Positions 1 through 64,000 of a DNA stretch of 64,000 nt are shown piece by piece. The stretch's first letter is position 1. Each line of letters begins with the position of its first letter. Location of the stretch: contig JBDRIL010000029.1 of assembly GCA_043815885.1 (NCBI GenBank), positions 1 to 64,000 on the forward strand, read 5' to 3'. This stretch comes from an archaeon (GTDB lineage Archaea; Iainarchaeota; Iainarchaeia; Iainarchaeales; 1-14-0-10-31-34). The translations under genes and the position numbers were made by a program. Under the pieces are notes generated by a model. That model was not told where the DNA came from and made no database searches. It saw nothing but the letters and a program-made list of their open reading frames with translations.

Positions 1-1
1 A

Positions 2-913
2 GCTGCTGGTTTACTAGAAGGAGCCGATCTTGATACTTTGGATGTTTACTGTACGACTGAAGGAGACAGGTTAATTACTCTTACAACGAGTTGGAGTGTT
101 CCTGGTGCTTCTGATTCAGAAACAGATAATGCTTCCTTTAATGTAGCCCCTAACCTTCCTCCAACTGTTGATGCGGGAGGACCTTATTTTGGAGTAATTA
201 ATGAGGATTTTAATGTTTCTGGTTATGCTTTTGATCCTGATGGAGATGCAGTTAATGAAATTGAGTGGGTTAATATTCCACCAGAATGCACTTTGGTTGG
301 TGAAATTGTGAGTGGGATTGGAACTGATTATGCGGACAATAATGCAGTGATTAATTGTTCTATCAGGGGAGCAAAACAAATCAAGTTAAGGGCGAGTGAT
401 GAATTCGGGCATACAGGAGAGAATACAGCTAATGTATTTATTTCTCCAGAGGAAACAAATGTAATCATGGTTGATAACTTGAAGGTTAATCCATTGATTA
501 GAAATGGGAATGTTCCGCTTAATGTAAGTGCTTCAATAATTAATGTTACTCCACTTGCAACAAATGTAACTGTAAGAATTTATATTACTGATGAAGAAGG
601 AAATGAAAAAGAGATAGAAGAAACAATAGAATTGCCAATTGCTGGAGCAGGAACTGAAGAAGTGAGTCATTCCTTTGCGGCTGATGAACTGGATTGGGGT
701 TTGAATGACATTGGAAATTATTTCGTTGTAGTTGAAGCTGTAGCTGCAATGGACCCTCCGGAAGAATATTTATTTGATAATGAAAGAAGAGAGGCATGGA
801 CTAACGCAATAAAGAGAAAGGTTGCTGTAACAGAAGCCAATTACTTATCAGTGATAATTGTATTAATGGCTGCATTAATGATAATTTTTTACAGGAAAAA
901 AGCAAACAATTAA
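2..913 (+). CDS. Surface protein, 5' partial; Ig-like/PKD-like domains and C-terminal TM sorting tail
   Basis: Frame is open from position 2. PKD-like NLPPTVDAGGPY...DPDGD; ends VTEANYL-hydrophobic helix-RKK; C-terminal domain shared with 976..3060 and 23238..23792. Confidence 0.75.
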   Translation, partial: AAGLLEGADLDTLDVYCTTEGDRLITLTTSWSVPGASDSETDNASFNVAPNLPPTVDAGGPYFGVINEDFNVSGYAFDPDGDAVNEIEWVNIPPECTLVGEIVSGIGTDYADNNAVINCSIRGAKQIKLRASDEFGHTGENTANVFISPEETNVIMVDNLKVNPLIRNGNVPLNVSASIINVTPLATNVTVRIYITDEEGNEKEIEETIELPIAGAGTEEVSHSFAADELDWGLNDIGNYFVVVEAVAAMDPPEEYLFDNERREAWTNAIKRKVAVTEANYLSVIIVLMAALMIIFYRKKANN

Positions 914-975
914 ATTAAGAAAAGACATATTATCTAATTGTTTTTAATTAATTAGAAATATTAGATGGAAGATTA

Positions 976-3060
976 ATGAAGAAAATAATTTTATTGATTG
1001 GATTTATTTGCTTAGTTTCAATTACTGTAGTTGCATATAACTACAACGAAGGCAATCCAGCTACAGAAACCACCCTATTGCAGGAAGAAGAAAACGTGAT
1101 TTATTTGGATGATGAAATAGAAGCTGTTTTCGAGGCAACTGTTACCCCAAGCGATGAACTCAAATGCGGGGAAGACATTACAGTGGAGTTATCCATCAGT
1201 GTTCCTGATCCATTAAGGATTCCAGTGGATATAATGCTTGTAATGGATAGGAGCGGAAGCATGGATGAGGACATAGACCCAGGCTTTGGATATAGGGCAA
1301 AAATGGATGCAGCAAAAGATGCAGCAAAAGCATTCGTTAATCTTGGGTACTGGGATGAAGGCGACCAGATTGGATTGGTTTCGTATGCAACTCCTAATGT
1401 TACCTTAGACTCCCAATTGATGGCAATGGATGATTCAAACAAGGCTAACTTAAATGTAACAATAAATAGCTTGAATGCTTTGGGAGGAACTCCAACGGGT
1501 TATGCAGTAGAAGCTGCAACAACTGAACTGAATTCTGTAAGAGCAAATCCTGAAGCAAGTAAAATAGAAATACTTCTTACTGATGGATATTCAAACTGCT
1601 GTCCTGACACATACACTGAAGATTATGTCCCCCCTCTGTTTTGTTGTCTTGGATGTGGTGGTACTAAGTGCGGTCTTAATCTTCCCTGCCATGACCCCTG
1701 TAGACCTTATTTGGAAGATATAGCACAAGAAGCAAAAGATGAAGGCATAACAATTTATACTATTGGTTTTGGTATGGATGAAGAGGACGTAGATAAAGAT
1801 GAATTGGAAGCTGTTGCAAACATTACTGGAGGAAAATATTATTTTGCTGCAACTGAAGAGGAACTGAATGATATTTACGATCAGATTGCGGAATTGATTC
1901 AGATCGAAATAAAGAATATTTATGTAGTTATTGTTCCTGCTATAGCGACTCTTGCTGATGGAAGCGAGATTCAGTTAGAGGAAGACCTGATTTATGATGT
2001 TGATTCAATTAATCCTGGAGAGCCATGGACTGCTTCTTATACTCTGAATATTCCCTGTGATTCTGATTTAGCGTGTGACATTGATTCAATCAGTTTTCCG
2101 GGGGAAGGCTCTTACATTAAATACAAGTACTGTTCGGCTGGGCAGGAAGATGCAGACTTGAAAGGCGAATCTGATGAATCTGTAATTACGTTTGGATGCC
2201 AAAGGCCAATCGCTTACTGGGATGAAGAATCAATTGTTGAACTTCCATTCAGGAGCAGGGACTTGGGAATTGAAATAACTTCAGGGGAAGTGGTTGGACC
2301 GAATGAAGTGCAGGTAAGCCTGAAGGCAAGCAATCGTAATGATTTAAGTTCAGGGGCAACAGATGTAAGGATTTATGTTGGAGGGGAGAGCGGCTGCGGA
2401 GATGCAGGAGCCCCAAAAAAGGTTTTGAGTGTTGAGGCAATGTGTGGAGACAGGAATGCGAGTTGTGTTGATAAACCTAAATTCGTTGTGTGGACTGATG
2501 AAGAGCTTTCTCCTGAAGGAATGGTTTGCGCAAGAATAAATGAAGGCAAGCAGGTAAGCGAATGCCCGAGAAATAACTCGGATGAAATGCTGCTTGAATC
2601 CCCCAGCACAAATATTAAGATAGAGGACTTAAAGTTAAACCCAAAGTTTAAGACAGAGGAATTTGATTTAACTGCAACTGCATGGATAAAGAATGAAGGA
2701 AAGAATGACGCAGTAGTTGATGTTGAATTCTATATAAGTGAAGTGGATGGAACAGGAAAATACTTTGTTCAAAAAAGAGAGGGCATAAGCATTCCTGCAA
2801 ACAGCACAAGAGAAGAGAGTGTAACTTTTTCCAGGAATAACCTGAATTTCGAATTGGAAAGAATACAGAATTACTTTGTGGTGGTCGAAGCAGAGATAGA
2901 TCCTTCAGGAGGGATATCTGAAGAATACCTTTTTGATAACAGCAGAAGAGAGGCATGGACAAATGCATTAAAGCGTCCACTGGTAGTGCCAGAAATAAAT
3001 TATTTGTTTATTTTAATGGTGGCGGGATTTATAGTGTTTGTATTAGCAGGAAAAAAATGA
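976..3060 (+). CDS. Secreted VWA-domain surface protein with C-terminal Ig-like domain and TM tail
   Basis: Signal peptide MKKIILLIGF; MIDAS DRSGS, GGTPT, LLTDG, TIGFG, TGGKYY; ends VPEINYL-TM-KK. Confidence 0.85.
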   Translation: MKKIILLIGFICLVSITVVAYNYNEGNPATETTLLQEEENVIYLDDEIEAVFEATVTPSDELKCGEDITVELSISVPDPLRIPVDIMLVMDRSGSMDEDIDPGFGYRAKMDAAKDAAKAFVNLGYWDEGDQIGLVSYATPNVTLDSQLMAMDDSNKANLNVTINSLNALGGTPTGYAVEAATTELNSVRANPEASKIEILLTDGYSNCCPDTYTEDYVPPLFCCLGCGGTKCGLNLPCHDPCRPYLEDIAQEAKDEGITIYTIGFGMDEEDVDKDELEAVANITGGKYYFAATEEELNDIYDQIAELIQIEIKNIYVVIVPAIATLADGSEIQLEEDLIYDVDSINPGEPWTASYTLNIPCDSDLACDIDSISFPGEGSYIKYKYCSAGQEDADLKGESDESVITFGCQRPIAYWDEESIVELPFRSRDLGIEITSGEVVGPNEVQVSLKASNRNDLSSGATDVRIYVGGESGCGDAGAPKKVLSVEAMCGDRNASCVDKPKFVVWTDEELSPEGMVCARINEGKQVSECPRNNSDEMLLESPSTNIKIEDLKLNPKFKTEEFDLTATAWIKNEGKNDAVVDVEFYISEVDGTGKYFVQKREGISIPANSTREESVTFSRNNLNFELERIQNYFVVVEAEIDPSGGISEEYLFDNSRREAWTNALKRPLVVPEINYLFILMVAGFIVFVLAGKK

Positions 3061-3068
3061 TTAATTCT

Positions 3069-4028
3069 CTATTCCTTTATTTCTACTTCATCTATTAGTC
3101 CATCCCCATCCAAATCCATTCCCTCTACTACCTTGGAATGGGTTTTTTTGTCAAAAAGGTTTGGCTTAATTATCTTGGAAGGATTTTTTACTAGAGCAGT
3201 TATTGCTGCCTTGGTTCCGGCATTCCTTTTTCCTGCAATAACCATTATCTGCTTGTTTTTGTATTTAGGATGAACAATTTTTTCAATTATTCCGATTGAA
3301 TCTTCTGTATATTCTTTTTCTGAGGCCTTTGATTTAATTATCCAGTGGCCTCCAAAAGGAATGAACTTGCAATTCAATTTATTGTTTATCTCTCTGGTGA
3401 GTTTGTTGGTGAGGATGCCTCCAACAATAATCAGGTTAGAGTTCTCTGAAGCAATTGATTTAATTTCTGTATCAAGAAAAACAAAGGGAAAATCAATTTC
3501 ACTGCACAGAGAGCCTAAAAAAGCAGAAAACTCTACTGCCAAGTGCGCGTCCCTTGCCCTTGCCTTGAATTCCCCATGAGGATCAGGGCTTCCAACAACG
3601 ATTTTTGCATTGAGTTTTCCATCCTTAATGAATGGCTCAAAGAATTCTTCTAAACTGCCTTTCAATTCCTTTTTCTTGGTTTTGAAGGAAAAACCCTTTT
3701 TCCTGTAATTTTTTTCTTCAAAAGGAATAAGAGAAAGGGATTCAATTGAAGGCCTATAGTATTTGGCTAAAGCGCCAAGCCTTTCCTCTGTCCTGTCCAA
3801 TTCAATTAAGCCGGAAGATTTCAGTTTTTTAATGTAGTAATATACTTTTTGTTCATGGAGATTCAATTCCTTTGCTATCTCTGCAGGGTAAGAGGGTTTT
3901 TTGGAGAGAAGCTGGAATATCTTCCATCCAGTCTCACTGAGCAAGGGTTTGAGTGACCTTACCTCAGTGAATAATTTTGTTGGAATTTCATTTCCATTAT
4001 CAGAGATAAATGCAGTCATATCAACCAA
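3069..4028 (-). CDS. ArsR-like HTH transcriptional regulator with C-terminal alpha/beta domain
   Basis: wHTH YPAEIAKELNLHEQKVYYYIKKL; C-terminal VVGSPDPHG/IIVGG/VIAG pattern; divergent from glmS; start may be ATG at 4019. Confidence 0.75.
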   Translation of the reverse strand: MVDMTAFISDNGNEIPTKLFTEVRSLKPLLSETGWKIFQLLSKKPSYPAEIAKELNLHEQKVYYYIKKLKSSGLIELDRTEERLGALAKYYRPSIESLSLIPFEEKNYRKKGFSFKTKKKELKGSLEEFFEPFIKDGKLNAKIVVGSPDPHGEFKARARDAHLAVEFSAFLGSLCSEIDFPFVFLDTEIKSIASENSNLIIVGGILTNKLTREINNKLNCKFIPFGGHWIIKSKASEKEYTEDSIGIIEKIVHPKYKNKQIMVIAGKRNAGTKAAITALVKNPSKIIKPNLFDKKTHSKVVEGMDLDGDGLIDEVEIKE

Positions 4029-4182
4029 GGCAATTTATTAAAATATCCATAACGGTATTAATATTATTTTAATAATGGTGCTAAATATTTATAAATAAAT
4101 CGCTTCCTTCTATAATTTTCTTTTTAGTGGTCCAATAAAGGATTTAACGGGATTAATATATTAGTTAAAGAGTAATTATACT

Positions 4183-5952
4183 GTGTGCGGAATCATTGGT
4201 TTTGTTGGAAAACAGAGGGCAGACAGAATTATCTTTAATTCCCTGAAGAAGTTAGAGTACAGAGGATATGATTCTTGGGGGATGGCTTTTCCAGGAAAGG
4301 AAAGCATTGTTTCAGTGAAAAGAGTCGGAGCAATCTCTTCCCTCCCAAAAAAAACCAGTTTCAGCAATTCCTTCATTGGATTAGGGCATACGAGATGGGC
4401 AACACACGGAGGAGTGGAAGAAAAAAATGCTCACCCATTATTTTCCTGTGATAAAAGGATTGCCGTAGTGCATAACGGGATAATAGAGAATTTTTCTTCA
4501 CTAAAAAAAGAATTAATCAAAAAAGGCCACAGGTTCAGGAGTGAAACTGATTCAGAGGTCATTGCACATTTAATTGAAGAGAGAGTTAAGAGAGGAGATG
4601 GACTGTTAAAGGCAGTTGCTTCCTCCTGCAGGAAACTGAATGGAAGTTATGCTTTCCTGGTTTTTTCCCTGGATGAACCGGAGAAAATTATTGCAGTGAG
4701 GAATGAAAGTCCTTTGATTTTAGGGATCTCCAGAAAAGGAATCTTTGCTTCCTCTGATCAACTTCCAATTCTTTCCTTTACAAATAAATTTGTTTTTCTG
4801 GATGACGGAGAGATGGCTCTCCTTGAAAAAAATTCATTCAAGTGCTTTGCTCTTCCTTCCTTAAAACCAATAAAAAAACCAATTAATTCAATCACTTCAA
4901 CCATCACTACCTCCGGAAAAAAGAAGTACAGTTACTTCATGATGAAGGAGATAATGGAACAACCCACAGTAATGAAGGATGTGCTGAGGCAGGAGAAAAA
5001 GAATTTTGATTCAATAAAGAAATTACTTGCAAAAAGAAGAATATTTTTTGTTGCAAACGGCACTTCATTCAATGCAGCAATGATTGGAAGAGATTACTTC
5101 AACAGAATTGCTGGAAAGAATTCAGAAGTAATCAATGCATCCGAATTCTGTTATGAGGCAGACTTCCTTCCAAAAAATTCAGTTTTAATTGCCATCTCCC
5201 AGAGCGGGGAAACAGCTGATGTGCTTGATGCAGTGAGGGAAGCAAAAAAGAAAAAACTTCCAGTTATTTCTGTTCTGAATATTTTTGGTTCAACCCTTGA
5301 CAGAATGAGTGATAAAAGAATTTACCTGAATTGCGGGGAAGAAATTGGAGTAGCTTCAACCAAAGCCTTTACTTCTCAAGTGGCAATTCTTTATCTTTTG
5401 GCTAATGCATTGAATGGAAGATTCAATGAAGGATTGAAGGAATTAAGGGAGATTCCTAAAAAAATGAAGAAAACAATTCAATTGAATCATTCTAAAGTAA
5501 TTAAATTAAGCAAGAAGATAAAGAACAAAAATGACGTTTACTTTATTGCCCGTTCAATTAATTTCCCTATTGCATTAGAGGGAGCATTAAAGTTAAAGGA
5601 AATCTCTTACCTTCATGCTGAAGCATTTTATGCAGGAGAACTGAAACACGGGACACTTTCATTGATTGAATCAGCTACACCAGTAATAGCAATTGCTCCA
5701 AGCGATTCATGCATGAATGACACAATCAGAAACGCAATTGAAGCAAAGAGCAGAGGCGCAATGGTTGTTGGAGTGAGTGACAAAAAAAATAATTTATTTG
5801 ATTTACAGCTATTGCTTCCAAAAACCTCTTCCCTTCTTTATCCATTGATTGCAGTAGTTCCATTACAGTTGCTTTCCTATTACACTGCGATTTCTCTGAA
5901 GAGAAATCCGGATAAGCCAAGGAATCTGGCAAAGAGCGTGACAGTAAAATGA
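4183..5952 (+). CDS. glmS: Glutamine-fructose-6-phosphate transaminase (isomerizing)
   Basis: N-terminal MCGI, EYRGYDS, GHTRWATHG, SQSGET, GELKHG, C-terminal PRNLAKSVT. Confidence 0.98.
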   Translation: MCGIIGFVGKQRADRIIFNSLKKLEYRGYDSWGMAFPGKESIVSVKRVGAISSLPKKTSFSNSFIGLGHTRWATHGGVEEKNAHPLFSCDKRIAVVHNGIIENFSSLKKELIKKGHRFRSETDSEVIAHLIEERVKRGDGLLKAVASSCRKLNGSYAFLVFSLDEPEKIIAVRNESPLILGISRKGIFASSDQLPILSFTNKFVFLDDGEMALLEKNSFKCFALPSLKPIKKPINSITSTITTSGKKKYSYFMMKEIMEQPTVMKDVLRQEKKNFDSIKKLLAKRRIFFVANGTSFNAAMIGRDYFNRIAGKNSEVINASEFCYEADFLPKNSVLIAISQSGETADVLDAVREAKKKKLPVISVLNIFGSTLDRMSDKRIYLNCGEEIGVASTKAFTSQVAILYLLANALNGRFNEGLKELREIPKKMKKTIQLNHSKVIKLSKKIKNKNDVYFIARSINFPIALEGALKLKEISYLHAEAFYAGELKHGTLSLIESATPVIAIAPSDSCMNDTIRNAIEAKSRGAMVVGVSDKKNNLFDLQLLLPKTSSLLYPLIAVVPLQLLSYYTAISLKRNPDKPRNLAKSVTVK

Positions 5953-6416
5953 TTTTAAGAAAAGCAAGAAAAAGCGATGCAAAAGGAATTGCAGAAGTAA
6001 TGATTGAATTCTATAATATTTCTTCTATTAAGGAAGGAGTGAATGCATTCAGGGAAGAAACATGTAGGGGGCATAATTTTATTGTAGCGATTGAAGGAAA
6101 AAAAGTGGTTGGATTTACTTCCTGGCTGGCGCATGGTTTGGCTAAACACGGTCTGGCTGAATTGGACAGGATTGCTGTATTGGAGGAACTGAGAGGAAAA
6201 GGAACTGGAAAAAAACTATTCAATTTTCTGGAGAAGGAAGCAAAGGAATACTACAAAAAAAGAAATTCAAGATTAAGAAAATTATTCATTTTAACGCATG
6301 CCTCAAATACAAAAGCTCAGGCATTTTATTCCTCGCTTGGATTAAAGCATGAAACAACATTAAAGAATCATTATTATGCAGGGGAAGATGAATTCGTTTT
6401 CAGTAAATTTTTTTAA
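5949..6416 (+). CDS. GNAT family N-acetyltransferase
   Basis: Acetyl-CoA motif RGKGTG, N..AQAFY..LG; ATGA overlap with glmS stop. Confidence 0.9.
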   Translation: MILRKARKSDAKGIAEVMIEFYNISSIKEGVNAFREETCRGHNFIVAIEGKKVVGFTSWLAHGLAKHGLAELDRIAVLEELRGKGTGKKLFNFLEKEAKEYYKKRNSRLRKLFILTHASNTKAQAFYSSLGLKHETTLKNHYYAGEDEFVFSKFF

Positions 6417-6430
6417 TGAAGGTTTTTTGA

Positions 6431-8128
6431 ATGAAGATAAAGGCAGTTATTTTTGATTTGGATGACACTCTTTTTGACTGCAGTGGAATGCTTGTAGAGA
6501 ATGCAAGAAAACGCTCAGTAAAGGCAATGGTTAAAGCAGGACTGAATCTCGGCGAAAAGGAATTAATGCAGGAACAAAAAAAAGTATTGCAGGAAGATCC
6601 AAAATGTGATGTATTTGAATTAATTTTAAGGAACGCCAAGTTGAGTGAAAGAGAAAGAAAGAGGATTAAGAAGGCTGCACTGAAGGCATATAATTCAGAT
6701 GTAGTTGAAAAAATAAAGCTCTTTCCAGATGTAATGCCTACTTTAAGGGAATTAAAGAAGAAAAAAATCAAGCTGGTAATAATTACCTCCGGCTTATACA
6801 GAAGACAGATGAAGAAAGTCAGGTTATTGAAGCTGAATAAATTAATGGATTTAGTTTTAGTGCATGATATAGAGAAAGATCCCTCATTTTATCAGGAGCA
6901 TTTTCTTGATGCACTAAAAAAATTCAATTTAAAGTCCTCTGAAGTGGCAGTGACTGGAGACAGGCTTTATGCAGAGATAAAGACTGCCAACAAGCTAGGA
7001 ATGCATTCAATTCAGTTCATGCATGGAAGATTCAGGAAACTTAAACCAGAGAATGAATTAGAGAAGGCTGACTATAAAATCAGAAAGATTTCTGAAGTAT
7101 TAAATATAATCAAAAAAATTGAGTCTCTTCCAACAAAAAAGGAATTTGAGGAACTGAAAGTAGTGGCAATTGGAGGAGGTACTGGACTGCCAAATGTATT
7201 GTTTGGATTAAAGAAATTTACTGCTAACCTTACTGCAATAGTTACTGTAACTGATTCAGGCAGAAGTTCGGGGAGACTGAGAAGAGAACTGAATGTATTG
7301 CCTCCAGGAGACATAAGGAATTGTTTGGTAGCGTTAAGTGATTCAGAAAAATTAATGAAGGACTTGTTCCAGTACAGGTTTTTTGGAGAGAATGAATTGA
7401 ATGGCCACAGTTTTGGAAATTTATTTATTGCTGCTTTGGCTAAATTAACTGGTTCTTTCGAAAAAGGAATTGAAAAGGCAAGCAATATCCTTGCAATAAA
7501 GGGAAGAGTGCTTCCTTCAACACTGGAAGACGTGTATCTTTGCGCTGAATTAAAGAACGGAGAAATGATTGAAAGAGAGGAAGTAATCAGAAGCAAAGCC
7601 CTTCCAATAAAAAAGGTCTTCCTAAAACCATCAAATGCAAAACCACTGAATAAAGCAGTGAAAGCAATAATGGACGCAGATGCAATAGTTATTGGGCCGG
7701 GTTCATTGTTTACCTCCATTATCCCGAATCTCTTGGTTAATGGAATTCCTGAAGCAATAAAGAAATCCAAGGCAAAAAAGATTTATGTATCCAATATAGT
7801 TACCCAGCCAGACCAAACAAAAAACTTTACAGTCTCTGAACACGTAAAAACAATAGAAGAATATTTAGGAAAGAGAGTAATTGATTTTGTTATAATTAAC
7901 AATATGCCCCCTCCAAAAAATTTATTGAAGAAATACAGGGAAGAAGATTCAGGTTTAGTGAAGGCCAACAAAAAGGAATTAAAGAAAATCAATGCAAAAA
8001 TAATTGAAGAAAACCTGATTGAAAAAATAAAGGAAGAAAAAAAACCCCTTCTATGGGAAAAAAAGTATTTATTAAGGCACGATCCATTCAAACTGGCTGA
8101 ATGCATTCTGAGAACAGTGAAAGAATAG
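6431..8128 (+). CDS. Fusion of HAD-IA hydrolase and YvcK/GlmR (UPF0052/CofD-like) domain
   Basis: N-term FDLDDTL, ITSG, TGD..AEI; C-term VAIGGGTG, DSGRSSG, PPGDIRN, GHSFGNL, GPGSLFTSIIPNL, RHDP. Confidence 0.9.
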   Translation: MKIKAVIFDLDDTLFDCSGMLVENARKRSVKAMVKAGLNLGEKELMQEQKKVLQEDPKCDVFELILRNAKLSERERKRIKKAALKAYNSDVVEKIKLFPDVMPTLRELKKKKIKLVIITSGLYRRQMKKVRLLKLNKLMDLVLVHDIEKDPSFYQEHFLDALKKFNLKSSEVAVTGDRLYAEIKTANKLGMHSIQFMHGRFRKLKPENELEKADYKIRKISEVLNIIKKIESLPTKKEFEELKVVAIGGGTGLPNVLFGLKKFTANLTAIVTVTDSGRSSGRLRRELNVLPPGDIRNCLVALSDSEKLMKDLFQYRFFGENELNGHSFGNLFIAALAKLTGSFEKGIEKASNILAIKGRVLPSTLEDVYLCAELKNGEMIEREEVIRSKALPIKKVFLKPSNAKPLNKAVKAIMDADAIVIGPGSLFTSIIPNLLVNGIPEAIKKSKAKKIYVSNIVTQPDQTKNFTVSEHVKTIEEYLGKRVIDFVIINNMPPPKNLLKKYREEDSGLVKANKKELKKINAKIIEENLIEKIKEEKKPLLWEKKYLLRHDPFKLAECILRTVKE

Positions 8129-8130
8129 AA

Positions 8131-9348
8131 TTATTTTTTTGGCTTCATTACGATTAAAGTGTAGTTTTTTTCTTTCAGGAAGTTCTTTGCTGTTTCTTGT
8201 ACTTGTTTTGAGGTAACGGAATGAATTCTTTTAAGGAAGTCTTTTGTGTACTTTACCTTGTTTCTCTTGTAATTAATCAGGTTTAAGGCTAAATCAAAAT
8301 TGTTTTCTTCTGTGAGAAGCAGTTTTCCTTCAATGTATTGTTTTGCTTTATTCAATTCTTCTTTGGTTAGTTTTTTTTCTCTTAAGGCCTTTATTTCTTT
8401 TTCAATTAATTCCTTTACTAAAGGAATCTTTTCTTTTCTTGCCCCAACATACACGGCAAAGTAACCGAAGTAATTTCCTGCCTCTAAATGTGATTGTACT
8501 GCATAAGCAAGACCTCTCTTCTCCCTTATCTCCTGCATCAGCCTGCTACTTAACCCACCCCCTAAATGAGCATTAATTACTTCCATTATATAGTGTTCTT
8601 TTTTAGTGGAAGGAGTGACCTGAAAACCATAAATTAAATGCGCCTGGCTTAATTCCCTTTTAATTAATTTGTTTCTTTCAGTTATTTTTTCTTTCCTGAA
8701 TTCCTTTACATCTCTTGGTTTCTTTTTTTTCGTGGAAAATGATTCCTCAATTTTTTTCTTTACTTTCAATGGATTAATGTTTCCTACAACTGAAACAATT
8801 ATGTTTGAAGGAGTGTAAAATTCATTAAAGTAATCAATGATGTTCTTTCTGCTGATTCCTTTCACTGTTTTCTTTGTTCCAATAATGCTCTTCATTTTAT
8901 TGTCCTTAAAGCAGAGCTGCTGGAATAAATCAAAGAGGTAATTCGGAACATTGTCCTTTATCTGGCTTATCTCTCTTAGAACAATCTTTTTCTCTAATTT
9001 AAGGTTTTTTTCCTTGAACAGGGAATTATTCAGGCAGTCCTGCAATACGTCCAGTCCTTTACCAAAGTGCTTGTCCTGGACTTCAACAAAGAAACAAGTC
9101 ATTTCATTGGAGGTGAATGCATTAATCTTTCCTCCAATTTTGTCAATCTCTTCAGCCAGTTCTTTCTTGTTTCTTTTCTTGGTTCCAGTGAAAGCCATGT
9201 GTTCAATTAAGTGAGCTATTCCTGAATGTTTTGTTTTCTCAAAAATTGAACCAAAATTAATTGAAATAAGGATTGCAACAGAATTACTGTCTTTTCTTTC
9301 CTTTACAAGCAGATTCAATCCATTACTCAAAACGAATTCTTTGATCAT
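8131..9348 (-). CDS. M16 family zinc peptidase
   Basis: Inverted zinc motif HLIEH, NAFTS, SRLMQEIREKRGLAY. Confidence 0.95.
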   Translation of the reverse strand: MIKEFVLSNGLNLLVKERKDSNSVAILISINFGSIFEKTKHSGIAHLIEHMAFTGTKKRNKKELAEEIDKIGGKINAFTSNEMTCFFVEVQDKHFGKGLDVLQDCLNNSLFKEKNLKLEKKIVLREISQIKDNVPNYLFDLFQQLCFKDNKMKSIIGTKKTVKGISRKNIIDYFNEFYTPSNIIVSVVGNINPLKVKKKIEESFSTKKKKPRDVKEFRKEKITERNKLIKRELSQAHLIYGFQVTPSTKKEHYIMEVINAHLGGGLSSRLMQEIREKRGLAYAVQSHLEAGNYFGYFAVYVGARKEKIPLVKELIEKEIKALREKKLTKEELNKAKQYIEGKLLLTEENNFDLALNLINYKRNKVKYTKDFLKRIHSVTSKQVQETAKNFLKEKNYTLIVMKPKK

Positions 9349-9354
9349 AGAAAT

Positions 9355-12300
9355 TCACTGCACTACCTTGCCTGTAATTGCATCAATTCTCGCTTTTCTT
9401 TCCTTTCCATTTTCTTCCAGTGAAACGTAATAGAACGGCCTGTAAACCAGACTCACTTTTTTCACTATCACTGTCTTCCACATTTTCTGGAGAGACTTAA
9501 TTACTTTTTCTTCAGAGAAATTAGCTTCGACTATTGAGACATTCTTTAATTCAACCAAAGGCAATTCATTCAATGAATCAATCAATGAATGCCTTGAGTC
9601 AGGAGGAAGTTCTATCTCTCTGTTAAGGAAATAGGAGACCTTTCCCTCAGAACTAACTCTATCAACCAAACCCTTTTCAGTTAAATTGCCTAGAACTTTT
9701 TTTATTCTTGTTTCAGAGTAATTCTCTTCCTCCAGTTTTTCCTCCATTCCTTTCCTTTTAATTAAGCCAGCAAATACCTCTAACTGCTCTTCATCCAATT
9801 CCATTACCTTATTGAAGCCTCTTGATTCAATGAATTCATCATTCTTTACGTGAATGAATTCCCCTGTAATGGCATTAATGAAACACGTAGTTGCAATGAA
9901 TTCCTTGCTTTTGTTGAAGTCATTGAATGAAATCTTATAGACTGGCTCAAAAATAAGTTGAAGTTGCTTTACCTGCTCTTCCTTTCCAACCAACCCAAAC
10001 CTTTTCCTTTTCCTTACCTTATTAACGATTTTCTTTGCTTCCTCTTCCTTTAATCTTAATGGAAATGAAAGAATGCTTTCCCTCTCTACCTTCTTTTCTT
10101 CCTGCTCTTTTATTCTTTCCTCTGCTTTTTCCTGTGCTTCCTTTATTACTTCCTCTTTTTCCTTTAATTTTTCTGCAAGAACGACTCTGTCTGGTTCAAT
10201 TACTGCCTTTCTTTCCTCCAATAAATCCAGTACAGAGGAAAGCATTGCCTTTGCCTTGTACTTGCTGTTCAATGAATTAATCAATTGATTGATTTTATCC
10301 ATTCCTATTTCTCCATCCCTTCCTAATTCCCTGAACGCAATTTCCATTGCAAGGTTTTCCACCTGTTCCTTGCTCAGGCTTTTAACCAAAGAAATGGTTT
10401 CTGCATCCCTTCCCTCGTGCTGCGACATTCTTGGGCGGATACTCATCACAAACGCTCTGCTTGTTTCCTCTCTCCTGTCACCAGTGAGAGCATAACCTAT
10501 TGGAAGGCTTCTAATGAAATTGCTTTTCTTGTATTGGTGGGGAATGATTGTAGGAATTCTCTTGTAAATAGCCTTTATGTCGTCATCAAAAACCAGTTTA
10601 TGAGTCAAAAGAATATCCAATTGAGACAACACCCTTGTATCAATTGCTGATGGCTGCTGTGTAGCAAAAACTATACTGCAACCAGGCCTTCTTCCCTGCT
10701 TAACATACTCCACCAACGCATTTGTGGCAGGAGTATTTACATTTCCTGAAGGAATTAAGGTGTGGGCTTCATCAATAAACATCCAGGTAGGAGGAATATC
10801 TGTTTCAAGCAATGCATTCATTGAAGTAGCCTTCATTTTATTCGCTGATTCTCTTCTAGTGGAAAGCTTTCTCGCTGAAAGAATTCTCCTTGCAAGAATT
10901 CCAATAACCAATGCAGTAACATTTGCTTCAAGAAAACTTGTATCCAATACAGTCAACTGGTTTTCTCTGGAGAGTTCCCCCAAAGGAGTTCCCTTTTCAT
11001 CAAAGATCCCCCAGGACTTCGCTGCCTCAAACCTGCTGACTAACGCCCTAATGGAATCCTGTTTGTAGCCTCTTTCCCTGCTATTCAATTCTTCATCTGT
11101 CTCCAGACAGTTTATCATGCCATCCAGAGAAAAACCCTGCTTGTTTGCCTTAACGTATTTTCCTTCAATTGTCTTGTATCCATGCTCTACTTTTTTAATT
11201 ACCTTATCCAAAAGCAAGCCGCTTGGACCAAATCTCTCCATTCCAAAAGTCAAACACCAGTCCTCTGAGGTAAGCAGTGAAGGCTGAATTGAAAAGGTTG
11301 CATCATAAGTGTTTTTTGGAGTTTCATTCTTCATTCCTGCTGGAATGAATACCTTAAGGTTATCAAGGCCTTGAGGTTCTAACCCCCACTCAATCAATGC
11401 ACTTAATTCCTTTTCTTCCTTGTTTGCATACTTCATGCTCCAGAACACTCCAATAGGATCAATTACTACTATTCCAACATTGCTGTTTTTCAGTGCCAGT
11501 TCCTCTGCAATCACTCCAAGAACGTATGAATTATGAACAATTATATCGTTTGCAACAAAATTATAGTATTCTGGAACAGAAATATCATATACATCTTCTC
11601 CAGGAATTTCTTTTAACTCAGTTACCTCATCCCAAAAAATATCTGATTCTGCTATCATCTGTACTCCTTTATTCCCTTCAATCTGAGCCATTCTCAGTAA
11701 CTTTTTTCTGGAAGGCGCGTAAGTTAAGGAACTATGGACGTAGTTTGGATTATAACCCATTGCTCTCGAAGCAGCCTTACAATTTTTTGGTCTATAAATG
11801 CCCCAGATTTCTTTCGGAATAGTGTCTACATTTGGATTTCTTGAAACCTCAAGCATGTCTTTTATTGCATTTTCCTGTTTTAGTTCTTTTACCCCAAAAA
11901 AACCGATTTCCTGAATGAATCTGATTACACTTTCAGATGAAATAACTAATTCAAAGGAATTGAATTTTTTCTCGTTACATTTGACTTTTTTGAACCTAAG
12001 CCTAGAGAGTATCCCAAATCTAATCAAAAGATTCTGCACTTGCCTTATCATTTTATCTGAAGAACTAGAATAAGAAACCTGCCAATTATTTTTTCTTCTA
12101 CTTATCGGATGAATACTGCCGTCACAACTGAAAAGCCTGTTCAGGAATAATGCCAGCTGTTCTTTAGGAAGTTTTAATACTTCTTCTGGAATAACTTTCT
12201 CCTTTGTTAGCTTTCCATATAATCCAATGCTTTCAAACCATTTTGCCAGAGAACTCTTTTGCGCGACAATAAACCCTTTGCTTGTAAATTGCCCTTTTTT

Positions 12301-13536
12301 GTTTCTAACAACATTTGTTAAATCAATTGGTTTCTTTTTTTGTGCAACTCTATAGCATCCGATTTTACTATGCACTTCTATTCTTAGGTTTTCATCAAAT
12401 TCCTTTATGCTTTGGGAGAAATCTTCAAGAATTTTTTTGTCTTCGTTACTGAATAAAACAAATGCATTTCTTAGATGCCCTTCCGCAATAAAGTAAGCCA
12501 ATAACTTAATATCACACTCTCTCATCCTAGTGTTGCCAAATACATTAAGTGCCCTTGGCACTGCTATCCTGTCTTTTGCTTTTAGTTCTTGGGTTTGCAT
12601 CCATCCATTAATTGTTAGGAGAGGATGTTCGGGAGTCAATTTTATTTCCCTTCCACTCCTTAACCGCAAATAAAGCAATTTGCTCACTTTTCTCTTATAA
12701 AATCCTTCTTTTTTCAATGGAACTACTTTTAGTTCATGGTTTAATCCAAGAACCCGTTTATCATTGTTTTCTAGTTCCTTTATAGGAATAACCGAGCCAT
12801 CTTCCAAGGTTATCAATGAATCGCCAGTAAGGCATTTTCCACTCCCACGAGCACCGCAAACAAACACTACATGAGGATTCAGTCCGTCAAGAAAAACCTT
12901 TTTTTTATTGTATCCCTCTTCCTCCAGCCTTCCAATCAATAATGCTGCATCAGATCCATAATTAAGGAAAACTGATTTCTTTCTTCCAATGAATACAGAT
13001 TCATTTTTCTCGTCCTCCAGAAATTGCAGAGGCATTGAATTTGCTGGAACTTCTTCCACAAATTTTTCTTCTGGTTCAGGAGCGCCTTCCATTTCACTTA
13101 TTGTTTCCCCGCGCTCTTCCTTTTCCTCTTCAACTTCTTCCTCTATTTCCTTTGTTGCAGACTTCAAAGCCTTTCTCAGAATGAGTTTCTTTAATTCATT
13201 TTTTGGAGGCAATTCCTTCTTCAATTCCTCCTCTGGTTCTTCAATGTTTTCCTCTTCTGCTTCCTCGTTTTCTTCCAATTCAATTTCCTTTTCAATTGAC
13301 TTGTTTTCTTTTTTTTCCTTTGCGCCAATGCTTTTCTCAAAAGCTTCAGCTTTTGCGCCACTGCTTTTTTCAAAAGCGGTGTTTTCTTTTTCTGGCTTTA
13401 TTGTCTTAATGATTTCCTCTACATGTTTTTCCTTTTTCCCGTCAAATACCTCGTCAAATATATCCACGTCCTCCTTTACCCTGGATTTCTGTACTCTCTC
13501 TTCTGGAGAGAGTTCCCTTGGTTTTTCTTCATTCAT
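9355..13536 (-). CDS. HerA/DUF87-like P-loop ATPase with acidic N-terminal region, interrupted by an intein
   Basis: Walker A GARGSGK|S split by intein; VIDPIG; Walker B FIDEAH; GRRPG; ATQQPS. Confidence 0.85.
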   Translation of the reverse strand: MNEEKPRELSPEERVQKSRVKEDVDIFDEVFDGKKEKHVEEIIKTIKPEKENTAFEKSSGAKAEAFEKSIGAKEKKENKSIEKEIELEENEEAEEENIEEPEEELKKELPPKNELKKLILRKALKSATKEIEEEVEEEKEERGETISEMEGAPEPEEKFVEEVPANSMPLQFLEDEKNESVFIGRKKSVFLNYGSDAALLIGRLEEEGYNKKKVFLDGLNPHVVFVCGARGSGKCLTGDSLITLEDGSVIPIKELENNDKRVLGLNHELKVVPLKKEGFYKRKVSKLLYLRLRSGREIKLTPEHPLLTINGWMQTQELKAKDRIAVPRALNVFGNTRMRECDIKLLAYFIAEGHLRNAFVLFSNEDKKILEDFSQSIKEFDENLRIEVHSKIGCYRVAQKKKPIDLTNVVRNKKGQFTSKGFIVAQKSSLAKWFESIGLYGKLTKEKVIPEEVLKLPKEQLALFLNRLFSCDGSIHPISRRKNNWQVSYSSSSDKMIRQVQNLLIRFGILSRLRFKKVKCNEKKFNSFELVISSESVIRFIQEIGFFGVKELKQENAIKDMLEVSRNPNVDTIPKEIWGIYRPKNCKAASRAMGYNPNYVHSSLTYAPSRKKLLRMAQIEGNKGVQMIAESDIFWDEVTELKEIPGEDVYDISVPEYYNFVANDIIVHNSYVLGVIAEELALKNSNVGIVVIDPIGVFWSMKYANKEEKELSALIEWGLEPQGLDNLKVFIPAGMKNETPKNTYDATFSIQPSLLTSEDWCLTFGMERFGPSGLLLDKVIKKVEHGYKTIEGKYVKANKQGFSLDGMINCLETDEELNSRERGYKQDSIRALVSRFEAAKSWGIFDEKGTPLGELSRENQLTVLDTSFLEANVTALVIGILARRILSARKLSTRRESANKMKATSMNALLETDIPPTWMFIDEAHTLIPSGNVNTPATNALVEYVKQGRRPGCSIVFATQQPSAIDTRVLSQLDILLTHKLVFDDDIKAIYKRIPTIIPHQYKKSNFIRSLPIGYALTGDRREETSRAFVMSIRPRMSQHEGRDAETISLVKSLSKEQVENLAMEIAFRELGRDGEIGMDKINQLINSLNSKYKAKAMLSSVLDLLEERKAVIEPDRVVLAEKLKEKEEVIKEAQEKAEERIKEQEEKKVERESILSFPLRLKEEEAKKIVNKVRKRKRFGLVGKEEQVKQLQLIFEPVYKISFNDFNKSKEFIATTCFINAITGEFIHVKNDEFIESRGFNKVMELDEEQLEVFAGLIKRKGMEEKLEEENYSETRIKKVLGNLTEKGLVDRVSSEGKVSYFLNREIELPPDSRHSLIDSLNELPLVELKNVSIVEANFSEEKVIKSLQKMWKTVIVKKVSLVYRPFYYVSLEENGKERKARIDAITGKVVQ
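11530..12834 (-). mobile_element. Intein (435 aa) with LAGLIDADG homing endonuclease in the Walker A motif
   Basis: Starts CLTGDS after GSGK; block B TPEHP; LAYFIAEG and LFSCDGS; ends VYDISV...VHN followed by Ser. Confidence 0.95.
13318..13382 (-). repeat. Tandem in-frame palindromic elements encoding TAFEKSSGAK-AE-AFEKSIGAK
   Basis: 13350..13382 is 33/33 identical to 30781..30813; adjacent degenerate copy at about 13318..13346. Confidence 0.9.
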
Positions 13537-13640
13537 TTAACCCACTAAAAAAGTATGTGCAAGGTAGTATTAAATTATTTCCTCTTCAGCAACCGAAATA
13601 AAGTAGTTTTATAAATCCTTAAAACATTTATTATTGTGAA

Positions 13641-14063
13641 ATGCGGCTCAGAAGGCTGATTCCAAGAAAAGATTATCCTACATGGAAACTAATTGCAGAA
13701 ATCTGCCTAATCATAATTGTACTGATTACCCCGATAGAAATAGCCCATTTGGTTTTTCACGTTGAAGTAGAAGAAAGGCTTCTGAGTTTTCTTGAAGTAA
13801 TTGACTACCTTGCAATAATTGTTCTGTTGATTGACTTAGTGCACCATTACCTCATAACGAAAAGAAAGGACAGATTCCTGAAAGAAAACCTGTTGCACAT
13901 TCTTTCCTTTCTTCCATACATTCTATTCATCAAGGTAGCAGGAATATTCAAGATAGTAAAAGTAATCGCAACCGGCATGAGCAAAATAGTGAAAGTAAAA
14001 TTCCACTCCAACGCACTAAAAGAAAGAGCCCACAAAATAATCAAAAAAGACAAGATTGAATAA
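13641..14063 (+). CDS. Small 4-TM membrane protein resembling a voltage-sensor (S1-S4) domain without pore
   Basis: Hydrophobic segments with IDY...IDL (S2-like), FLKENLLHILSFLP (S3-like), IFKIVKVI (S4-like). Confidence 0.5.
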   Translation: MRLRRLIPRKDYPTWKLIAEICLIIIVLITPIEIAHLVFHVEVEERLLSFLEVIDYLAIIVLLIDLVHHYLITKRKDRFLKENLLHILSFLPYILFIKVAGIFKIVKVIATGMSKIVKVKFHSNALKERAHKIIKKDKIE

Positions 14064-14110
14064 ACTGCGTTTTAAATTTAATTCTACTAAAATTATATTA
14101 ATGGTTTTAT

Positions 14111-14184
14111 GGGCCGGTAGCACAACCTGGTAATGCGCTCGGTTCGCATCCGAGAGAATTCGGGTTCAAATCCCGACCGGTCCA
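14111..14184 (+). tRNA. tRNA-Ala(CGC), no intron
   Basis: Acceptor GGGCCGG/CCGGTCC-A with G3:U70; anticodon stem CTCGG/CCGAG around TT-CGC-AT; GTTCAAATC T-loop. Confidence 0.95.
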
Positions 14185-14197
14185 TTTGGTGAAAAAA

Positions 14198-15028
14198 ATG
14201 AAATTAATTTATAATTCAGTTTTCCTTGAACACAATAGGGAAGGGCATCCGGAGAATAGGGAGAGACTGCAGTATTTTTTTAATGAAAGGGAAACTGAAA
14301 TTGGATCAGGGGAAAGATTTCTTGAATTAGTGCATTCAAGGGAATACATTGAAAGAGTGAAGGACGCTTCTTCCAGGGAAGAATTTTTGGACGCGGATAC
14401 TTATACATGCAGAAAGAGTTTTGAAGTTGCTTGTTTTGCTGTGGGAGCAGCAATAAAGGCTGCAGAGGAAAAAGCATTTGCTCTTGTAAGACCGCCAGGA
14501 CATCATGCGAAAAGGAATTCAGCTGAGGGGTTTTGTTTGTTCAATAACATGGCAATTGCAGCAAAGCATCTCGCGGAAAAAGGAAAGAAAGTGCTTATAA
14601 TTGATTTTGATCTGCATCACGGGAATGGAACGGAAGAATTAGTGAAAGGAGAGAAAAGGATTTTTTATTTTTCCACGCATCAGGCAGGAATTTATCCAGG
14701 AACAGGTTTCGGGGTGGAAGGAAATGTATTGAATGTATCTCTTCCGTATAAAACTACTGATGCACAATACATTCAAATATTAAATGAAGAACTTATACAT
14801 AACCTGGAATCTTTTTCTCCCGACATAATCGGATTGAGTGCTGGATTTGACTGTTATTACAAGGATTTAGATGCATTAGGAAAGGGAATGGGTTTTGAGC
14901 TCTCTACTAAAAGCTTTAAAAGAGTAAGGGAAATAATTAATGAATATGATTCCTTTGCCTTGCTTGAAGGAGGATATAGGGCAGAAAGCATTCGTGATGG
15001 AGTTAATGTATTTATTGGAGAGGAGTGA
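14198..15028 (+). CDS. Histone deacetylase family protein
   Basis: HPE..ERL, RPPGHH, GFCLFNN, DFDLHHGNGT, SAGFD, LEGGY; GGTGA SD before ATG 14198. Confidence 0.95.
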   Translation: MKLIYNSVFLEHNREGHPENRERLQYFFNERETEIGSGERFLELVHSREYIERVKDASSREEFLDADTYTCRKSFEVACFAVGAAIKAAEEKAFALVRPPGHHAKRNSAEGFCLFNNMAIAAKHLAEKGKKVLIIDFDLHHGNGTEELVKGEKRIFYFSTHQAGIYPGTGFGVEGNVLNVSLPYKTTDAQYIQILNEELIHNLESFSPDIIGLSAGFDCYYKDLDALGKGMGFELSTKSFKRVREIINEYDSFALLEGGYRAESIRDGVNVFIGEE

Positions 15029-15681
15029 ATAAAATGATTAAGATAGCGGCTTCAACCCTTGCAGCAGATTCCTCTAAACTGGAGGAAGAATTCAATAGAG
15101 TGGAGGAAGCAGGAGTGGATTTACTGCATCTGGATGTAATGGACGGAAAATTTGTTCCAAACAATGCATTGGGGTTTGAGGAAATTGAGGCAGTAAGGAA
15201 AAATACAGAACTTCCTTTTGATATTCATTTAATGATTGCTGAACCAGAGAAAAACATTGAGAGATATCTTGAATTCAGCCCCCATTACTTGAGTTTTCAT
15301 TTAGAGGCTACAAGTAATGCAGAAGAATTAATTGAATTAATTAAGGGCAAGGAAGTAAAGGTTGGAGTGGCAGTAAATGCCCCAAGCAATATTGAGGAAG
15401 TATTTCCTTTTTTGGGCGAATTAGATTTTGTTTTGGTGATGAGCGTTAATGCTGGGTTTTCAGGACAGAAATTTCTGGAAAATTCAGTGAAAAAAATAAG
15501 TGAATTAAGGAAAAAAATTGATGAAGAGAACCTGAAAGTGGAAATCGAGGTTGACGGAGGCATTAATGAAGAAAATGTTAAAAAAGTAATTGATGCAGGA
15601 GCAAACATTATAGTCAGTGGTTCCACTATTTTTAATTCCAAGGATTTAAAGGAAACAATAAATAAATTAAGAGGGAAATAA
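15025..15681 (+). CDS. rpe: Ribulose-phosphate 3-epimerase
   Basis: HLDVMDGKFVPN, DIHLM, VMSVNAGFSGQKF, EVDGG. Confidence 0.96.
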   Translation: MNKMIKIAASTLAADSSKLEEEFNRVEEAGVDLLHLDVMDGKFVPNNALGFEEIEAVRKNTELPFDIHLMIAEPEKNIERYLEFSPHYLSFHLEATSNAEELIELIKGKEVKVGVAVNAPSNIEEVFPFLGELDFVLVMSVNAGFSGQKFLENSVKKISELRKKIDEENLKVEIEVDGGINEENVKKVIDAGANIIVSGSTIFNSKDLKETINKLRGK

Positions 15682-17331
15682 TTAGGCTTCTTCTGCAGCT
15701 TCTTCCACTGCATCCAGACAATCTTCTTTATAATTTTCATTCCTGATTTTATAACATGCGTCATCAATTAATGTCTCTACTGCAAAATTATAGTGACAGT
15801 AATCAGGGGTATTGTAAGGATAATCAAGAAAAACCCTCTCCCCTAAATCGCATACAAGGTAATCCACAAGCTTTATTGCCAGTTCACTGAAGCATTGAAT
15901 GTATGCTTCTGCTCCAAGCAAATCCCCGCAAAGAGAAGGATCTGAGAGATTATAGGCAACGCCAACATAACAGTCAACCTTTGCTTCTGTTTCCCTTATC
16001 TTTAAGCAGACACTTGATTCATTGGTGTCTGCGGCTATTTTCACATAACAGGCATCCCTCTTATTCACGTCAGCCGTAACTTTTTTGCAGTACTCCCAAC
16101 TCAGTTCTGCTTCAGCTAAATCAAAGTAACAGTCATCAATCTTTTGCGGGTTAATTATGAGTTCACATATTTCTTTGCTTGGAGCTTCTTCGCCAAGCAT
16201 TTCAAAGCATTCCTGCCGTACATTCTTGTCGCTTATTTCTTCGCATACATTAACTTCGAGTAAATTCTTGTCAACATCAAACAAACAATAATTCAATGCA
16301 TTCAGGTCAGTTATATTCTTGCATATCTCTGTTTCAATTAAATTAACGGCTATCTGACGGAAGCAGTTGTTTGTCTGGGTTTTATCCATATAAAAAGAAC
16401 AGATTGATTCTGTTTTAGTGGATGAAAGCAAATCATTCAGGCAATGGTCTTTCTTGAAGCCATTGGAATCCCTGGAGGTTGAAAGATAATCACATATCTC
16501 ATAATTTTCCAGGCTTATTGCTACTTCCCAATAACATTGGTCCTTCTTTAAAGGGCTTGAAATCTGGCTGCACTCCATTACACTCTTCTGCGCTCCGGCA
16601 ACTGCCTTAAAGCATAAATCCTTTTCACTTGAATCAATTAAATTCCTACATATGTCTGCATTGCTTAAATCAAGGGCAATGGTCTTAAAGCATTCATCCC
16701 TCATATTTTGATTCCTTAAAGGAGAAACAAGTTTACAGTACTCTGATTCATTGGTTAGAATTGCAATCTCATTATAGCATTTATCTTTAGATAATTCCTT
16801 TATTAAACCGCACACAAATGCATCCTCGTTTTCTATTGCATACTCACCCAAACACAAATCCTTTCTAACCTGTGAGCCCTCTCCATCACACAGCCCGGCA
16901 TAAGGAGTCATGTCCTGGTCGATTAAAACATTTCCGTCAACTGAATACAATACAATAGCGCTTGCCTCAAGAGAATACTTACTCTCCCTCAAATCCTTTC
17001 CAACAGAAGTGACAACATAGTAATAAGTCAAACCCTCAATCAACCCTAAATCAATGAATTCCTTTTCAGTTAAAGGAGCAGAGGTAAGCTTAAGATAGTC
17101 TTTCCCGCTTAAAAGACTCCTGTAGACATTATAACCAATAACGTGTTCCTCGTTTTCCTTCATCCAGGAAAGCTTTATGGATTTAATCCCTGACTTAGCG
17201 ACAACACTTGTAGGGGAGGCAATAGGCTGGGGAGTTCCATCTTCTCCATCTACTCCATCCTCTTCAATACATCCACTAACCAGGATTAATCCTGTCAGGA
17301 AAATCAATAAAATTAAGGTCTTTAGATTCAT
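15682..17331 (-). CDS. Lipoprotein with fibronectin type III domain and tandem ~26-aa two-Cys repeats
   Basis: Lipobox LVSGC; FN3 LSW...GYNVYRS...YYYVVT; repeated C..I.....KD.CY..IA. Confidence 0.8.
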   Translation of the reverse strand: MNLKTLILLIFLTGLILVSGCIEEDGVDGEDGTPQPIASPTSVVAKSGIKSIKLSWMKENEEHVIGYNVYRSLLSGKDYLKLTSAPLTEKEFIDLGLIEGLTYYYVVTSVGKDLRESKYSLEASAIVLYSVDGNVLIDQDMTPYAGLCDGEGSQVRKDLCLGEYAIENEDAFVCGLIKELSKDKCYNEIAILTNESEYCKLVSPLRNQNMRDECFKTIALDLSNADICRNLIDSSEKDLCFKAVAGAQKSVMECSQISSPLKKDQCYWEVAISLENYEICDYLSTSRDSNGFKKDHCLNDLLSSTKTESICSFYMDKTQTNNCFRQIAVNLIETEICKNITDLNALNYCLFDVDKNLLEVNVCEEISDKNVRQECFEMLGEEAPSKEICELIINPQKIDDCYFDLAEAELSWEYCKKVTADVNKRDACYVKIAADTNESSVCLKIRETEAKVDCYVGVAYNLSDPSLCGDLLGAEAYIQCFSELAIKLVDYLVCDLGERVFLDYPYNTPDYCHYNFAVETLIDDACYKIRNENYKEDCLDAVEEAAEEA

Positions 17332-17445
17332 TCCATTAATAAAACTCTCTTCATATTAATAAATTTAACTCAAAAAAATATTCAATTTAGTTTAATTCGA
17401 TTATGTAGCTTAACAAAAAACTATTTAAAACGATTACCACAACAA

Positions 17446-17563
17446 TAGTTGTGGTATTGGGAGTTAAAGGAGGCAAGTCATACTGCTTTTGCGAAAGAAT
17501 TCTTTTTCAACAGTCTTTAGATTAAAGACTGTGCAGTTCCCTGGCTTGCCTTCATCATAATTA
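17446..17563 (+). ncRNA. Candidate structured non-coding RNA of unknown family
   Basis: Nested stems 17446-55/17554-63, 17469-80/17542-53, 17482-86/17533-37, internal hairpin 17510-32; TTTAAAA box at 17424-30. Confidence 0.4.
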
Positions 17564-17573
17564 CTATTTCTTT

Positions 17574-17601
17574 AAAACTTTTAGGAAAAGTTTTATCAAA
17601 A
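17574..17601 (+). repeat. Palindromic element AAAACTTTT-N3-AAAAGTTTT-ATCAAAA, copy 1
   Basis: Identical except for the loop to 32446..32473. Confidence 0.8.
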
Positions 17602-17773
17602 AAATATTGTATACCTTCGGTATACAATAAAAAAAATTAGTTTTTATTTCTTTAATTTCCTTACTGCCCCCCTATTGACATCCACTTTTATAAATATTAT
17701 CCCGTTGTAATAGGAGGGAGGATTCTATAACATTTTAATATCGTTTTCCCCTACAATAAATACTGCACTGAAA

Positions 17774-17969
17774 GCAGGGATGGCGGAGCGGTTTAACGCA
17801 CCAGCCTTGAGCTGCCCCTTCTTTTCTTTTTCTAAAAGAAAAGAAGCGGTAAGTTGCCGGAAGAAAAGAAAAAATTAATTGCCCAAAAAGAAAGAAAGGA
17901 TGGCTTCTTTAATTGCACAAGCGAGCTGGCGTCCGAAAGGACTCGGGAGTTCGAATCTCCCTCCCTGCG
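17774..17969 (+). tRNA. tRNA-Ser(TGA) with 112-nt intron at 37/38 (17812..17923)
   Basis: Acceptor GCAGGGA/TCCCTGC-G73; long variable arm GTCC-GAAA-GGAC; perfect BHB with CTTG/CAAG helix and AG|C, CG|A bulges. Confidence 0.93.
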
Positions 17970-18091
17970 TATCAGAACCTAGCGGTTCCGATACCTCCCT
18001 TACGGAAGGATATCTTTTCCTTTTCGCCAGCCTTTCAGAAAAAGGCTGTCAGATAGCTTCTTTAAAAAAGGCTTTGCATAAAAAAGTGATA
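17970..18091 (+). repeat. tRNA trailer made of hairpin modules delimited by GATA, copy 1
   Basis: Modules also found at 19765..19886 in a different order. Confidence 0.7.
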
Positions 18092-18094
18092 GAA

Positions 18095-18550
18095 ATGAAG
18101 GAAAATGAATCGGATTTAATTGAAGAGGCAAGGGAAGCGTTAAAGAATTCTTATTCGCCTTATTCCAAAACCAAAGTAGGAGCAGCAGTGCTTACCTCCA
18201 AAGGAAATATTTATCGAGGCTGTAATGTCGAGAGCAGCAGTTATTGGCCGAATCTATGTGCAGAGAGAGTAGCAATAGCGAATGCTGTATCCAATGGAGA
18301 GAAAAAAATCAAGACAATAGCAATTGCATCAAGCAGGGAAGGATATATCACTCCTTGCGGTGGATGCAGGCAGGTAATATATGAATTCTCTGTGATTGCC
18401 GGCAGACCAATAAAAGTAATTCTTTCAAACAAGAAAGGTGACACAAAGGAATTATCAATAGAAGAATTGTTTCCATACCCATTCATTCCAAAGAAATTAA
18501 GCAAAAAAATGCTGGAGAAGAAAGAATTAAGTGAAATTGAATGGGTTTAA
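18095..18550 (+). CDS. cdd: Cytidine deaminase
   Basis: YSPYS, GCNVE, CAER, PCGGCRQ; the upstream part of the track ORF overlaps the tRNA, so start set to ATG 18095. Confidence 0.93.
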   Translation: MKENESDLIEEAREALKNSYSPYSKTKVGAAVLTSKGNIYRGCNVESSSYWPNLCAERVAIANAVSNGEKKIKTIAIASSREGYITPCGGCRQVIYEFSVIAGRPIKVILSNKKGDTKELSIEELFPYPFIPKKLSKKMLEKKELSEIEWV

Positions 18551-19080
18551 TTGAATTCTTTCACAAAGTAAAGAAGCTAAGGGAATTGAAGAGAAAGGGA
18601 TGGAAGGATTTTGGAGTGGAAAATCCTGAGAGTGTTGCAGACCATTCCTTTAGAGTAGCTTTAATGACACTGATTTTTTCTGAAAAAATGAAACTGAATA
18701 CTGAGAAGGCATTAAAGATGGCCTTGATTCACGATTTGTGTGAAGTGTATTCAGGGGATTTAGCAGCAGAGGAAAAAATAAGCCGGGAAAAATATGAATC
18801 AGAGGAAAAAGGAATGAAAAAAATTGTTTCTGAATTGAATGAGCGAGAGGGAGAAGAATTAATGGATTTATGGAAGGAATTCATGGAAGGAAAAAGCAGG
18901 GAAGCAAGGATTGTGAGGGAAATTGACAGGCTTGAAATGGGTTTCAGCGCAGTGGAATACGAAAAAGAACAGAAGAAAGGAAAGGAATTCGTTAATACAT
19001 TTATTCCTTTCGTGGAAAAAAGTTTAAAGGAAAAGGAATTAACTGAATTATTCAATGAATTAAAGAAAGAATTAAAGTGA
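18541..19080 (+). CDS. HD-domain hydrolase (YfbR/HDDC2-like 5'-deoxynucleotidase)
   Basis: RKGW, ESVADHSF, IHDLCE, DRLE. Confidence 0.9.
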   Translation: MGLIEFFHKVKKLRELKRKGWKDFGVENPESVADHSFRVALMTLIFSEKMKLNTEKALKMALIHDLCEVYSGDLAAEEKISREKYESEEKGMKKIVSELNEREGEELMDLWKEFMEGKSREARIVREIDRLEMGFSAVEYEKEQKKGKEFVNTFIPFVEKSLKEKELTELFNELKKELK

Positions 19081-19087
19081 AATAAGA

Positions 19088-19582
19088 ATGAGAAAGAAAG
19101 TAATATTTGTTGCGGGCTCAGCAAAGAATATTTCAAAGAAAGTATATGAAATGGCAGAGGAAGTGGGAAGAGAGATTGCAAGAAATAACTGTATATTGAT
19201 TTGTGGAGGTTTAAGCGGGGTAATGGAAGCAGTATCAAAAGGATGCAGGGAAGAAGGAGGATTGAGTATTGGAGTGATTCCTTCGGCAGAAAAAAGCGAT
19301 GCCAATCATTTTGTGGATGTAGTGATTGCAACAGGAATCGGATTTGGAAGGAATTTTATTTTAGCACAATCAGCAGATGCAATGATTGTTGTAGCGGGGC
19401 AGATAGGGACACTCATAGAGAGTTCTGCAGGATATTACTGGAAAAAGCCAATAATTGCATTAAAGGGAAGCGGGGGAACAGCAGAAAGGATTGCAGGAAC
19501 CTATCTGGATGAAAACAAGAGAATAAAGATTCTTTCAGCTAAAACGCCAAAAGAAGCAGTAAAACTGGCATTAAAAAAATAA
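19088..19582 (+). CDS. LOG/lysine-decarboxylase-like protein (TIGR00725 type)
   Basis: CGGLSGVMEA, IGVIP, TGIGFGRN, GTLIE. Confidence 0.85.
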   Translation: MRKKVIFVAGSAKNISKKVYEMAEEVGREIARNNCILICGGLSGVMEAVSKGCREEGGLSIGVIPSAEKSDANHFVDVVIATGIGFGRNFILAQSADAMIVVAGQIGTLIESSAGYYWKKPIIALKGSGGTAERIAGTYLDENKRIKILSAKTPKEAVKLALKK

Positions 19583-19623
19583 AAGAGTAACTATAAAAAA
19601 TCTAATTAACCAAGATATTTCAG

Positions 19624-19764
19624 GCAGGGATGGCGGAGCGGTTTAACGCACCAGCTTGGAGCCGAACCCTTTTTTCTTTCCCGAAAGAAAAAGGGATAAT
19701 TATTATTGTTTGACAAATAGCTGGCGTCCGAAAGGACTCGGGAGTTCGAATCTCCCTCCCTGCG
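19624..19764 (+). tRNA. tRNA-Ser(GGA) with 57-nt intron at 37/38 (19662..19718)
   Basis: Exons identical to 17774..17969 except positions 32 and 34; relaxed BHB (TTGG/ACAA, one mismatch). Confidence 0.92.
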
Positions 19765-19886
19765 TATCAGAAAAACTACGTTTTTCCGATACCTTTTCCT
19801 TTTCGCCAGCCTTTTAGAAAAAGGCTGTCCGATACCCCCCTTACGGAGGATGCCTTCCTTAAAAAGCAGGCGCGCAAAAAAGTGAG
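19765..19886 (+). repeat. tRNA trailer made of hairpin modules delimited by GATA/GATG, copy 2
   Basis: Shares CTTTTCCTTTTCGCCAGCCTTT.AGAAAAAGGCTGTC and CC.CCCTTACGGA modules with 17970..18091. Confidence 0.7.
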
Positions 19887-19890
19887 AAAA

Positions 19891-20382
19891 ATGAGTGAAT
19901 TGAAGATTAATAGTTTGAAGATAGAGAACCCTGAAACAAACGAAATAATTATCGGGCAAGGAAACTTTACAGTGAAAACAATTGAGGACTTTTATAATGC
20001 ATTGGTTAGCGCTGCCCCGGAAATAGAGTTTGGAGTGGGAATGAATGAAGCAAAGCCAAAGCTGACAAGAGTGAATGGAAACAATAAAGAATTAATTCAG
20101 AGAGCAGGAGAAACCTGCAAGAAGATTGCAGCAGGGCATGTATTCGTTATTTACTTCAAAAAAGCTTTTCCGATTCACGTATTGAATGCAGTTAAAGCAC
20201 TTCCAACAGTTTGCTGCATTTACTGCGCTACATCCAATGAACTGGAATTAATAATGGCAGAAACAGGGCTAGGGAAAAGTGTAATAGGGGTAGTTGATGG
20301 AACAGCAGCAGAAAAAATAGAGAACGAGGAAGAAAAAAAGCATAGAATTGAATTATTGAAGAAGCTGGGTTTCAGGAAATGA
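19891..20382 (+). CDS. DUF355 family (adenosine-specific kinase / AMP-transferase-like) protein
   Basis: IIIGQGNF.VKTIED, FGVGMNEA, AGHVF, AFPI.VLN, IYCATSN, GVVDG. Confidence 0.85.
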   Translation: MSELKINSLKIENPETNEIIIGQGNFTVKTIEDFYNALVSAAPEIEFGVGMNEAKPKLTRVNGNNKELIQRAGETCKKIAAGHVFVIYFKKAFPIHVLNAVKALPTVCCIYCATSNELELIMAETGLGKSVIGVVDGTAAEKIENEEEKKHRIELLKKLGFRK

Positions 20383-20389
20383 ATTCAAT

Positions 20390-20558
20390 GCGGCTATGGT
20401 CTAGTGGCAGGATTCAAGCTTCCCAACAACCGCAAATCGGTTGACGCTTAAAGCGTCAAGGGATTTCGCTTTGCTTCAATCCCTTATTAGGTTTTACATA
20501 AACTTTAAATGCGGTGGAGGAATAGCTTGCGACCCGGGTTCAAATCCCGGTAGCCGCA
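20390..20558 (+). tRNA. tRNA-Gly(CCC) with ~98-nt intron (about 20426..20523)
   Basis: Acceptor GCGGCTA/TAGCCGC-A; anticodon stem CAAGC/GCTTG; TT-CCC-A; BHB non-canonical so splice sites approximate. Confidence 0.88.
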
Positions 20559-20617
20559 TTAGATCAGGATACGTTTATATATTTTTGTATATATACATAT
20601 TTATACAAGTGATTTAA

Positions 20618-20899
20618 ATGGTTTTGACTAAAACTTTGGAGAAAGGAGTTCTGCATTACCCCACTCTTAAAACAGTGTTAGCTGTTGAAGATGTTTTGAA
20701 AAATTCCAAAGGTCTTTTGAACAGAGAAGAGATTAAAGAAAGACTCCCTACAAAAATTCACCATCAGACTCTTAACCTTATTCTTGAATACTTAGAGGAA
20801 AGCGGTAAAATATTTATTGGAAAAAAAGGCATTCTCTGGACCTACAATGAAAGCCCTAAATTCAAAAAGCTCTTGGAAAAAAGCATCCAAGTGAGATGA
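20618..20899 (+). CDS. Small wHTH protein, putative antitoxin
   Basis: PTLKTVL.VE..L, HHQTLNLILEYLEESGKI; overlaps downstream gene by ATGA. Confidence 0.7.
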   Translation: MVLTKTLEKGVLHYPTLKTVLAVEDVLKNSKGLLNREEIKERLPTKIHHQTLNLILEYLEESGKIFIGKKGILWTYNESPKFKKLLEKSIQVR

Positions 20900-21285
20900 T
20901 GGCAAAAGAAAAGTTGAGAAAGGAAATCAAAGTATCTTTTAGTCCAGAATTTGATGAAGAATACAGAAAGTTGTTAAAAGAAGTTGTAGAGGACAGGGAA
21001 AGGGGCATTGAAAATTCATTTAACATTCAGTTGCTAAAAGCAATTGACAGAACAATTAGTTTACTTAAAATACAGTCAGACTATGGAATCCACATTCCAA
21101 AAAACAGGATTCCAAGAGAATTTACTGAGAAATATGGAATCAACAACCTGTGGAAAGTAGACCTTCCAAGCTCTTGGAGGTTGTGCTATACATTGAAAAC
21201 CAGTAGAATAGAAATACTAACCATTCTCTTAGAATTCATAAACCATAAGAGATACAATAAATTGTTTGGATACAAAAAGAAATAA
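20896..21285 (+). CDS. RelE/ParE-like toxin (putative)
   Basis: Basic protein with YGINNLWKVDLPSSWRLCYTL...HKRYNKLFGY, RelE-like pattern; paired with upstream small HTH gene. Confidence 0.65.
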   Translation: MMAKEKLRKEIKVSFSPEFDEEYRKLLKEVVEDRERGIENSFNIQLLKAIDRTISLLKIQSDYGIHIPKNRIPREFTEKYGINNLWKVDLPSSWRLCYTLKTSRIEILTILLEFINHKRYNKLFGYKKK

Positions 21286-21313
21286 GTCCGCGTCCCGGTA
21301 GCCGCATTAAAAA

Positions 21314-22372
21314 TCACTGGCCATTGGCTTCCAATTCAATGATTTCGTTTATTTTTTGGAGAATGCATTTGTTTCCGGGATTTATTTCGGATTCCATTAA
21401 TTTTTGCCTGTAGGATTCTTCTTTTTCAAAGAATTCTTCTAGGGAAGAAATGGAATGAGTTTCTTGCACTGAACCAAAACCGAGTTTTTGAATCATTGAG
21501 CCATTATAGTATCTTTCGGAGAAGGCCTTTGAACTGCACACGTAAAGAGGTTTTTTCAGGAAAACTGATTCTGCGAGAGTGCTTTGACCTCCATGGGTTA
21601 GAACTGCACTGCATTCCAGCAGGTCTTTTTCGAATTCTTTTTCACTCATTCCCTTGAATACAAGATTGCCGGAATTAATTTCTTTTTCTGTCCCGTAAAT
21701 AATGAATTTCTTTTCAGGGAATCTATTAAGGAGCGGGAGAAGGGCAGTTAATTCCTCTTCCATAAAATACACTACGTAATAGTCTTTTTTCTTTGGATTG
21801 TTTTTAAAGAAGTAATTTCTTACAATTGGATTAAAGAAGAAATCATTTTTATTGCAGGAGGAAGGATGAATAAAGGAAGTGATGAGGAAGTAATCTGATT
21901 CAATGAATGCATTAATAATCGGTTTATCGAGAATGTGGAAGGTTATCTTTTGATTGAAATTCATTGGAAATTTGATGTAATTCATTGAGTGCATTACTGA
22001 AAGGGTTACTACTGGCAGCCTGAATAATTTTCCTATGTAAACCCCGTTTACATCGAAATCAGAGACAATTAAATCAGGCTTGAATTTTCGGACTAATTTA
22101 ATTAATTTCACCATATTGGAGGCAGCAATATAGGGGACTTTTGGAACATTGTAGGCAAAGGTCCTGAACCGCTTAAGCCTTCCATTCCTGTAAACCAGAT
22201 TAAACCAGTTAATTTTTTCATTGTAATGGAATTTCTTCTGGAGGTAATCATGCGCTTCCCCGGAAGAAACAACAAATACCTTGTGTTCCTTTATTAATCC
22301 CTCTATTAATTGGCTGCTTCTTGTAGCATGACCTAAACCAACACCGCATACAGTGAACAAAATTCTAGCCAT
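21314..22372 (-). CDS. GT-B glycosyltransferase (MJ1255/GT28-like)
   Basis: GVGLGHATRS, PDLIVSDFD, THGGQSTLAES. Confidence 0.88.
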   Translation of the reverse strand: MARILFTVCGVGLGHATRSSQLIEGLIKEHKVFVVSSGEAHDYLQKKFHYNEKINWFNLVYRNGRLKRFRTFAYNVPKVPYIAASNMVKLIKLVRKFKPDLIVSDFDVNGVYIGKLFRLPVVTLSVMHSMNYIKFPMNFNQKITFHILDKPIINAFIESDYFLITSFIHPSSCNKNDFFFNPIVRNYFFKNNPKKKDYYVVYFMEEELTALLPLLNRFPEKKFIIYGTEKEINSGNLVFKGMSEKEFEKDLLECSAVLTHGGQSTLAESVFLKKPLYVCSSKAFSERYYNGSMIQKLGFGSVQETHSISSLEEFFEKEESYRQKLMESEINPGNKCILQKINEIIELEANGQ

Positions 22373-22379
22373 TTCTTTA

Positions 22380-23198
22380 TCACTTAATTAATTCATTCAA
22401 TACATTAAATGGAGCAGTGAACTGGACTGAGGAAGGGTTAATCATTACTTTTACATTGGAAAAATAAATGGTTAAAGGAGTGAAAGAAGTCTTTGATCTT
22501 TCTTCAATCAAATAAATTAATTTGTCTGCTGACTTAAACGGAAGAGAAAGGTTGTTGGCTTTTGGATTTAAATTGAATTCGCTTGCTGTCTTCTCCAGGA
22601 ATTCTTTATCGCTTGATTCAAGCAGGAACTCCTCAATATTCATTTTTTCTGCAATCAATTTAATCTTTTTAAGGTTATCACTGTTAAACTCTAAGTTCAA
22701 TGAATCATTGAAGCTAAGCTCCTTCAATGATTGGAGTTGCTCGGAAAAAACCTTATTCAGGTAATTCAAGTGCTTTATCCTCTTATCCAGTTTTGTCTTC
22801 AATAAATCAAGTTCAGAAAGAGAAAATTCAGCTGAATTTCTCGCCAGCTTCAGTAAATCATTGTCATTCTTTGACCTCTCAATCAGTATCTGCATTTTTT
22901 CCACTATTGAAGGGATTTCCTCCACGCTTGACTTGGATTGAATTAACTGATTCAATTTAATCACCAGCTTGTTCTTCATTTCACGGTTTATTTCTGAAGT
23001 GCCTTTATCAGTAATAAAAAAATTGTTTTCCCTTCTGTTCACTAAACCAAAAGAAGTTGCTTCCTTCAGGAACCTTGAAAGAGTGGCGCGGGCAGAATTA
23101 ACTGAATTATACCCAGATGCAATCTTTCCAAGCAAGGCATTATAGGAGATGCCCTGATTCTGCTTGATTATTAACAAAATTGAATTTTTAGTGGTCAC
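22380..23198 (-). CDS. Hypothetical protein with N-terminal winged helix
   Basis: ILLIIKQNQGISYNALL...SARATLSRFLK...GLV...FFITDKG. Confidence 0.6.
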   Translation of the reverse strand: MTTKNSILLIIKQNQGISYNALLGKIASGYNSVNSARATLSRFLKEATSFGLVNRRENNFFITDKGTSEINREMKNKLVIKLNQLIQSKSSVEEIPSIVEKMQILIERSKNDNDLLKLARNSAEFSLSELDLLKTKLDKRIKHLNYLNKVFSEQLQSLKELSFNDSLNLEFNSDNLKKIKLIAEKMNIEEFLLESSDKEFLEKTASEFNLNPKANNLSLPFKSADKLIYLIEERSKTSFTPLTIYFSNVKVMINPSSVQFTAPFNVLNELIK

Positions 23199-23237
23199 TG
23201 TTAATAAGGAAGTATTTAAATAATAAAAACCTTTCTT

Positions 23238-23792
23238 TTAGGGCAACCAAGAATTATTTTTCCTGTAAAAAATTATTAAAGAAACAGCCAATAATACAAT
23301 CAACAAAGATAAATGATTTGCTTCAGGAAAGCCTGGAGTTCTCTTCACTGCATTAGTCCAGATGGTTTTTCTTGAATTATCATACAAATGCTCTTCTGTT
23401 ATGCCTTCTGATTCATCCAAGTAAGCTTCAGCTACAACGTAATAATTTTCGATTTCATCCAACTCAAAAGTCAATACAGTCTTATCAAATACATGAGTTT
23501 TTTCTAATGTTGCTCCTGCTCCAATAAGTTCTGCATCAAAAGATTCTTCAAATTCCTCCCCGCCAATAGGAAAACCTTTTTTATCAGCAATATAGAAATT
23601 CACGTCAACCAATCTTTCAACCGCATCGTAATTCCTTATATATGCAGTCGCAGACAGAGACGAATCTGGGCCTCTGACAGACGGATCAACTACAACCTTC
23701 TTCACTGCAATAACATTGCCTGCAGGCGCATCGCTATTGACGAAACCAATAACTGCAAATAAAATTAAAAATAAAATTATTATTTTTTTCAT
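23238..23792 (-). CDS. Small secreted protein consisting of the shared Ig-like domain and sorting tail
   Basis: Signal peptide MKKIIILF; NYYVVAEA...EEHLYDNSRK.IWTNAVKR; FPEANHL-TM-RK. Confidence 0.75.
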   Translation of the reverse strand: MKKIIILFLILFAVIGFVNSDAPAGNVIAVKKVVVDPSVRGPDSSLSATAYIRNYDAVERLVDVNFYIADKKGFPIGGEEFEESFDAELIGAGATLEKTHVFDKTVLTFELDEIENYYVVAEAYLDESEGITEEHLYDNSRKTIWTNAVKRTPGFPEANHLSLLIVLLAVSLIIFYRKNNSWLP

Positions 23793-23954
23793 TTCTTTTC
23801 CTGCCAAGCTCAATTAATATTTCCCATTATAAAAAAGCCCGTTTTAGTTATTAATTCTTTCGATTTTATAATAATTTTTAAACACAAGGCAGTTTTTTGC
23901 GAAAGAAATAAAAACCTAAATTGCCTTTTAAGTACTAATAAAGGAAATGATAGT

Positions 23955-24758
23955 ATGATTGCACCTTTGCTGAATTCAATTAAATTAATGGTTTCAAAGC
24001 CATTCTTTATAGTCATAGCCTTAATTGTTGCACTGATAAACAGCTTTGTATTGTTTTTTTTCCAGGAAACATTATTCGAGTTCATCCTTTCATTAATGGA
24101 TGTGAATGCCTTTCCAACCAATAACCTGTTAATACTTCCATTCCAGCTTGTTTCAATTTACTTCAATGAATTACTGATACTGTTGCTTGTATTGTTTGTA
24201 TCAGTATTATTGAATGTATTTCTTTTCTTTGCTTTCGCGGATTACGTTGGAGGAATCAAAAAAAAGAAGGCTTCTTTCGGGGCTTCACTTGGGTATGCAA
24301 TCAAGAGCCTTTTTGAACAAATAAAGTTAGTGGTGTTTTTTGTTGTTCTTGTTGCCTTTGGTTTCCTTGTGCTTTGGATGTTTTTTTTACTCAGTGTCTA
24401 CACTGTTTTTGGCGGGATACTGCTGATTATAGCAATGCTGTTATGCATCTATCTGGTAATAAAATTCATTTTCACTCCGGCAATAATGGCAACAGAAAAA
24501 ATAAAGTTAAAGGAATCATTGAAGAAAAGCTATGAGTTTTCAGGCAAGCATTTCTTTGAAATAATTCTCCTGCTAATCGTTTTATTCATAGTAAATGCAT
24601 TAGTAGAAGTAGGAATAGGATACTACATAGTTTTAGCGCAACCGGAAGAAAACTTTTTTCTGGTAATAGACTTCATCATTACACTGCTGTTAACAGCCTA
24701 CTTTACCCTTTTGTTCCCTGTCTACTATCAATTGAGAGAAAAGAATGCAGGCCTCTGA
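23955..24758 (+). CDS. Multi-pass membrane protein of unknown function
   Basis: About 6 hydrophobic segments; ESLKKSYEF pattern. Confidence 0.7.
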   Translation: MIAPLLNSIKLMVSKPFFIVIALIVALINSFVLFFFQETLFEFILSLMDVNAFPTNNLLILPFQLVSIYFNELLILLLVLFVSVLLNVFLFFAFADYVGGIKKKKASFGASLGYAIKSLFEQIKLVVFFVVLVAFGFLVLWMFFLLSVYTVFGGILLIIAMLLCIYLVIKFIFTPAIMATEKIKLKESLKKSYEFSGKHFFEIILLLIVLFIVNALVEVGIGYYIVLAQPEENFFLVIDFIITLLLTAYFTLLFPVYYQLREKNAGL

Positions 24759-24772
24759 AAGAGTGAAAATAA

Positions 24773-27559
24773 ATGATTAAGATTTCAAAGCTGAGGTTAA
24801 AGAATTTCAAGTCATTTACTAAAGCAACAATCCCTTTTTCAAGGGGCTTTACAGCTATTGCCGGAAGCAATGGGTCAGGGAAATCCAATATCCTTGACGC
24901 ATTAATGTTTGTATTGGGGATTACCTCCCTCAAAATGCTTCGGGCATCAAAACTCACTGATTTAGTCAATCATTACAGCAAGGACAGCTATGCATTAGTG
25001 GAAATGGATTTAGCTGGAGAAGACAAGAATTACGTTATCTCCAGGGAAGTGGACAGAGAGGGAAAGAGCGTATTCAGGATGGAGGGAAAGAGAAGCAGTC
25101 TGGGAGAAATCACTTCACTCTTGAAGGAATTAGGAATTAAGGCAGACGGATACAATATCGTGGTCCAGGGAGACGTTACAAGAATCATTGAAATGAATGC
25201 CGTTCAGAGAAGGGAAATCATTGATGAATTAGCTGGAATAAGGGAATTCGATGAAAAAAAAGAGGAAGCAATAAAGGAATTAGACAAAGTGGACAGAAAG
25301 ATAAGAGAGGTAATGATTGTATTAAAGGAAAGAGAAACCTACCTGAATGAATTGCAGAGGGAAAGGGAAGCAGCATTAGAGTACCAGAACCTGAGCGGAG
25401 AGTTAAAGAAAACCAAAGCAACAATCGTGGAAAAAGAAATCGGGAAAATAAAAAAAGAAATAAATGAATTCAACCAAAAAAAAGAGAAACTGAATGCTGA
25501 AAGGAATTCCATTGAAAAAAAATTATCCGAAATGAAATCAAGGGAAGAGGAAACCAGGAAAAAAGTAGAGGAACTGAATGAAAAGATTCTTTCAGCAAAC
25601 CAGAAAACCTATGCAGGAATAGGGATTGATTTAGAGGAAGTTAAATCAGACAAGAGACTGGCAGAAGAGAAGATTAATTCAAAGAAAGAGCACATCAACG
25701 TAATGAGCAACAGGATAAATTCACTGAATGAAAAGAAAGAAGTAATCAGGGAAAAAGAAAAAGAATCAAAGAAGAGACTGCAGGAATTAAGGGAAGAAAA
25801 AAAGGAAGCAGAGAAATCACTTGAAGAAACAGAGAAGTCCGCCGGAATAAAAGCAAATTTCACTGAATTAAGGGCATCCCTAAACAGGGCAGAAAAGGGG
25901 CTGGATGAATGCCTGAATGAATTAAATGAAGGAAAGGAATCCTTCTACCAGAGGAAATCTGAAATAGGCTCCTTGGCAAAAGAAATCGGGAATGCAGAAA
26001 AAATCCTGGAAGAATTAAAGGAAAACAAGGCAGCAAAGGAATTAAAGGAAAAAAGCGAAAAAATAAAGAAAGCAATAAAGAAAATGAATGAAGTCGAAGA
26101 AGAAATAAAAAAACTGAATAAAAAAATCAATTCAAAGGAACTGAATGAAAGAATCAAGGAATTAAGGCAGGCAAGGGAAAGAATACTGAAAGAAATGAGC
26201 GAAGTAATTGATCTGGCAAGAGAGGCCGGAGGAATGAGAAAAGAGGAAACAGTGGAGGCAGAGAAAAAGAAAAGCCAAAAGGAATTAAAGAAATCAGAAG
26301 AAGCAAGGGAAGCATTGAACAATACGATTAAGAAACTAGAGAAAGAAAAAGGGAAACTGGAAGAAGAAACAAAGAAATTAAGGAATGTATTGATGGAGGA
26401 AAACGAGGCAATAGAGGGACTGAATGAATTAAGGAACAAATTAAAGGAAATTTCCTTGAATGAGGATTCAATTGAGAATTCATTGAAAGATAAAAAGAAT
26501 TCAGTAAGTGAAATAGAGAAAGAAATAGAGGAATCAATGAAGGAAGTTGATTCACTGGAAGAAGGAATAAAGAAGGAAGAAAAAAGAACTGAGGAATTAA
26601 ACAAAAGAATAAGGGAACTGAATATTGAACTGGAAAAACAAAGCCAGGAAAGCAAGCATTTTTATGAAGACAAGGAAAGAGAACAAAAGAGCCTTGAATC
26701 AATAAATGAAAGAATAACAATATATGAAGAAAAAATAGGTAAACTGGGAAAGGAAGAAAATGTGCTGGAAATAGAGAACTCAAAGAACGAAGTAAGGATA
26801 ACTGACTTGGAAGAAGAGAAAAAGGAGTTTGAAGGAATTGAATTATTGGAAGGAGTTGAATTAGCTGAATTAAAGCAATCCCTTCCTGAAATAGAGAAAA
26901 ACATAACCAAGCTTGGAGCAATAAACATGAAGGCAATTGATTCCTTTAATGTGTTTGCCGAAGAATTACTTGAAATAAAGAATAAGGCAGAGAAATTAGA
27001 GCAGGAAAGGATTGCAGTGCTTGAAATGATTGACAAGATTGAAGTAAAAAGAATCAATGTCTTTAATGAATGCTTTAATCAAATAAATTCAAACTTCAAT
27101 AAAATGTATTTCTCCCTGGCTGAAGGAGAGGGAAAGCTGAAGTTAAGTGATGAAAATAATCCATTGGATTCAGGATTGCTTATTGAAGCAAGGCATGTAG
27201 CAGAAAAAGTGAAGGGAATTGATTCCATGAGCGGGGGAGAAAAAAGTTTAACTGCATTAGCCTTTTTGTTTGCAATCCAGCTCTACCAGCCTGCCCCGTT
27301 TTATTTCTTTGATGAATCCGATGCAGCACTGGATAAACCGAATTCAATAAAGATGGCCAGAATGATTAAAGAAATATGCAGGAAAAACCAGTTTATCGCC
27401 ATTACTCACAATGACACACTCATAAAGGAATCCGACCAAATAATTGGTGTAGCCTTAAACGAACAAAAAAGCTCGGTAATAGGATTAAAGCTAAAGGAAG
27501 AAATAGAAAAAGAATTAAAAGAAACAAAAACAGAAGAAATAAAGGAAACAATAAATTAA
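24773..27559 (+). CDS. smc: SMC chromosome partition ATPase, short (928 aa), no recognisable hinge
   Basis: NFKSF, GSNGSGKSN, QGDV, LGAINMKA, MSGGEKSL, FDESDAALD, ITHN; long coiled coils. Confidence 0.88.
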   Translation: MIKISKLRLKNFKSFTKATIPFSRGFTAIAGSNGSGKSNILDALMFVLGITSLKMLRASKLTDLVNHYSKDSYALVEMDLAGEDKNYVISREVDREGKSVFRMEGKRSSLGEITSLLKELGIKADGYNIVVQGDVTRIIEMNAVQRREIIDELAGIREFDEKKEEAIKELDKVDRKIREVMIVLKERETYLNELQREREAALEYQNLSGELKKTKATIVEKEIGKIKKEINEFNQKKEKLNAERNSIEKKLSEMKSREEETRKKVEELNEKILSANQKTYAGIGIDLEEVKSDKRLAEEKINSKKEHINVMSNRINSLNEKKEVIREKEKESKKRLQELREEKKEAEKSLEETEKSAGIKANFTELRASLNRAEKGLDECLNELNEGKESFYQRKSEIGSLAKEIGNAEKILEELKENKAAKELKEKSEKIKKAIKKMNEVEEEIKKLNKKINSKELNERIKELRQARERILKEMSEVIDLAREAGGMRKEETVEAEKKKSQKELKKSEEAREALNNTIKKLEKEKGKLEEETKKLRNVLMEENEAIEGLNELRNKLKEISLNEDSIENSLKDKKNSVSEIEKEIEESMKEVDSLEEGIKKEEKRTEELNKRIRELNIELEKQSQESKHFYEDKEREQKSLESINERITIYEEKIGKLGKEENVLEIENSKNEVRITDLEEEKKEFEGIELLEGVELAELKQSLPEIEKNITKLGAINMKAIDSFNVFAEELLEIKNKAEKLEQERIAVLEMIDKIEVKRINVFNECFNQINSNFNKMYFSLAEGEGKLKLSDENNPLDSGLLIEARHVAEKVKGIDSMSGGEKSLTALAFLFAIQLYQPAPFYFFDESDAALDKPNSIKMARMIKEICRKNQFIAITHNDTLIKESDQIIGVALNEQKSSVIGLKLKEEIEKELKETKTEEIKETIN

Positions 27560-27560
27560 T

Positions 27561-29942
27561 TTATTTCTTTTTGCTTGGTTTTTTCTTTTTTACTTTTTCT
27601 ATTTGTTTTTCTTCCTTGATTAGACTGATTATTTCGTCTGCTGAAGGGATTTTTTCGTCTTTTAATTCCTTTTCCGCCTGTTCGGCCCGCTTCTTTAGCT
27701 TGAATTCATCTAATTTGTATTTATCCAGTGCCTTTTTGTAGTCTTCTCCTGTAATCAACTTTTTTTCCTTCAGTATTTTTAGGTCTCTCAGTGATTTTTC
27801 CCTTGCTGAAAATTCCACTCTCAATCTATCGATTTCAATTGCATGCTTGGACCTGAAACTTATTTCTTTATTCAGTACATCCATTTGTTTCTTGTATCTT
27901 GCCATGAGTTCATCGTGCTTTTCTTCGCTTATCTTTCCATCTGAAAAAGCAGTATCAATCCTTCTCTGCAATGACATCAATCTGTGCAGTTGCCCTTCCA
28001 GGGAATACTTCTTCTTTGAATAAACTCTTGTAAGAATGACTGCTTCCATCATTACAATGAATAAAAGGATAACGAACAGGGAAATGACTCTTGCAAACGC
28101 CTGCTGGTCAAAGGCTTCAGTGAACTGGTATTTCTTTTCTAATTGAGGAAGGCCTCCCTCAGTAACATAGTCTTCCGGAGAGAATTGCTCATAATAAATG
28201 TAAATCTCTTTAGAGACACTGAAAAGGTTTTCTGCCAAGAGAACGAGATTAAAACCGCTCTTGGCTTGTTCTATTGCCTTGCTTCCATAGCCTTCATTGT
28301 AATAGAATTCAGAGGAATTATAGTAGTATTTTGCATGGTCCAAATAAAGCCTGCCCCAGACAAACTTTCTTATTCCCTTTTTTTCTTTCTCCATTTCCCC
28401 TTCCAGATAATCAATTTTTTCCTTTAGCATTGAATGTATTTCACTGAAGTCCTTGTCCTTTAATTTAATATAGGAATCAATTAAAGCAAAGGAAGAAGCT
28501 GAATCAAATGCAGTGGCTAAATACCATCCCATTTCCTGTTCTTTTTTTGCTGCATTAAGCCTTCTCTCTGCATCCCCTAATTCGTCTCCTTCAGCTATAC
28601 TTAACCCGTTTTCAGAATTAACAATGTAATTGCTTGAGAAGTCCTTGAATGCGTCATCCTTCCTTACCTTTGCATTACTTTCAGTGGTTCTTGCATGGAA
28701 TTCCCTTGATGCCTCAAACCATGCAACAGCAAATTCATATTCCTGAATTTTTTTTATTGTTTCAGCTTCACTTATTTCTCCAGTGGTTACATCAACAACT
28801 AAAGTCTTTTCTCCGGTTATTTCATCTATGTTATTCATTGCCCATGCAAGCCTCTGCTGGGCCGCGATATGCCATTCAATTAAATCAATTGGAACAGTCA
28901 TGTCAAGATTGGTTTTAAGGCCCTGGATATTCTTTCTCAAGTCATTTACTTTCAGCTTGAATACCTCTGAATCAGATTGAAGCAATGAAGGATTATCTGC
29001 AATATCCTTTACCATTGAAGCATAAACCTTTGCAATAAATGCATTGTTTGCTGCAGAATACAGGTAATTGTTTTCAAACATTGCCTCTGTTTCCTGAAGG
29101 CTTTGTTCTGCCAGATTAAGTGTTGAAAGAAGGAATGAGATTTCAGCCTGGTCTTCTATTGCAGTGGTTTCCATTGACTTTCTTGCTTGCTCTATTTTTA
29201 CCTTGGTTTCCTCTATAATGTTCGCAGTTATTTCATGCATTGGCCTTAGCTCTTCCACAAAGGCTGTTGGTTCCGGAGAGAATTGTTTTTCTGGAACTGC
29301 CCCTTTATTAATGTCAATCTCCTCCCAATCAGAAAACGCGATTTCCAGTACCTCATCAATTGAATCAACTTCAACCACCTTTATCCCCCATTCCTCAAAA
29401 GCGTGGTCAATCAGGTTAATGTTTTTCACTGAACCTTCTTCCCTGATGATTTGCTTTGCCTCCCCTTTTGGAATCATGAATAAGGTTATTCCTTCCTCTG
29501 AAGCCTTTCTTGTTTTCTGGAAGACGCCTCCAACACTTCCCACTCTGGCGGCCTCTGTAACAGTTCCAGTAATGGATACCTCGCCGCTTAAAGGCAAGTC
29601 CTTGAGCATTGAAATCGTAAGCAATGCCATTGCTGCTCCAGCACTGGGGCCTTCAACAGCAGAAGCACTTGAATCAATATCAAATAAGTAATCATATTTA
29701 TCCACTCCATCAAAGTAATTCTTTGAAACCCTTACTGCAGTCTTTTCAGCACTCTGGGTAGTGGTTCCAACCAATGGAGTTAAATTACTCCAAATCTCTC
29801 CAGTGCCGGGAATAATATTCAAATACAAATCAGCTACAACAGGATTTCCATCAGAGGTAATTGCAAAAATCTTCATATGCCCTTTAGGAAGAACCGCGAA
29901 AGCATTCACTGAAAACAGTAAAAGCAAAAACCAGTAAAACAA
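27561..29942 (-). CDS. Membrane-anchored Lon-like (S16) serine protease without ATPase domain
   Basis: VEGPSAG catalytic Ser, ITGT, VGGVFQK; C-terminal TM; 5' end possibly frameshifted (see findings). Confidence 0.85.
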   Translation of the reverse strand: MFYWFLLLLFSVNAFAVLPKGHMKIFAITSDGNPVVADLYLNIIPGTGEIWSNLTPLVGTTTQSAEKTAVRVSKNYFDGVDKYDYLFDIDSSASAVEGPSAGAAMALLTISMLKDLPLSGEVSITGTVTEAARVGSVGGVFQKTRKASEEGITLFMIPKGEAKQIIREEGSVKNINLIDHAFEEWGIKVVEVDSIDEVLEIAFSDWEEIDINKGAVPEKQFSPEPTAFVEELRPMHEITANIIEETKVKIEQARKSMETTAIEDQAEISFLLSTLNLAEQSLQETEAMFENNYLYSAANNAFIAKVYASMVKDIADNPSLLQSDSEVFKLKVNDLRKNIQGLKTNLDMTVPIDLIEWHIAAQQRLAWAMNNIDEITGEKTLVVDVTTGEISEAETIKKIQEYEFAVAWFEASREFHARTTESNAKVRKDDAFKDFSSNYIVNSENGLSIAEGDELGDAERRLNAAKKEQEMGWYLATAFDSASSFALIDSYIKLKDKDFSEIHSMLKEKIDYLEGEMEKEKKGIRKFVWGRLYLDHAKYYYNSSEFYYNEGYGSKAIEQAKSGFNLVLLAENLFSVSKEIYIYYEQFSPEDYVTEGGLPQLEKKYQFTEAFDQQAFARVISLFVILLFIVMMEAVILTRVYSKKKYSLEGQLHRLMSLQRRIDTAFSDGKISEEKHDELMARYKKQMDVLNKEISFRSKHAIEIDRLRVEFSAREKSLRDLKILKEKKLITGEDYKKALDKYKLDEFKLKKRAEQAEKELKDEKIPSADEIISLIKEEKQIEKVKKKKPSKKK

Positions 29943-30131
29943 ATAATTTCTTCAAAACACTACACCATTCAACAAACAATCCAATTACTATTAATAAATA
30001 AAAAGGAATTTAAATAGTTAATGGATTCCAAGTCCCCTGTTTTCGAGTTAAATTTATTAATTAGAAAAAGCCCTTAACATTCATTCAGTGGAAGCTAAAA
30101 CAAAAAAGAAAGAAAAAGAAAAAGAGGGCTT

Positions 30132-30434
30132 TTAGCCGAATAATGCGCCTAGTCCTGCTGCAGCTTCTTCTTCGGTTTTCTTTTCTTCTTCTTCGGATTT
30201 TTCTTCTTTCTTTGCTTCCCCGCCTGCAGTTTGGGCCGGAGCTGCTGCAACTGGGGCAACTGAAGCTGACTTGATTGCTTCCTCGATGTTTACATCCTTC
30301 AAAGAAGCAACTAAAGCCTTCACCCTGCCTGAATCAGGCTTGATTCCAGCGGCCTCCATTACAGAAGTAACTGACTTCTCGTCAATAGGCTTTTTTGCTG
30401 CATGCAAGAGCATTGCCGAATACACGTACTCCAT
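30132..30434 (-). CDS. rpl12: 50S ribosomal stalk protein P1 (L12)
   Basis: MEYVYSAMLLH, C-terminal GLGALFG. Confidence 0.97.
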   Translation of the reverse strand: MEYVYSAMLLHAAKKPIDEKSVTSVMEAAGIKPDSGRVKALVASLKDVNIEEAIKSASVAPVAAAPAQTAGGEAKKEEKSEEEEKKTEEEAAAGLGALFG

Positions 30435-30466
30435 GAGTCATTCCTCCTTTTCAATTAAAATAAAAA

Positions 30467-31750
30467 TTATTTCTTCTCCTTTTTTTTGGTTTCTTTCTTT
30501 TCTACTGGTTTCTCTTCTTTCTTGGGTTTCTTTTTTGCTTCTTCTTTTTTTCCAGTCTTTTTTTCTTCCATCTTTGGTTTCTCTTCTTTCTCTTTTTCTT
30601 CCTTTGGTTCCTCTTCTTTTGCGCCACTGCTTTTTCTAAAAGCGGTGTCTTCTTTCTTTGGTTTTTCCTTTGCTTCTTTTTCTTCAACTTTAGGTTTTTC
30701 TTTTATTTCTTTTTTCTCCTCGCCTTTCTTCTCTTCTGGCTTCTCCTCTTTTTTTGGGTCTTCCTCGGGTTTCTTTTCTTCTTTTGCGCCACTGCTTTTT
30801 TCAAAAGCGGTGTCTTCCTTTTTCTCTTCTTTAGAGTCTTCTTTCTTTTCTTCAGCTTTCTCTTCTTTGGCTTCCTTTTTTTCCTCTTTAGATTCTTTTG
30901 TTGCTTCGGGTTCCTTCACCATTGATTTCAGTGAATCTGCCTGAAGGTTTGCCTTTCCGAGAAGATTGCTGATTGTTTCCTTGTTGAAGATTTCTGCATC
31001 CAATGCAACACTAAGGGAATCCCTGTATGCCTTGGACAAAAACAGCTTTATTGTGTCTTCATTAGTGTAATAAATATTTAAAGCCAGATTGAGTGAATTC
31101 CTGTAGGCTTGCTGGAAGTCACTGAACAGCTCGTCTATATCAATGTCCATTACTTCTGCCTTGAATATCTCTCCCTTTTCATATACTGCAATTACATTTA
31201 ATCCAACCTTTATTGGCTTAATATTCAGTTTCTGGAGAGTGCCTGAAACAACCTTTGAGATTTCTTCTCCTTTCCTGCATACAGTCTTGTCTTCTGAAAT
31301 AAAGATTGAGCTTCCCTGAATCCTTACCTTTAATCCTGCTCCCTTTAAGTCACTTAGTGCAGGGCCTGGAGGCAAACCAGTATCTCCTGCAGGAACAAGG
31401 ATATCATCAGGGGCAATTATTCCGGGTTTTGCTGAAACCCTTCCTTTATTCTTTTTAATTAAAGCATAGAGTTCAAATGGATTCATTTGAGTGAAGATTA
31501 TTGCAACTGAGCCTTTAACTTCTTCAAGCAATTTGCTTTCCTTTAGCTTTGATTCCTTTAATGCATTTAGTATTACTCTGGTTTTGGAAACCTTTATTAC
31601 TGCTTTATCATGCAATAACTTCCTTATGTCCTGGAAGAGGTTGGCTGGAAATCCAGTAATATCAGCTACAGCAATAACCGGATAACTCTCAATTAACTGT
31701 TTTAATTCAGTTACTTCCTTTTTCTTCCATTCAGTTGTATGACGGGTCAT
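30467..31750 (-). CDS. rplP0: 50S ribosomal protein uL10 (P0) with long Lys/Glu tail
   Basis: WKKKEV, MNPFEL, GDTGLPPGP; position between rpl1 and rpl12. Confidence 0.95.
   Translation of the reverse strand: MTRHTTEWKKKEVTELKQLIESYPVIAVADITGFPANLFQDIRKLLHDKAVIKVSKTRVILNALKESKLKESKLLEEVKGSVAIIFTQMNPFELYALIKKNKGRVSAKPGIIAPDDILVPAGDTGLPPGPALSDLKGAGLKVRIQGSSIFISEDKTVCRKGEEISKVVSGTLQKLNIKPIKVGLNVIAVYEKGEIFKAEVMDIDIDELFSDFQQAYRNSLNLALNIYYTNEDTIKLFLSKAYRDSLSVALDAEIFNKETISNLLGKANLQADSLKSMVKEPEATKESKEEKKEAKEEKAEEKKEDSKEEKKEDTAFEKSSGAKEEKKPEEDPKKEEKPEEKKGEEKKEIKEKPKVEEKEAKEKPKKEDTAFRKSSGAKEEEPKEEKEKEEKPKMEEKKTGKKEEAKKKPKKEEKPVEKKETKKKEKK
30616..30813 (-). repeat. Two in-frame 33-bp palindromic elements (30616..30648, 30781..30813) encoding TAF(E/R)KSSGAK
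   Basis: ACACCGCTTTT-N3-AAAAGCAGTGGCGCAAAAG on the minus strand; 30781..30813 identical to 13350..13382. Confidence 0.9.
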
Positions 31751-32427
31751 TTCTTTTCCACCACTAGAGGATAAATTTTAATCGGAGGGCCCATTGTAAG
31801 CTTAACGAAAACACTCTTCACGTTATTCTTTTTTCCCTCCAACTTTGATTCAATTGCCTCATAGACAGTTAAAATGTTTTCAGTTAATTGTTCGTCAGGC
31901 ATTTTTTCCTTTCCAACAGACAAATGCACTACAGGCATAAACTTTCCCTTTTTATTGGAGATTCTGGTTGAAGTAGCAGCAGATTCAACTAAAGATTTAA
32001 CTGCATTAACGTTTGCCGGTACAGGCTTAGGCATTTTTCCTTTTGGAGCAAGAGCCTGCCCCAAAAACTTTCCAACAGTAATCATTGCAGGGCCTTCTGC
32101 GAGCAATACATCAAAAGAAGCAATTAATTCCTGCAACTTTTTCTTGTTCTTGCTTAAAGCTTCAATCTGTTCTTCCAGTATTACTTCTGCACCGATTTCC
32201 TTCAATTGAGTAGCAAACGGCTTGTCCTTTACAAACACCACAAAAGAACTCTTTCCCTTTGCACCAGTACTGTGAGGCAATTTAACTTCCACATCCAGCC
32301 TGTTCTCTGCCTTCTTGAAGTCAAGCCCCTTAAAGTTAATAGTTAAATCCACTGACTGCTCAAACTTTCTGCTCTTTGACTGGTCCCGAGCCTTCTGCAA
32401 TGCAGCCAATACTTCTTTTTTATTCAC
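31747..32427 (-). CDS. rpl1: 50S ribosomal protein uL1
   Basis: RKFEQSVDL, LGQALAPKGKMP, VKLTMGP. Confidence 0.96.
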   Translation of the reverse strand: MNKKEVLAALQKARDQSKSRKFEQSVDLTINFKGLDFKKAENRLDVEVKLPHSTGAKGKSSFVVFVKDKPFATQLKEIGAEVILEEQIEALSKNKKKLQELIASFDVLLAEGPAMITVGKFLGQALAPKGKMPKPVPANVNAVKSLVESAATSTRISNKKGKFMPVVHLSVGKEKMPDEQLTENILTVYEAIESKLEGKKNNVKSVFVKLTMGPPIKIYPLVVEKK

Positions 32428-32445
32428 TCTAAAAAAACCTCCTGC

Positions 32446-32473
32446 AAAACTTTTCCGAAAAGTTTTATCAAAA
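32446..32473 (+). repeat. Palindromic element AAAACTTTT-N3-AAAAGTTTT-ATCAAAA, copy 2, in the rpl1 leader
   Basis: Matches 17574..17601; both are followed by a CTTCG hairpin. Confidence 0.8.
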
Positions 32474-32554
32474 AACCCTTCGGGATGGCAGTAATAACGG
32501 ATTAAAATTAAGATTTAATAATAAATAAGTGAAAAAAAGGGTTTAAAAAGGGTG

Positions 32555-32911
32555 CTATTTAATGCCGTGCCTTCTCTTCAACAACTCAATCCGCGCTTTC
32601 TGAGCATCACTTAATTGAAATGGTTTTTTAGGCTCCAGACGAATTCTTCTCTCTCTTTCTCTTGATCTTCTCTTAGCATCTTCATAAATCATATCCTTAT
32701 AAAGGTTTTTTGCCTCTCCCTGAATCCTTTCTATTGTTGCAGGAGGAAGCCCGTCAAGCAATGCTGAAATCGTTTCTTGCATTTGTAGTTTGAATCTTCC
32801 TACTATTATCTTAGTTCTGGCTTTCCTTCCAAGTTTAAGCAATTCAAGTTTTAGTCTAAAAATTTGTTCAGCTTTTTCTAGTAATTCCGGAGGCAGAGGT
32901 TCTTTTTCCAT
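32555..32911 (-). CDS. Hypothetical basic protein
   Basis: ORF fills the gap; no recognisable motif. Confidence 0.55.
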   Translation of the reverse strand: MEKEPLPPELLEKAEQIFRLKLELLKLGRKARTKIIVGRFKLQMQETISALLDGLPPATIERIQGEAKNLYKDMIYEDAKRRSRERERRIRLEPKKPFQLSDAQKARIELLKRRHGIK

Positions 32912-32937
32912 TCAAATAAATTAAGAAGGAAGGTAAT

Positions 32938-34185
32938 TTATTTAGTTTTTGTTTGGGGAAGCTTTTTCTCTATTTTTACGCGGAGGATTTTTGGGGTTTT
33001 TACTTTTACTGCAGTGAATTTGTGGTTTCCGACCATTACGCTTTCGCTTTCCTTTGGAAGCCTGTCCAGTTTTTCTATAATAAAGCCGCTGACTGTATCA
33101 AAGTCAATGGAAGAGAACTTGGTTTTAAGTATTGAATTGACTTCCTTTAATGGGATGTTTCCATTTACTTCAATCGTGTTTTCATTGATTTTGTTTATTT
33201 CAGGGACAATGTCTGTTTCATCCACTATCTCTCCAACTATTTCCTCCAGTAAATCCTCTAAAGTAACCACTCCAAGAACTGTTCCGTGTTCGTCTACAAC
33301 TACTGCAATGTGAATGTGTTTTTTCTGGAATTCGGAAAGCAATTTATCTATTTTTTTAGTGCGCGGAACAAACATTACCTCCCGCATTATATCCCTTAAT
33401 CTAGTGTCGGTTTTTCCTTCAGCCAGATAAGTCCAGGCATCCTTTACATAAAATATTCCGATAATCTGTTCAGTGTTTTTTTCGTAAACAGGAATTCTGG
33501 AGAAAGGAGTTTCAGCCAAAAAATCCTTTACCTCTGCAATGGTCTGGCTTGCTTCAAGGCCCTTCATTTCACTTCTGGGAGTCATTACCTCCGAAACCTG
33601 TAAATCATTGAATTTGAATATCTTGTAAATCATTTTCTTTTCCTCTTCCTCTATTGCTCCTTGTTCTGCACCCATTGTAACCATCATTCTGACGTCTTCT
33701 TCTGTCATGGGTTCTTCTCTGGCTCCAATTACCCTGGTAATGAGTCTGGTGATGCCCTGCAATACCCATATAAGCGGAGTTAGAAGAATGGAGAGAAAAT
33801 GAATTATTCTGATTGAAAACAAGGCAATTACTTCAGAGTTCTGTACAGCAATGCTCTTTGGGGTTATTTCCCCAAATACAAGAATAAGAAAAGTCATTAT
33901 TCCCACAGCAATGCTTACTCCATAGCTCTGGAATATATTTAATGCAATAGAGGTAGTGATTGCAGCAGCAGCAACATTCACTACATTATTTCCAACAAGA
34001 ATAGTGATTAAAATCTTGTGAGGGTTCTGCTTGAATTCATTCAATAGTTCAGCGCTTCTGGAACCCTTCTTAAGCAATCGCTTAACCCTCACCCTGCTCA
34101 GAGAAATGAGTGCGGTCTCAACAGAGGAAAAAAATCCGCTCAGGATTAAGAGGACTGCAAGAATAATTAAATTTGTTTCAAGCAT
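32938..34185 (-). CDS. CNNM (DUF21)-CBS-CorC hemolysin family protein
   Basis: SGFFSSVETAL, GNNVVN, FGEITPK, FSRIPVY, VVDEHG, TLEDLLEEIVGEI. Confidence 0.95.
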   Translation of the reverse strand: MLETNLIILAVLLILSGFFSSVETALISLSRVRVKRLLKKGSRSAELLNEFKQNPHKILITILVGNNVVNVAAAAITTSIALNIFQSYGVSIAVGIMTFLILVFGEITPKSIAVQNSEVIALFSIRIIHFLSILLTPLIWVLQGITRLITRVIGAREEPMTEEDVRMMVTMGAEQGAIEEEEKKMIYKIFKFNDLQVSEVMTPRSEMKGLEASQTIAEVKDFLAETPFSRIPVYEKNTEQIIGIFYVKDAWTYLAEGKTDTRLRDIMREVMFVPRTKKIDKLLSEFQKKHIHIAVVVDEHGTVLGVVTLEDLLEEIVGEIVDETDIVPEINKINENTIEVNGNIPLKEVNSILKTKFSSIDFDTVSGFIIEKLDRLPKESESVMVGNHKFTAVKVKTPKILRVKIEKKLPQTKTK

Positions 34186-34338
34186 TTCTAATTCACTTGA
34201 AATAATAAAGCGTTAATTCTTTATAAATTATGCTCTTTTATGTAAAAAAAAGCTTGTCCCTAATGGATTGCAGGTTAGGATTTCTGCGTCTGGGAAAGGG
34301 AAAAATAGGGAAAAATCGTTAAAAAATCGAACCAAATG

Positions 34339-34346
34339 TTTAAATA
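34339..34346 (+). promoter_or_regulatory. Putative TATA box of the nrdR-nrdD operon
   Basis: TTTAAATA with A-rich BRE-like sequence upstream, about 25 bp before NrdR box 1. Confidence 0.55.
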
Positions 34347-34371
34347 TAAGGTGAGGCAATAATATAAAGGC

Positions 34372-34419
34372 ACACAATATATAGTGTGTTTTTGGTGGAG
34401 TAGGCTCAATATACGGGGT
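34372..34419 (+). promoter_or_regulatory. Tandem NrdR boxes (34372..34387 and 34404..34419)
   Basis: ACACAATATATAGTGT matches the NrdR consensus acaCwAtATaTwGtgt; weaker GCTCAATATACGGGGT starts 32 bp later. Confidence 0.85.
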
Positions 34420-34451
34420 TTTTCTGGTATTAATGTTATATAGGTGAGAGA

Positions 34452-37400
34452 ATGAAGTGTCCTTATTGCGGGAGTGAAGAAAGCAAGGTTGTGGATAAGA
34501 GGGAAACAGATGATTTGGTTAGCAATAGAAGGAGGAGAGAGTGCCTTAAGTGCAGTAAAAGGTTCACTACATATGAAAGAATTGAAAGGATTGAATTGAA
34601 TGTAGTGAAAAAGGATGGAAGAAGGGAAGCATTCAATAGGGAGAAACTGATTACTGGGATAACTAAAGCATGCGAGAAAAGGCCTGTTGGAAGGGAAAAA
34701 ATTGAAGCAATAGTGAATGAAATTGAATCAGAACTGCTTCAAAGAAAGGAGACAGAAATTCCTTCAAGAGAGATTGGAGAACTGGTAATGCAGAGACTGA
34801 AGAAACTGGATGAGGTTGCATTCATTAGGTTTGCTTCAGTGTACAAGACTTTTACTGATGTAGCTGAATTTGAGAGAGAGCTGAAAAATTTAAAGGTTGT
34901 AGAGGAAAAGTCCTCAGGAGATTCTACAGATATATTGCTGCAAGTGGCTACTCATGCAGCTGGATCCACAATTGGGTGGAGAAGGAGCAGGATAACTGAA
35001 GCATTAATGAAGGAAGCTGATTTAAGCAAGGACAATGCAGAAGAAATCGCCCAGTCAGTTGAAAAAAAGGTTTTTGCTTCAGGAATAAAGACTATTTCTG
35101 TTTCACTGATAAGGGAATTAGTGGATAATGAATTGTTTGTTAGGGGATATGAGAAGAAGCTGGAGAAACAGGGATTAATTGGAATGCCTTCCTATAATTT
35201 GAATCAATTAATCTATAACATGAGTCTGGAGAACAGCAATGTTCGTTCAAACAGCCCTGAAGCAATTAATTTAGCGATTGCAGAGAATGCATTAAAGCAG
35301 TATGCTTTAAGAGAGATATTTTCGAAAGAAGTATCCAATGCTCACTTAAAGGGAGCACTGCATTTGCATGACTTGGGTTATCCTATCCGCGTGTATTGTT
35401 CAGCGCATTCGCTTGAATTCATTAAAAAATATGGTTTAAGGCTGATCAATCTTTCAACTGCATCTACCCCGGCAAAACACGCCCATACTTTAACTGGGCA
35501 CTTGAATACATTTCTTGCCTCAATGCAGGCATACTATGCTGGAGCATTAGGAATAAGTTTTGTGAACGTATTCTATGCCCCTTACTTTGTCGGAGCCGAC
35601 TACAAGGAAATGAGACAGCAAGCACAATACCTTATTTTTTCGTGTTCACAGAATGCATTCTCTAGAGGCGGACAATCACTTGTTCCTGAGGAAACAATCT
35701 GGGTAAAGGAAGGAGAGAAATTAAAGCAAGCAGGGATAGGGGAATTGGTTGATGAATTTATTGAATTGGATGAGAGAAAGGAAGAATTAATTGACGGGAC
35801 AGAGATAAGCAGGAACAACTTCAAGGGAATTGAAGCAATTTCCTTTGACGAGGAAGGAAAGATTAGCTGCAAGAAGATAAGTGCTTTTGCAAGGATTCCA
35901 TTCAAGGGAAAAATCTATTCAATTACCACGAATAAAGGAGAAGTGAAGGGAGTTACTGGAAGCCATTCAGTGTTTGTATGGAATGGAAGGAAATTTGAAG
36001 CAAAAAAGGCAGAAGAGTTGAGGAGAAATGATTACATTGTAACTGCTTTAAAGGCAAAAGGATTAGTGGGAGAAAGGAATGAACTGGATTTAATTGAATT
36101 TTATTTGAACAGGAAGGAAGCAGAAAACGAGGTAAGGGTCTATGATACAGAGGAAAGATTCAAGAAGGCATTAATGGAGAGATACGGAAGAAGTTTCTAT
36201 AAGGAATTTGAAAAAGATACTGGAGTTAAAGCTGAATGCGTTAGGAGCAATTGGTTGAGATACAAAAAAATTCCGTTAAAGTATTACTTTGAGTTTGTTG
36301 GAAACCCCGAAGAAGAAAAACTGATTTACAAGGGAGACAGCCAGACAGTGTTTCCAGCAAGAAGCAAGGTAACTAAAAGTCTAGTGAAATTGCTTGGATA
36401 TTATGTGAGTGAAGGACACAATAGTCTGAGAAGCAGAAGCTTTATTGCAGTAAGCAATAAGGAAGAAAAATTCATTGAGAGCGTGAAGGAATGCCTGAAT
36501 GAATTGAGTTATCATTACATAGTGAATGAAAATAAAAGGAATGGAGTGAAAACAGTTGTAATTCAAGGCATTCTTGCAAAAATCATTAGTGATTTAGGGG
36601 AAGAGGAAAATGGAGTGAAGAAGATTCCATTCATTATTTATAATGCATCAAAGGAATTGCAGAAAGAATTCCTGAATGCATTCCATGAAGGAGATGGATT
36701 AAAGAGAAGGAACAGTTATGCAATAGCAAATACCTCTGAAAATGTAGTGAATGGAATCTCGCTTCTTATGGCAATGAATGAAAAAGACTTCCATTTATTC
36801 AAGAGAACTTATGCGAATGAAAAATGGAAGCCTTGCTATGAATTAAGGGAATCATTAATGGATAACAGGGTAATAGACCACAAAATAAGCAGGGAATTAA
36901 TTGGAAGAAAAGGGTTTAGAAAGGAATTAAAGAATTTGAGTGCTGACATTGAAAGCAAAGGAGGAACAAAAACTCAACAAATTCAGTTGCTTCAAATGTT
37001 AATGGAAGCAGAGGTTGGGTTTGCAAGAATAAAGGAAATCAATACCTGTGATTATGAGGGATTTGTTTATGATGTAAGTGTTCCGGGAAATGAATCATTT
37101 TTAGGAGGCACTGGATTAATCTTCTTCCATAACACTCTATTTATCGATTTTAATATTCATTTAGGGATTCCTGAATTTTTGAAAAAGGTTCCGGCAATCG
37201 GTCCAGGAGGAAAGTATACTGGAAAGACTTATGAAGAGTATGAAAAGGAAGCTCAATTGTTTGCTAAGGCTTTAATGGATGTATGGAGAGAAGGAGACGG
37301 AGATGGAAAGCCTTTTCCTTTCCCTAAACTGGATCTGCACGTTAATCAGGAAAGCTTTGACGATCCAAGACAGTTTGAGTTATTGAAGTATGCTTGCTTG

Positions 37401-38333
37401 ATTTCTTCAGAGAATGGAGCTCCTTACTTTGCATTTGACAGGGATGCAGTGAATTTATCCATGTGCTGCAGGTTAAGGACAAAGTTAACTGATACTTATG
37501 TTTTAGAGCATCCTGAAAGCATTAGGTATTGTGGTTTTCAGAATGTTACAATTAATTTGCCTCAGGCTGCTTACAGGGGAGGAAAAGGAAATATAGAGAA
37601 GTGCATTGAGGAAGTAAGGAATACAATGGATTTGGCAATGAAGGCTCATTTAGAGAAAAAGGAATTCATTTCCACTTTAATGAAGGAAAACGGTCCTTTA
37701 TGGCAGGTGGGAAAAGTCTCTCCTGATGGAATTCCTTACCTGGACTTAGATAAAGCTACTTATATTATTGGATTGATTGGATTGAATGAATGCGTTAAGC
37801 ACTTAATTGGAAAGGAACTGCATGAATCAGATGAAGCATTCAAGCTGGGATTAAAGATAATTTCTGCAATGAATTTAAAGACAAAGGAACTGGAAAAAGA
37901 GACAGGGCTTAGAGTTGCATTAGAGGAAAGTCCGGCTGAATCAGCTTCATTGAGGCTGGCGAGAGTTGATTTAAAGGAGTTTCCTGAAAGCAAGGAATAT
38001 GTGAGAGGAAACAAAGAAACAAGGGAAGTGTATTACACTAATTCAATCCATCTCACTCCTGATGCTCCAGTGAGCATTAGTGAGAGAATTGAAAAGCAGG
38101 GAAAGTTTAATCCATTAATTGAGTCAGGAGCAATAACCCATGTATTCTTAGGAGAACAAAGGCCAGAACCAGAGGCAATACTTAATTTAGTGAAAAAGAC
38201 ATGGGAGAACACTCAAAGCGACCAAATAGTTATCTCTCCTGAATTCACTGTGTGTGATGACTGCAACAGAGTAAGCCCTGGCTATAAAAGAAAGAATTTA
38301 GGAGGTAATCGAAATGAAAGAAAAAGAAGTTGA
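34452..38333 (+). CDS. nrdD: NrdR-NrdD fusion: NrdR repressor, second ATP cone and class III RNR core with intein, lacking the glycyl-radical loop
   Basis: [34 protein letters not shown] (NrdR); HLHDL, SRGGQ|T, PFPK, MCCRL, ESPAES, YYTNS (NrdD); ends after CDDC. Confidence 0.93.
35676..37133 (+). mobile_element. Intein (486 aa) with LAGLIDADG endonuclease in NrdD
   Basis: Begins SLVPEE after [17 protein letters not shown] and FHEGDG; VYDVSV...FHN followed by Thr. Confidence 0.93.
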
Positions 38334-38472
38334 AGCTGTCTGCCCTCACTGCGGAAGCAAGAATGTATACGGAATAAGCAGGGTAGTGGGATATTATTCA
38401 GTAATAAATAACTGGAATAAAAGCAAACAGGCAGAATTTTCTGACAGACAGAAAGGAGACTATTCATTGTGA
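38314..38472 (+). CDS. Stand-alone NrdD glycyl-radical domain (52 aa; not in ORF track)
   Basis: [60 protein letters not shown] 7 nt before ATG. Confidence 0.9.
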
Positions 38473-38477
38473 GTTGA

Positions 38478-38729
38478 ATGAATGCAAAAATTTTCTGGAA
38501 AGAAGGCTGTCCAAATTGCCCGGCAGCAAAAGAGTTAGGAAAGAAACTGGAAGAAAAAATTAAAGTAGAGTATCTGAATATAGAGGAAGTGGATGGATTG
38601 GCTGAAGCTTCTTTTCACGGAGTAATGAGCACTCCAACACTGATTGTACTGGATGAAAATGAAAAAGTATTAAAGCAATGGAACGGAGAAGTTCCAAAAG
38701 AAGAAGAAATAAAAGAACTGATTAAATGA
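38478..38729 (+). CDS. Thioredoxin/NrdH-like redoxin
   Basis: CPNC active site, STPTL cis-Pro motif; in the RNR operon. Confidence 0.9.
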   Translation: MNAKIFWKEGCPNCPAAKELGKKLEEKIKVEYLNIEEVDGLAEASFHGVMSTPTLIVLDENEKVLKQWNGEVPKEEEIKELIK

Positions 38730-39454
38730 ATGGAATCGAGATTGTTGGAATCCAGAAGAATTCCTTGATTGATTATCCTGGAAAAATTGTTTCAACTGTT
38801 TTCCTGAATAAATGCACGTTTAGATGCCCTTTCTGCCACAATCCGGAATTAGTATTGAATACTGATTCCAACAGAATTAAGGCAGAGGAATTAATTGAAT
38901 TTTTAGAGAAAGAGAAAAAATGGATTGACGGAATCTGTCTTACTGGTGGAGAGCCAACACTGCATGAAGCTTTACCTGAATTCATTTCCAGAGTAAAGGA
39001 AAAAGGTTTTTTGGTTAAGCTTGACACGAATGGAACCAATCCAGTAATGCTGAAAGAATTAATTGAAGGAAAGAAGCTAGATTACATTGCAATGGACATT
39101 AAAGGCCCTTTAGAGAGATATGAAGAAATTGTGAAAAGCAAGGTGAATGAAAAAGCAATTCAAGAGAGTATTGAATTAATCAGGAATTCAGGAATTGAGT
39201 ATGAGTTCAGGACAACAGTTGTTCCGGAAATATTCTTGGATGGAGATGAAGAAAGAATTGGAGAATGGCTGAAAGGAAGCAAAAAATATGTATTGCAGCA
39301 ATTCAATAATGAACACAAATTATTGGATCATTCATTCCAGCACCTGCAAGCTTTTTCTCCGCAAAAAATGCAGGAAATAAAAGAAAAAATGAATCCCTAT
39401 TTCGAGAAAGTGGAATTAAGAGGGGTTCCAACTGCATTGAAGAAGGAAAATTAA
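38726..39454 (+). CDS. nrdG: Radical SAM anaerobic RNR activating enzyme
   Basis: DYPG, CTFRCPFCHN, TGGEPT, KLDTNG, YEFRTT. Confidence 0.93.
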   Translation: MNGIEIVGIQKNSLIDYPGKIVSTVFLNKCTFRCPFCHNPELVLNTDSNRIKAEELIEFLEKEKKWIDGICLTGGEPTLHEALPEFISRVKEKGFLVKLDTNGTNPVMLKELIEGKKLDYIAMDIKGPLERYEEIVKSKVNEKAIQESIELIRNSGIEYEFRTTVVPEIFLDGDEERIGEWLKGSKKYVLQQFNNEHKLLDHSFQHLQAFSPQKMQEIKEKMNPYFEKVELRGVPTALKKEN

Positions 39455-39933
39455 TTAGATTTCTCTTTGAGCATTTCGTCGTACATTCCGGCGTCAACTT
39501 CTTTGATTACTTTGTTGGGTTTCTTGTTTTCGACTGTTACTCCAAGAGAATAAGCTGTTCCAAGGACTTCTTTTAAAGCGCTTTTAATTTTGTAGGATTT
39601 CATGTTTGAAATCTTCATTTCTGCTATCTTTATTGCCTGCTGAATGGAGAGGTTTCCTGCAACCTCTTCCTTTGGGTTGGCGGAAGCTTTCTGTAAATTT
39701 AATTCCTTTTTAATTAAAGCACTTACTGGAGGGCTTCCAACCTCTATCTCGAAGTTTCTGCGTGAATCAACTTTAACTGTTACTGGAACCTTCATTCCAG
39801 CAAAAGCCTTGGTTTTAGCATTAATCTCTTCCACTATTTTTCCGATATTCACTCCTAAAGGGCCTAGAGCAGGGCCTAAAGGTGTGGCAGCAGTTGCCTT
39901 TCCTCCTTCAATCATTGCTTTAATTTCAGGCAT
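39451..39933 (-). CDS. rpl11: 50S ribosomal protein uL11
   Basis: GGKAT..PLGPALGPLG, FAGMKVPV. Confidence 0.97.
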   Translation of the reverse strand: MPEIKAMIEGGKATAATPLGPALGPLGVNIGKIVEEINAKTKAFAGMKVPVTVKVDSRRNFEIEVGSPPVSALIKKELNLQKASANPKEEVAGNLSIQQAIKIAEMKISNMKSYKIKSALKEVLGTAYSLGVTVENKKPNKVIKEVDAGMYDEMLKEKSN

Positions 39934-39946
39934 AAGAAAATCACTT

Positions 39947-40387
39947 TTATTCCTTTATAATTCTAATATGTTCTGCTCTGATAGTAATTGGAATCTTTAC
40001 TGCTGCTTCAAGCAATTCAACTGTAACCTCTTCCTTTGTATCATTCACTCTAAGGACACGGGCTTTTTCTCCCTTGAAAGGGCCAGTAATTAGCTCTACC
40101 CGCATTCCTTCCTTAATGGACTTCATTAAAGGTTTTGCTTCAAGCAGTGAACTCAACTCATCAATCTTTATCTCTCCTCCAATTATTCCTTTTCCCTTAA
40201 TGTGAGGAGTATTGGTTATTGCCCTTCTTACAGTTAACTCTGAATCCGCTTCAATCAATACATATCCTTTCAGGCCAGGGATAACGCTTAAAGAATAAAT
40301 CCCCAATGCCTCTTCCTTTACCTTATTGGAAAGGATATCCACAACTAGGGATTCCTGTCCTGCAGTTGTTCTAATGGTAAAAATCAT
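39947..40387 (-). CDS. spt5: Transcription elongation factor Spt5 (NusG)
   Basis: TTAGQE, KGYVLIE, KOW GPFKGEKARV. Confidence 0.97.
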   Translation of the reverse strand: MIFTIRTTAGQESLVVDILSNKVKEEALGIYSLSVIPGLKGYVLIEADSELTVRRAITNTPHIKGKGIIGGEIKIDELSSLLEAKPLMKSIKEGMRVELITGPFKGEKARVLRVNDTKEEVTVELLEAAVKIPITIRAEHIRIIKE

Positions 40388-40421
40388 TTTTCTTCAAACC
40401 TTTTTATTTGATTTAAATTTA

Positions 40422-40580
40422 TATCAAAAGACATTAGATATGAAACTTTTTTAATGTCTTTTGATAGCTATCAAAGGACAAATTTTTTATCTATATTTTT
40501 GTCCTTTGATATTAATTTTGGAATAATTTAAAAACCCATCGAGGGTTTTTAAAGCTTTAAAAAATCTTTGATTTTTTAAA
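40422..40580. repeat. Array of four inverted repeats between secE and spt5
   Basis: Arms 40422-36/40452-66, 40469-82/40498-511, 40527-37/40543-53, 40556-66/40570-80. Confidence 0.8.
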
Positions 40581-40616
40581 TAAACTTATTAAAATATGTT
40601 TTGAAAGAAAAAAAAA

Positions 40617-40790
40617 TTATTTTATTCCAAGCATAATGAAAGTCAACATTATGACAAAACCAATTACTCCGATTAAGATTATCCCTAATCCAGTTACCTT
40701 TGACATTACCTTGAATTCATCCATATCCGGTTTTTTAGATACAGTTAGAATTCTTCTAGTGCTTTCCCAGAATTTTCTGAAGTTAAACAT
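40617..40790 (-). CDS. secE: Protein translocase SecE/Sec61 gamma (57 aa; not in ORF track)
   Basis: MFNFRKFWESTRRILTVSKKPDMDEFKVMSKVTGLGIILIGVIGFVI...; between ftsZ and spt5. Confidence 0.93.
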   Translation of the reverse strand: MFNFRKFWESTRRILTVSKKPDMDEFKVMSKVTGLGIILIGVIGFVIMLTFIMLGIK

Positions 40791-40796
40791 ATTTCA

Positions 40797-41927
40797 TCAA
40801 CCAGTAAATTCAATTCCTAAATCAACCATTCCTGTTTCATCAGTTAACTGCTTTATGTCGCCGAGATAAGGGAATTTTCCTCCGGCAACAACAACCATTG
40901 CCTGAATCTGTTTTTTTGGAAGGTCTTCTTCAATCATTGCACCCCAGATGATGTGAGCATTTGGAGAGATTTTAGATGAAACTGCTTCAACAATCATTTC
41001 TGCTTCCCTTAAAGTCATGTCTGTCCCGCCAACAACATTAATCAATGCCTTTCCAGCATCCATTATATCTATATCAAGTAAAGGAGAAGTTAAAGCATTC
41101 TCTACTGCTTCCAATGCACGGGAATCAATTGTTTTTTCAGAACGGCTTTCCCCTAAACCAATCATTGCTGCACCCCCTCTTTCCAGAATTGTCCTCAAAT
41201 CAGCGAAATCTAAATTAATTAATCCTGGCTTGGTGACCATTTCAGTTATTCCTTTTACTGCATTGGTTAAGACTTCATCTGCAACCTTGAATGCAGCATT
41301 TACAGGCAGATCAGGAGCTATCTCAAGGATTTTATCGTTTGGAATGACAATTATTGTGTCTGCCTCTTTCTTTAATTTAGTTAACCCATCCAATGCATTC
41401 TCCATTCTCTTTCTTCCTTCGACTGTAAAAGGAAGAGTGACTACAGCAATAGTTAAAGCCTTTGAATTCTTTGCAATTTTTGATACAAGAGGGCTGGCGC
41501 CTGTACCAGTTCCCCCACCTAAACCACAGGTAATAAAAACCAAATCTGAATCTCCAATCAATTCAATTAATTCTGCTTCAGATTCTTCTGCAGCAGCTTC
41601 TCCAACAGAGGGATTGCTTCCAGAACCTAACCCCCTGGTTAGCTTTCTTCCAATCAAGACTTTCTTGTCTGCAGTTACTGCAAGTAAGTCTTGGGCATCA
41701 GTATTAACTACAATTGTTTCCGCGCCGTGAATTCCAACTTCACTCATTCTGTCAACAGTATTGCTTCCTCCACCACCGACTCCAACTACCCTTATCTTTG
41801 CCTTGCTTGCTTCAAGAATCTTAATTAATTCTTCGTCTTCTTCGCCTCTAACCATTCTCTTTCCTTTTGGGCCGAGCCTTGTTTCGGCTACAGCTCTCCT
41901 CACGGCTTTCTCCACAACACTCTTCAC
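40797..41927 (-). CDS. ftsZ: Cell division protein FtsZ
   Basis: GVGGGGSN, NTDAQ, GGGTGTG, INLDFAD. Confidence 0.98.
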   Translation of the reverse strand: MKSVVEKAVRRAVAETRLGPKGKRMVRGEEDEELIKILEASKAKIRVVGVGGGGSNTVDRMSEVGIHGAETIVVNTDAQDLLAVTADKKVLIGRKLTRGLGSGSNPSVGEAAAEESEAELIELIGDSDLVFITCGLGGGTGTGASPLVSKIAKNSKALTIAVVTLPFTVEGRKRMENALDGLTKLKKEADTIIVIPNDKILEIAPDLPVNAAFKVADEVLTNAVKGITEMVTKPGLINLDFADLRTILERGGAAMIGLGESRSEKTIDSRALEAVENALTSPLLDIDIMDAGKALINVVGGTDMTLREAEMIVEAVSSKISPNAHIIWGAMIEEDLPKKQIQAMVVVAGGKFPYLGDIKQLTDETGMVDLGIEFTG

Positions 41928-42134
41928 ATTAAATCCCCCTCACAATTCCACAAAGTTTTTAGGCTCAATAATTTTCGTATAAATATAATTTGCTCCAAGA
42001 TGATTTAAAAAACTTATTGATTGCACTTTTATTCACTTTCAAAGGAAAACAAAAGTAATAATTTCATGCAAGGAAAAAAATTAAAAGCAATAAGAACAAT
42101 AAAAAAGAGGACTCCCGTCTATAAGTATACATAA

Positions 42135-43603
<1,469 letters not shown>

Positions 43604-43676
43604 ATTCCAAAAAAAACGGAAACAATAAAAAAGCTCTCATCTTTTTTTATAAAGGAAACAGAATTAAAGTGATTAA

Positions 43677-44267
43677 ATGCAAGTAAAAAAAGTGTATTTA
43701 TTGGTGCATCCAATGTATATACTAGATGTTACTGGAGAAAAAAGTAAGTTAAGCAAAGAAGAAATAACGAAATATTTGGAATTAACAGAAAAGAATATCA
43801 AAAAATGGATGAAAATTGCAAAAAAATGTAAAAAAACACCGAATGAAATAATGATAATTATTGGCACAGACTATTTGGTTAACGGAAAGCACCCAGAATC
43901 CAAAACAAAAAAAAGGATTAATTCTTTTGACCCAAGAACAAAGAATATCCTGCTTAAAGCAAAAAAAGAATTAAAGAATAGGCTAATTTATCTGCCTGCA
44001 GATTTTAAGGGAGAATTGGATAAGTTACTTGAAAAAAGGGGCATGAAAATAAACAACAAAACAGCGCTTGAATACTTCGGAGAATATGGATCGCAATGCG
44101 GGGAATACCTTGCGAATATGCTAAAAGAAAAATTTAGTCTTGAGAAAATTTACTACCGCAGAGAAGCGAGCATACATTCTTCAGAAGATTTACGTGCAGA
44201 AGAACATCTAAAGAAAAGACGCTTAAGGTCCTGGTTAAAAAAAGTCAGTTTTAAGAGGCGGTTTTGA
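43677..44267 (+). CDS. Hypothetical Lys-rich protein inside the pyr operon
   Basis: ORF fills the gap; LLVHP and FGEY...C motifs, no confident family. Confidence 0.6.
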   Translation: MQVKKVYLLVHPMYILDVTGEKSKLSKEEITKYLELTEKNIKKWMKIAKKCKKTPNEIMIIIGTDYLVNGKHPESKTKKRINSFDPRTKNILLKAKKELKNRLIYLPADFKGELDKLLEKRGMKINNKTALEYFGEYGSQCGEYLANMLKEKFSLEKIYYRREASIHSSEDLRAEEHLKKRRLRSWLKKVSFKRRF

Positions 44268-44270
44268 AAA

Positions 44271-45182
44271 ATGCTTGAAACAGAATTAATCGGAAGAAGG
44301 CTGAAGAATCCGACAATACTGGCTTCAGGCATTCTTGGAATGAGCAGTTCTTCTTTAATAAATGTAATAAATAACGGTGCCGGAGCTGTAACTACAAAGA
44401 GTTTTTCTTTAAAGGAAAGAAAAGGACATAAGAATCCAATCTTATGCGAATTTGATGGAGGATTCATTAATGCAGTTGGATTAAGCAATCCAGGAATAGA
44501 GGAAATGAAAAAAGAGATTAATGAATTCAAGAAGAAATGCAATGCTCCGCTAATTGCAAGTGTTTTTGCTGAAAGAATGAATGAGTTTGGAGAGATTGTG
44601 GAGAAAACCTCTGAATTAAAGCCTGATTTCATTGAATTGAATATCTCCTGCCCAAACGTGGATGAAGAAATGGGAAAGCCATTTGCATGCAATAAAGAGA
44701 GTGCAATGCAGGTAACAGAAATCGCGAGAGAGAGAACAAAAATTCCCTTAATTGTAAAGCTCTCTCCAAATGTAGATGATATTACAGTAATTGCAAAGGC
44801 AGCGGAAGAAGCAGGAGCAAATGCAATAAATGCAATTAATACTCTTGGGCCGGGAATGGTAATTGATGTTAAGACAGGAAAACCAATTCTTGCAAATAAA
44901 TTCGGTGGAGTGAGCGGAAAAGCAGTTAAGCCGATTACTGTGGCAAGTGTTTACAAGATTTATGAAAAAGTGAATATTCCAATAATTGGAACTGGAGGGG
45001 TTGCTAAAGGAGAGGATGCAGTGGAATTATTAATGGCAGGGGCTTCTGCTGTAGGCATAGGAACAGGAGTTTATTACCGAGGAATAGATGTATTCAAGAA
45101 AGTGTGCGAGGAAATGAAGAAATTCATGAAAGAAAACGGATACAGGAATATAAAGGAATTAGTGGGGAAAGCGCATGAATGA
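44271..45182 (+). CDS. pyrD: Dihydroorotate dehydrogenase 1B catalytic subunit
   Basis: ASG, NAVGLSNPG, NISCPN, VKLSPN, GGVSG. Confidence 0.97.
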   Translation: MLETELIGRRLKNPTILASGILGMSSSSLINVINNGAGAVTTKSFSLKERKGHKNPILCEFDGGFINAVGLSNPGIEEMKKEINEFKKKCNAPLIASVFAERMNEFGEIVEKTSELKPDFIELNISCPNVDEEMGKPFACNKESAMQVTEIARERTKIPLIVKLSPNVDDITVIAKAAEEAGANAINAINTLGPGMVIDVKTGKPILANKFGGVSGKAVKPITVASVYKIYEKVNIPIIGTGGVAKGEDAVELLMAGASAVGIGTGVYYRGIDVFKKVCEEMKKFMKENGYRNIKELVGKAHE

Positions 45183-45969
45183 ATTACAGAAACCAGAAGT
45201 AATTCCAATAAAGAAAGTAATAGAAGAAGCTGAGGACTTAAAGACATTTGTTTTTGAGAAAGAATTGAATGCAGTTCCAGGACAGATTGTAATGGTTTGG
45301 ATTCCTGAAGTCGGAGAGAAACCTTTTGGGGTTTCAATGCAGGGGAAAAAGGAATTCGGGATTACAGTGAAAAAAAGAGGTTCTTTCACTGAGAGAATGC
45401 ATGAATTAAAGGAAGGAGATTTGGTCGGGATAAGAGGCCCTTATGGAAATGGATTTGAATTAAAAGGAAAAATAATTTTTTGTATTGCCGGAGGTTATGG
45501 AGCGGCTCCACTGCTTTTCTTGGCTACAGAGGCAAGAAAGAAGAAAATGAAGGTAACTTTTTTGCAGGGGGCAAGGACAAAAAAATTCCTGCTTTATGAA
45601 AATAAATTAAAGAAAGAAGGAATTGATGCAAGGGTTTGTACGGATGACGGAAGCAAGGGAAGGAAAGGAAATGTATGTGATGGGTTGGAGGAAATTGGTT
45701 TAAAGAAATTTGATTGCGTTTACTGTGTTGGGCCGGAAAAAATGATGAATGAAGTCGTGGAGTTATGTGAAAAGGCCAAGGTTGAAGTTCAGGTGAGTCT
45801 TGAAAGGCACTGGAAGTGCGGTTATGGTTTGTGCGGGAACTGCTGTGTTGACGGAACTGGAGAGAGAACGTGTGTTGAAGGCCCTGTTTTCAGCGGAAAG
45901 AAATTAAAGAAAATAACTGAATTCGGGAAGCATCATAGAAGCAGTTCAGGAAAGAAGGAAGAAATATGA
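45175..45969 (+). CDS. pyrK: Dihydroorotate dehydrogenase electron transfer subunit
   Basis: RGPYGNGF, AGGYG, TDDGS, CGYGLCGNC...C.EGPVF. Confidence 0.95.
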   Translation: MNELQKPEVIPIKKVIEEAEDLKTFVFEKELNAVPGQIVMVWIPEVGEKPFGVSMQGKKEFGITVKKRGSFTERMHELKEGDLVGIRGPYGNGFELKGKIIFCIAGGYGAAPLLFLATEARKKKMKVTFLQGARTKKFLLYENKLKKEGIDARVCTDDGSKGRKGNVCDGLEEIGLKKFDCVYCVGPEKMMNEVVELCEKAKVEVQVSLERHWKCGYGLCGNCCVDGTGERTCVEGPVFSGKKLKKITEFGKHHRSSSGKKEEI

Positions 45970-47291
45970 GTCTGCTAATAAAAAATGGAAGAATCTTTTT
46001 TCAGGGAAGACTGATTGATGAGGATATTTTAATTGAAGGAGATAAGATAGAAGAGATTGGTTCAATTGAGGAAGCAGATGAAGTTATTGATGCAGGGGGA
46101 AAGATTGTATTGCCTGGGGCAATTGACTGTCATGTGCATTTCCGTGAACCAGGAATGGAATGGAAAGGAGACTGGAATTCAGAGAGCAAAGCTGCAGCAA
46201 AGGGAGGAGTTACCACTGTACTTGAAATGCCTAATACCAAACCCCCAACTGCAACTGTAAAGGATTTGGAGGAAAAGAGAAAGATTGCTTCAAGGAAGAG
46301 TGTAGTGAATTATGGATTGTTTTTTGGGGCGACAAATAATAATTTCAGGGAAATTGAAAAAGCAGAGGGGATTGCCGGAATTAAAGTTTATATGGGTTCA
46401 ACCACAGGAGACTTATTGGTTACAGAAGACACTGCTTTAAGGCAGGTATTTCAAAAGGGGAAAAAAAAGGAAAAGGTTGTGGCAGTTCATGCAGAGGAAG
46501 AAGAAGAATTAAAGAATGATTTAAAGGAAGCAAAGCGGTTTGGATGGAATAAGGCTGAATTTCACGACGGAATAAGGAGCAAAATGGCTGCAGTAAAGGC
46601 AGTGAAAAAGGCATTGGAGTTACAGAAAGAGGTTGGGAATAAGCTTCACTTCTGTCATGTAACCACCTCAGAGGAATTCAGGGAAATCGAGAGATGCAAG
46701 GCAATAAGAAAAAACATTACCTGTGAGGTTACGCCTCATCACTTGTTTTTAACTCATAAGATTGCAAAGGAGAGAGGAAATTACTCTAAAGTTAATCCTC
46801 CTTTGAGGCTGAGAACAGACCAGATAGCGTTAATGAGAGGGATAAATTTTGGAGTAATTGATTTAATTGCAACAGACCATGCCCCGCATACAAAAGAAGA
46901 AAAGGAAAAAGGTTATTGGGAGGCGCCAGCAGGAATGCCTGGGGTAGAGACAATGATGCCATTAATGCTTAATGCAGTGAATGAAGGAAAAATAACCCTG
47001 GAAAAATTAATTGAATTGGTTTCTATCAATCCCTGCAGGGTTTATGGAATAAAGAATAAGGGAATGATAGAGGAAGGAAGGGATGCAGACTTAATTGTGG
47101 TTGACTTAAATAAAGAACAAAAAATAAAGGAAGAAGAATTATTCACTAAATGCAAGTGGAGCCTTTTTGATGGAATGAAACTAAAAGGAGCAGTGGAAAA
47201 AACAATAGTGAATGGGAAAATTATTTATAGTGATGGCAGTATAATTAATGAAAGCAAAGGAAGAGAAGTGGAATTTGAGGGAGAGGATTAA
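45966..47291 (+). CDS. pyrC: Dihydroorotase
   Basis: DCHVHFREPG, MPNT, PHHL, KVNPPLR, TDHAPH. Confidence 0.95.
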   Translation: MSLLIKNGRIFFQGRLIDEDILIEGDKIEEIGSIEEADEVIDAGGKIVLPGAIDCHVHFREPGMEWKGDWNSESKAAAKGGVTTVLEMPNTKPPTATVKDLEEKRKIASRKSVVNYGLFFGATNNNFREIEKAEGIAGIKVYMGSTTGDLLVTEDTALRQVFQKGKKKEKVVAVHAEEEEELKNDLKEAKRFGWNKAEFHDGIRSKMAAVKAVKKALELQKEVGNKLHFCHVTTSEEFREIERCKAIRKNITCEVTPHHLFLTHKIAKERGNYSKVNPPLRLRTDQIALMRGINFGVIDLIATDHAPHTKEEKEKGYWEAPAGMPGVETMMPLMLNAVNEGKITLEKLIELVSINPCRVYGIKNKGMIEEGRDADLIVVDLNKEQKIKEEELFTKCKWSLFDGMKLKGAVEKTIVNGKIIYSDGSIINESKGREVEFEGED

Positions 47292-47972
47292 ATGGAGAAG
47301 TATAAAGAGGACTTCATTAAGTTCCTGATTGAAAGCAAGGCACTGGCTTTTGGAGAATTCACCTTAAAGAGCGGAAGAAAGAGCCCTTACTTCATTAACA
47401 CCGGAATGTTTGATTCAGGGGAAAAAATAGCAAAACTTGGATTCTATTATGCGAATAAGATTACAAAGGAATTCAGTAAAAAAGATTACGATATAATTTA
47501 CGGTCCTGCCTATAAAGGAATTCCCCTTGCATTAACTACTGCAATTTCTCTGGCAAAGGATTTTGGAATAGATAAAGGATATTCTTTTAACAGAAAGGAA
47601 GAAAAAGAACACGGAGATAAAGGCGCAGTAGTCGGGGCAAAAATAAAGGAAGGAGCAAAAATAATAATACTGGATGATGTATTCACTACAGGAGAAACAA
47701 AAGAGGAAACAATAGAGTTACTGAATTCAATAGGAAAAATAGAATATGTCTGTGTATTAATTGCAGTTGACAGAAAGGAAGTAGGAGTGGAAGGAAGTTC
47801 AGCAATAAAGGAATTCGAGAAAAAGCACGGGATTCCAGTGAAATCAGTAGTGAATATAAGGGAAATAATTGAATTCCTGCACAATAAAGAGATTAATGGA
47901 AAAGTTTATGTAAATGATGAAGTAAAGAAGGAAATGGAAGCATATCTTGAAAAATATGGAGTGAAGGAATGA
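47292..47972 (+). CDS. pyrE: Orotate phosphoribosyltransferase
   Basis: FTLKSGRKSPYF, GPAYKGI, RKEEKEHG, LDDVFTTG. Confidence 0.96.
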   Translation: MEKYKEDFIKFLIESKALAFGEFTLKSGRKSPYFINTGMFDSGEKIAKLGFYYANKITKEFSKKDYDIIYGPAYKGIPLALTTAISLAKDFGIDKGYSFNRKEEKEHGDKGAVVGAKIKEGAKIIILDDVFTTGETKEETIELLNSIGKIEYVCVLIAVDRKEVGVEGSSAIKEFEKKHGIPVKSVVNIREIIEFLHNKEINGKVYVNDEVKKEMEAYLEKYGVKE

Positions 47973-48835
47973 AAATAGAATGGAATGAATTCTTGAAAAA
48001 ATCAGCAGAGGAAAACAGGAATATTGTCTGCATGGGGATTGACCCGGTAATAGAAAAAATAGAGAAAGTAGCAAAAGGAAAAAATATTGAGGAAAGGTTA
48101 TTCAATTTTTATTCTGAAATAATTGAGGAAGCAAAGAAAGAAGGAGTTTTGCCTGCAACAGTTAAACCCAATTATGCTTTTTTCGCGCAATACGGTTTTG
48201 AGGGAATGAAGGCATTAAAGAAATTAATAGAAAAATTTAAGGAAGAAGGAGTTCCAGTTATTTTTGACGGAAAGAGGGCAGACATTGGAAAGAGTTCTGC
48301 TGCTTACGCGAGAGAATTATTTGATTTCTGGGAGGCTGACTCCATTACAGTCAATCCATTCATGGGCTCGGATTCAGTTGAACCATTCATTAAGTATTGT
48401 GAGGAAAAAGGGAAAGGAGTGCATCTATTAAACAGAACCTCCAATCCAGGAGCAAAGGATTTCCAGAATTTAATGGTTGAAGGAAAACCATTGTATCTGA
48501 AGGTATCAGAGAAAGTAATTGAATGGAGTGAAAACGCAAAAGGAAATTTGGGAGTGGTGATAGGAGCAACATCTCTGGATGAATTAAAGGAGATTGCCAA
48601 ATTTTTTGTTGATTCAGGAAAAGAGATTCCATTGCTTATTCCCGGTGTTGGAGCACAAGGCGGAAGCGCAAGAGAAGTTACAGAGGCACTGAAAAAAAAC
48701 AATTATGATTTGAGTTTAGTGAGGATTAATTCTTCAAGCGGAATAAATTATGCTTTTGAGAAAAAGGATTCCAAAGATTTCAGCGGAGAGGCAGTGAAGG
48801 CATTAAAGGAATTAATTAAGGAAATAAATTACTGA
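47969..48835 (+). CDS. pyrF: Orotidine-5'-phosphate decarboxylase
   Basis: CMGIDP, DGKRADIG, RTSNP, VIGAT, PGVGAQGG, NSS. Confidence 0.96.
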   Translation: MKIEWNEFLKKSAEENRNIVCMGIDPVIEKIEKVAKGKNIEERLFNFYSEIIEEAKKEGVLPATVKPNYAFFAQYGFEGMKALKKLIEKFKEEGVPVIFDGKRADIGKSSAAYARELFDFWEADSITVNPFMGSDSVEPFIKYCEEKGKGVHLLNRTSNPGAKDFQNLMVEGKPLYLKVSEKVIEWSENAKGNLGVVIGATSLDELKEIAKFFVDSGKEIPLLIPGVGAQGGSAREVTEALKKNNYDLSLVRINSSSGINYAFEKKDSKDFSGEAVKALKELIKEINY

Positions 48836-48839
48836 TTTT

Positions 48840-50462
48840 GTGGGGGCAGGGAAAATGAAGGAGGAAAAAGGGACTGGTTCTGCATTAACGCTTAGAGCTC
48901 TCTTATTTGGAGCATTTCTTTCAATCATTGTTGCAAGCTATTCTGCCTATGCAGGATTAAAGATTGGGGGGGTTTACTGGCCGATAGTCACTACCTCCCT
49001 TATTTCAATGGTTTTCTTTCTCTTTCTTGGAAAAACAAATGTAAATGAAATTAATGTTGCCCAGACAGCTGGAAGCGCTGGAGGACTGCTTGCAGCAGGA
49101 ATCATCTTCACTATCCCGGCAATATGGATGTTGGGATTGGAGATAACTTTATTGGAAATATTCCTGATTTCATTGATTGGAGGAATTACCGGAATAATTT
49201 TTTCTATCCCTCTCAGAAAAAAAATGATTGAGGAAGACAAGCTTCCTTATGCTGACGGAACCGCGGCAGCAGCACTGATTAAAGCAGGGGATGAGGGAGG
49301 AAAGAAAGCAAGAATTTTATTCTATGCATTTGGAATAGGGGCAGTTTTTTCTTTTATCAGGGATTTCCTGCAATGGATTCCTGCAGCAATTAATCTGGAT
49401 ATGATGAAAGCAGGAATAGCAAAAATATTTTCTTTTGGTTCAAGTGTTTCACTGATTCCTTTTGCAGGGGGATTCTTGATTGGGCCAAGGTTCACTGCTG
49501 CATGGTTTCTTGGAGCGATAATAACTTACTTCGTAATAATTCCTTATTATGTTTCCACTGGATTGATTGCAGAAAAGTTTGCAGTACTGGCTGAAATTGC
49601 AAGGCCTTTGGGGGTGGGAATAGTTATTGGTTCAGCAATAATGTATTTCATTATCAAGGGAATTCCTTCCCTGAAGAAGCTGTTTTCAAGCTGGAAAGAC
49701 GCAAAAACAGGAAAGCTTTCAGGAATTGCATTGATTTTCGCGGTTGGGATCCTTACAATAATCACTAACATGAATCTTCCATTGGCGATTATTGCAATTG
49801 TCGGCGCATTCCTGATGGCCTTTGTTGGAGCTAGAGTAACTGGAGAAATGAATGTCGATCCAATGGAGATATTTGCAATGATTGTACTGCTTATTGCAAA
49901 GATATTCTTTGGATTCAATGCAATCTATCTGGTAATGGTTGCAGCAGTGGTATGCATTGCAGCAGGAGTAGCAGGAGACCTGATGCAGGACCTAAAGACA
50001 GGATTCATTCTTAAAACAAAACCAGAACACCAGGTTATCGCACAACTTGTAGGAATAATTACTGCTTCCTGCGTAATCGGAATAGTTTTATTCGCAATAA
50101 AACCCTACGGTTTTGGAGGATTGGAATTTCCCGCGCCACAGGCAATAGCAGTAAGCGAAGTTTTGGGCCCTGCTTTCTTAAGCTTTCCTTTATTGGTTGG
50201 AGTGTTGTTGGGGATAATTGCTACACTCATTACTTCTTTGATTCTGAAAATGGGAATTATTCCAATTGCTTTTGGAATCGGATTGTATGTACCGATTGAA
50301 TTGTCTCTTCCTTTATTCATTGGAGGAATGATTAGGCTGGTTGCTGACAGGAAAAAAATAACTGAAAAGGCAAGGTTAGTTGCAGCAGGAGTGATTAGCG
50401 GAGAAGCATTAATCGGGGTAATAATTGCGATTGCCGGGCTTGTTGGGGGAATGCTTGCGTGA
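48840..50462 (+). CDS. OPT family oligopeptide transporter
   Basis: LTLRA, YAGLKIG, EINVAQT, FTIPA, QDLKTG, PAPQA; many TM helices. Confidence 0.9.
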   Translation: MGAGKMKEEKGTGSALTLRALLFGAFLSIIVASYSAYAGLKIGGVYWPIVTTSLISMVFFLFLGKTNVNEINVAQTAGSAGGLLAAGIIFTIPAIWMLGLEITLLEIFLISLIGGITGIIFSIPLRKKMIEEDKLPYADGTAAAALIKAGDEGGKKARILFYAFGIGAVFSFIRDFLQWIPAAINLDMMKAGIAKIFSFGSSVSLIPFAGGFLIGPRFTAAWFLGAIITYFVIIPYYVSTGLIAEKFAVLAEIARPLGVGIVIGSAIMYFIIKGIPSLKKLFSSWKDAKTGKLSGIALIFAVGILTIITNMNLPLAIIAIVGAFLMAFVGARVTGEMNVDPMEIFAMIVLLIAKIFFGFNAIYLVMVAAVVCIAAGVAGDLMQDLKTGFILKTKPEHQVIAQLVGIITASCVIGIVLFAIKPYGFGGLEFPAPQAIAVSEVLGPAFLSFPLLVGVLLGIIATLITSLILKMGIIPIAFGIGLYVPIELSLPLFIGGMIRLVADRKKITEKARLVAAGVISGEALIGVIIAIAGLVGGMLA

Positions 50463-51265
50463 TTGGAATAGATTTCGGGGCTTCCTATATTGATTTAGTG
50501 CAATTTAAAGGAAAAAAATTAATCAGTAAGGTTTCCTTCAAAACAGAAAAGAATTCCTTCAATAAATTAAAGAAACTACTCAGAAGAAAGGAATTTGAAG
50601 GAGAAGAGGTATTTATTACCGGAGGGAAGGCGGGAGATAAACGAATTCTAAAATTGCTTAAAGGATTTAAAGTAGAAAGAGTGGATGAAATAAATGCAAT
50701 TGGAGAGGGAGCAAGATTTCTCTCAAAAAAGAAGAATTTCCTTACAGTGAATATTGGAACTGGAACGCCTTTTGTTTTTGTTAAGGGAAAAAAAATAATT
50801 CATTTAGGCGGGACAGGCTTAGGCGGAGGAAGTTTAGAAGGATTAGGCAAGATTTTATTGAACAAGAGAGTGGAAGAATTGGAGGAAGTAGGAAGAAAAG
50901 GAAAACTGGAATTGGATTTAAAGGTAAAAGATATTATTGGAAAGGGAATTGGAATAATTCCTGCTGATGCGACTGCAAGCAATTTCGGGAAAGCAATGAA
51001 AATAAAAGTAAAAAGAGAAGAAATTGCCTTGTGTTTGCTTAATTTAATGGCAGAAGGAATTGGAGTAATGAGTGTGTTTGCTGCAAGAAGCAGTGGATGC
51101 AGTGAAATTGTTTTCACTGGGAGGGTTACCGCAAAAAACAAGTTCATCCGGGAAAGAATAAAAAAAGTAATGAAGCTGTTTAACAACAAAGGAGTCTTTC
51201 CTTCAAATGCTGAATATGCTACAGCAATTGGAGCTATTGTATCAAATATGAAGAATTTATCTTAA
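50459..51265 (+). CDS. Type II (Fumble/CoaW-like) pantothenate kinase
   Basis: IGIDFG, ITGG, VDE, VNIGTG, GGTGLGGG, DLKVKDI, TASNFGK, AIGA. Confidence 0.85.
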   Translation: MIGIDFGASYIDLVQFKGKKLISKVSFKTEKNSFNKLKKLLRRKEFEGEEVFITGGKAGDKRILKLLKGFKVERVDEINAIGEGARFLSKKKNFLTVNIGTGTPFVFVKGKKIIHLGGTGLGGGSLEGLGKILLNKRVEELEEVGRKGKLELDLKVKDIIGKGIGIIPADATASNFGKAMKIKVKREEIALCLLNLMAEGIGVMSVFAARSSGCSEIVFTGRVTAKNKFIRERIKKVMKLFNNKGVFPSNAEYATAIGAIVSNMKNLS

Positions 51266-51386
51266 TTAAACAGAATTTTTATTCCGTTATTTTTTTCCTC
51301 GAATATATCCGTCTTTTTTTATTTTATCCATGGTTTTTTTTGGCAAATCCTTTAGATGGTCTGGCGCTTTAGCCTTAGATTGAGTT

Positions 51387-51662
51387 CTATTTCCTCTTGC
51401 GTTTGGTCCTTTTGCCTTTTTCGTACAAACTTGCGGAATTGCCCACAGCCAACACACTTCCTGTAGAAACTTCTTCAGGTTTAGGCCACTCTCCTTTAAG
51501 CTTACGGCGGTCTATTCCTCTAACTTCAACTTTTTGGCCTCCAATATTCATAGTTGCCTCAAATTGAACAACTTTTTTTCTATTAGGACCTTTAACTACA
51601 CGCAATGTATAGTTTCTTCTTTGGTTTCTTCTACCCTTAGGCCCAGGTCTTTTTGCCGGCAT
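51387..51662 (-). CDS. Hypothetical Arg/Lys-rich small protein
   Basis: GAGGTGA SD upstream of ATG; no known motif. Confidence 0.65.
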   Translation of the reverse strand: MPAKRPGPKGRRNQRRNYTLRVVKGPNRKKVVQFEATMNIGGQKVEVRGIDRRKLKGEWPKPEEVSTGSVLAVGNSASLYEKGKRTKRKRK

Positions 51663-51771
51663 TCATTTATCACCTCTACTTAAAAGTAAAGGCTTTTCTA
51701 ATATAAAAAAGGATTAGTCAGAAATAGCTTTTTAAATTAGAATAACGTATTCTTTTTCAGAGGAGAGGAAA

Positions 51772-53292
51772 ATGGAGAAGTACGCTCAAAAGATGAAGGC
51801 AAAGCTGTTTGATATCAAGGCAGGAAAGTATATTTCCATAATCCATGAGATTGATGCAAAGGAATTAGGGATCTTTAAGCTTGACAGGATTGAAATATTT
51901 AACCCAAGGACAAGGAAAAGGATTGTAACTGTAGCGGATTTAACTGATTCAGAGGTAAAAGAGAATGAGATTGGATTGTTTGATGATGTGAGAAGGGAAT
52001 TGGGCGCAAGAGCAAAAGAGAAACTGATTATCAAGGCTGTTTGCCGCCCTAAAAGCGTTGAATTCATTAAAAAGAAGGTTGACGGAAATGCATTGAGCGA
52101 GGAAGAAATAATTGCGGTAGTGAATGACATCAATGACAATAAACTGAGTGAAATCGAAGCCTCAGCATTTCTTTCAGCCGTATTTATTCATGGATTTACC
52201 TTGAATGAAACTGTTGCAATGACTAAAGCAATAATAAAGAATGGAAGCAGGCTTTCCCTGGGAAAAAAACATGTTGTGGACAAGCACTGCATTGGAGGAA
52301 TAAACGGAAGAAGCACAATGATTATTGTTCCAATAGTAGCTTCATGCGGATGCTTTATTCCAAAGACTTCTTCCCGTTCAATTACTTCTTCTGCCGGAAC
52401 CGCAGATACAATGGAAGTGCTTGCCCCTGTCTCACTTTCAATTAAAAAAATAAAGAAAATAACCTCCAGGCTTGGAGGGGTTATTGCATGGGGCGGGGCA
52501 ATTGATTTGGCTCCAGTGGATGACAAAATAATTCAGTTGGAACATCCATTAATGCTTAATCCTCCGGAACAAATCATTGCATCAGTAATGGCAAAGAAGG
52601 CTTCAGTCGGGGCAAAGTATGTTGTAGTGGATATCCCTATCGGAAGAGAGGTAAAGATAAAGACAGTTGAAGAAGGGGAAGAAATGGCAAGGAAATTCAT
52701 TGAAGTAGGAAAAAAATTTGGGATAAAAGTGGAAGTAATTTTAACCAATGGAGAGAATCCAAGCGGAAGGGCTTTTGGGCCTGCACTGGAAGCAAAATAC
52801 GTAATGGAGATACTGGAAGGAAAGTTTTTTGATGAGTTGGCTGAAAAGAGCTGCAGGCTGGCAGGAAGTCTATTGGAGTTAGCAGGAAAGGAAAAGAAAG
52901 GAAAGGGAATGAATAAGGCAAAAAAGACACTTCTTTCAGGAAAGGCTTTAAATAAGATGAGGGAAATCATTAAGGCGCAGGGAGGAAAGATTTTTTCCTC
53001 TGAACAGGTAAAGCTGAGCCCGCTAAAAGAAAAAGTTTATTCAAAGAGCGAGGGAGAAATAAAAAACATTAATGTAAAGACATTGAATGACATTGCAAAG
53101 ATTGCTGGAGCGCCAGCACACAAGAAGGCAGGGGTAATGCTTTTTGTGGATGAAGGACAAATGATAAGAAAGGGAGACATATTGTTTGAGGTGTATGCAG
53201 AAAACAAGAGAAAACTGGAATTAGCGGTAAAAGCAGCAAAGGAAACAAAAGCAATTGAAATGGATGACACAATAATAGAGAAAATATGTTGA
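51772..53292 (+). CDS. AMP phosphorylase (thymidine phosphorylase family, archaeal long form)
   Basis: DKHCIGG, PKTSSRSITSSAGTAD, AWGGA..LAPVDD, N-terminal double-psi-barrel-like domain. Confidence 0.93.
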   Translation: MEKYAQKMKAKLFDIKAGKYISIIHEIDAKELGIFKLDRIEIFNPRTRKRIVTVADLTDSEVKENEIGLFDDVRRELGARAKEKLIIKAVCRPKSVEFIKKKVDGNALSEEEIIAVVNDINDNKLSEIEASAFLSAVFIHGFTLNETVAMTKAIIKNGSRLSLGKKHVVDKHCIGGINGRSTMIIVPIVASCGCFIPKTSSRSITSSAGTADTMEVLAPVSLSIKKIKKITSRLGGVIAWGGAIDLAPVDDKIIQLEHPLMLNPPEQIIASVMAKKASVGAKYVVVDIPIGREVKIKTVEEGEEMARKFIEVGKKFGIKVEVILTNGENPSGRAFGPALEAKYVMEILEGKFFDELAEKSCRLAGSLLELAGKEKKGKGMNKAKKTLLSGKALNKMREIIKAQGGKIFSSEQVKLSPLKEKVYSKSEGEIKNINVKTLNDIAKIAGAPAHKKAGVMLFVDEGQMIRKGDILFEVYAENKRKLELAVKAAKETKAIEMDDTIIEKIC

Positions 53293-53293
53293 G

Positions 53294-54109
53294 TCATTCA
53301 ATTAATTCATTGAATATTTCCACTAATTGCTTTGTTTCAAGCAAATAAACCTTTTCTTCGCTTAATTCCAATCCATCTGATTTTTTTTCATTCAAATTCA
53401 TTCTTTCTTTCAGGAACGGAAGGGAATTCCTTAATGCAGCAGAGAGATTTTTTTTCTTGTAACGAAAAATGGTTTTAATGAATTCAGTAAAGAGTTGGTC
53501 GTCAATTGCTTCACCAAACCTTTTATTCCAATTCAATTTAATTATGGAGGAAGAAGTCGGAGGACAAGGATAAAAAGAGGAAGGAGAAATTCCCTCAATA
53601 AAAGACGTTTCACAGAAGTAATCATTCAGTACAGACAAGGCAATGTATTCCCTGAAGCCGGGTTCGGCTGAAAGCTTTCCAGCGAATTCCCTCTGAAACA
53701 ACATTACAGCTGAATCAAATTTGAGTTCATAGAGCTTAAACATTATATCCGAAGAAATGTGGTACGGAGGAGAGGAAACAACCTTATTGAAGGAAGGAAT
53801 TTCTTCTTTCAAGAAATCACCTTCAATTAAATTAATCCTGTCAGATTTTATCTCGTTTTTTAGTACTTCAGCTAATGTCTCGTCTCTTTCCACTGCAATT
53901 ACTTTACAGCCTTTTTCAAGAATCTTTTTAGTCAAAAAACCTGTTCCAGCACCAATCTCTAAAACAATATCTTTCTCGTTTAGGCTTGCCTGTTCTACCA
54001 TTTCATTCAATACATTTTCATTGATTAAGAAGTTCTGAGAGAGTTTCTTTTTGGATTTGAAATGATATTTTACTGAAAGATTGTTTAATTCATTCAATAA
54101 ATCAGTCAT
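53294..54109 (-). CDS. ksgA: 16S rRNA adenine dimethyltransferase
   Basis: SQNFL, LEIGAGTG, SSPPYHISS, QREFA. Confidence 0.95.
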   Translation of the reverse strand: MTDLLNELNNLSVKYHFKSKKKLSQNFLINENVLNEMVEQASLNEKDIVLEIGAGTGFLTKKILEKGCKVIAVERDETLAEVLKNEIKSDRINLIEGDFLKEEIPSFNKVVSSPPYHISSDIMFKLYELKFDSAVMLFQREFAGKLSAEPGFREYIALSVLNDYFCETSFIEGISPSSFYPCPPTSSSIIKLNWNKRFGEAIDDQLFTEFIKTIFRYKKKNLSAALRNSLPFLKERMNLNEKKSDGLELSEEKVYLLETKQLVEIFNELIE

Positions 54110-54117
54110 AAAAAGAA

Positions 54118-54687
54118 TTAACGTCCCTTCCTGAATTCATCCTGCTTTGAGGGAGGCCTAACAAAAAGATAATGCTTTAGTGAAGGTTCCCCTAACTCAA
54201 GCATTATTCTCTTCACTAAGAGATTCACTGGATTAGGCATTAAATTCACTCTCTTAGCCAATCCCTCAAAGGACTCAAATGGCTTCTTTTCTCTTTCCTT
54301 CAATATATTGAACATGTGCTTTTTCCCCAAACCAGGGAGAAGCTCTAATTGATGCATTCTAATGGTTATCGGTCTAGCGTTATTAAAGAAATCAATGAAT
54401 CTCTTTGGTTCAGAGAGAATGATTTTCTCTATTGCCTTCTCTATTTCAGCCATAGAATTATTGGTTAAGTCATCAAAGAAAATCCTTTTCTTAATGTACT
54501 GTACCTTGTCCCTTTCCTCTTTTCCAACATAAACTTCTTCTATTGTTTTTAAGGGAGACTTTGGGATTATTTCAAGTAAAGTAAAGAATTCCTTCCCAAT
54601 AACCTGAGCAATTGGATCACTCTTAAAAGAACTGCTCTTTCCGCTAGGCAGGTAATCCAATACCACTGCTGTTTCTTCATTAGGCAT
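54118..54687 (-). CDS. DUF655 putative RNA-binding protein
   Basis: VLDYLP.G, FTLLE, RMHQLELLPGLGKK; conserved rpl21e-rpo4-DUF655-ksgA order. Confidence 0.93.
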   Translation of the reverse strand: MPNEETAVVLDYLPSGKSSSFKSDPIAQVIGKEFFTLLEIIPKSPLKTIEEVYVGKEERDKVQYIKKRIFFDDLTNNSMAEIEKAIEKIILSEPKRFIDFFNNARPITIRMHQLELLPGLGKKHMFNILKEREKKPFESFEGLAKRVNLMPNPVNLLVKRIMLELGEPSLKHYLFVRPPSKQDEFRKGR

Positions 54688-54720
54688 AATGAATCAATTC
54701 CCCCCCTCTCTCCCATTAAT

Positions 54721-55095
54721 TTATTTCTTCTTTTTCTTTTTTATTTTTACTACCTGGCTTCTATCATAATCTTTTTTAATCAATTTAATTATTTCATCGT
54801 GTTTTTCAACAGGAAGCTTTGAGCCTTTTGGAAGCATTAAAAGAAGCAATTCCTTAGTATCAGGAAGAATATCAACTAACTTTATTGCTATCTCGTCATT
54901 TACTCCCTCTATTTTTTTTAGTTCCTGCAATAATTTTTCTGCCTTTGCCTTGGTTAAGTGAGAAAACTTTTCAGCATGCTTTAAGGTTAAACCTTGCTCA
55001 TAGGAAAGCTCTCCTTCCTTTGCTCTCTCTCTCAATAATTCCTTTACTTCAACCAATGGAATGATTTTTTTGTCCAAAACCTTTTCTTCCATCAT
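54721..55095 (-). CDS. rpo4: RNA polymerase subunit Rpo4 (F)
   Basis: LSYEQ...HAEKF, KLVDILP; synteny. Confidence 0.92.
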   Translation of the reverse strand: MMEEKVLDKKIIPLVEVKELLRERAKEGELSYEQGLTLKHAEKFSHLTKAKAEKLLQELKKIEGVNDEIAIKLVDILPDTKELLLLMLPKGSKLPVEKHDEIIKLIKKDYDRSQVVKIKKKKKK

Positions 55096-55110
55096 TTATT
55101 GCCACTTCCT

Positions 55111-55410
55111 TTAATTCGCTTCCTTTATAACCAATTTCTTTAAATGCACTGGATGCACAATAACCCTCTTTCTCATGTTTCCGTCTTTAAGGGAAACAAT
55201 ATAACAGCTTCCTCTCCTTCGCTCAACCCTTCCAGTCTTTCCCTGAAACCTGTGATGGGGCAAACCAGAATGAATAGCGCTATTGATGCTTATCTGGACT
55301 ATATCCTCTTCATCAAATTCTTCCAGTAATTTATTCACTGTGGGCTTTCCTTTTCCTTTCATCTTATCTCTCTGCTTTGCTCTCTTTCCTTTTGCTTTTT
55401 TATTAGGCAT
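55111..55410 (-). CDS. rpl21e: 50S ribosomal protein eL21
   Basis: HSGLPHHRFQGKTG, VHPVHL. Confidence 0.96.
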   Translation of the reverse strand: MPNKKAKGKRAKQRDKMKGKGKPTVNKLLEEFDEEDIVQISINSAIHSGLPHHRFQGKTGRVERRRGSCYIVSLKDGNMRKRVIVHPVHLKKLVIKEAN

Positions 55411-55520
55411 AAAAATCCACCACCTATATCTAACTAAATCTAATCAAACTAATAATCTACTACCCAGAAAAATGTTTAATAATGTATTCCTTAGAAGCCT
55501 AAGTATAAATTAGAGTGATT

Positions 55521-56810
55521 TTATTCGTATCTTAACGCTTCAACTGGTTTTAGTTTTGCTGCGGCTCTTGCAGGCATTACTCCTGAAACCATTCCGATTG
55601 CAGTGGATAAAACTATGGCAATTATGATTAGTTGAGGAGATACAAATGTATTTAATCCGCCCCTCATCATTGGCATTGCCATGATTCCAATCAATGATAT
55701 TCCAACTGATACAAGTGTACCAAGTAATACTCCGATTAATCCCCCCACCAAACCAAACAACCCTGACTCTATTATGAATAGCCTCAATATTTCGTTGTTT
55801 GTAGAACCCAATGCCTTCAGTATGCCTATCTCTCTTGTTTTTTCCAGTACTGAAGTAAACATACTGTTTGCTACGCCTATTGCCCCAACAAGTAATGAAA
55901 TTGCTGCAATTGCCCCCAGAAATAGTGTAAGTGTTCCTGTGATGGAACTTACCTGTTCTTGAATTGCCTGAGTGGATGAAACAGTAAAATCCTGGGTTTG
56001 TTCGGTTACCCTTCTTGAAAGCATCAGTGATTCAGTGATTTCCTGAGTTACTTCTTCAGCCATTTCTGCATCAATTACCTTTACCTGAATTGAAGAAAAA
56101 GTGTCTTTATTTAAGTCTGTTACAGTCCAGGCACTATTCAGTGACATGTAAACTGTTGAATCAGAGTTACTGAAACTAAACCCTCCCCCACCGGTTCCTT
56201 CCAGGATTCCAACCACAGTAAAAGGCTTGTCTTCTATTGTTATTCTTCTCCCCAATGTAATTGGTTGCTTAAACATTTCATTGGCTATCCTGTCACCAAT
56301 CACTACTGCCGTTAAATCGCTTGCAGTTAAGTATCTTCCTGAAGCAAGCTCCAGATTAGAGGTTTCCTTCCATGTATTTGGATTTACTCCCTGAATGCTG
56401 ACAGAAGACTTTTCTGCCAGAAATACTAGTTCTCCTCTTCCAGAAACAATTTCAGTTACATACAAAATATTTGGATTTCCACTGATTGTTACTGCATCCC
56501 TTTTTGTCAGTGTTGGATCTTCGGTTGAGGAGGAAGTAGTTTGAGCGTTATCCCTGCCTCCTGAAGACATGCCCCCCCGAAAAGCCCCTCCAAAAGCTCC
56601 TGCCTGGCTATATCCTGGGGTGACTGTTATCATGTCCGCCCCTAACCCAGAAAGACTTTCAGTTACACTTGCCTGGGCGCCCTCTCCAATTGAAATAATT
56701 GAAACAACTGCCGCAACACCAATAACGATTCCCAAAAGAGTCAACCAGGAACGAAGCCTTCTGTGGAGTATGCTGTTGAATGATAATTTGAAGGAGTTAG
56801 TTATATTCAA
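55521..56810 (-). CDS. MacB/FtsX family ABC permease
   Basis: RSWLTLLGIVIGV, SVLEKTREIGILKALG, PARAAAKLKPVEALRYE. Confidence 0.95.
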   Translation of the reverse strand: MNITNSFKLSFNSILHRRLRSWLTLLGIVIGVAAVVSIISIGEGAQASVTESLSGLGADMITVTPGYSQAGAFGGAFRGGMSSGGRDNAQTTSSSTEDPTLTKRDAVTISGNPNILYVTEIVSGRGELVFLAEKSSVSIQGVNPNTWKETSNLELASGRYLTASDLTAVVIGDRIANEMFKQPITLGRRITIEDKPFTVVGILEGTGGGGFSFSNSDSTVYMSLNSAWTVTDLNKDTFSSIQVKVIDAEMAEEVTQEITESLMLSRRVTEQTQDFTVSSTQAIQEQVSSITGTLTLFLGAIAAISLLVGAIGVANSMFTSVLEKTREIGILKALGSTNNEILRLFIIESGLFGLVGGLIGVLLGTLVSVGISLIGIMAMPMMRGGLNTFVSPQLIIIAIVLSTAIGMVSGVMPARAAAKLKPVEALRYE

Positions 56811-56816
56811 TTTCAG

Positions 56817-58290
56817 TCACTTCTTTGGTTTTTTGAGGGAACTCATTCCTCCCCTAAAAAGTGAAGTGACTTGGCTTTTGTAAAAGAACCAAGCCAGCAA
56901 AAACAGTGAAACTACGCTTACAGCCAGTACTGCTATGAGGTCTGAACCCAGCAAAAATATCACTGCAAGGAATAAAATTGCTATTACTGCAAGTATTTTG
57001 GATAATTTTTTCCATTCCTTGTTTCCTGCCTTGAACTTATTAAAGGCAATTGCACCGCCAACAATTAACACAAGCAAAATCCATGAAGCAAATGCAAATT
57101 CATTTGCAGAGGTTTTTTTAAGGCCACTCAACTGTGTATCGGAAGAAGCTGGAGTTAGCTGTACCTGTTTCTGAATGCTTTGCCTTTCTCCGGTTGTATC
57201 AGTATAATCTATCCCCAAAAGCAGAGTTCTTGCTTCTCTAATTCCTTCAAATGCATTGCTGTCTTGTGGGTTTTGCTGCATTCCTTGTCTGCCTCCAAAC
57301 CCGCTTGTGTCTCCCTGCAATGAAGTGGTTCGCATCTGGAAATTCGCTAAAGTAAAGTCTCCTTTATTCAGGTTACCGAGTATTGCTGTATTGCTTCCGC
57401 TGATAGTTATTCCTTCCTGTTTCGGGATTCTTACAACCACTGCTCCTGCATTGTTTGAGCCAATGTTTGCAATACTGATTGAAAGCTGCCCAGTATTCAT
57501 TATTTCTGCACTTACTTCAAAATCAGTTGCCCCTCCAATTATTAATCCTACCTGGGATTTTTGAGTTCTTATCCCACTGACATCAGTGAAAGCCATATTT
57601 ATATCCAATGGATAGATTCCTGTTGTAATATTGGGGTCTGCAGCAACAATGTATGAAACCTTTGCTTCTTGGTTTGGCTGTAAAACTGAAACATATCTCT
57701 TGTTGTCCGAACCTAAAGGAAGAACTAAATCATTTTTTTCTTTCCATGAAAAAGAAATATTTGATACTGCTGTACCGCCAATGTTTTTAATAGTGAAAAA
57801 TAATTCTGTCTGGTTGCCTGGATTTATTACCTTGGGTTCAAGCCTTACATCAAGGTTCTTCTCTGTCTCTGAAACCGGAACCAGAATGCTTTGCGATTGT
57901 GTTATTGATTCTTCTACATCCCCTCTTTGATAATTCATTGTCAGAAACAAAGGATAATAGCCGGGAAGAGTGTCCTCTTTTACCCTGAACTTGAAGATAA
58001 GGGTTTTAGTTGAACCTGCTTTCACCGAATCCACACTGTCATTTAAGTCTATTGGTTCAATTTGGTCGCTGACATCAAGAAAAGCTTCCAGGTTAACAAT
58101 CGGGGTAACGGTTCCCTTGTTTTCAATGTCCACTACAAGACTTACAACGTCTCCAGCATGAATTGTTGAAGGCAAAAAGCTTGTTCCACTGACTTCAATC
58201 AAGAAAGCCAAGTCAGCGTGGGCTGACTGAAATCCAATCAATCCAATCAAAAAAACCAACAGAATTGAACTAATTTCCTTTTTTTTTCAT
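56817..58290 (-). CDS. COG1361-like S-layer-domain protein; 5' end apparently frameshifted in an A9 tract
   Basis: Three Ig-like repeats (PG.Y.L motifs), C-terminal TMs; GGAGG SD and ATG at 58290 are one base out of frame with track ORF 56817..58259. Confidence 0.75.
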
Positions 58291-58293
58291 TTT

Positions 58294-59007
58294 TTAATTC
58301 CTCCTTCGATGATTTTTTCCATCATAAATGATTTTTCCATCCCTTAATTCAATGACCCTTTCAGCATACTTCGCAATGTCTGATTCATGGGTTACAACTA
58401 CAACTGTTTTTCCCTCTTTTTTGTGCAAATCTTCAAATAATTTCATTATTTCATAGCTTGTTTTTGTGTCCAGGTTTCCTGTTGGCTCGTCTGCAAGAAC
58501 CATTGAAGGCTCAGCAGACAGGGCTCTTGCAATCGCTACCCTCTGTCTTTCTCCTCCTGAAAGCTGTGCAGGCAAATGTCTTTCCCTGTGCTCCAGTCCA
58601 ATGAGTTTAATTAATTCCTTGACTTTTTTCTTTATTTTTTCTTCACTGAATTCATGGATCTTCATTGGCAAGGCAATGTTTTCAAAAACATTCAATGTAG
58701 GGTATAAATTAAAAACCTGAAAAACAAAGCCAATTTCTTTTCCCCTGATTCTGGCAATCCTTGATTCAGGAAGCTGTGTTATTTCTGTTCCACTCAAAAA
58801 AACCAATCCCTTTGTTGGAATATCCAGAGCGCCAATCATATTAAGTGCAGTGGATTTCCCTGAACCTGAAGCACCAACTACAGCCACAAACTCTCCTTCC
58901 TTAACGTGCATGCTGATGCCTCTAAGTGCAGGCACTTCAACTGAATCCATTTGATATATTTTCCAGACATCCTTCAATTCTAAAACAGTATTTACCATTT
59001 CTCTCAC
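58294..59007 (-). CDS. LolD/MacB-type ABC ATP-binding protein
   Basis: GASGSGKS, LSGGERQR, LADEPTGNLD, VTH. Confidence 0.97.
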   Translation of the reverse strand: MREMVNTVLELKDVWKIYQMDSVEVPALRGISMHVKEGEFVAVVGASGSGKSTALNMIGALDIPTKGLVFLSGTEITQLPESRIARIRGKEIGFVFQVFNLYPTLNVFENIALPMKIHEFSEEKIKKKVKELIKLIGLEHRERHLPAQLSGGERQRVAIARALSAEPSMVLADEPTGNLDTKTSYEIMKLFEDLHKKEGKTVVVVTHESDIAKYAERVIELRDGKIIYDGKNHRRRN

Positions 59008-59144
59008 TTAAATAAAGATTATATGCCTTTAAAAGAAAGATGGACTTTAAGTCCATCCTGAATCTGGATTATTTAGAATAAATAAAAGTGAGGGCCTATT
59101 TCCAAAGGCCCCCTTAACTTTCTTGGAGGTTTTAAGAATGGATT

Positions 59145-59627
59145 TCAGAAGGGGGGTTTCCATTTATTCATTGAATGAAATCCTCTGCCAAAACCTCTCA
59201 TGGGCATTTGATTAAGGCCAAGCTCTTCTGCAAGAGCATTAGCTGTTTCATGGTCACCGCTCTTTCTTGCATTATGGAGTTCCACAAATGAATCAAAGTT
59301 TTCCTCTGTAATTAAATCAGTTATTTTTGGCCTGCTTTCAATTGCTTCAACCCATGCATCATAATCTCCGTCTTCCAGGGCCTGTTCAACAGAAGCCCTT
59401 GCCCTGTATTGTTCAGTCAGTTGATGGAAGTTTTCCTCTGTCATTCTTTCAGCAATGTTTCCGCATTTCCCTGTTTCAGGCAATGCCTGAATGAACGCAT
59501 CATAGTCCTCGTTCTCCAATGCATTCTTTGCTGCTTCATTCCCCTGAAAGCCTCCGAATGCATACACTCCTGATGCTGTTACAACACAAACTGCAAGAGT
59601 AAACAACATCAAAAAAGATTTTCTCAT
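59145..59627 (-). CDS. Secreted helical protein with internal repeat
   Basis: Signal peptide; ALE..DYDA(F/W) and TEENF each repeated twice. Confidence 0.7.
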   Translation of the reverse strand: MRKSFLMLFTLAVCVVTASGVYAFGGFQGNEAAKNALENEDYDAFIQALPETGKCGNIAERMTEENFHQLTEQYRARASVEQALEDGDYDAWVEAIESRPKITDLITEENFDSFVELHNARKSGDHETANALAEELGLNQMPMRGFGRGFHSMNKWKPPF

Positions 59628-59767
59628 TCAATACCACCTCTTTTTTTTATTGCGGCTTTCTGCCACACAGTAAGAATGCTGGTTTTCTCATTTATAAGGA
59701 AGAAGGACAGAAAATGTGCACTTAACGTCCATATGTTTTTTATATTGCCTTTCCCACAAAATAATAA

Positions 59768-60484
59768 ATGCCTCCGTATTTTGCAGGACCATTTGCAGGA
59801 CCAATTTTGGAATTGCTCATCATAGAGCTTGCTTATTTTATTGTAGTTGTAGGAATCTGTCTTACCATATATTTCAGGACTAAAGAGCTTTACAATATCT
59901 CCCAACATAAAGGAATCTTTTACTTCAGGAACATCTTCCTTTATTTTGCTTTTGCATACTTTTTCAGGCTGATTAATGCTTTATACATGCTCTCAAATGA
60001 AGCCCTTGACTTGGGATTCAGAAGAGGTTTTTTCCAGTTTGACCTCTTATTTGTAAGTTATTTCAGCACAATGGCTATCCTATCGCTTTTAATGGCTGTA
60101 ATGACTAGAAGCATTAAAAAAAATGTACAGACAGCCGATTACATACTTCATGGAATTGCATTGATTTCCTCTCTTTTTGTTTTTGTGACCAGATCATTTC
60201 CCCTGCTGTTTCTTGTACAGACAATTGTTTTAATAGGAGCAGTCATAACTGTATTCATTACTCCCCAGAAAAAGAAACCCAAAAGACTCCTTTCACAAAA
60301 CACTGTTACTTATGCTTTATTGGCTGTCTTCTGGGTTATTAACCTGCTTTCATTCAACAATAGATTCATCCCGCCTGATTTAAAGATTATTTTTTACCTT
60401 CTTTCAATTGCTGTTTTTGTCTCCATCTTTTTAAGGGTGCAAAAGAGGTTGCCTTCAAATGCAAAAAAAGAGAAACAGGCTTGA
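59768..60484 (+). CDS. 7-TM membrane protein, possible sensor
   Basis: Seven hydrophobic segments; overlaps the downstream wHTH gene. Confidence 0.65.
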   Translation: MPPYFAGPFAGPILELLIIELAYFIVVVGICLTIYFRTKELYNISQHKGIFYFRNIFLYFAFAYFFRLINALYMLSNEALDLGFRRGFFQFDLLFVSYFSTMAILSLLMAVMTRSIKKNVQTADYILHGIALISSLFVFVTRSFPLLFLVQTIVLIGAVITVFITPQKKKPKRLLSQNTVTYALLAVFWVINLLSFNNRFIPPDLKIIFYLLSIAVFVSIFLRVQKRLPSNAKKEKQA

Positions 60485-60734
60485 CATAATATACTCAATA
60501 CTAGGAATCATCCGGGAACACTATAATTCAATAAAGCCCACTCCCTTACTGAGATACACCAATATTTCCTCCCAAAGCTTTTCCGAATACTACAAAGAAC
60601 TAAAAGAAAAAGAATTCATAAGAGAAGAAACAGACAAAAAAGGAAGAAAATACATTTCCCTAACAGACAAAGGATTCAAATTCCTTGAAAAATACAGAAA
60701 CCTCAAAGGATTCATAGAAGAATTCGATTTATGA
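60459..60734 (+). CDS. Archaeal winged-helix transcriptional regulator
   Basis: KKRNRLDIIYSIL, PT.LLRYTNIS, LTDKG..FL. Confidence 0.85.
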   Translation: MQKKRNRLDIIYSILGIIREHYNSIKPTPLLRYTNISSQSFSEYYKELKEKEFIREETDKKGRKYISLTDKGFKFLEKYRNLKGFIEEFDL

Positions 60735-60840
60735 AGCCCTACTTTTGTTTACGTCAGTTCAACACTTTCATGTGCCTTACTTTGTCATTGGAAGAAAGCT
60801 TTAAATAGTTCCCAGTTCTTTATTTTATTGGTGAAGTATT

Positions 60841-61290
60841 GTGGGTGCAAGACGTGCAGCAAAAAGAACAGGTCCAAGCGGTTCACTTGCTGCAAGAAAA
60901 GGAAGAGGAGGACCGATATCGACTGCTGCGCCCCAGAAAGGAAGGCATCGAAAGAAAAAACACGTTTCAGGAAGTGGCCAAGCAGGACCGCAACAATCTG
61001 CTCCCAGAAAGAAGGGAGGAAAGCGTCAAGAAGCAAAAATGACACATGGAAAAGCACTTAAACTGCAATATAAAACGGAAGGAGCAAGTGGAAGCGTGGT
61101 CTCAGGAGGAGGCAAAAGCAAATTCGCTCAAAAGCAAAGTACTGACCTAAAGTTCAGAATCCGTGAAGGGGATATTAGAAGGTTGATGCAACAGAGAAAC
61201 GTTTCCCGTAAAGAAGCTGAGAAAATTTTAAGGAATGAAGAATTTTTAAGGCAAAAGGAGAGAGAAAAGAGCAGTTTTGGTAGATACTAA
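60841..61290 (+). CDS. Hypothetical basic, low-complexity protein
   Basis: GGTGA SD shortly before the GTG; longest of three overlapping frames. Confidence 0.55.
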   Translation: MGARRAAKRTGPSGSLAARKGRGGPISTAAPQKGRHRKKKHVSGSGQAGPQQSAPRKKGGKRQEAKMTHGKALKLQYKTEGASGSVVSGGGKSKFAQKQSTDLKFRIREGDIRRLMQQRNVSRKEAEKILRNEEFLRQKEREKSSFGRY

Positions 61291-61341
61291 TTTAGTATTC
61301 TAATTATTCCTAAACTTCGAAAAAAACCTAATATTATAGAT

Positions 61342-62055
61342 TTATGTCCTGCTTTTCTTAAGAATATAAACAGCAAAATGAGGGTATTTTGTTTCGGAAT
61401 ACCATTTGAAAGGTTCTTTTCCTGTAGCCAAAGGCTTATGTAATTCCAGTATTTCAAAACCTGCTTCAGAAAATATCTCCCTGTAATCTTTTTCTGTCCA
61501 ATAGTAGTCATAAAAAATTATGTCTGTTCCCCTAAACCCAATTTTAACCTGCATCCCGCTTTTTATATCTTTATTTTCAAGATAACTGTAAATAAATGAA
61601 GCACAGTCATGCCTATACATATTCTCTGCATCAGTCACTATTATGATTATTCCTTCTTTCTTCAGAACCCTGTTTAACTCAAAAAATATTTCTTTCATCT
61701 TTTCTTTGGATGGAATTTCCATTAACACCAAAGAAACCAATATTAAGTCAAGTGAAGAATCAGTGCTGGGAATTCTATTATTTTTAATAAGATGATATTC
61801 TCCTTCAAGATCAAACTTTTTAGCTTCGGTTATCATATCCTGGCTTGCATCAATGCCGATTGTCTCCAAACCCAGTTTTTTTAAGAATCTGGTGGAACGC
61901 CCGCCTCCACAGCCAAAATCAAGAGCCTTTCTACCTTTAACATATTTTTCAATGAATCCAGGGATATCACGATACGCTAAATAAAATGTGTCCTTAATAT
62001 CTAGCTTGGAATATTCCTTTGCAAACCTTTGATATTCATGCGATGCCATAATCAT
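61342..62055 (-). CDS. Class I SAM-dependent methyltransferase
   Basis: ALDFGCGGG, GIDAS..M, RVLKKEG. Confidence 0.92.
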   Translation of the reverse strand: MIMASHEYQRFAKEYSKLDIKDTFYLAYRDIPGFIEKYVKGRKALDFGCGGGRSTRFLKKLGLETIGIDASQDMITEAKKFDLEGEYHLIKNNRIPSTDSSLDLILVSLVLMEIPSKEKMKEIFFELNRVLKKEGIIIIVTDAENMYRHDCASFIYSYLENKDIKSGMQVKIGFRGTDIIFYDYYWTEKDYREIFSEAGFEILELHKPLATGKEPFKWYSETKYPHFAVYILKKSRT

Positions 62056-62107
62056 TTATTGTCCTTTTTTTCATTTAAACCTTTTCTTTAAGGCACACTA
62101 AAACTGA

Positions 62108-62290
62108 CTGATCCACGACAATATCCAAAAATGGGCTAACGGACACAGGCTTTACCATAACTTCATTAAAGAAAATTCAACAATCGGAATGACGCCTTCA
62201 GAGAAAGCAGGAATTGAATTAAACTTAAACAGAAATAAGTGGTTGAGTTTATTAGAACAAAGCTTAAACTCCACACATAAACAAGAATAA
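62108..62290 (+). pseudogene. C-terminal remnant of a DDE (IS6-like archaeal) transposase
   Basis: Reads ...LYHNFIKENSTIGMTPSEKAGIELNLNRNKWLSLL..., matching the YxNFxRxH...TPAExAGI...NKW tail; in-frame TGA at 62105 and no proper start. Confidence 0.7.
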
Positions 62291-62356
62291 TCAGTTTTTG
62301 ACCGTATTATTTTTTATATTTGAAAGACTTTCTTGTTAATGGAAGGTGATAAATTA

Positions 62357-62836
62357 ATGCCGGGAGGAAAAAGAACTGTAAAACGAAGCTCAGGATTATA
62401 TAAACCCACTACCGTCAGAGGTGTAAAAGTAGGTAAACCAGAGAGCGGGACTCTTCATACATTCAGACCAAAGGAAATTTTGGAAAGAAAGAAATTTAAC
62501 TATTTAGCGGATTTTCGTAAGCTTAAGGATTTTATTGTTCTTGGTAAACGTCAACTGCCTCTTAAGACAGGTGAATTCGCATTCATAAACACTAATACAG
62601 GAAATTTTGTTGGAAAGGGAAGGAAAAATAAGTTTGAATTCTTGGCTACCCATAAAGTTGGAAGGAAATGGGAAAGCTATGAAAAAATGCCAGAACCAAA
62701 AATAATTCCTATTTCCGAAATTAAAAGTGGATACTCTATTGCAATAGCAGGACGCAAAGAAAAACGAAAAACAACAACAAAAAGGGAAAAGAAATCGATA
62801 GAGCCAGAGCATGGTGGCGGAATGAGAAACTTTTAA
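62357..62836 (+). CDS. Hypothetical basic protein
   Basis: GGTGA SD before ATG 62357; no known motif. Confidence 0.6.
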   Translation: MPGGKRTVKRSSGLYKPTTVRGVKVGKPESGTLHTFRPKEILERKKFNYLADFRKLKDFIVLGKRQLPLKTGEFAFINTNTGNFVGKGRKNKFEFLATHKVGRKWESYEKMPEPKIIPISEIKSGYSIAIAGRKEKRKTTTKREKKSIEPEHGGGMRNF

Positions 62837-63069
62837 TTTTTTCACCTCCTTTCGATTTTTTTCTTTTAAAACTGACGAATACGACAGGGTTTTTTGCCTG
62901 ACGAATTTTCGACAGAGCCCTGAAAGCGGCATTGTCGTAAAGGGGGTTGATTTGATTGGAAAAAAGTAAAGTGTCGAATTCGGTTGGTATTGAAAGGAAA
63001 GGGGGTGAAAAAAACGAAAAAATTAATAAGGAGCTTTCCCTTTTAGATAAGGTTTTGGGGTTTGAGCTT

Positions 63070-63216
63070 ATGAAAAAGGGAGCAGTTAATTTAATTGTAG
63101 TTTTTGTGCTACTTTATGTTTTCTTTGTGTATGTCATGAAGATAAACTTAGTTATTTCATATGTTGTGGCAATAGCAATCGCATTAATTTTAGCTTACTC
63201 GAATGATTGGCTATGA
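63070..63216 (+). CDS. Small 2-TM hypothetical protein
   Basis: MKKGAVNLIVV...; start uncertain (track ORF begins at 62956). Confidence 0.4.
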   Translation: MKKGAVNLIVVFVLLYVFFVYVMKINLVISYVVAIAIALILAYSNDWL

Positions 63217-63479
63217 CTATTAAAGAATTAGAAAAAAAAGTTGCAGAGCTGGAAATCAAGGTAGGTTTTGATAACCGATTGAAAGGGATAGAAAATAAAC
63301 TTTTAGATTTGGACAAAAAATTTAGTGAACATAAAAAAAGTTGGATGGAAAAAGTCACATTAAAAAGTTTAGTAGATTGGACTTCAAAAAATGTAAGGGA
63401 TTTATCAATCCAAATAATAATAACAATAATAATAGCAATAATAGTTTTCTTGATATCTATTTCTTCAATAAAAATTTGA
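63207..63479 (+). CDS. Coiled-coil protein with C-terminal membrane anchor
   Basis: Heptad-like N-terminus and Ile-rich C-terminal TM. Confidence 0.55.
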   Translation: MAMTIKELEKKVAELEIKVGFDNRLKGIENKLLDLDKKFSEHKKSWMEKVTLKSLVDWTSKNVRDLSIQIIITIIIAIIVFLISISSIKI

Positions 63480-63492
63480 AAAAAAACTGATT

Positions 63493-63993
63493 TTATTTTA
63501 CTGATTGTTCCAACAAGTATTCAAGTAAACCTATCTTCTTGAATATCTCATGAATCACATCAACGTATTCGTGTCGCACTTGTTTCTGGATTTCCACTTG
63601 TTTGTTAAATCTTTCTCCTTTCATAAAAGGGTTTTTCATTAATTTATGCTCATTATAAGTTGTATAACTTGCAATAATGTCAGCAAGTTTTTTTCCGTTT
63701 TCTTCTATTTTCCTAATTTCCCCGATAATTAATCTCTTTTTTTCAAAATTATTTTTTCCTTTAATGCCTCTTAAAAAATAAGGTATTTGCTGTTTGTCTT
63801 TCAGTGCCTTAATGGTGCTTAAATCCTTTAAAACTTTATTAGGTTTAGATAAATGTCCCCACACAAATTCAATCATTATTCTGTATCCTTCTTTGTTTAA
63901 GAATATTGGATTTTTTTTATCGTGGTATTTGATTGAAAGCCCTCTGTATTTTCTTTCAAAACTTCTGCAAGTTTTAATATTTTTTGGAAGCAT
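63493..63993 (-). CDS. Hypothetical protein, possibly 5' partial
   Basis: Open frame running to the window edge; no motif recognised. Confidence 0.5.
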   Translation of the reverse strand: MLPKNIKTCRSFERKYRGLSIKYHDKKNPIFLNKEGYRIMIEFVWGHLSKPNKVLKDLSTIKALKDKQQIPYFLRGIKGKNNFEKKRLIIGEIRKIEENGKKLADIIASYTTYNEHKLMKNPFMKGERFNKQVEIQKQVRHEYVDVIHEIFKKIGLLEYLLEQSVK

Positions 63994-64000
63994 GAATTGT

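Follow-up and report, generated by a model that had tools for sequence, protein, structure and literature searches.

Trigger enzymes such as PutA, BirA, and NadR combine catalysis and gene regulation, in that a single polypeptide catalyzes a pathway step and, on sensing a metabolite of this pathway, represses its genes. Free NrdR repressors are separate proteins of ∼150 to 200 amino acids, and their boxes at reductase promoters lie in tandem with a spacing of whole helical turns (spacing rule, PMC12051234). Recent NrdR papers describe the family as rare or absent in archaea. Here, we analyzed a 64,000-nucleotide (nt) stretch of archaeal DNA, referred to as the window, in which NrdR instead forms the N-terminal module of the enzyme that it would regulate, the anaerobic reductase NrdD, on an archaeal TATA-type promoter. 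The openly accessible papers searched described neither an NrdR fused to NrdD nor an NrdD encoded by two genes. We consider it probable that positions 34339 to 39454 form one operon for a working two-chain anaerobic reductase, whose large chain represses its own operon through its N-terminal NrdR.

NrdR and NrdD in one reading frame

The large gene exceeds the size of a free NrdR because its frame runs on into NrdD. Its features are as follows.

34443 to 34447, + strand: Shine-Dalgarno-like GGTGA, 4 nt before the fusion ATG, read directly
34452 to 38333, + strand: nrdR-nrdD fusion open reading frame (ORF), 1,293 amino acids, stop codon at 38331 to 38333
34452 to 34892, + strand: NrdR module, amino acids 1 to 147 (TIGR00244, PF22811, PF03477, gapless alignment to solved NrdR)
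34893 to 34967, + strand: linker, amino acids 148 to 172 (LKVVEE..DSTD..), predicted to be flexible (AF2)
34971 to 35162, + strand: cone B, a degenerate ATP-cone-like domain, amino acids 174 to 237 (PF03477, 30.7 bits)
35163 to 35675, + strand: NrdD N-extein, to Q408 (PF13597 profile positions 1 to 157 at 35229 to 35678; alignment A1)
35676 to 37133, + strand: intein, amino acids 409 to 894 (S1 ... HN, +1 Thr895; PF14890, PF14528, TIGR01445, TIGR01443)
37134 to 38333, + strand: NrdD C-extein, amino acids 895 to 1293 (PF13597 profile positions 158 to 517)

The first ∼147 amino acids had been proposed to be a complete NrdR, and they match TIGR00244 over the full profile (positions 1 to 147 of 147), with 197.8 bits for this fragment and 195.2 bits for the whole protein against a curated cut-off of 124.65 bits. 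The module consists of a zinc ribbon (amino acids 1 to 42) and a two-nucleotide ATP-cone (amino acids 50 to 136) and its alignment to NrdR chains of known structure is gapless (9fxk, E value of 2.8e-42; 7p37, E value of 3.8e-32), while Pfam models place Zn_ribbon_NrdR at amino acids 1 to 42 of the ORF, followed by the ATP-cone as two stretches and NRDD. The ribbon carries two CxxC pairs (C3/C6 and C31/C34), and the RRRR motif (R26 to R29), along with D15 and R17, which set specificity. NrdR from Streptomyces coelicolor contacts DNA through R12, D15, R17, R26 to R29, and R37 (PMC9110341); the equivalents in the fusion are K12, D15, R17, R26 to R29, and R37, and alignment A1 shows these positions to be invariant or conserved to at least 90%. 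The nucleotide and switch residues K53, K54, E59, K65, K72, F127, V130, and Y131 of the fusion's ATP-cone correspond, in this order, to K50, R51, E56, K62, K69, F124, V127, and Y128 in S. coelicolor, and both the inner and the outer nucleotide site of NrdR thus appear to be present.

Behind the module, an AF2 model of amino acids 1 to 409 (mean pLDDT of 60 and pTM of 0.28, used for domain boundaries and linker disorder only) gives pLDDT values below 50 over amino acids 147 to 172, which predicts a disordered linker. Such a linker would suit a fusion that has no role beyond that of a precursor or a convenient way of coding, with proteolysis freeing NrdR or an internal start yielding NrdD, so that free NrdR is the repressor, and in close relatives such as L035, nrdR and nrdD are indeed two genes that overlap. 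However, amino acids 140 to 185 contain no in-frame ATG, the sole alternative starts in the linker (TTG at amino acid 162 and GTG at amino acid 165) have no ribosome site upstream, and the linker motif LKVV..DSTD is conserved among the fusions in alignment A1 rather than free to vary, which makes this explanation improbable. In bacterial relatives, the same motif comes after NrdD's own ATP-cone.

The passage from NrdR to NrdD without a stop or an internal linker ATG, as originally predicted, could be an artifact of sequencing or assembly in which two neighboring genes were joined by the loss of a stop codon or by an indel. Fused nrdR-nrdD genes occur in 20 of 80 genome loci, all 20 with archaeal record titles, and a separate nrdR lies directly upstream of nrdD in another 59, so that 79 of the 80 loci keep the two genes together and a single error could fuse them. 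Against such an artifact, the linker is free of indels in Logan contigs of three studies: those of run X1, possibly the source sample, cover 34300 to 35222 with no gaps, those of a second study (X3) cover 34813 to 35051 with no differences, and those of a third (X4), from a diverged strain, cover 34811 to 35071 with 27 substitutions and no gaps. The last two studies are independent, and an identical in-frame junction recurs in more than 100 database clusters as well as in the 20 genome loci, leaving an artifact extremely unlikely.

The remainder of the frame was only partly as predicted. NrdD itself is identified by TIGR02487 (353.4 bits; cut-off, 326.35) and PF13597 (362.6 bits), in agreement with the proposed class III reductase core, but this core is interrupted by an intein and its glycyl-radical domain lies in a separate ORF. 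The supposed second ATP cone fared worse: the match of cone B to PF03477 is weak and N-terminally truncated (profile positions 11 to 76 of 88), and the domain has no nucleotide-binding hairpin. In NrdD, a finger-loop cysteine bears the thiyl radical; the C-extein holds the finger-loop pair C1005/C1006 (SMCCRL, amino acids 1003 to 1008), in a cysteine column at least 90% conserved in alignment A1, as well as the first CxxC of the zinc site (C1268/C1271).

A reductase in two chains

The fusion ORF stops ahead of the glycyl-radical domain, and the RVxGY motif is absent from the large chain. The domain is encoded immediately downstream, in the first of three further genes.

38300 to 38306, + strand: Shine-Dalgarno AGGAGGT, 7 nt before the ATG of the small gene, read directly
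38314 to 38472, + strand: separate 52-amino-acid glycyl-radical subunit (CPHCGS ... RVVGYYS; PF13597 profile positions 521 to 561, TIGR02487 profile positions 538 to 580)
38478 to 38729, + strand: thioredoxin-like redoxin with a CPNC motif, a candidate reductant (PF13192, E value of 4.6e-13)
38726 to 39454, + strand: NrdG activase, radical SAM (TIGR02495, 210.4 bits; cut-off, 131.15)

The small radical gene lies in the +1 frame relative to the large gene and overlaps its end by 20 nt. Contigs of two studies reproduce this junction with no differences, and the same split is found in 18 of the 20 fused loci, where the spacing varies and each of the three relative frames occurs; on these grounds, a frameshift or sequencing error behind the split C terminus was rejected. 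Apparent indels at 38397 and 38401 and a joint between 37298 and 37509 were rejected as variants of the gene: the contigs concerned are short, differ at 7 to 10 positions per ∼60 nt, and represent conserved NrdD parts of other organisms. Because the large chain has no radical domain of its own, the small protein is expected to be obligatory.

The intein, 486 amino acids long, lies within the NrdD core and carries a LAGLIDADG homing endonuclease. Its junctions were set from alignment A1 and motif positions, and its insertion site is identical in P0047, P0069, and P0084. The splicing residues are intact (S409, TGSH at amino acid 502, H893-N894, and T895), and two LAGLIDADG motifs are found at amino acids 647 and 740. 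With its splicing blocks, +1 nucleophile, and endonuclease motifs, the insert has the hallmarks of an intein, and splicing is predicted. The spliced large chain would have a mass of ∼92 kDa; P0002, a relative that has no intein, is 818 amino acids long.

An ORF that ends before the glycyl-radical motif, is interrupted by 486 amino acids, and contains a degenerate cone could be read as a decaying or catalytically dead reductase that is kept only as a regulator. This reading is hard to reconcile with the intact splicing residues (S1, the TxxH block, and HN followed by Thr), with the finger-loop cysteines, and with a radical domain that is a proper gene with its own ribosome site, conserved in 18 of the 20 fused relatives. 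NrdG and the redoxin follow downstream, and no other reductase was found in the genome, which is 91.7% complete. We thus regard decay as very unlikely, and, with finger-loop cysteines, RVVGYY subunit, activase, and redoxin all in place, the enzyme looks alive.

Tandem NrdR boxes on an archaeal promoter

Upstream of the large gene, the window contains the following promoter elements.

34339 to 34346, + strand: archaeal TATA box TTTAAATA, read directly
34372 to 34387, + strand: NrdR box 1, ACACAATATATAGTGT, a perfect palindrome with 0 mismatches to the consensus
34404 to 34419, + strand: NrdR box 2, GCTCAATATACGGGGT, degenerate, with 5 mismatches and C4 and G13 kept

The octamer TTTAAATA is assigned as a TATA box on the basis of the archaeal consensus; the consensus used for the boxes is the bacterial one. 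The prediction of tandem boxes 32 bp apart and ∼25 bp past a TATA box is borne out by the positions: the starts of the two boxes are separated by 32 bp, which fits the integer-helical-turn rule (three turns), and the gap between the TATA box and box 1 is 25 nt. Box 1 is the only perfect consensus match in the 1,160,370-base genome. Box 2 belongs to a broader class, since 1,336 of 1,159,440 genome positions carry a 16-mer with at most five mismatches, and the chance that one falls at an offset of 31 to 33 is ∼0.35%. Presuming a TATA-to-start distance typical of archaea, box 1 would overlie the transcription start. The five public runs listed for the sequence included no RNA.

Other box-like matches in the window, with three mismatches each, are located at 21252 and 51600. 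On contig C14, a near-consensus box at 27207 (two mismatches) was judged to be a chance match, as it is single, has no partner, and precedes an ORF for a small membrane protein.

The fusion and its operator are shared with other archaea. PF22811, PF03477, and PF13597 occur together in 107 of the 120 best database clusters listed, and the 20 fused rows of the tree (19 loci and the window) fall inside one clade of 23 with an SH-like support of 100. Relatives are therefore not all of the two-gene type, and paired boxes recur upstream of the fused ones. Upstream of the 20 fused genes, a total of 5,000 nt contains 16 boxes with at most three mismatches, distributed over 14 loci, compared with 4 boxes in the other 166,953 nt of these loci, an enrichment of ∼130-fold among loci that include close kin (L016 to L018, the Heimdall/Bathyarchaeia group, and L022/L031) and are thus not independent. 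The best partner box lies at 31 to 33 bp in 11 of 18 fused loci, and a TATA-like octamer starts 33 to 35 nt before box 1 in 12 of 18, the window included, in a count that involves some choice since box 1 of each locus was picked by hand. Six of the 20 fused loci have no box with at most three mismatches within 250 nt upstream, and L032, L033, and L037 have none within this distance even at four mismatches. Tandem boxes at three-turn spacing and at a fixed distance from the TATA box are nevertheless kept over several archaeal phyla.

Two related loci, L022 and L031, also contain a divergent second reductase operon with its own box pair, 32 bp apart, after a TATA box, which we count as a sign of probable action in trans; G064 has no box at its second reductase. 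A member of the same family with a syntenic locus, G002, joins the NrdR zinc ribbon to NrdD's own single ATP-cone and has two boxes 30 bp apart. It represents a second, independent fusion type, and for fusions of this type PF22811 occurs in 104 of the 120 best clusters listed.

A free NrdR was found neither in this genome, which is 91.7% complete and has the fusion as its one NrdR match, nor in five other fused genomes, each of which has exactly one NrdR, again the fusion. In the absence of a free NrdR, the reader of the boxes must be the fusion itself.

It could be argued that the NrdR module was co-opted purely for allostery or oligomerization, replacing a lost activity ATP-cone, with a structural zinc ribbon that plays no role on DNA. 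The module does occupy the position held by NrdD's own activity ATP-cone in bacterial relatives, where the canonical cone of L041 scores 86.1 bits compared with 30.7 bits for cone B, and in another NrdD, ATP-cones drive dATP-dependent tetramers (PMC11226230). Nonetheless, a purely allosteric module leaves unexplained why D15, R17, and the RRRR motif are invariant, why tandem boxes are kept at three-turn spacing and fixed TATA distance over several archaeal phyla, and why boxes exist without any free NrdR to read them. We hold a solely allosteric role to be unlikely; it can exist beside repression, not in place of it.

Proposed autorepression and comparison with known systems

The conserved contact and nucleotide residues, the lack of a free NrdR, and the lack of another reductase make autorepression by the fused enzyme well supported by comparison and the most likely reading of the locus. 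By analogy with free NrdR, the ATP-cone would hold ATP in its inner site and, as dATP rises, admit dATP to its outer site; the NrdR modules of two NrdD dimers (NrdD body, ∼90 kDa) would then assemble into a tetramer in which two pairs of zinc ribbons grip both boxes across their spacing of three helical turns. As the boxes start 25 nt past the TATA box, over the presumed transcription start, their occupation should exclude RNA polymerase from the promoter, so that expression of the whole operon, from nrdRD through the genes for the small radical subunit and the redoxin to nrdG, would cease. Repressor and enzyme being one molecule, the loop would respond to enzyme abundance as well as to the ratio of dATP to ATP. 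All comparative tests that were run thus favor the proposal that the enzyme blocks its own promoter, although, with boxes downstream of the TATA box, the step blocked is likely recruitment of RNA polymerase and not binding of TBP/TFB as first suggested. The companion proposal, that enzyme, sensor, and repressor are one polypeptide, needs to be qualified as well, since the radical tip is a separate protein and the large chain requires intein splicing.

Given that the NrdR cone stands in the place of the activity cone and that the remaining cone is degenerate, the same cone may also control catalysis. More tentatively, a single NrdR-type ATP-cone could be the reductase's only nucleotide sensor and drive both outputs at once, with the radical subunit as a third layer. 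The two fusion types, of which the window keeps the NrdR cone and G002 the NrdD cone, would agree with this reading, one cone sufficing for both tasks in each. The dATP/ATP tetramer clamping the operator would then also be the state in which catalysis is inhibited, a single conformational event would stop transcription and catalysis, and promoter DNA would act as a scaffold or effector of inhibition. The 52-amino-acid subunit would be a replaceable radical cartridge, re-arming oxygen-damaged enzyme without remaking the large chain.

NrdR is thus common in several archaeal groups but hidden within the enzyme that it probably controls. If the fusion binds the boxes, an essential enzyme would plainly be serving as its own nucleotide-sensing transcription factor, with a bacterial-type repressor at work on an archaeal, eukaryote-like promoter, and the possible control of both transcription and catalysis by one ATP-cone could be studied in a natural system. 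With no other reductase found in the 1.16-Mb genome, this single locus would set the whole DNA-precursor supply.

Apart from being fused, the NrdR module resembles free NrdR (S. coelicolor 7p37/7p3f; 9fxk/9fvr/9fzf) in its full-length match, zinc ribbon, RRRR motif, D15/R17, and two-site ATP-cone residues, and the operator is likewise a tandem of palindromic boxes with three-turn spacing, placed where a reductase operon containing nrdR begins. The enzyme shares its core, the finger-loop and zinc-site cysteines, the RVxGY motif, and an adjacent NrdG with single-chain NrdD/NrdG systems (1h78 of phage T4, 4coi/4u3e of T. maritima, and 8p23 of P. copri). It differs from them in that the radical domain and half of the zinc site reside on a separate 52-amino-acid protein, NrdR replaces the N-terminal activity ATP-cone, and an intein lies in the core. 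YfiD/GrcA, the spare part of pyruvate formate-lyase, is likewise a small protein that carries a glycyl-radical domain on its own; however, GrcA backs up an enzyme with a radical domain of its own, whereas the large chain here has none. According to a 2026 review (PMC13450708), formate lyases are the only enzymes with known spare-part proteins. An obligatory separate radical subunit extends the knowledge of glycyl-radical enzymes.

Bacterial nrdR-nrdD operons (Planctomycetota, Omnitrophota, Atribacterota, and others; 58 bacterial-titled loci) belong to the same NrdD subclade, with 50 to 55% identity, and have nrdR directly upstream of nrdD and, in 30 of the 58 loci, boxes upstream of nrdR. In these operons, by contrast, nrdR is a separate gene, and NrdD has its own ATP-cone of the canonical kind as well as, in most cases, the radical domain on the same chain. 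Finally, the trigger enzymes PutA, BirA, and NadR have unrelated folds and chemistry, whereas the DNA-binding part of the fusion is a complete member of an otherwise free-standing repressor family.

The fusion gene and its operon

The original prediction, that a complete NrdR repressor runs into the class III reductase NrdD with no stop and no internal ATG in the linker, was confirmed in the window, where the following features were identified.

Features of the nrdRD region (aa, residues of the fusion)
32938-34185, - strand: CNNM/CorC-type transporter gene (CNNM, CBS and CorC_HlyC domains), divergent from the reductase operon
34339-34346: TATA box TTTAAATA
34372-34387: NrdR box 1 ACACAATATATAGTGT, perfect
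34404-34419: NrdR box 2 GCTCAATATACGGGGT, degenerate, 5 mismatches
34452..38333, + strand: NrdR-NrdD fusion ORF, 1293 aa
aa 1-42: Zn_ribbon_NrdR (Pfam)
aa 50-136: ATP-cone of the NrdR module (Pfam)
35676-37133: intein with LAGLIDADG endonuclease, at the NrdD core junction GGQ|T
38314-38472: 52-aa glycyl-radical ORF (second CxxC + CPHCGS ... RVVGYYS), +1 frame, 20-nt overlap with the large gene
38478-38729: thioredoxin-like gene, downstream of the radical ORF
38726-39454: nrdG, after the thioredoxin-like gene

The NrdR model TIGR00244 covers aa 1-147 end to end (197.8 bits versus a curated cutoff of 124.65), and solved NrdR chains align to the module without gaps (9fxk, E = 2.8e-42; 7p37, E = 3.8e-32). 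The same frame continues without a stop into the NrdD part (PF13597, 362.6 bits; TIGR02487, 353.4 bits versus 326.35). Flexibility is predicted for the linker (aa 147-172), and aa 140-185 contain no in-frame ATG; that a free NrdR released from the fusion serves as the repressor appears unlikely. When the linker was compared with Logan contigs of public sequencing runs, the junction was free of indels: contigs of X1, which may be the source sample, cover 34300-35222 with 0 gaps, those of X3 (a second study) cover 34813-35051 with 0 differences, and those of X4 (a third study) cover 34811-35071 with 27 substitutions and 0 gaps. We regard an artefactual fusion as extremely improbable.

The predicted class III core is likewise present, but an intein and the splitting off of the radical domain had been overlooked. 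The intein comprises 486 aa (S409 to N894, with Thr895 at +1) and two LAGLIDADG motifs, and its insertion site is identical (GGQ|S ... HN|T) in three fused relatives (clusters P0047, P0069, and P0084). Of the C-terminal zinc site, the large ORF includes only the first CxxC, after which it ends, and the ATG of the 52-aa ORF is preceded at 7 nt by the ribosome site AGGAGGT. This junction is identical (0 differences) in contigs of two studies (X1 record 7, X2 record 16). By homology to single-chain NrdD, the zinc site would be shared, with two cysteines from each chain.

Distribution and origin of the fusion

A database search with aa 1-400, following the suggestion to look for proteins with both NrdR and NRDD domains, yielded 1,799 proteins at E ≤0.001 among 7,999 scored candidates. 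PF22811, PF03477, and PF13597 occur together in 107 of the best 120 clusters listed, whose source names include Asgard, Heimdallarchaeota, Bathyarchaeia, Aenigmatarchaeota, and Micrarchaeota. Five close relatives (P0095, P0101-P0103, and P0108) begin within the NrdR-type ATP-cone or immediately ahead of it and lack the Zn ribbon; either variants with no ribbon or gene calls that were cut short may account for them. When one genome per species was scanned, 80 loci emerged, which we sorted with HMMs built from a protein alignment (A1). Twenty are fused, all under archaeal record titles; 59 carry a separate nrdR directly upstream of the same NrdD subclade (L035 from a Woesearchaeote, the other 58 under bacterial titles), and one is cut by a contig end. 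The fusion is widespread in uncultured archaea. In the fused relative L033, a stop or frame break interrupts the NrdD core (6057-6061), which may reflect a pseudogene or an error in sequencing.

In a FastTree phylogeny of 72 NrdD rows, the 20 fused rows (19 loci plus the window) fall into one clade of 23 with an SH-like support of 100, the remaining members being L035, L036, and L061, and as few as two state changes suffice. Nine rows were left out of the tree as broken (L033, L065, and L080) or truncated (L040, L047, L069, L078, L079, and L090). Within this clade, DPANN, Asgard, and Bathyarchaeia rows are intermixed, suggesting transfer among archaea.

The radical domain is encoded by its own gene in 18 of the 20 fused loci and in 5 separate-gene loci. 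All 20 split loci inspected (17 fused ones, L033, L035, and L036) have an ATG in this gene, and all except L030 have a ribosome-site-like motif before a candidate start; the placement of the gene varies from a 20-nt overlap with the large gene to 518 nt beyond it, and all three relative frames occur. That the reductase is dead and kept only as a regulator is, in our view, very improbable. In the large chains, the first CxxC is followed by a conserved terminal tail, CxDCxxVS[RP]G[YF]xR (window 38253-38297; C termini of P0001-P0120), which is absent from those bacterial relatives whose radical domain is fused.

Bacterial members of the subclade carry a canonical ATP-cone (in L041, 86.1 bits over profile positions 2-87), after which come a conserved L[KR]V...DSTD stretch and, behind it, a degenerate cone, cone B. 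In the archaeal fusions, the NrdR end coincides exactly with the start of this stretch in A1, so NrdR has replaced NrdD's own activity cone; given this replacement, NrdR may also control catalysis. The second ATP-cone of the original prediction corresponds to cone B, for which a cone match exists, but it is degenerate (30.7 bits, profile positions 11-76 of 88) and lacks the N-terminal hairpin bearing the phosphate-binding residues.

A second, independent fusion type occurs in G002, a genome of the same family, at a syntenic locus (L096, 483-3489). Here, NrdD has a single ATP-cone of its own, to which the NrdR Zn ribbon is attached directly; the protein (703 aa) belongs to a different NrdD clade and reaches only 77 bits with TIGR00244. 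The operon, as in the window, adjoins L11 and Spt5 genes; it also contains a separate 48-aa radical ORF and nrdG. Just two sites in the 3,450-nt locus have ≤3 mismatches, a pair of boxes spaced 30 bp that follows TTTAAATA. PF22811 was found in 104 of the best 120 clusters of this type, four of which bear the JGI name [quoted passage not shown] The window and G002 thus have different reductase types at a syntenic locus within one family.

The operator and its conservation

Tandem boxes after a TATA box had been predicted upstream of the ORF, and they are found at 34372 and 34404, with 25 nt between the TATA box and box 1. With the NrdR box consensus of the literature as reference, the 1,160,370-base genome contains no perfect match other than box 1 and just one further site, an unrelated one, with 2 mismatches. 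This lone near-consensus box, ACCGTATATATAGTGT (contig C14, 27207-27222), is intergenic and lies before a small membrane-protein ORF; with no partner box, it is probably a chance match. By itself, box 2 is weak: 16-mers with ≤5 mismatches occur at 1,336 of 1,159,440 positions, a chance of ∼0.35% at an offset of 31-33. It retains C4 and G13, and section 9 of the S. coelicolor structure paper describes the matching GC pairs as conserved and specificity determining (PMC9110341).

Paired boxes were also sought in relatives, as the prediction had proposed. Upstream regions of 250 nt from each of the 20 fused genes (5,000 nt in total) contain 16 boxes with ≤3 mismatches, distributed over 14 of the 20 loci, compared with 4 in 166,953 nt elsewhere in the same loci. 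Including the window, 3 of 21 promoters have no box at ≤4 mismatches (L032, L033, and L037); among the remaining 18, the spacing to the best partner is 31-33 bp in 11 and 41 bp in 1. Three-turn spacing is described as usual and four turns as tolerated in a passage of PMC12051234. In 12 of the 18, box 1, picked by hand for this count, is preceded by a TATA-like octamer whose start lies 33-35 nt away. A box also precedes nrdR in 30 of 58 loci where nrdR is a separate gene (background, 8 in 515,545 nt), so the fused genes inherited an autoregulated operator. All of these counts overstate independence, because close kin are among the loci.

Proposed autorepression and comparison with known systems

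In the window genome (91.74% complete), NrdR and NrdD are each represented by a single match, and no class I/II large subunit was found. Five other fused genomes have exactly one NrdR match each, namely, the fusion, and two of the five have a further reductase. In L022 (4175-4500), whose only NrdR is the fusion, and in its relative L031, a further reductase operon, divergent from the fusion gene, carries a pair of boxes of its own behind a TATA box, at a spacing of 32 bp; the ATP-cone-bearing and PF02867 genes of this operon are separate. This implies that the fusion would act in trans. No box was seen at the second reductase in G064. The DNA contacts listed for S. coelicolor NrdR (R12, D15, R17, R26-29, and R37; PMC9110341, section 9) are conserved in the window as K12, D15, R17, R26-29, and R37, and its reported ATP/dATP-binding or -sensing residues (K50, R51, E56, K62, K69, F124, V127, and Y128) are conserved as K53, K54, E59, K65, K72, F127, V130, and Y131. 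An NrdR module that is purely allosteric and does not act on DNA has, we judge, a small probability.

The best reading, supported by the comparative data, is autorepression by the enzyme itself. The dATP/ATP-loaded NrdR modules of two NrdD dimers would form a DNA-binding tetramer on the two boxes. With their beginning 25 nt downstream of the TATA box, the boxes should cover the transcription start, as placed by the TATA-to-start distance. Of the predicted block of TBP/TFB/RNAP, the likely step would be polymerase recruitment, not TBP/TFB binding. Free NrdRs are described as tolerating variable C-terminal tails (PMC12176259).

A full-text literature search found no description of an NrdR-NrdD fusion or a two-gene NrdD. 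A statement in a 2025 preprint gives NrdR no archaeal orthologues (10.1101/2025.03.28.645925), passages in PMC9110341 and PMC12176259 call it rare in archaea, and Lundin et al. mention free nrdR beside class I operons in haloarchaea (PMC3019208). For small spare-part radical proteins, a 2026 review gives formate lyases as the only known case (PMC13450708). The NrdR repressor, the class III reductase, and the intein of the fusion are each of a known kind.
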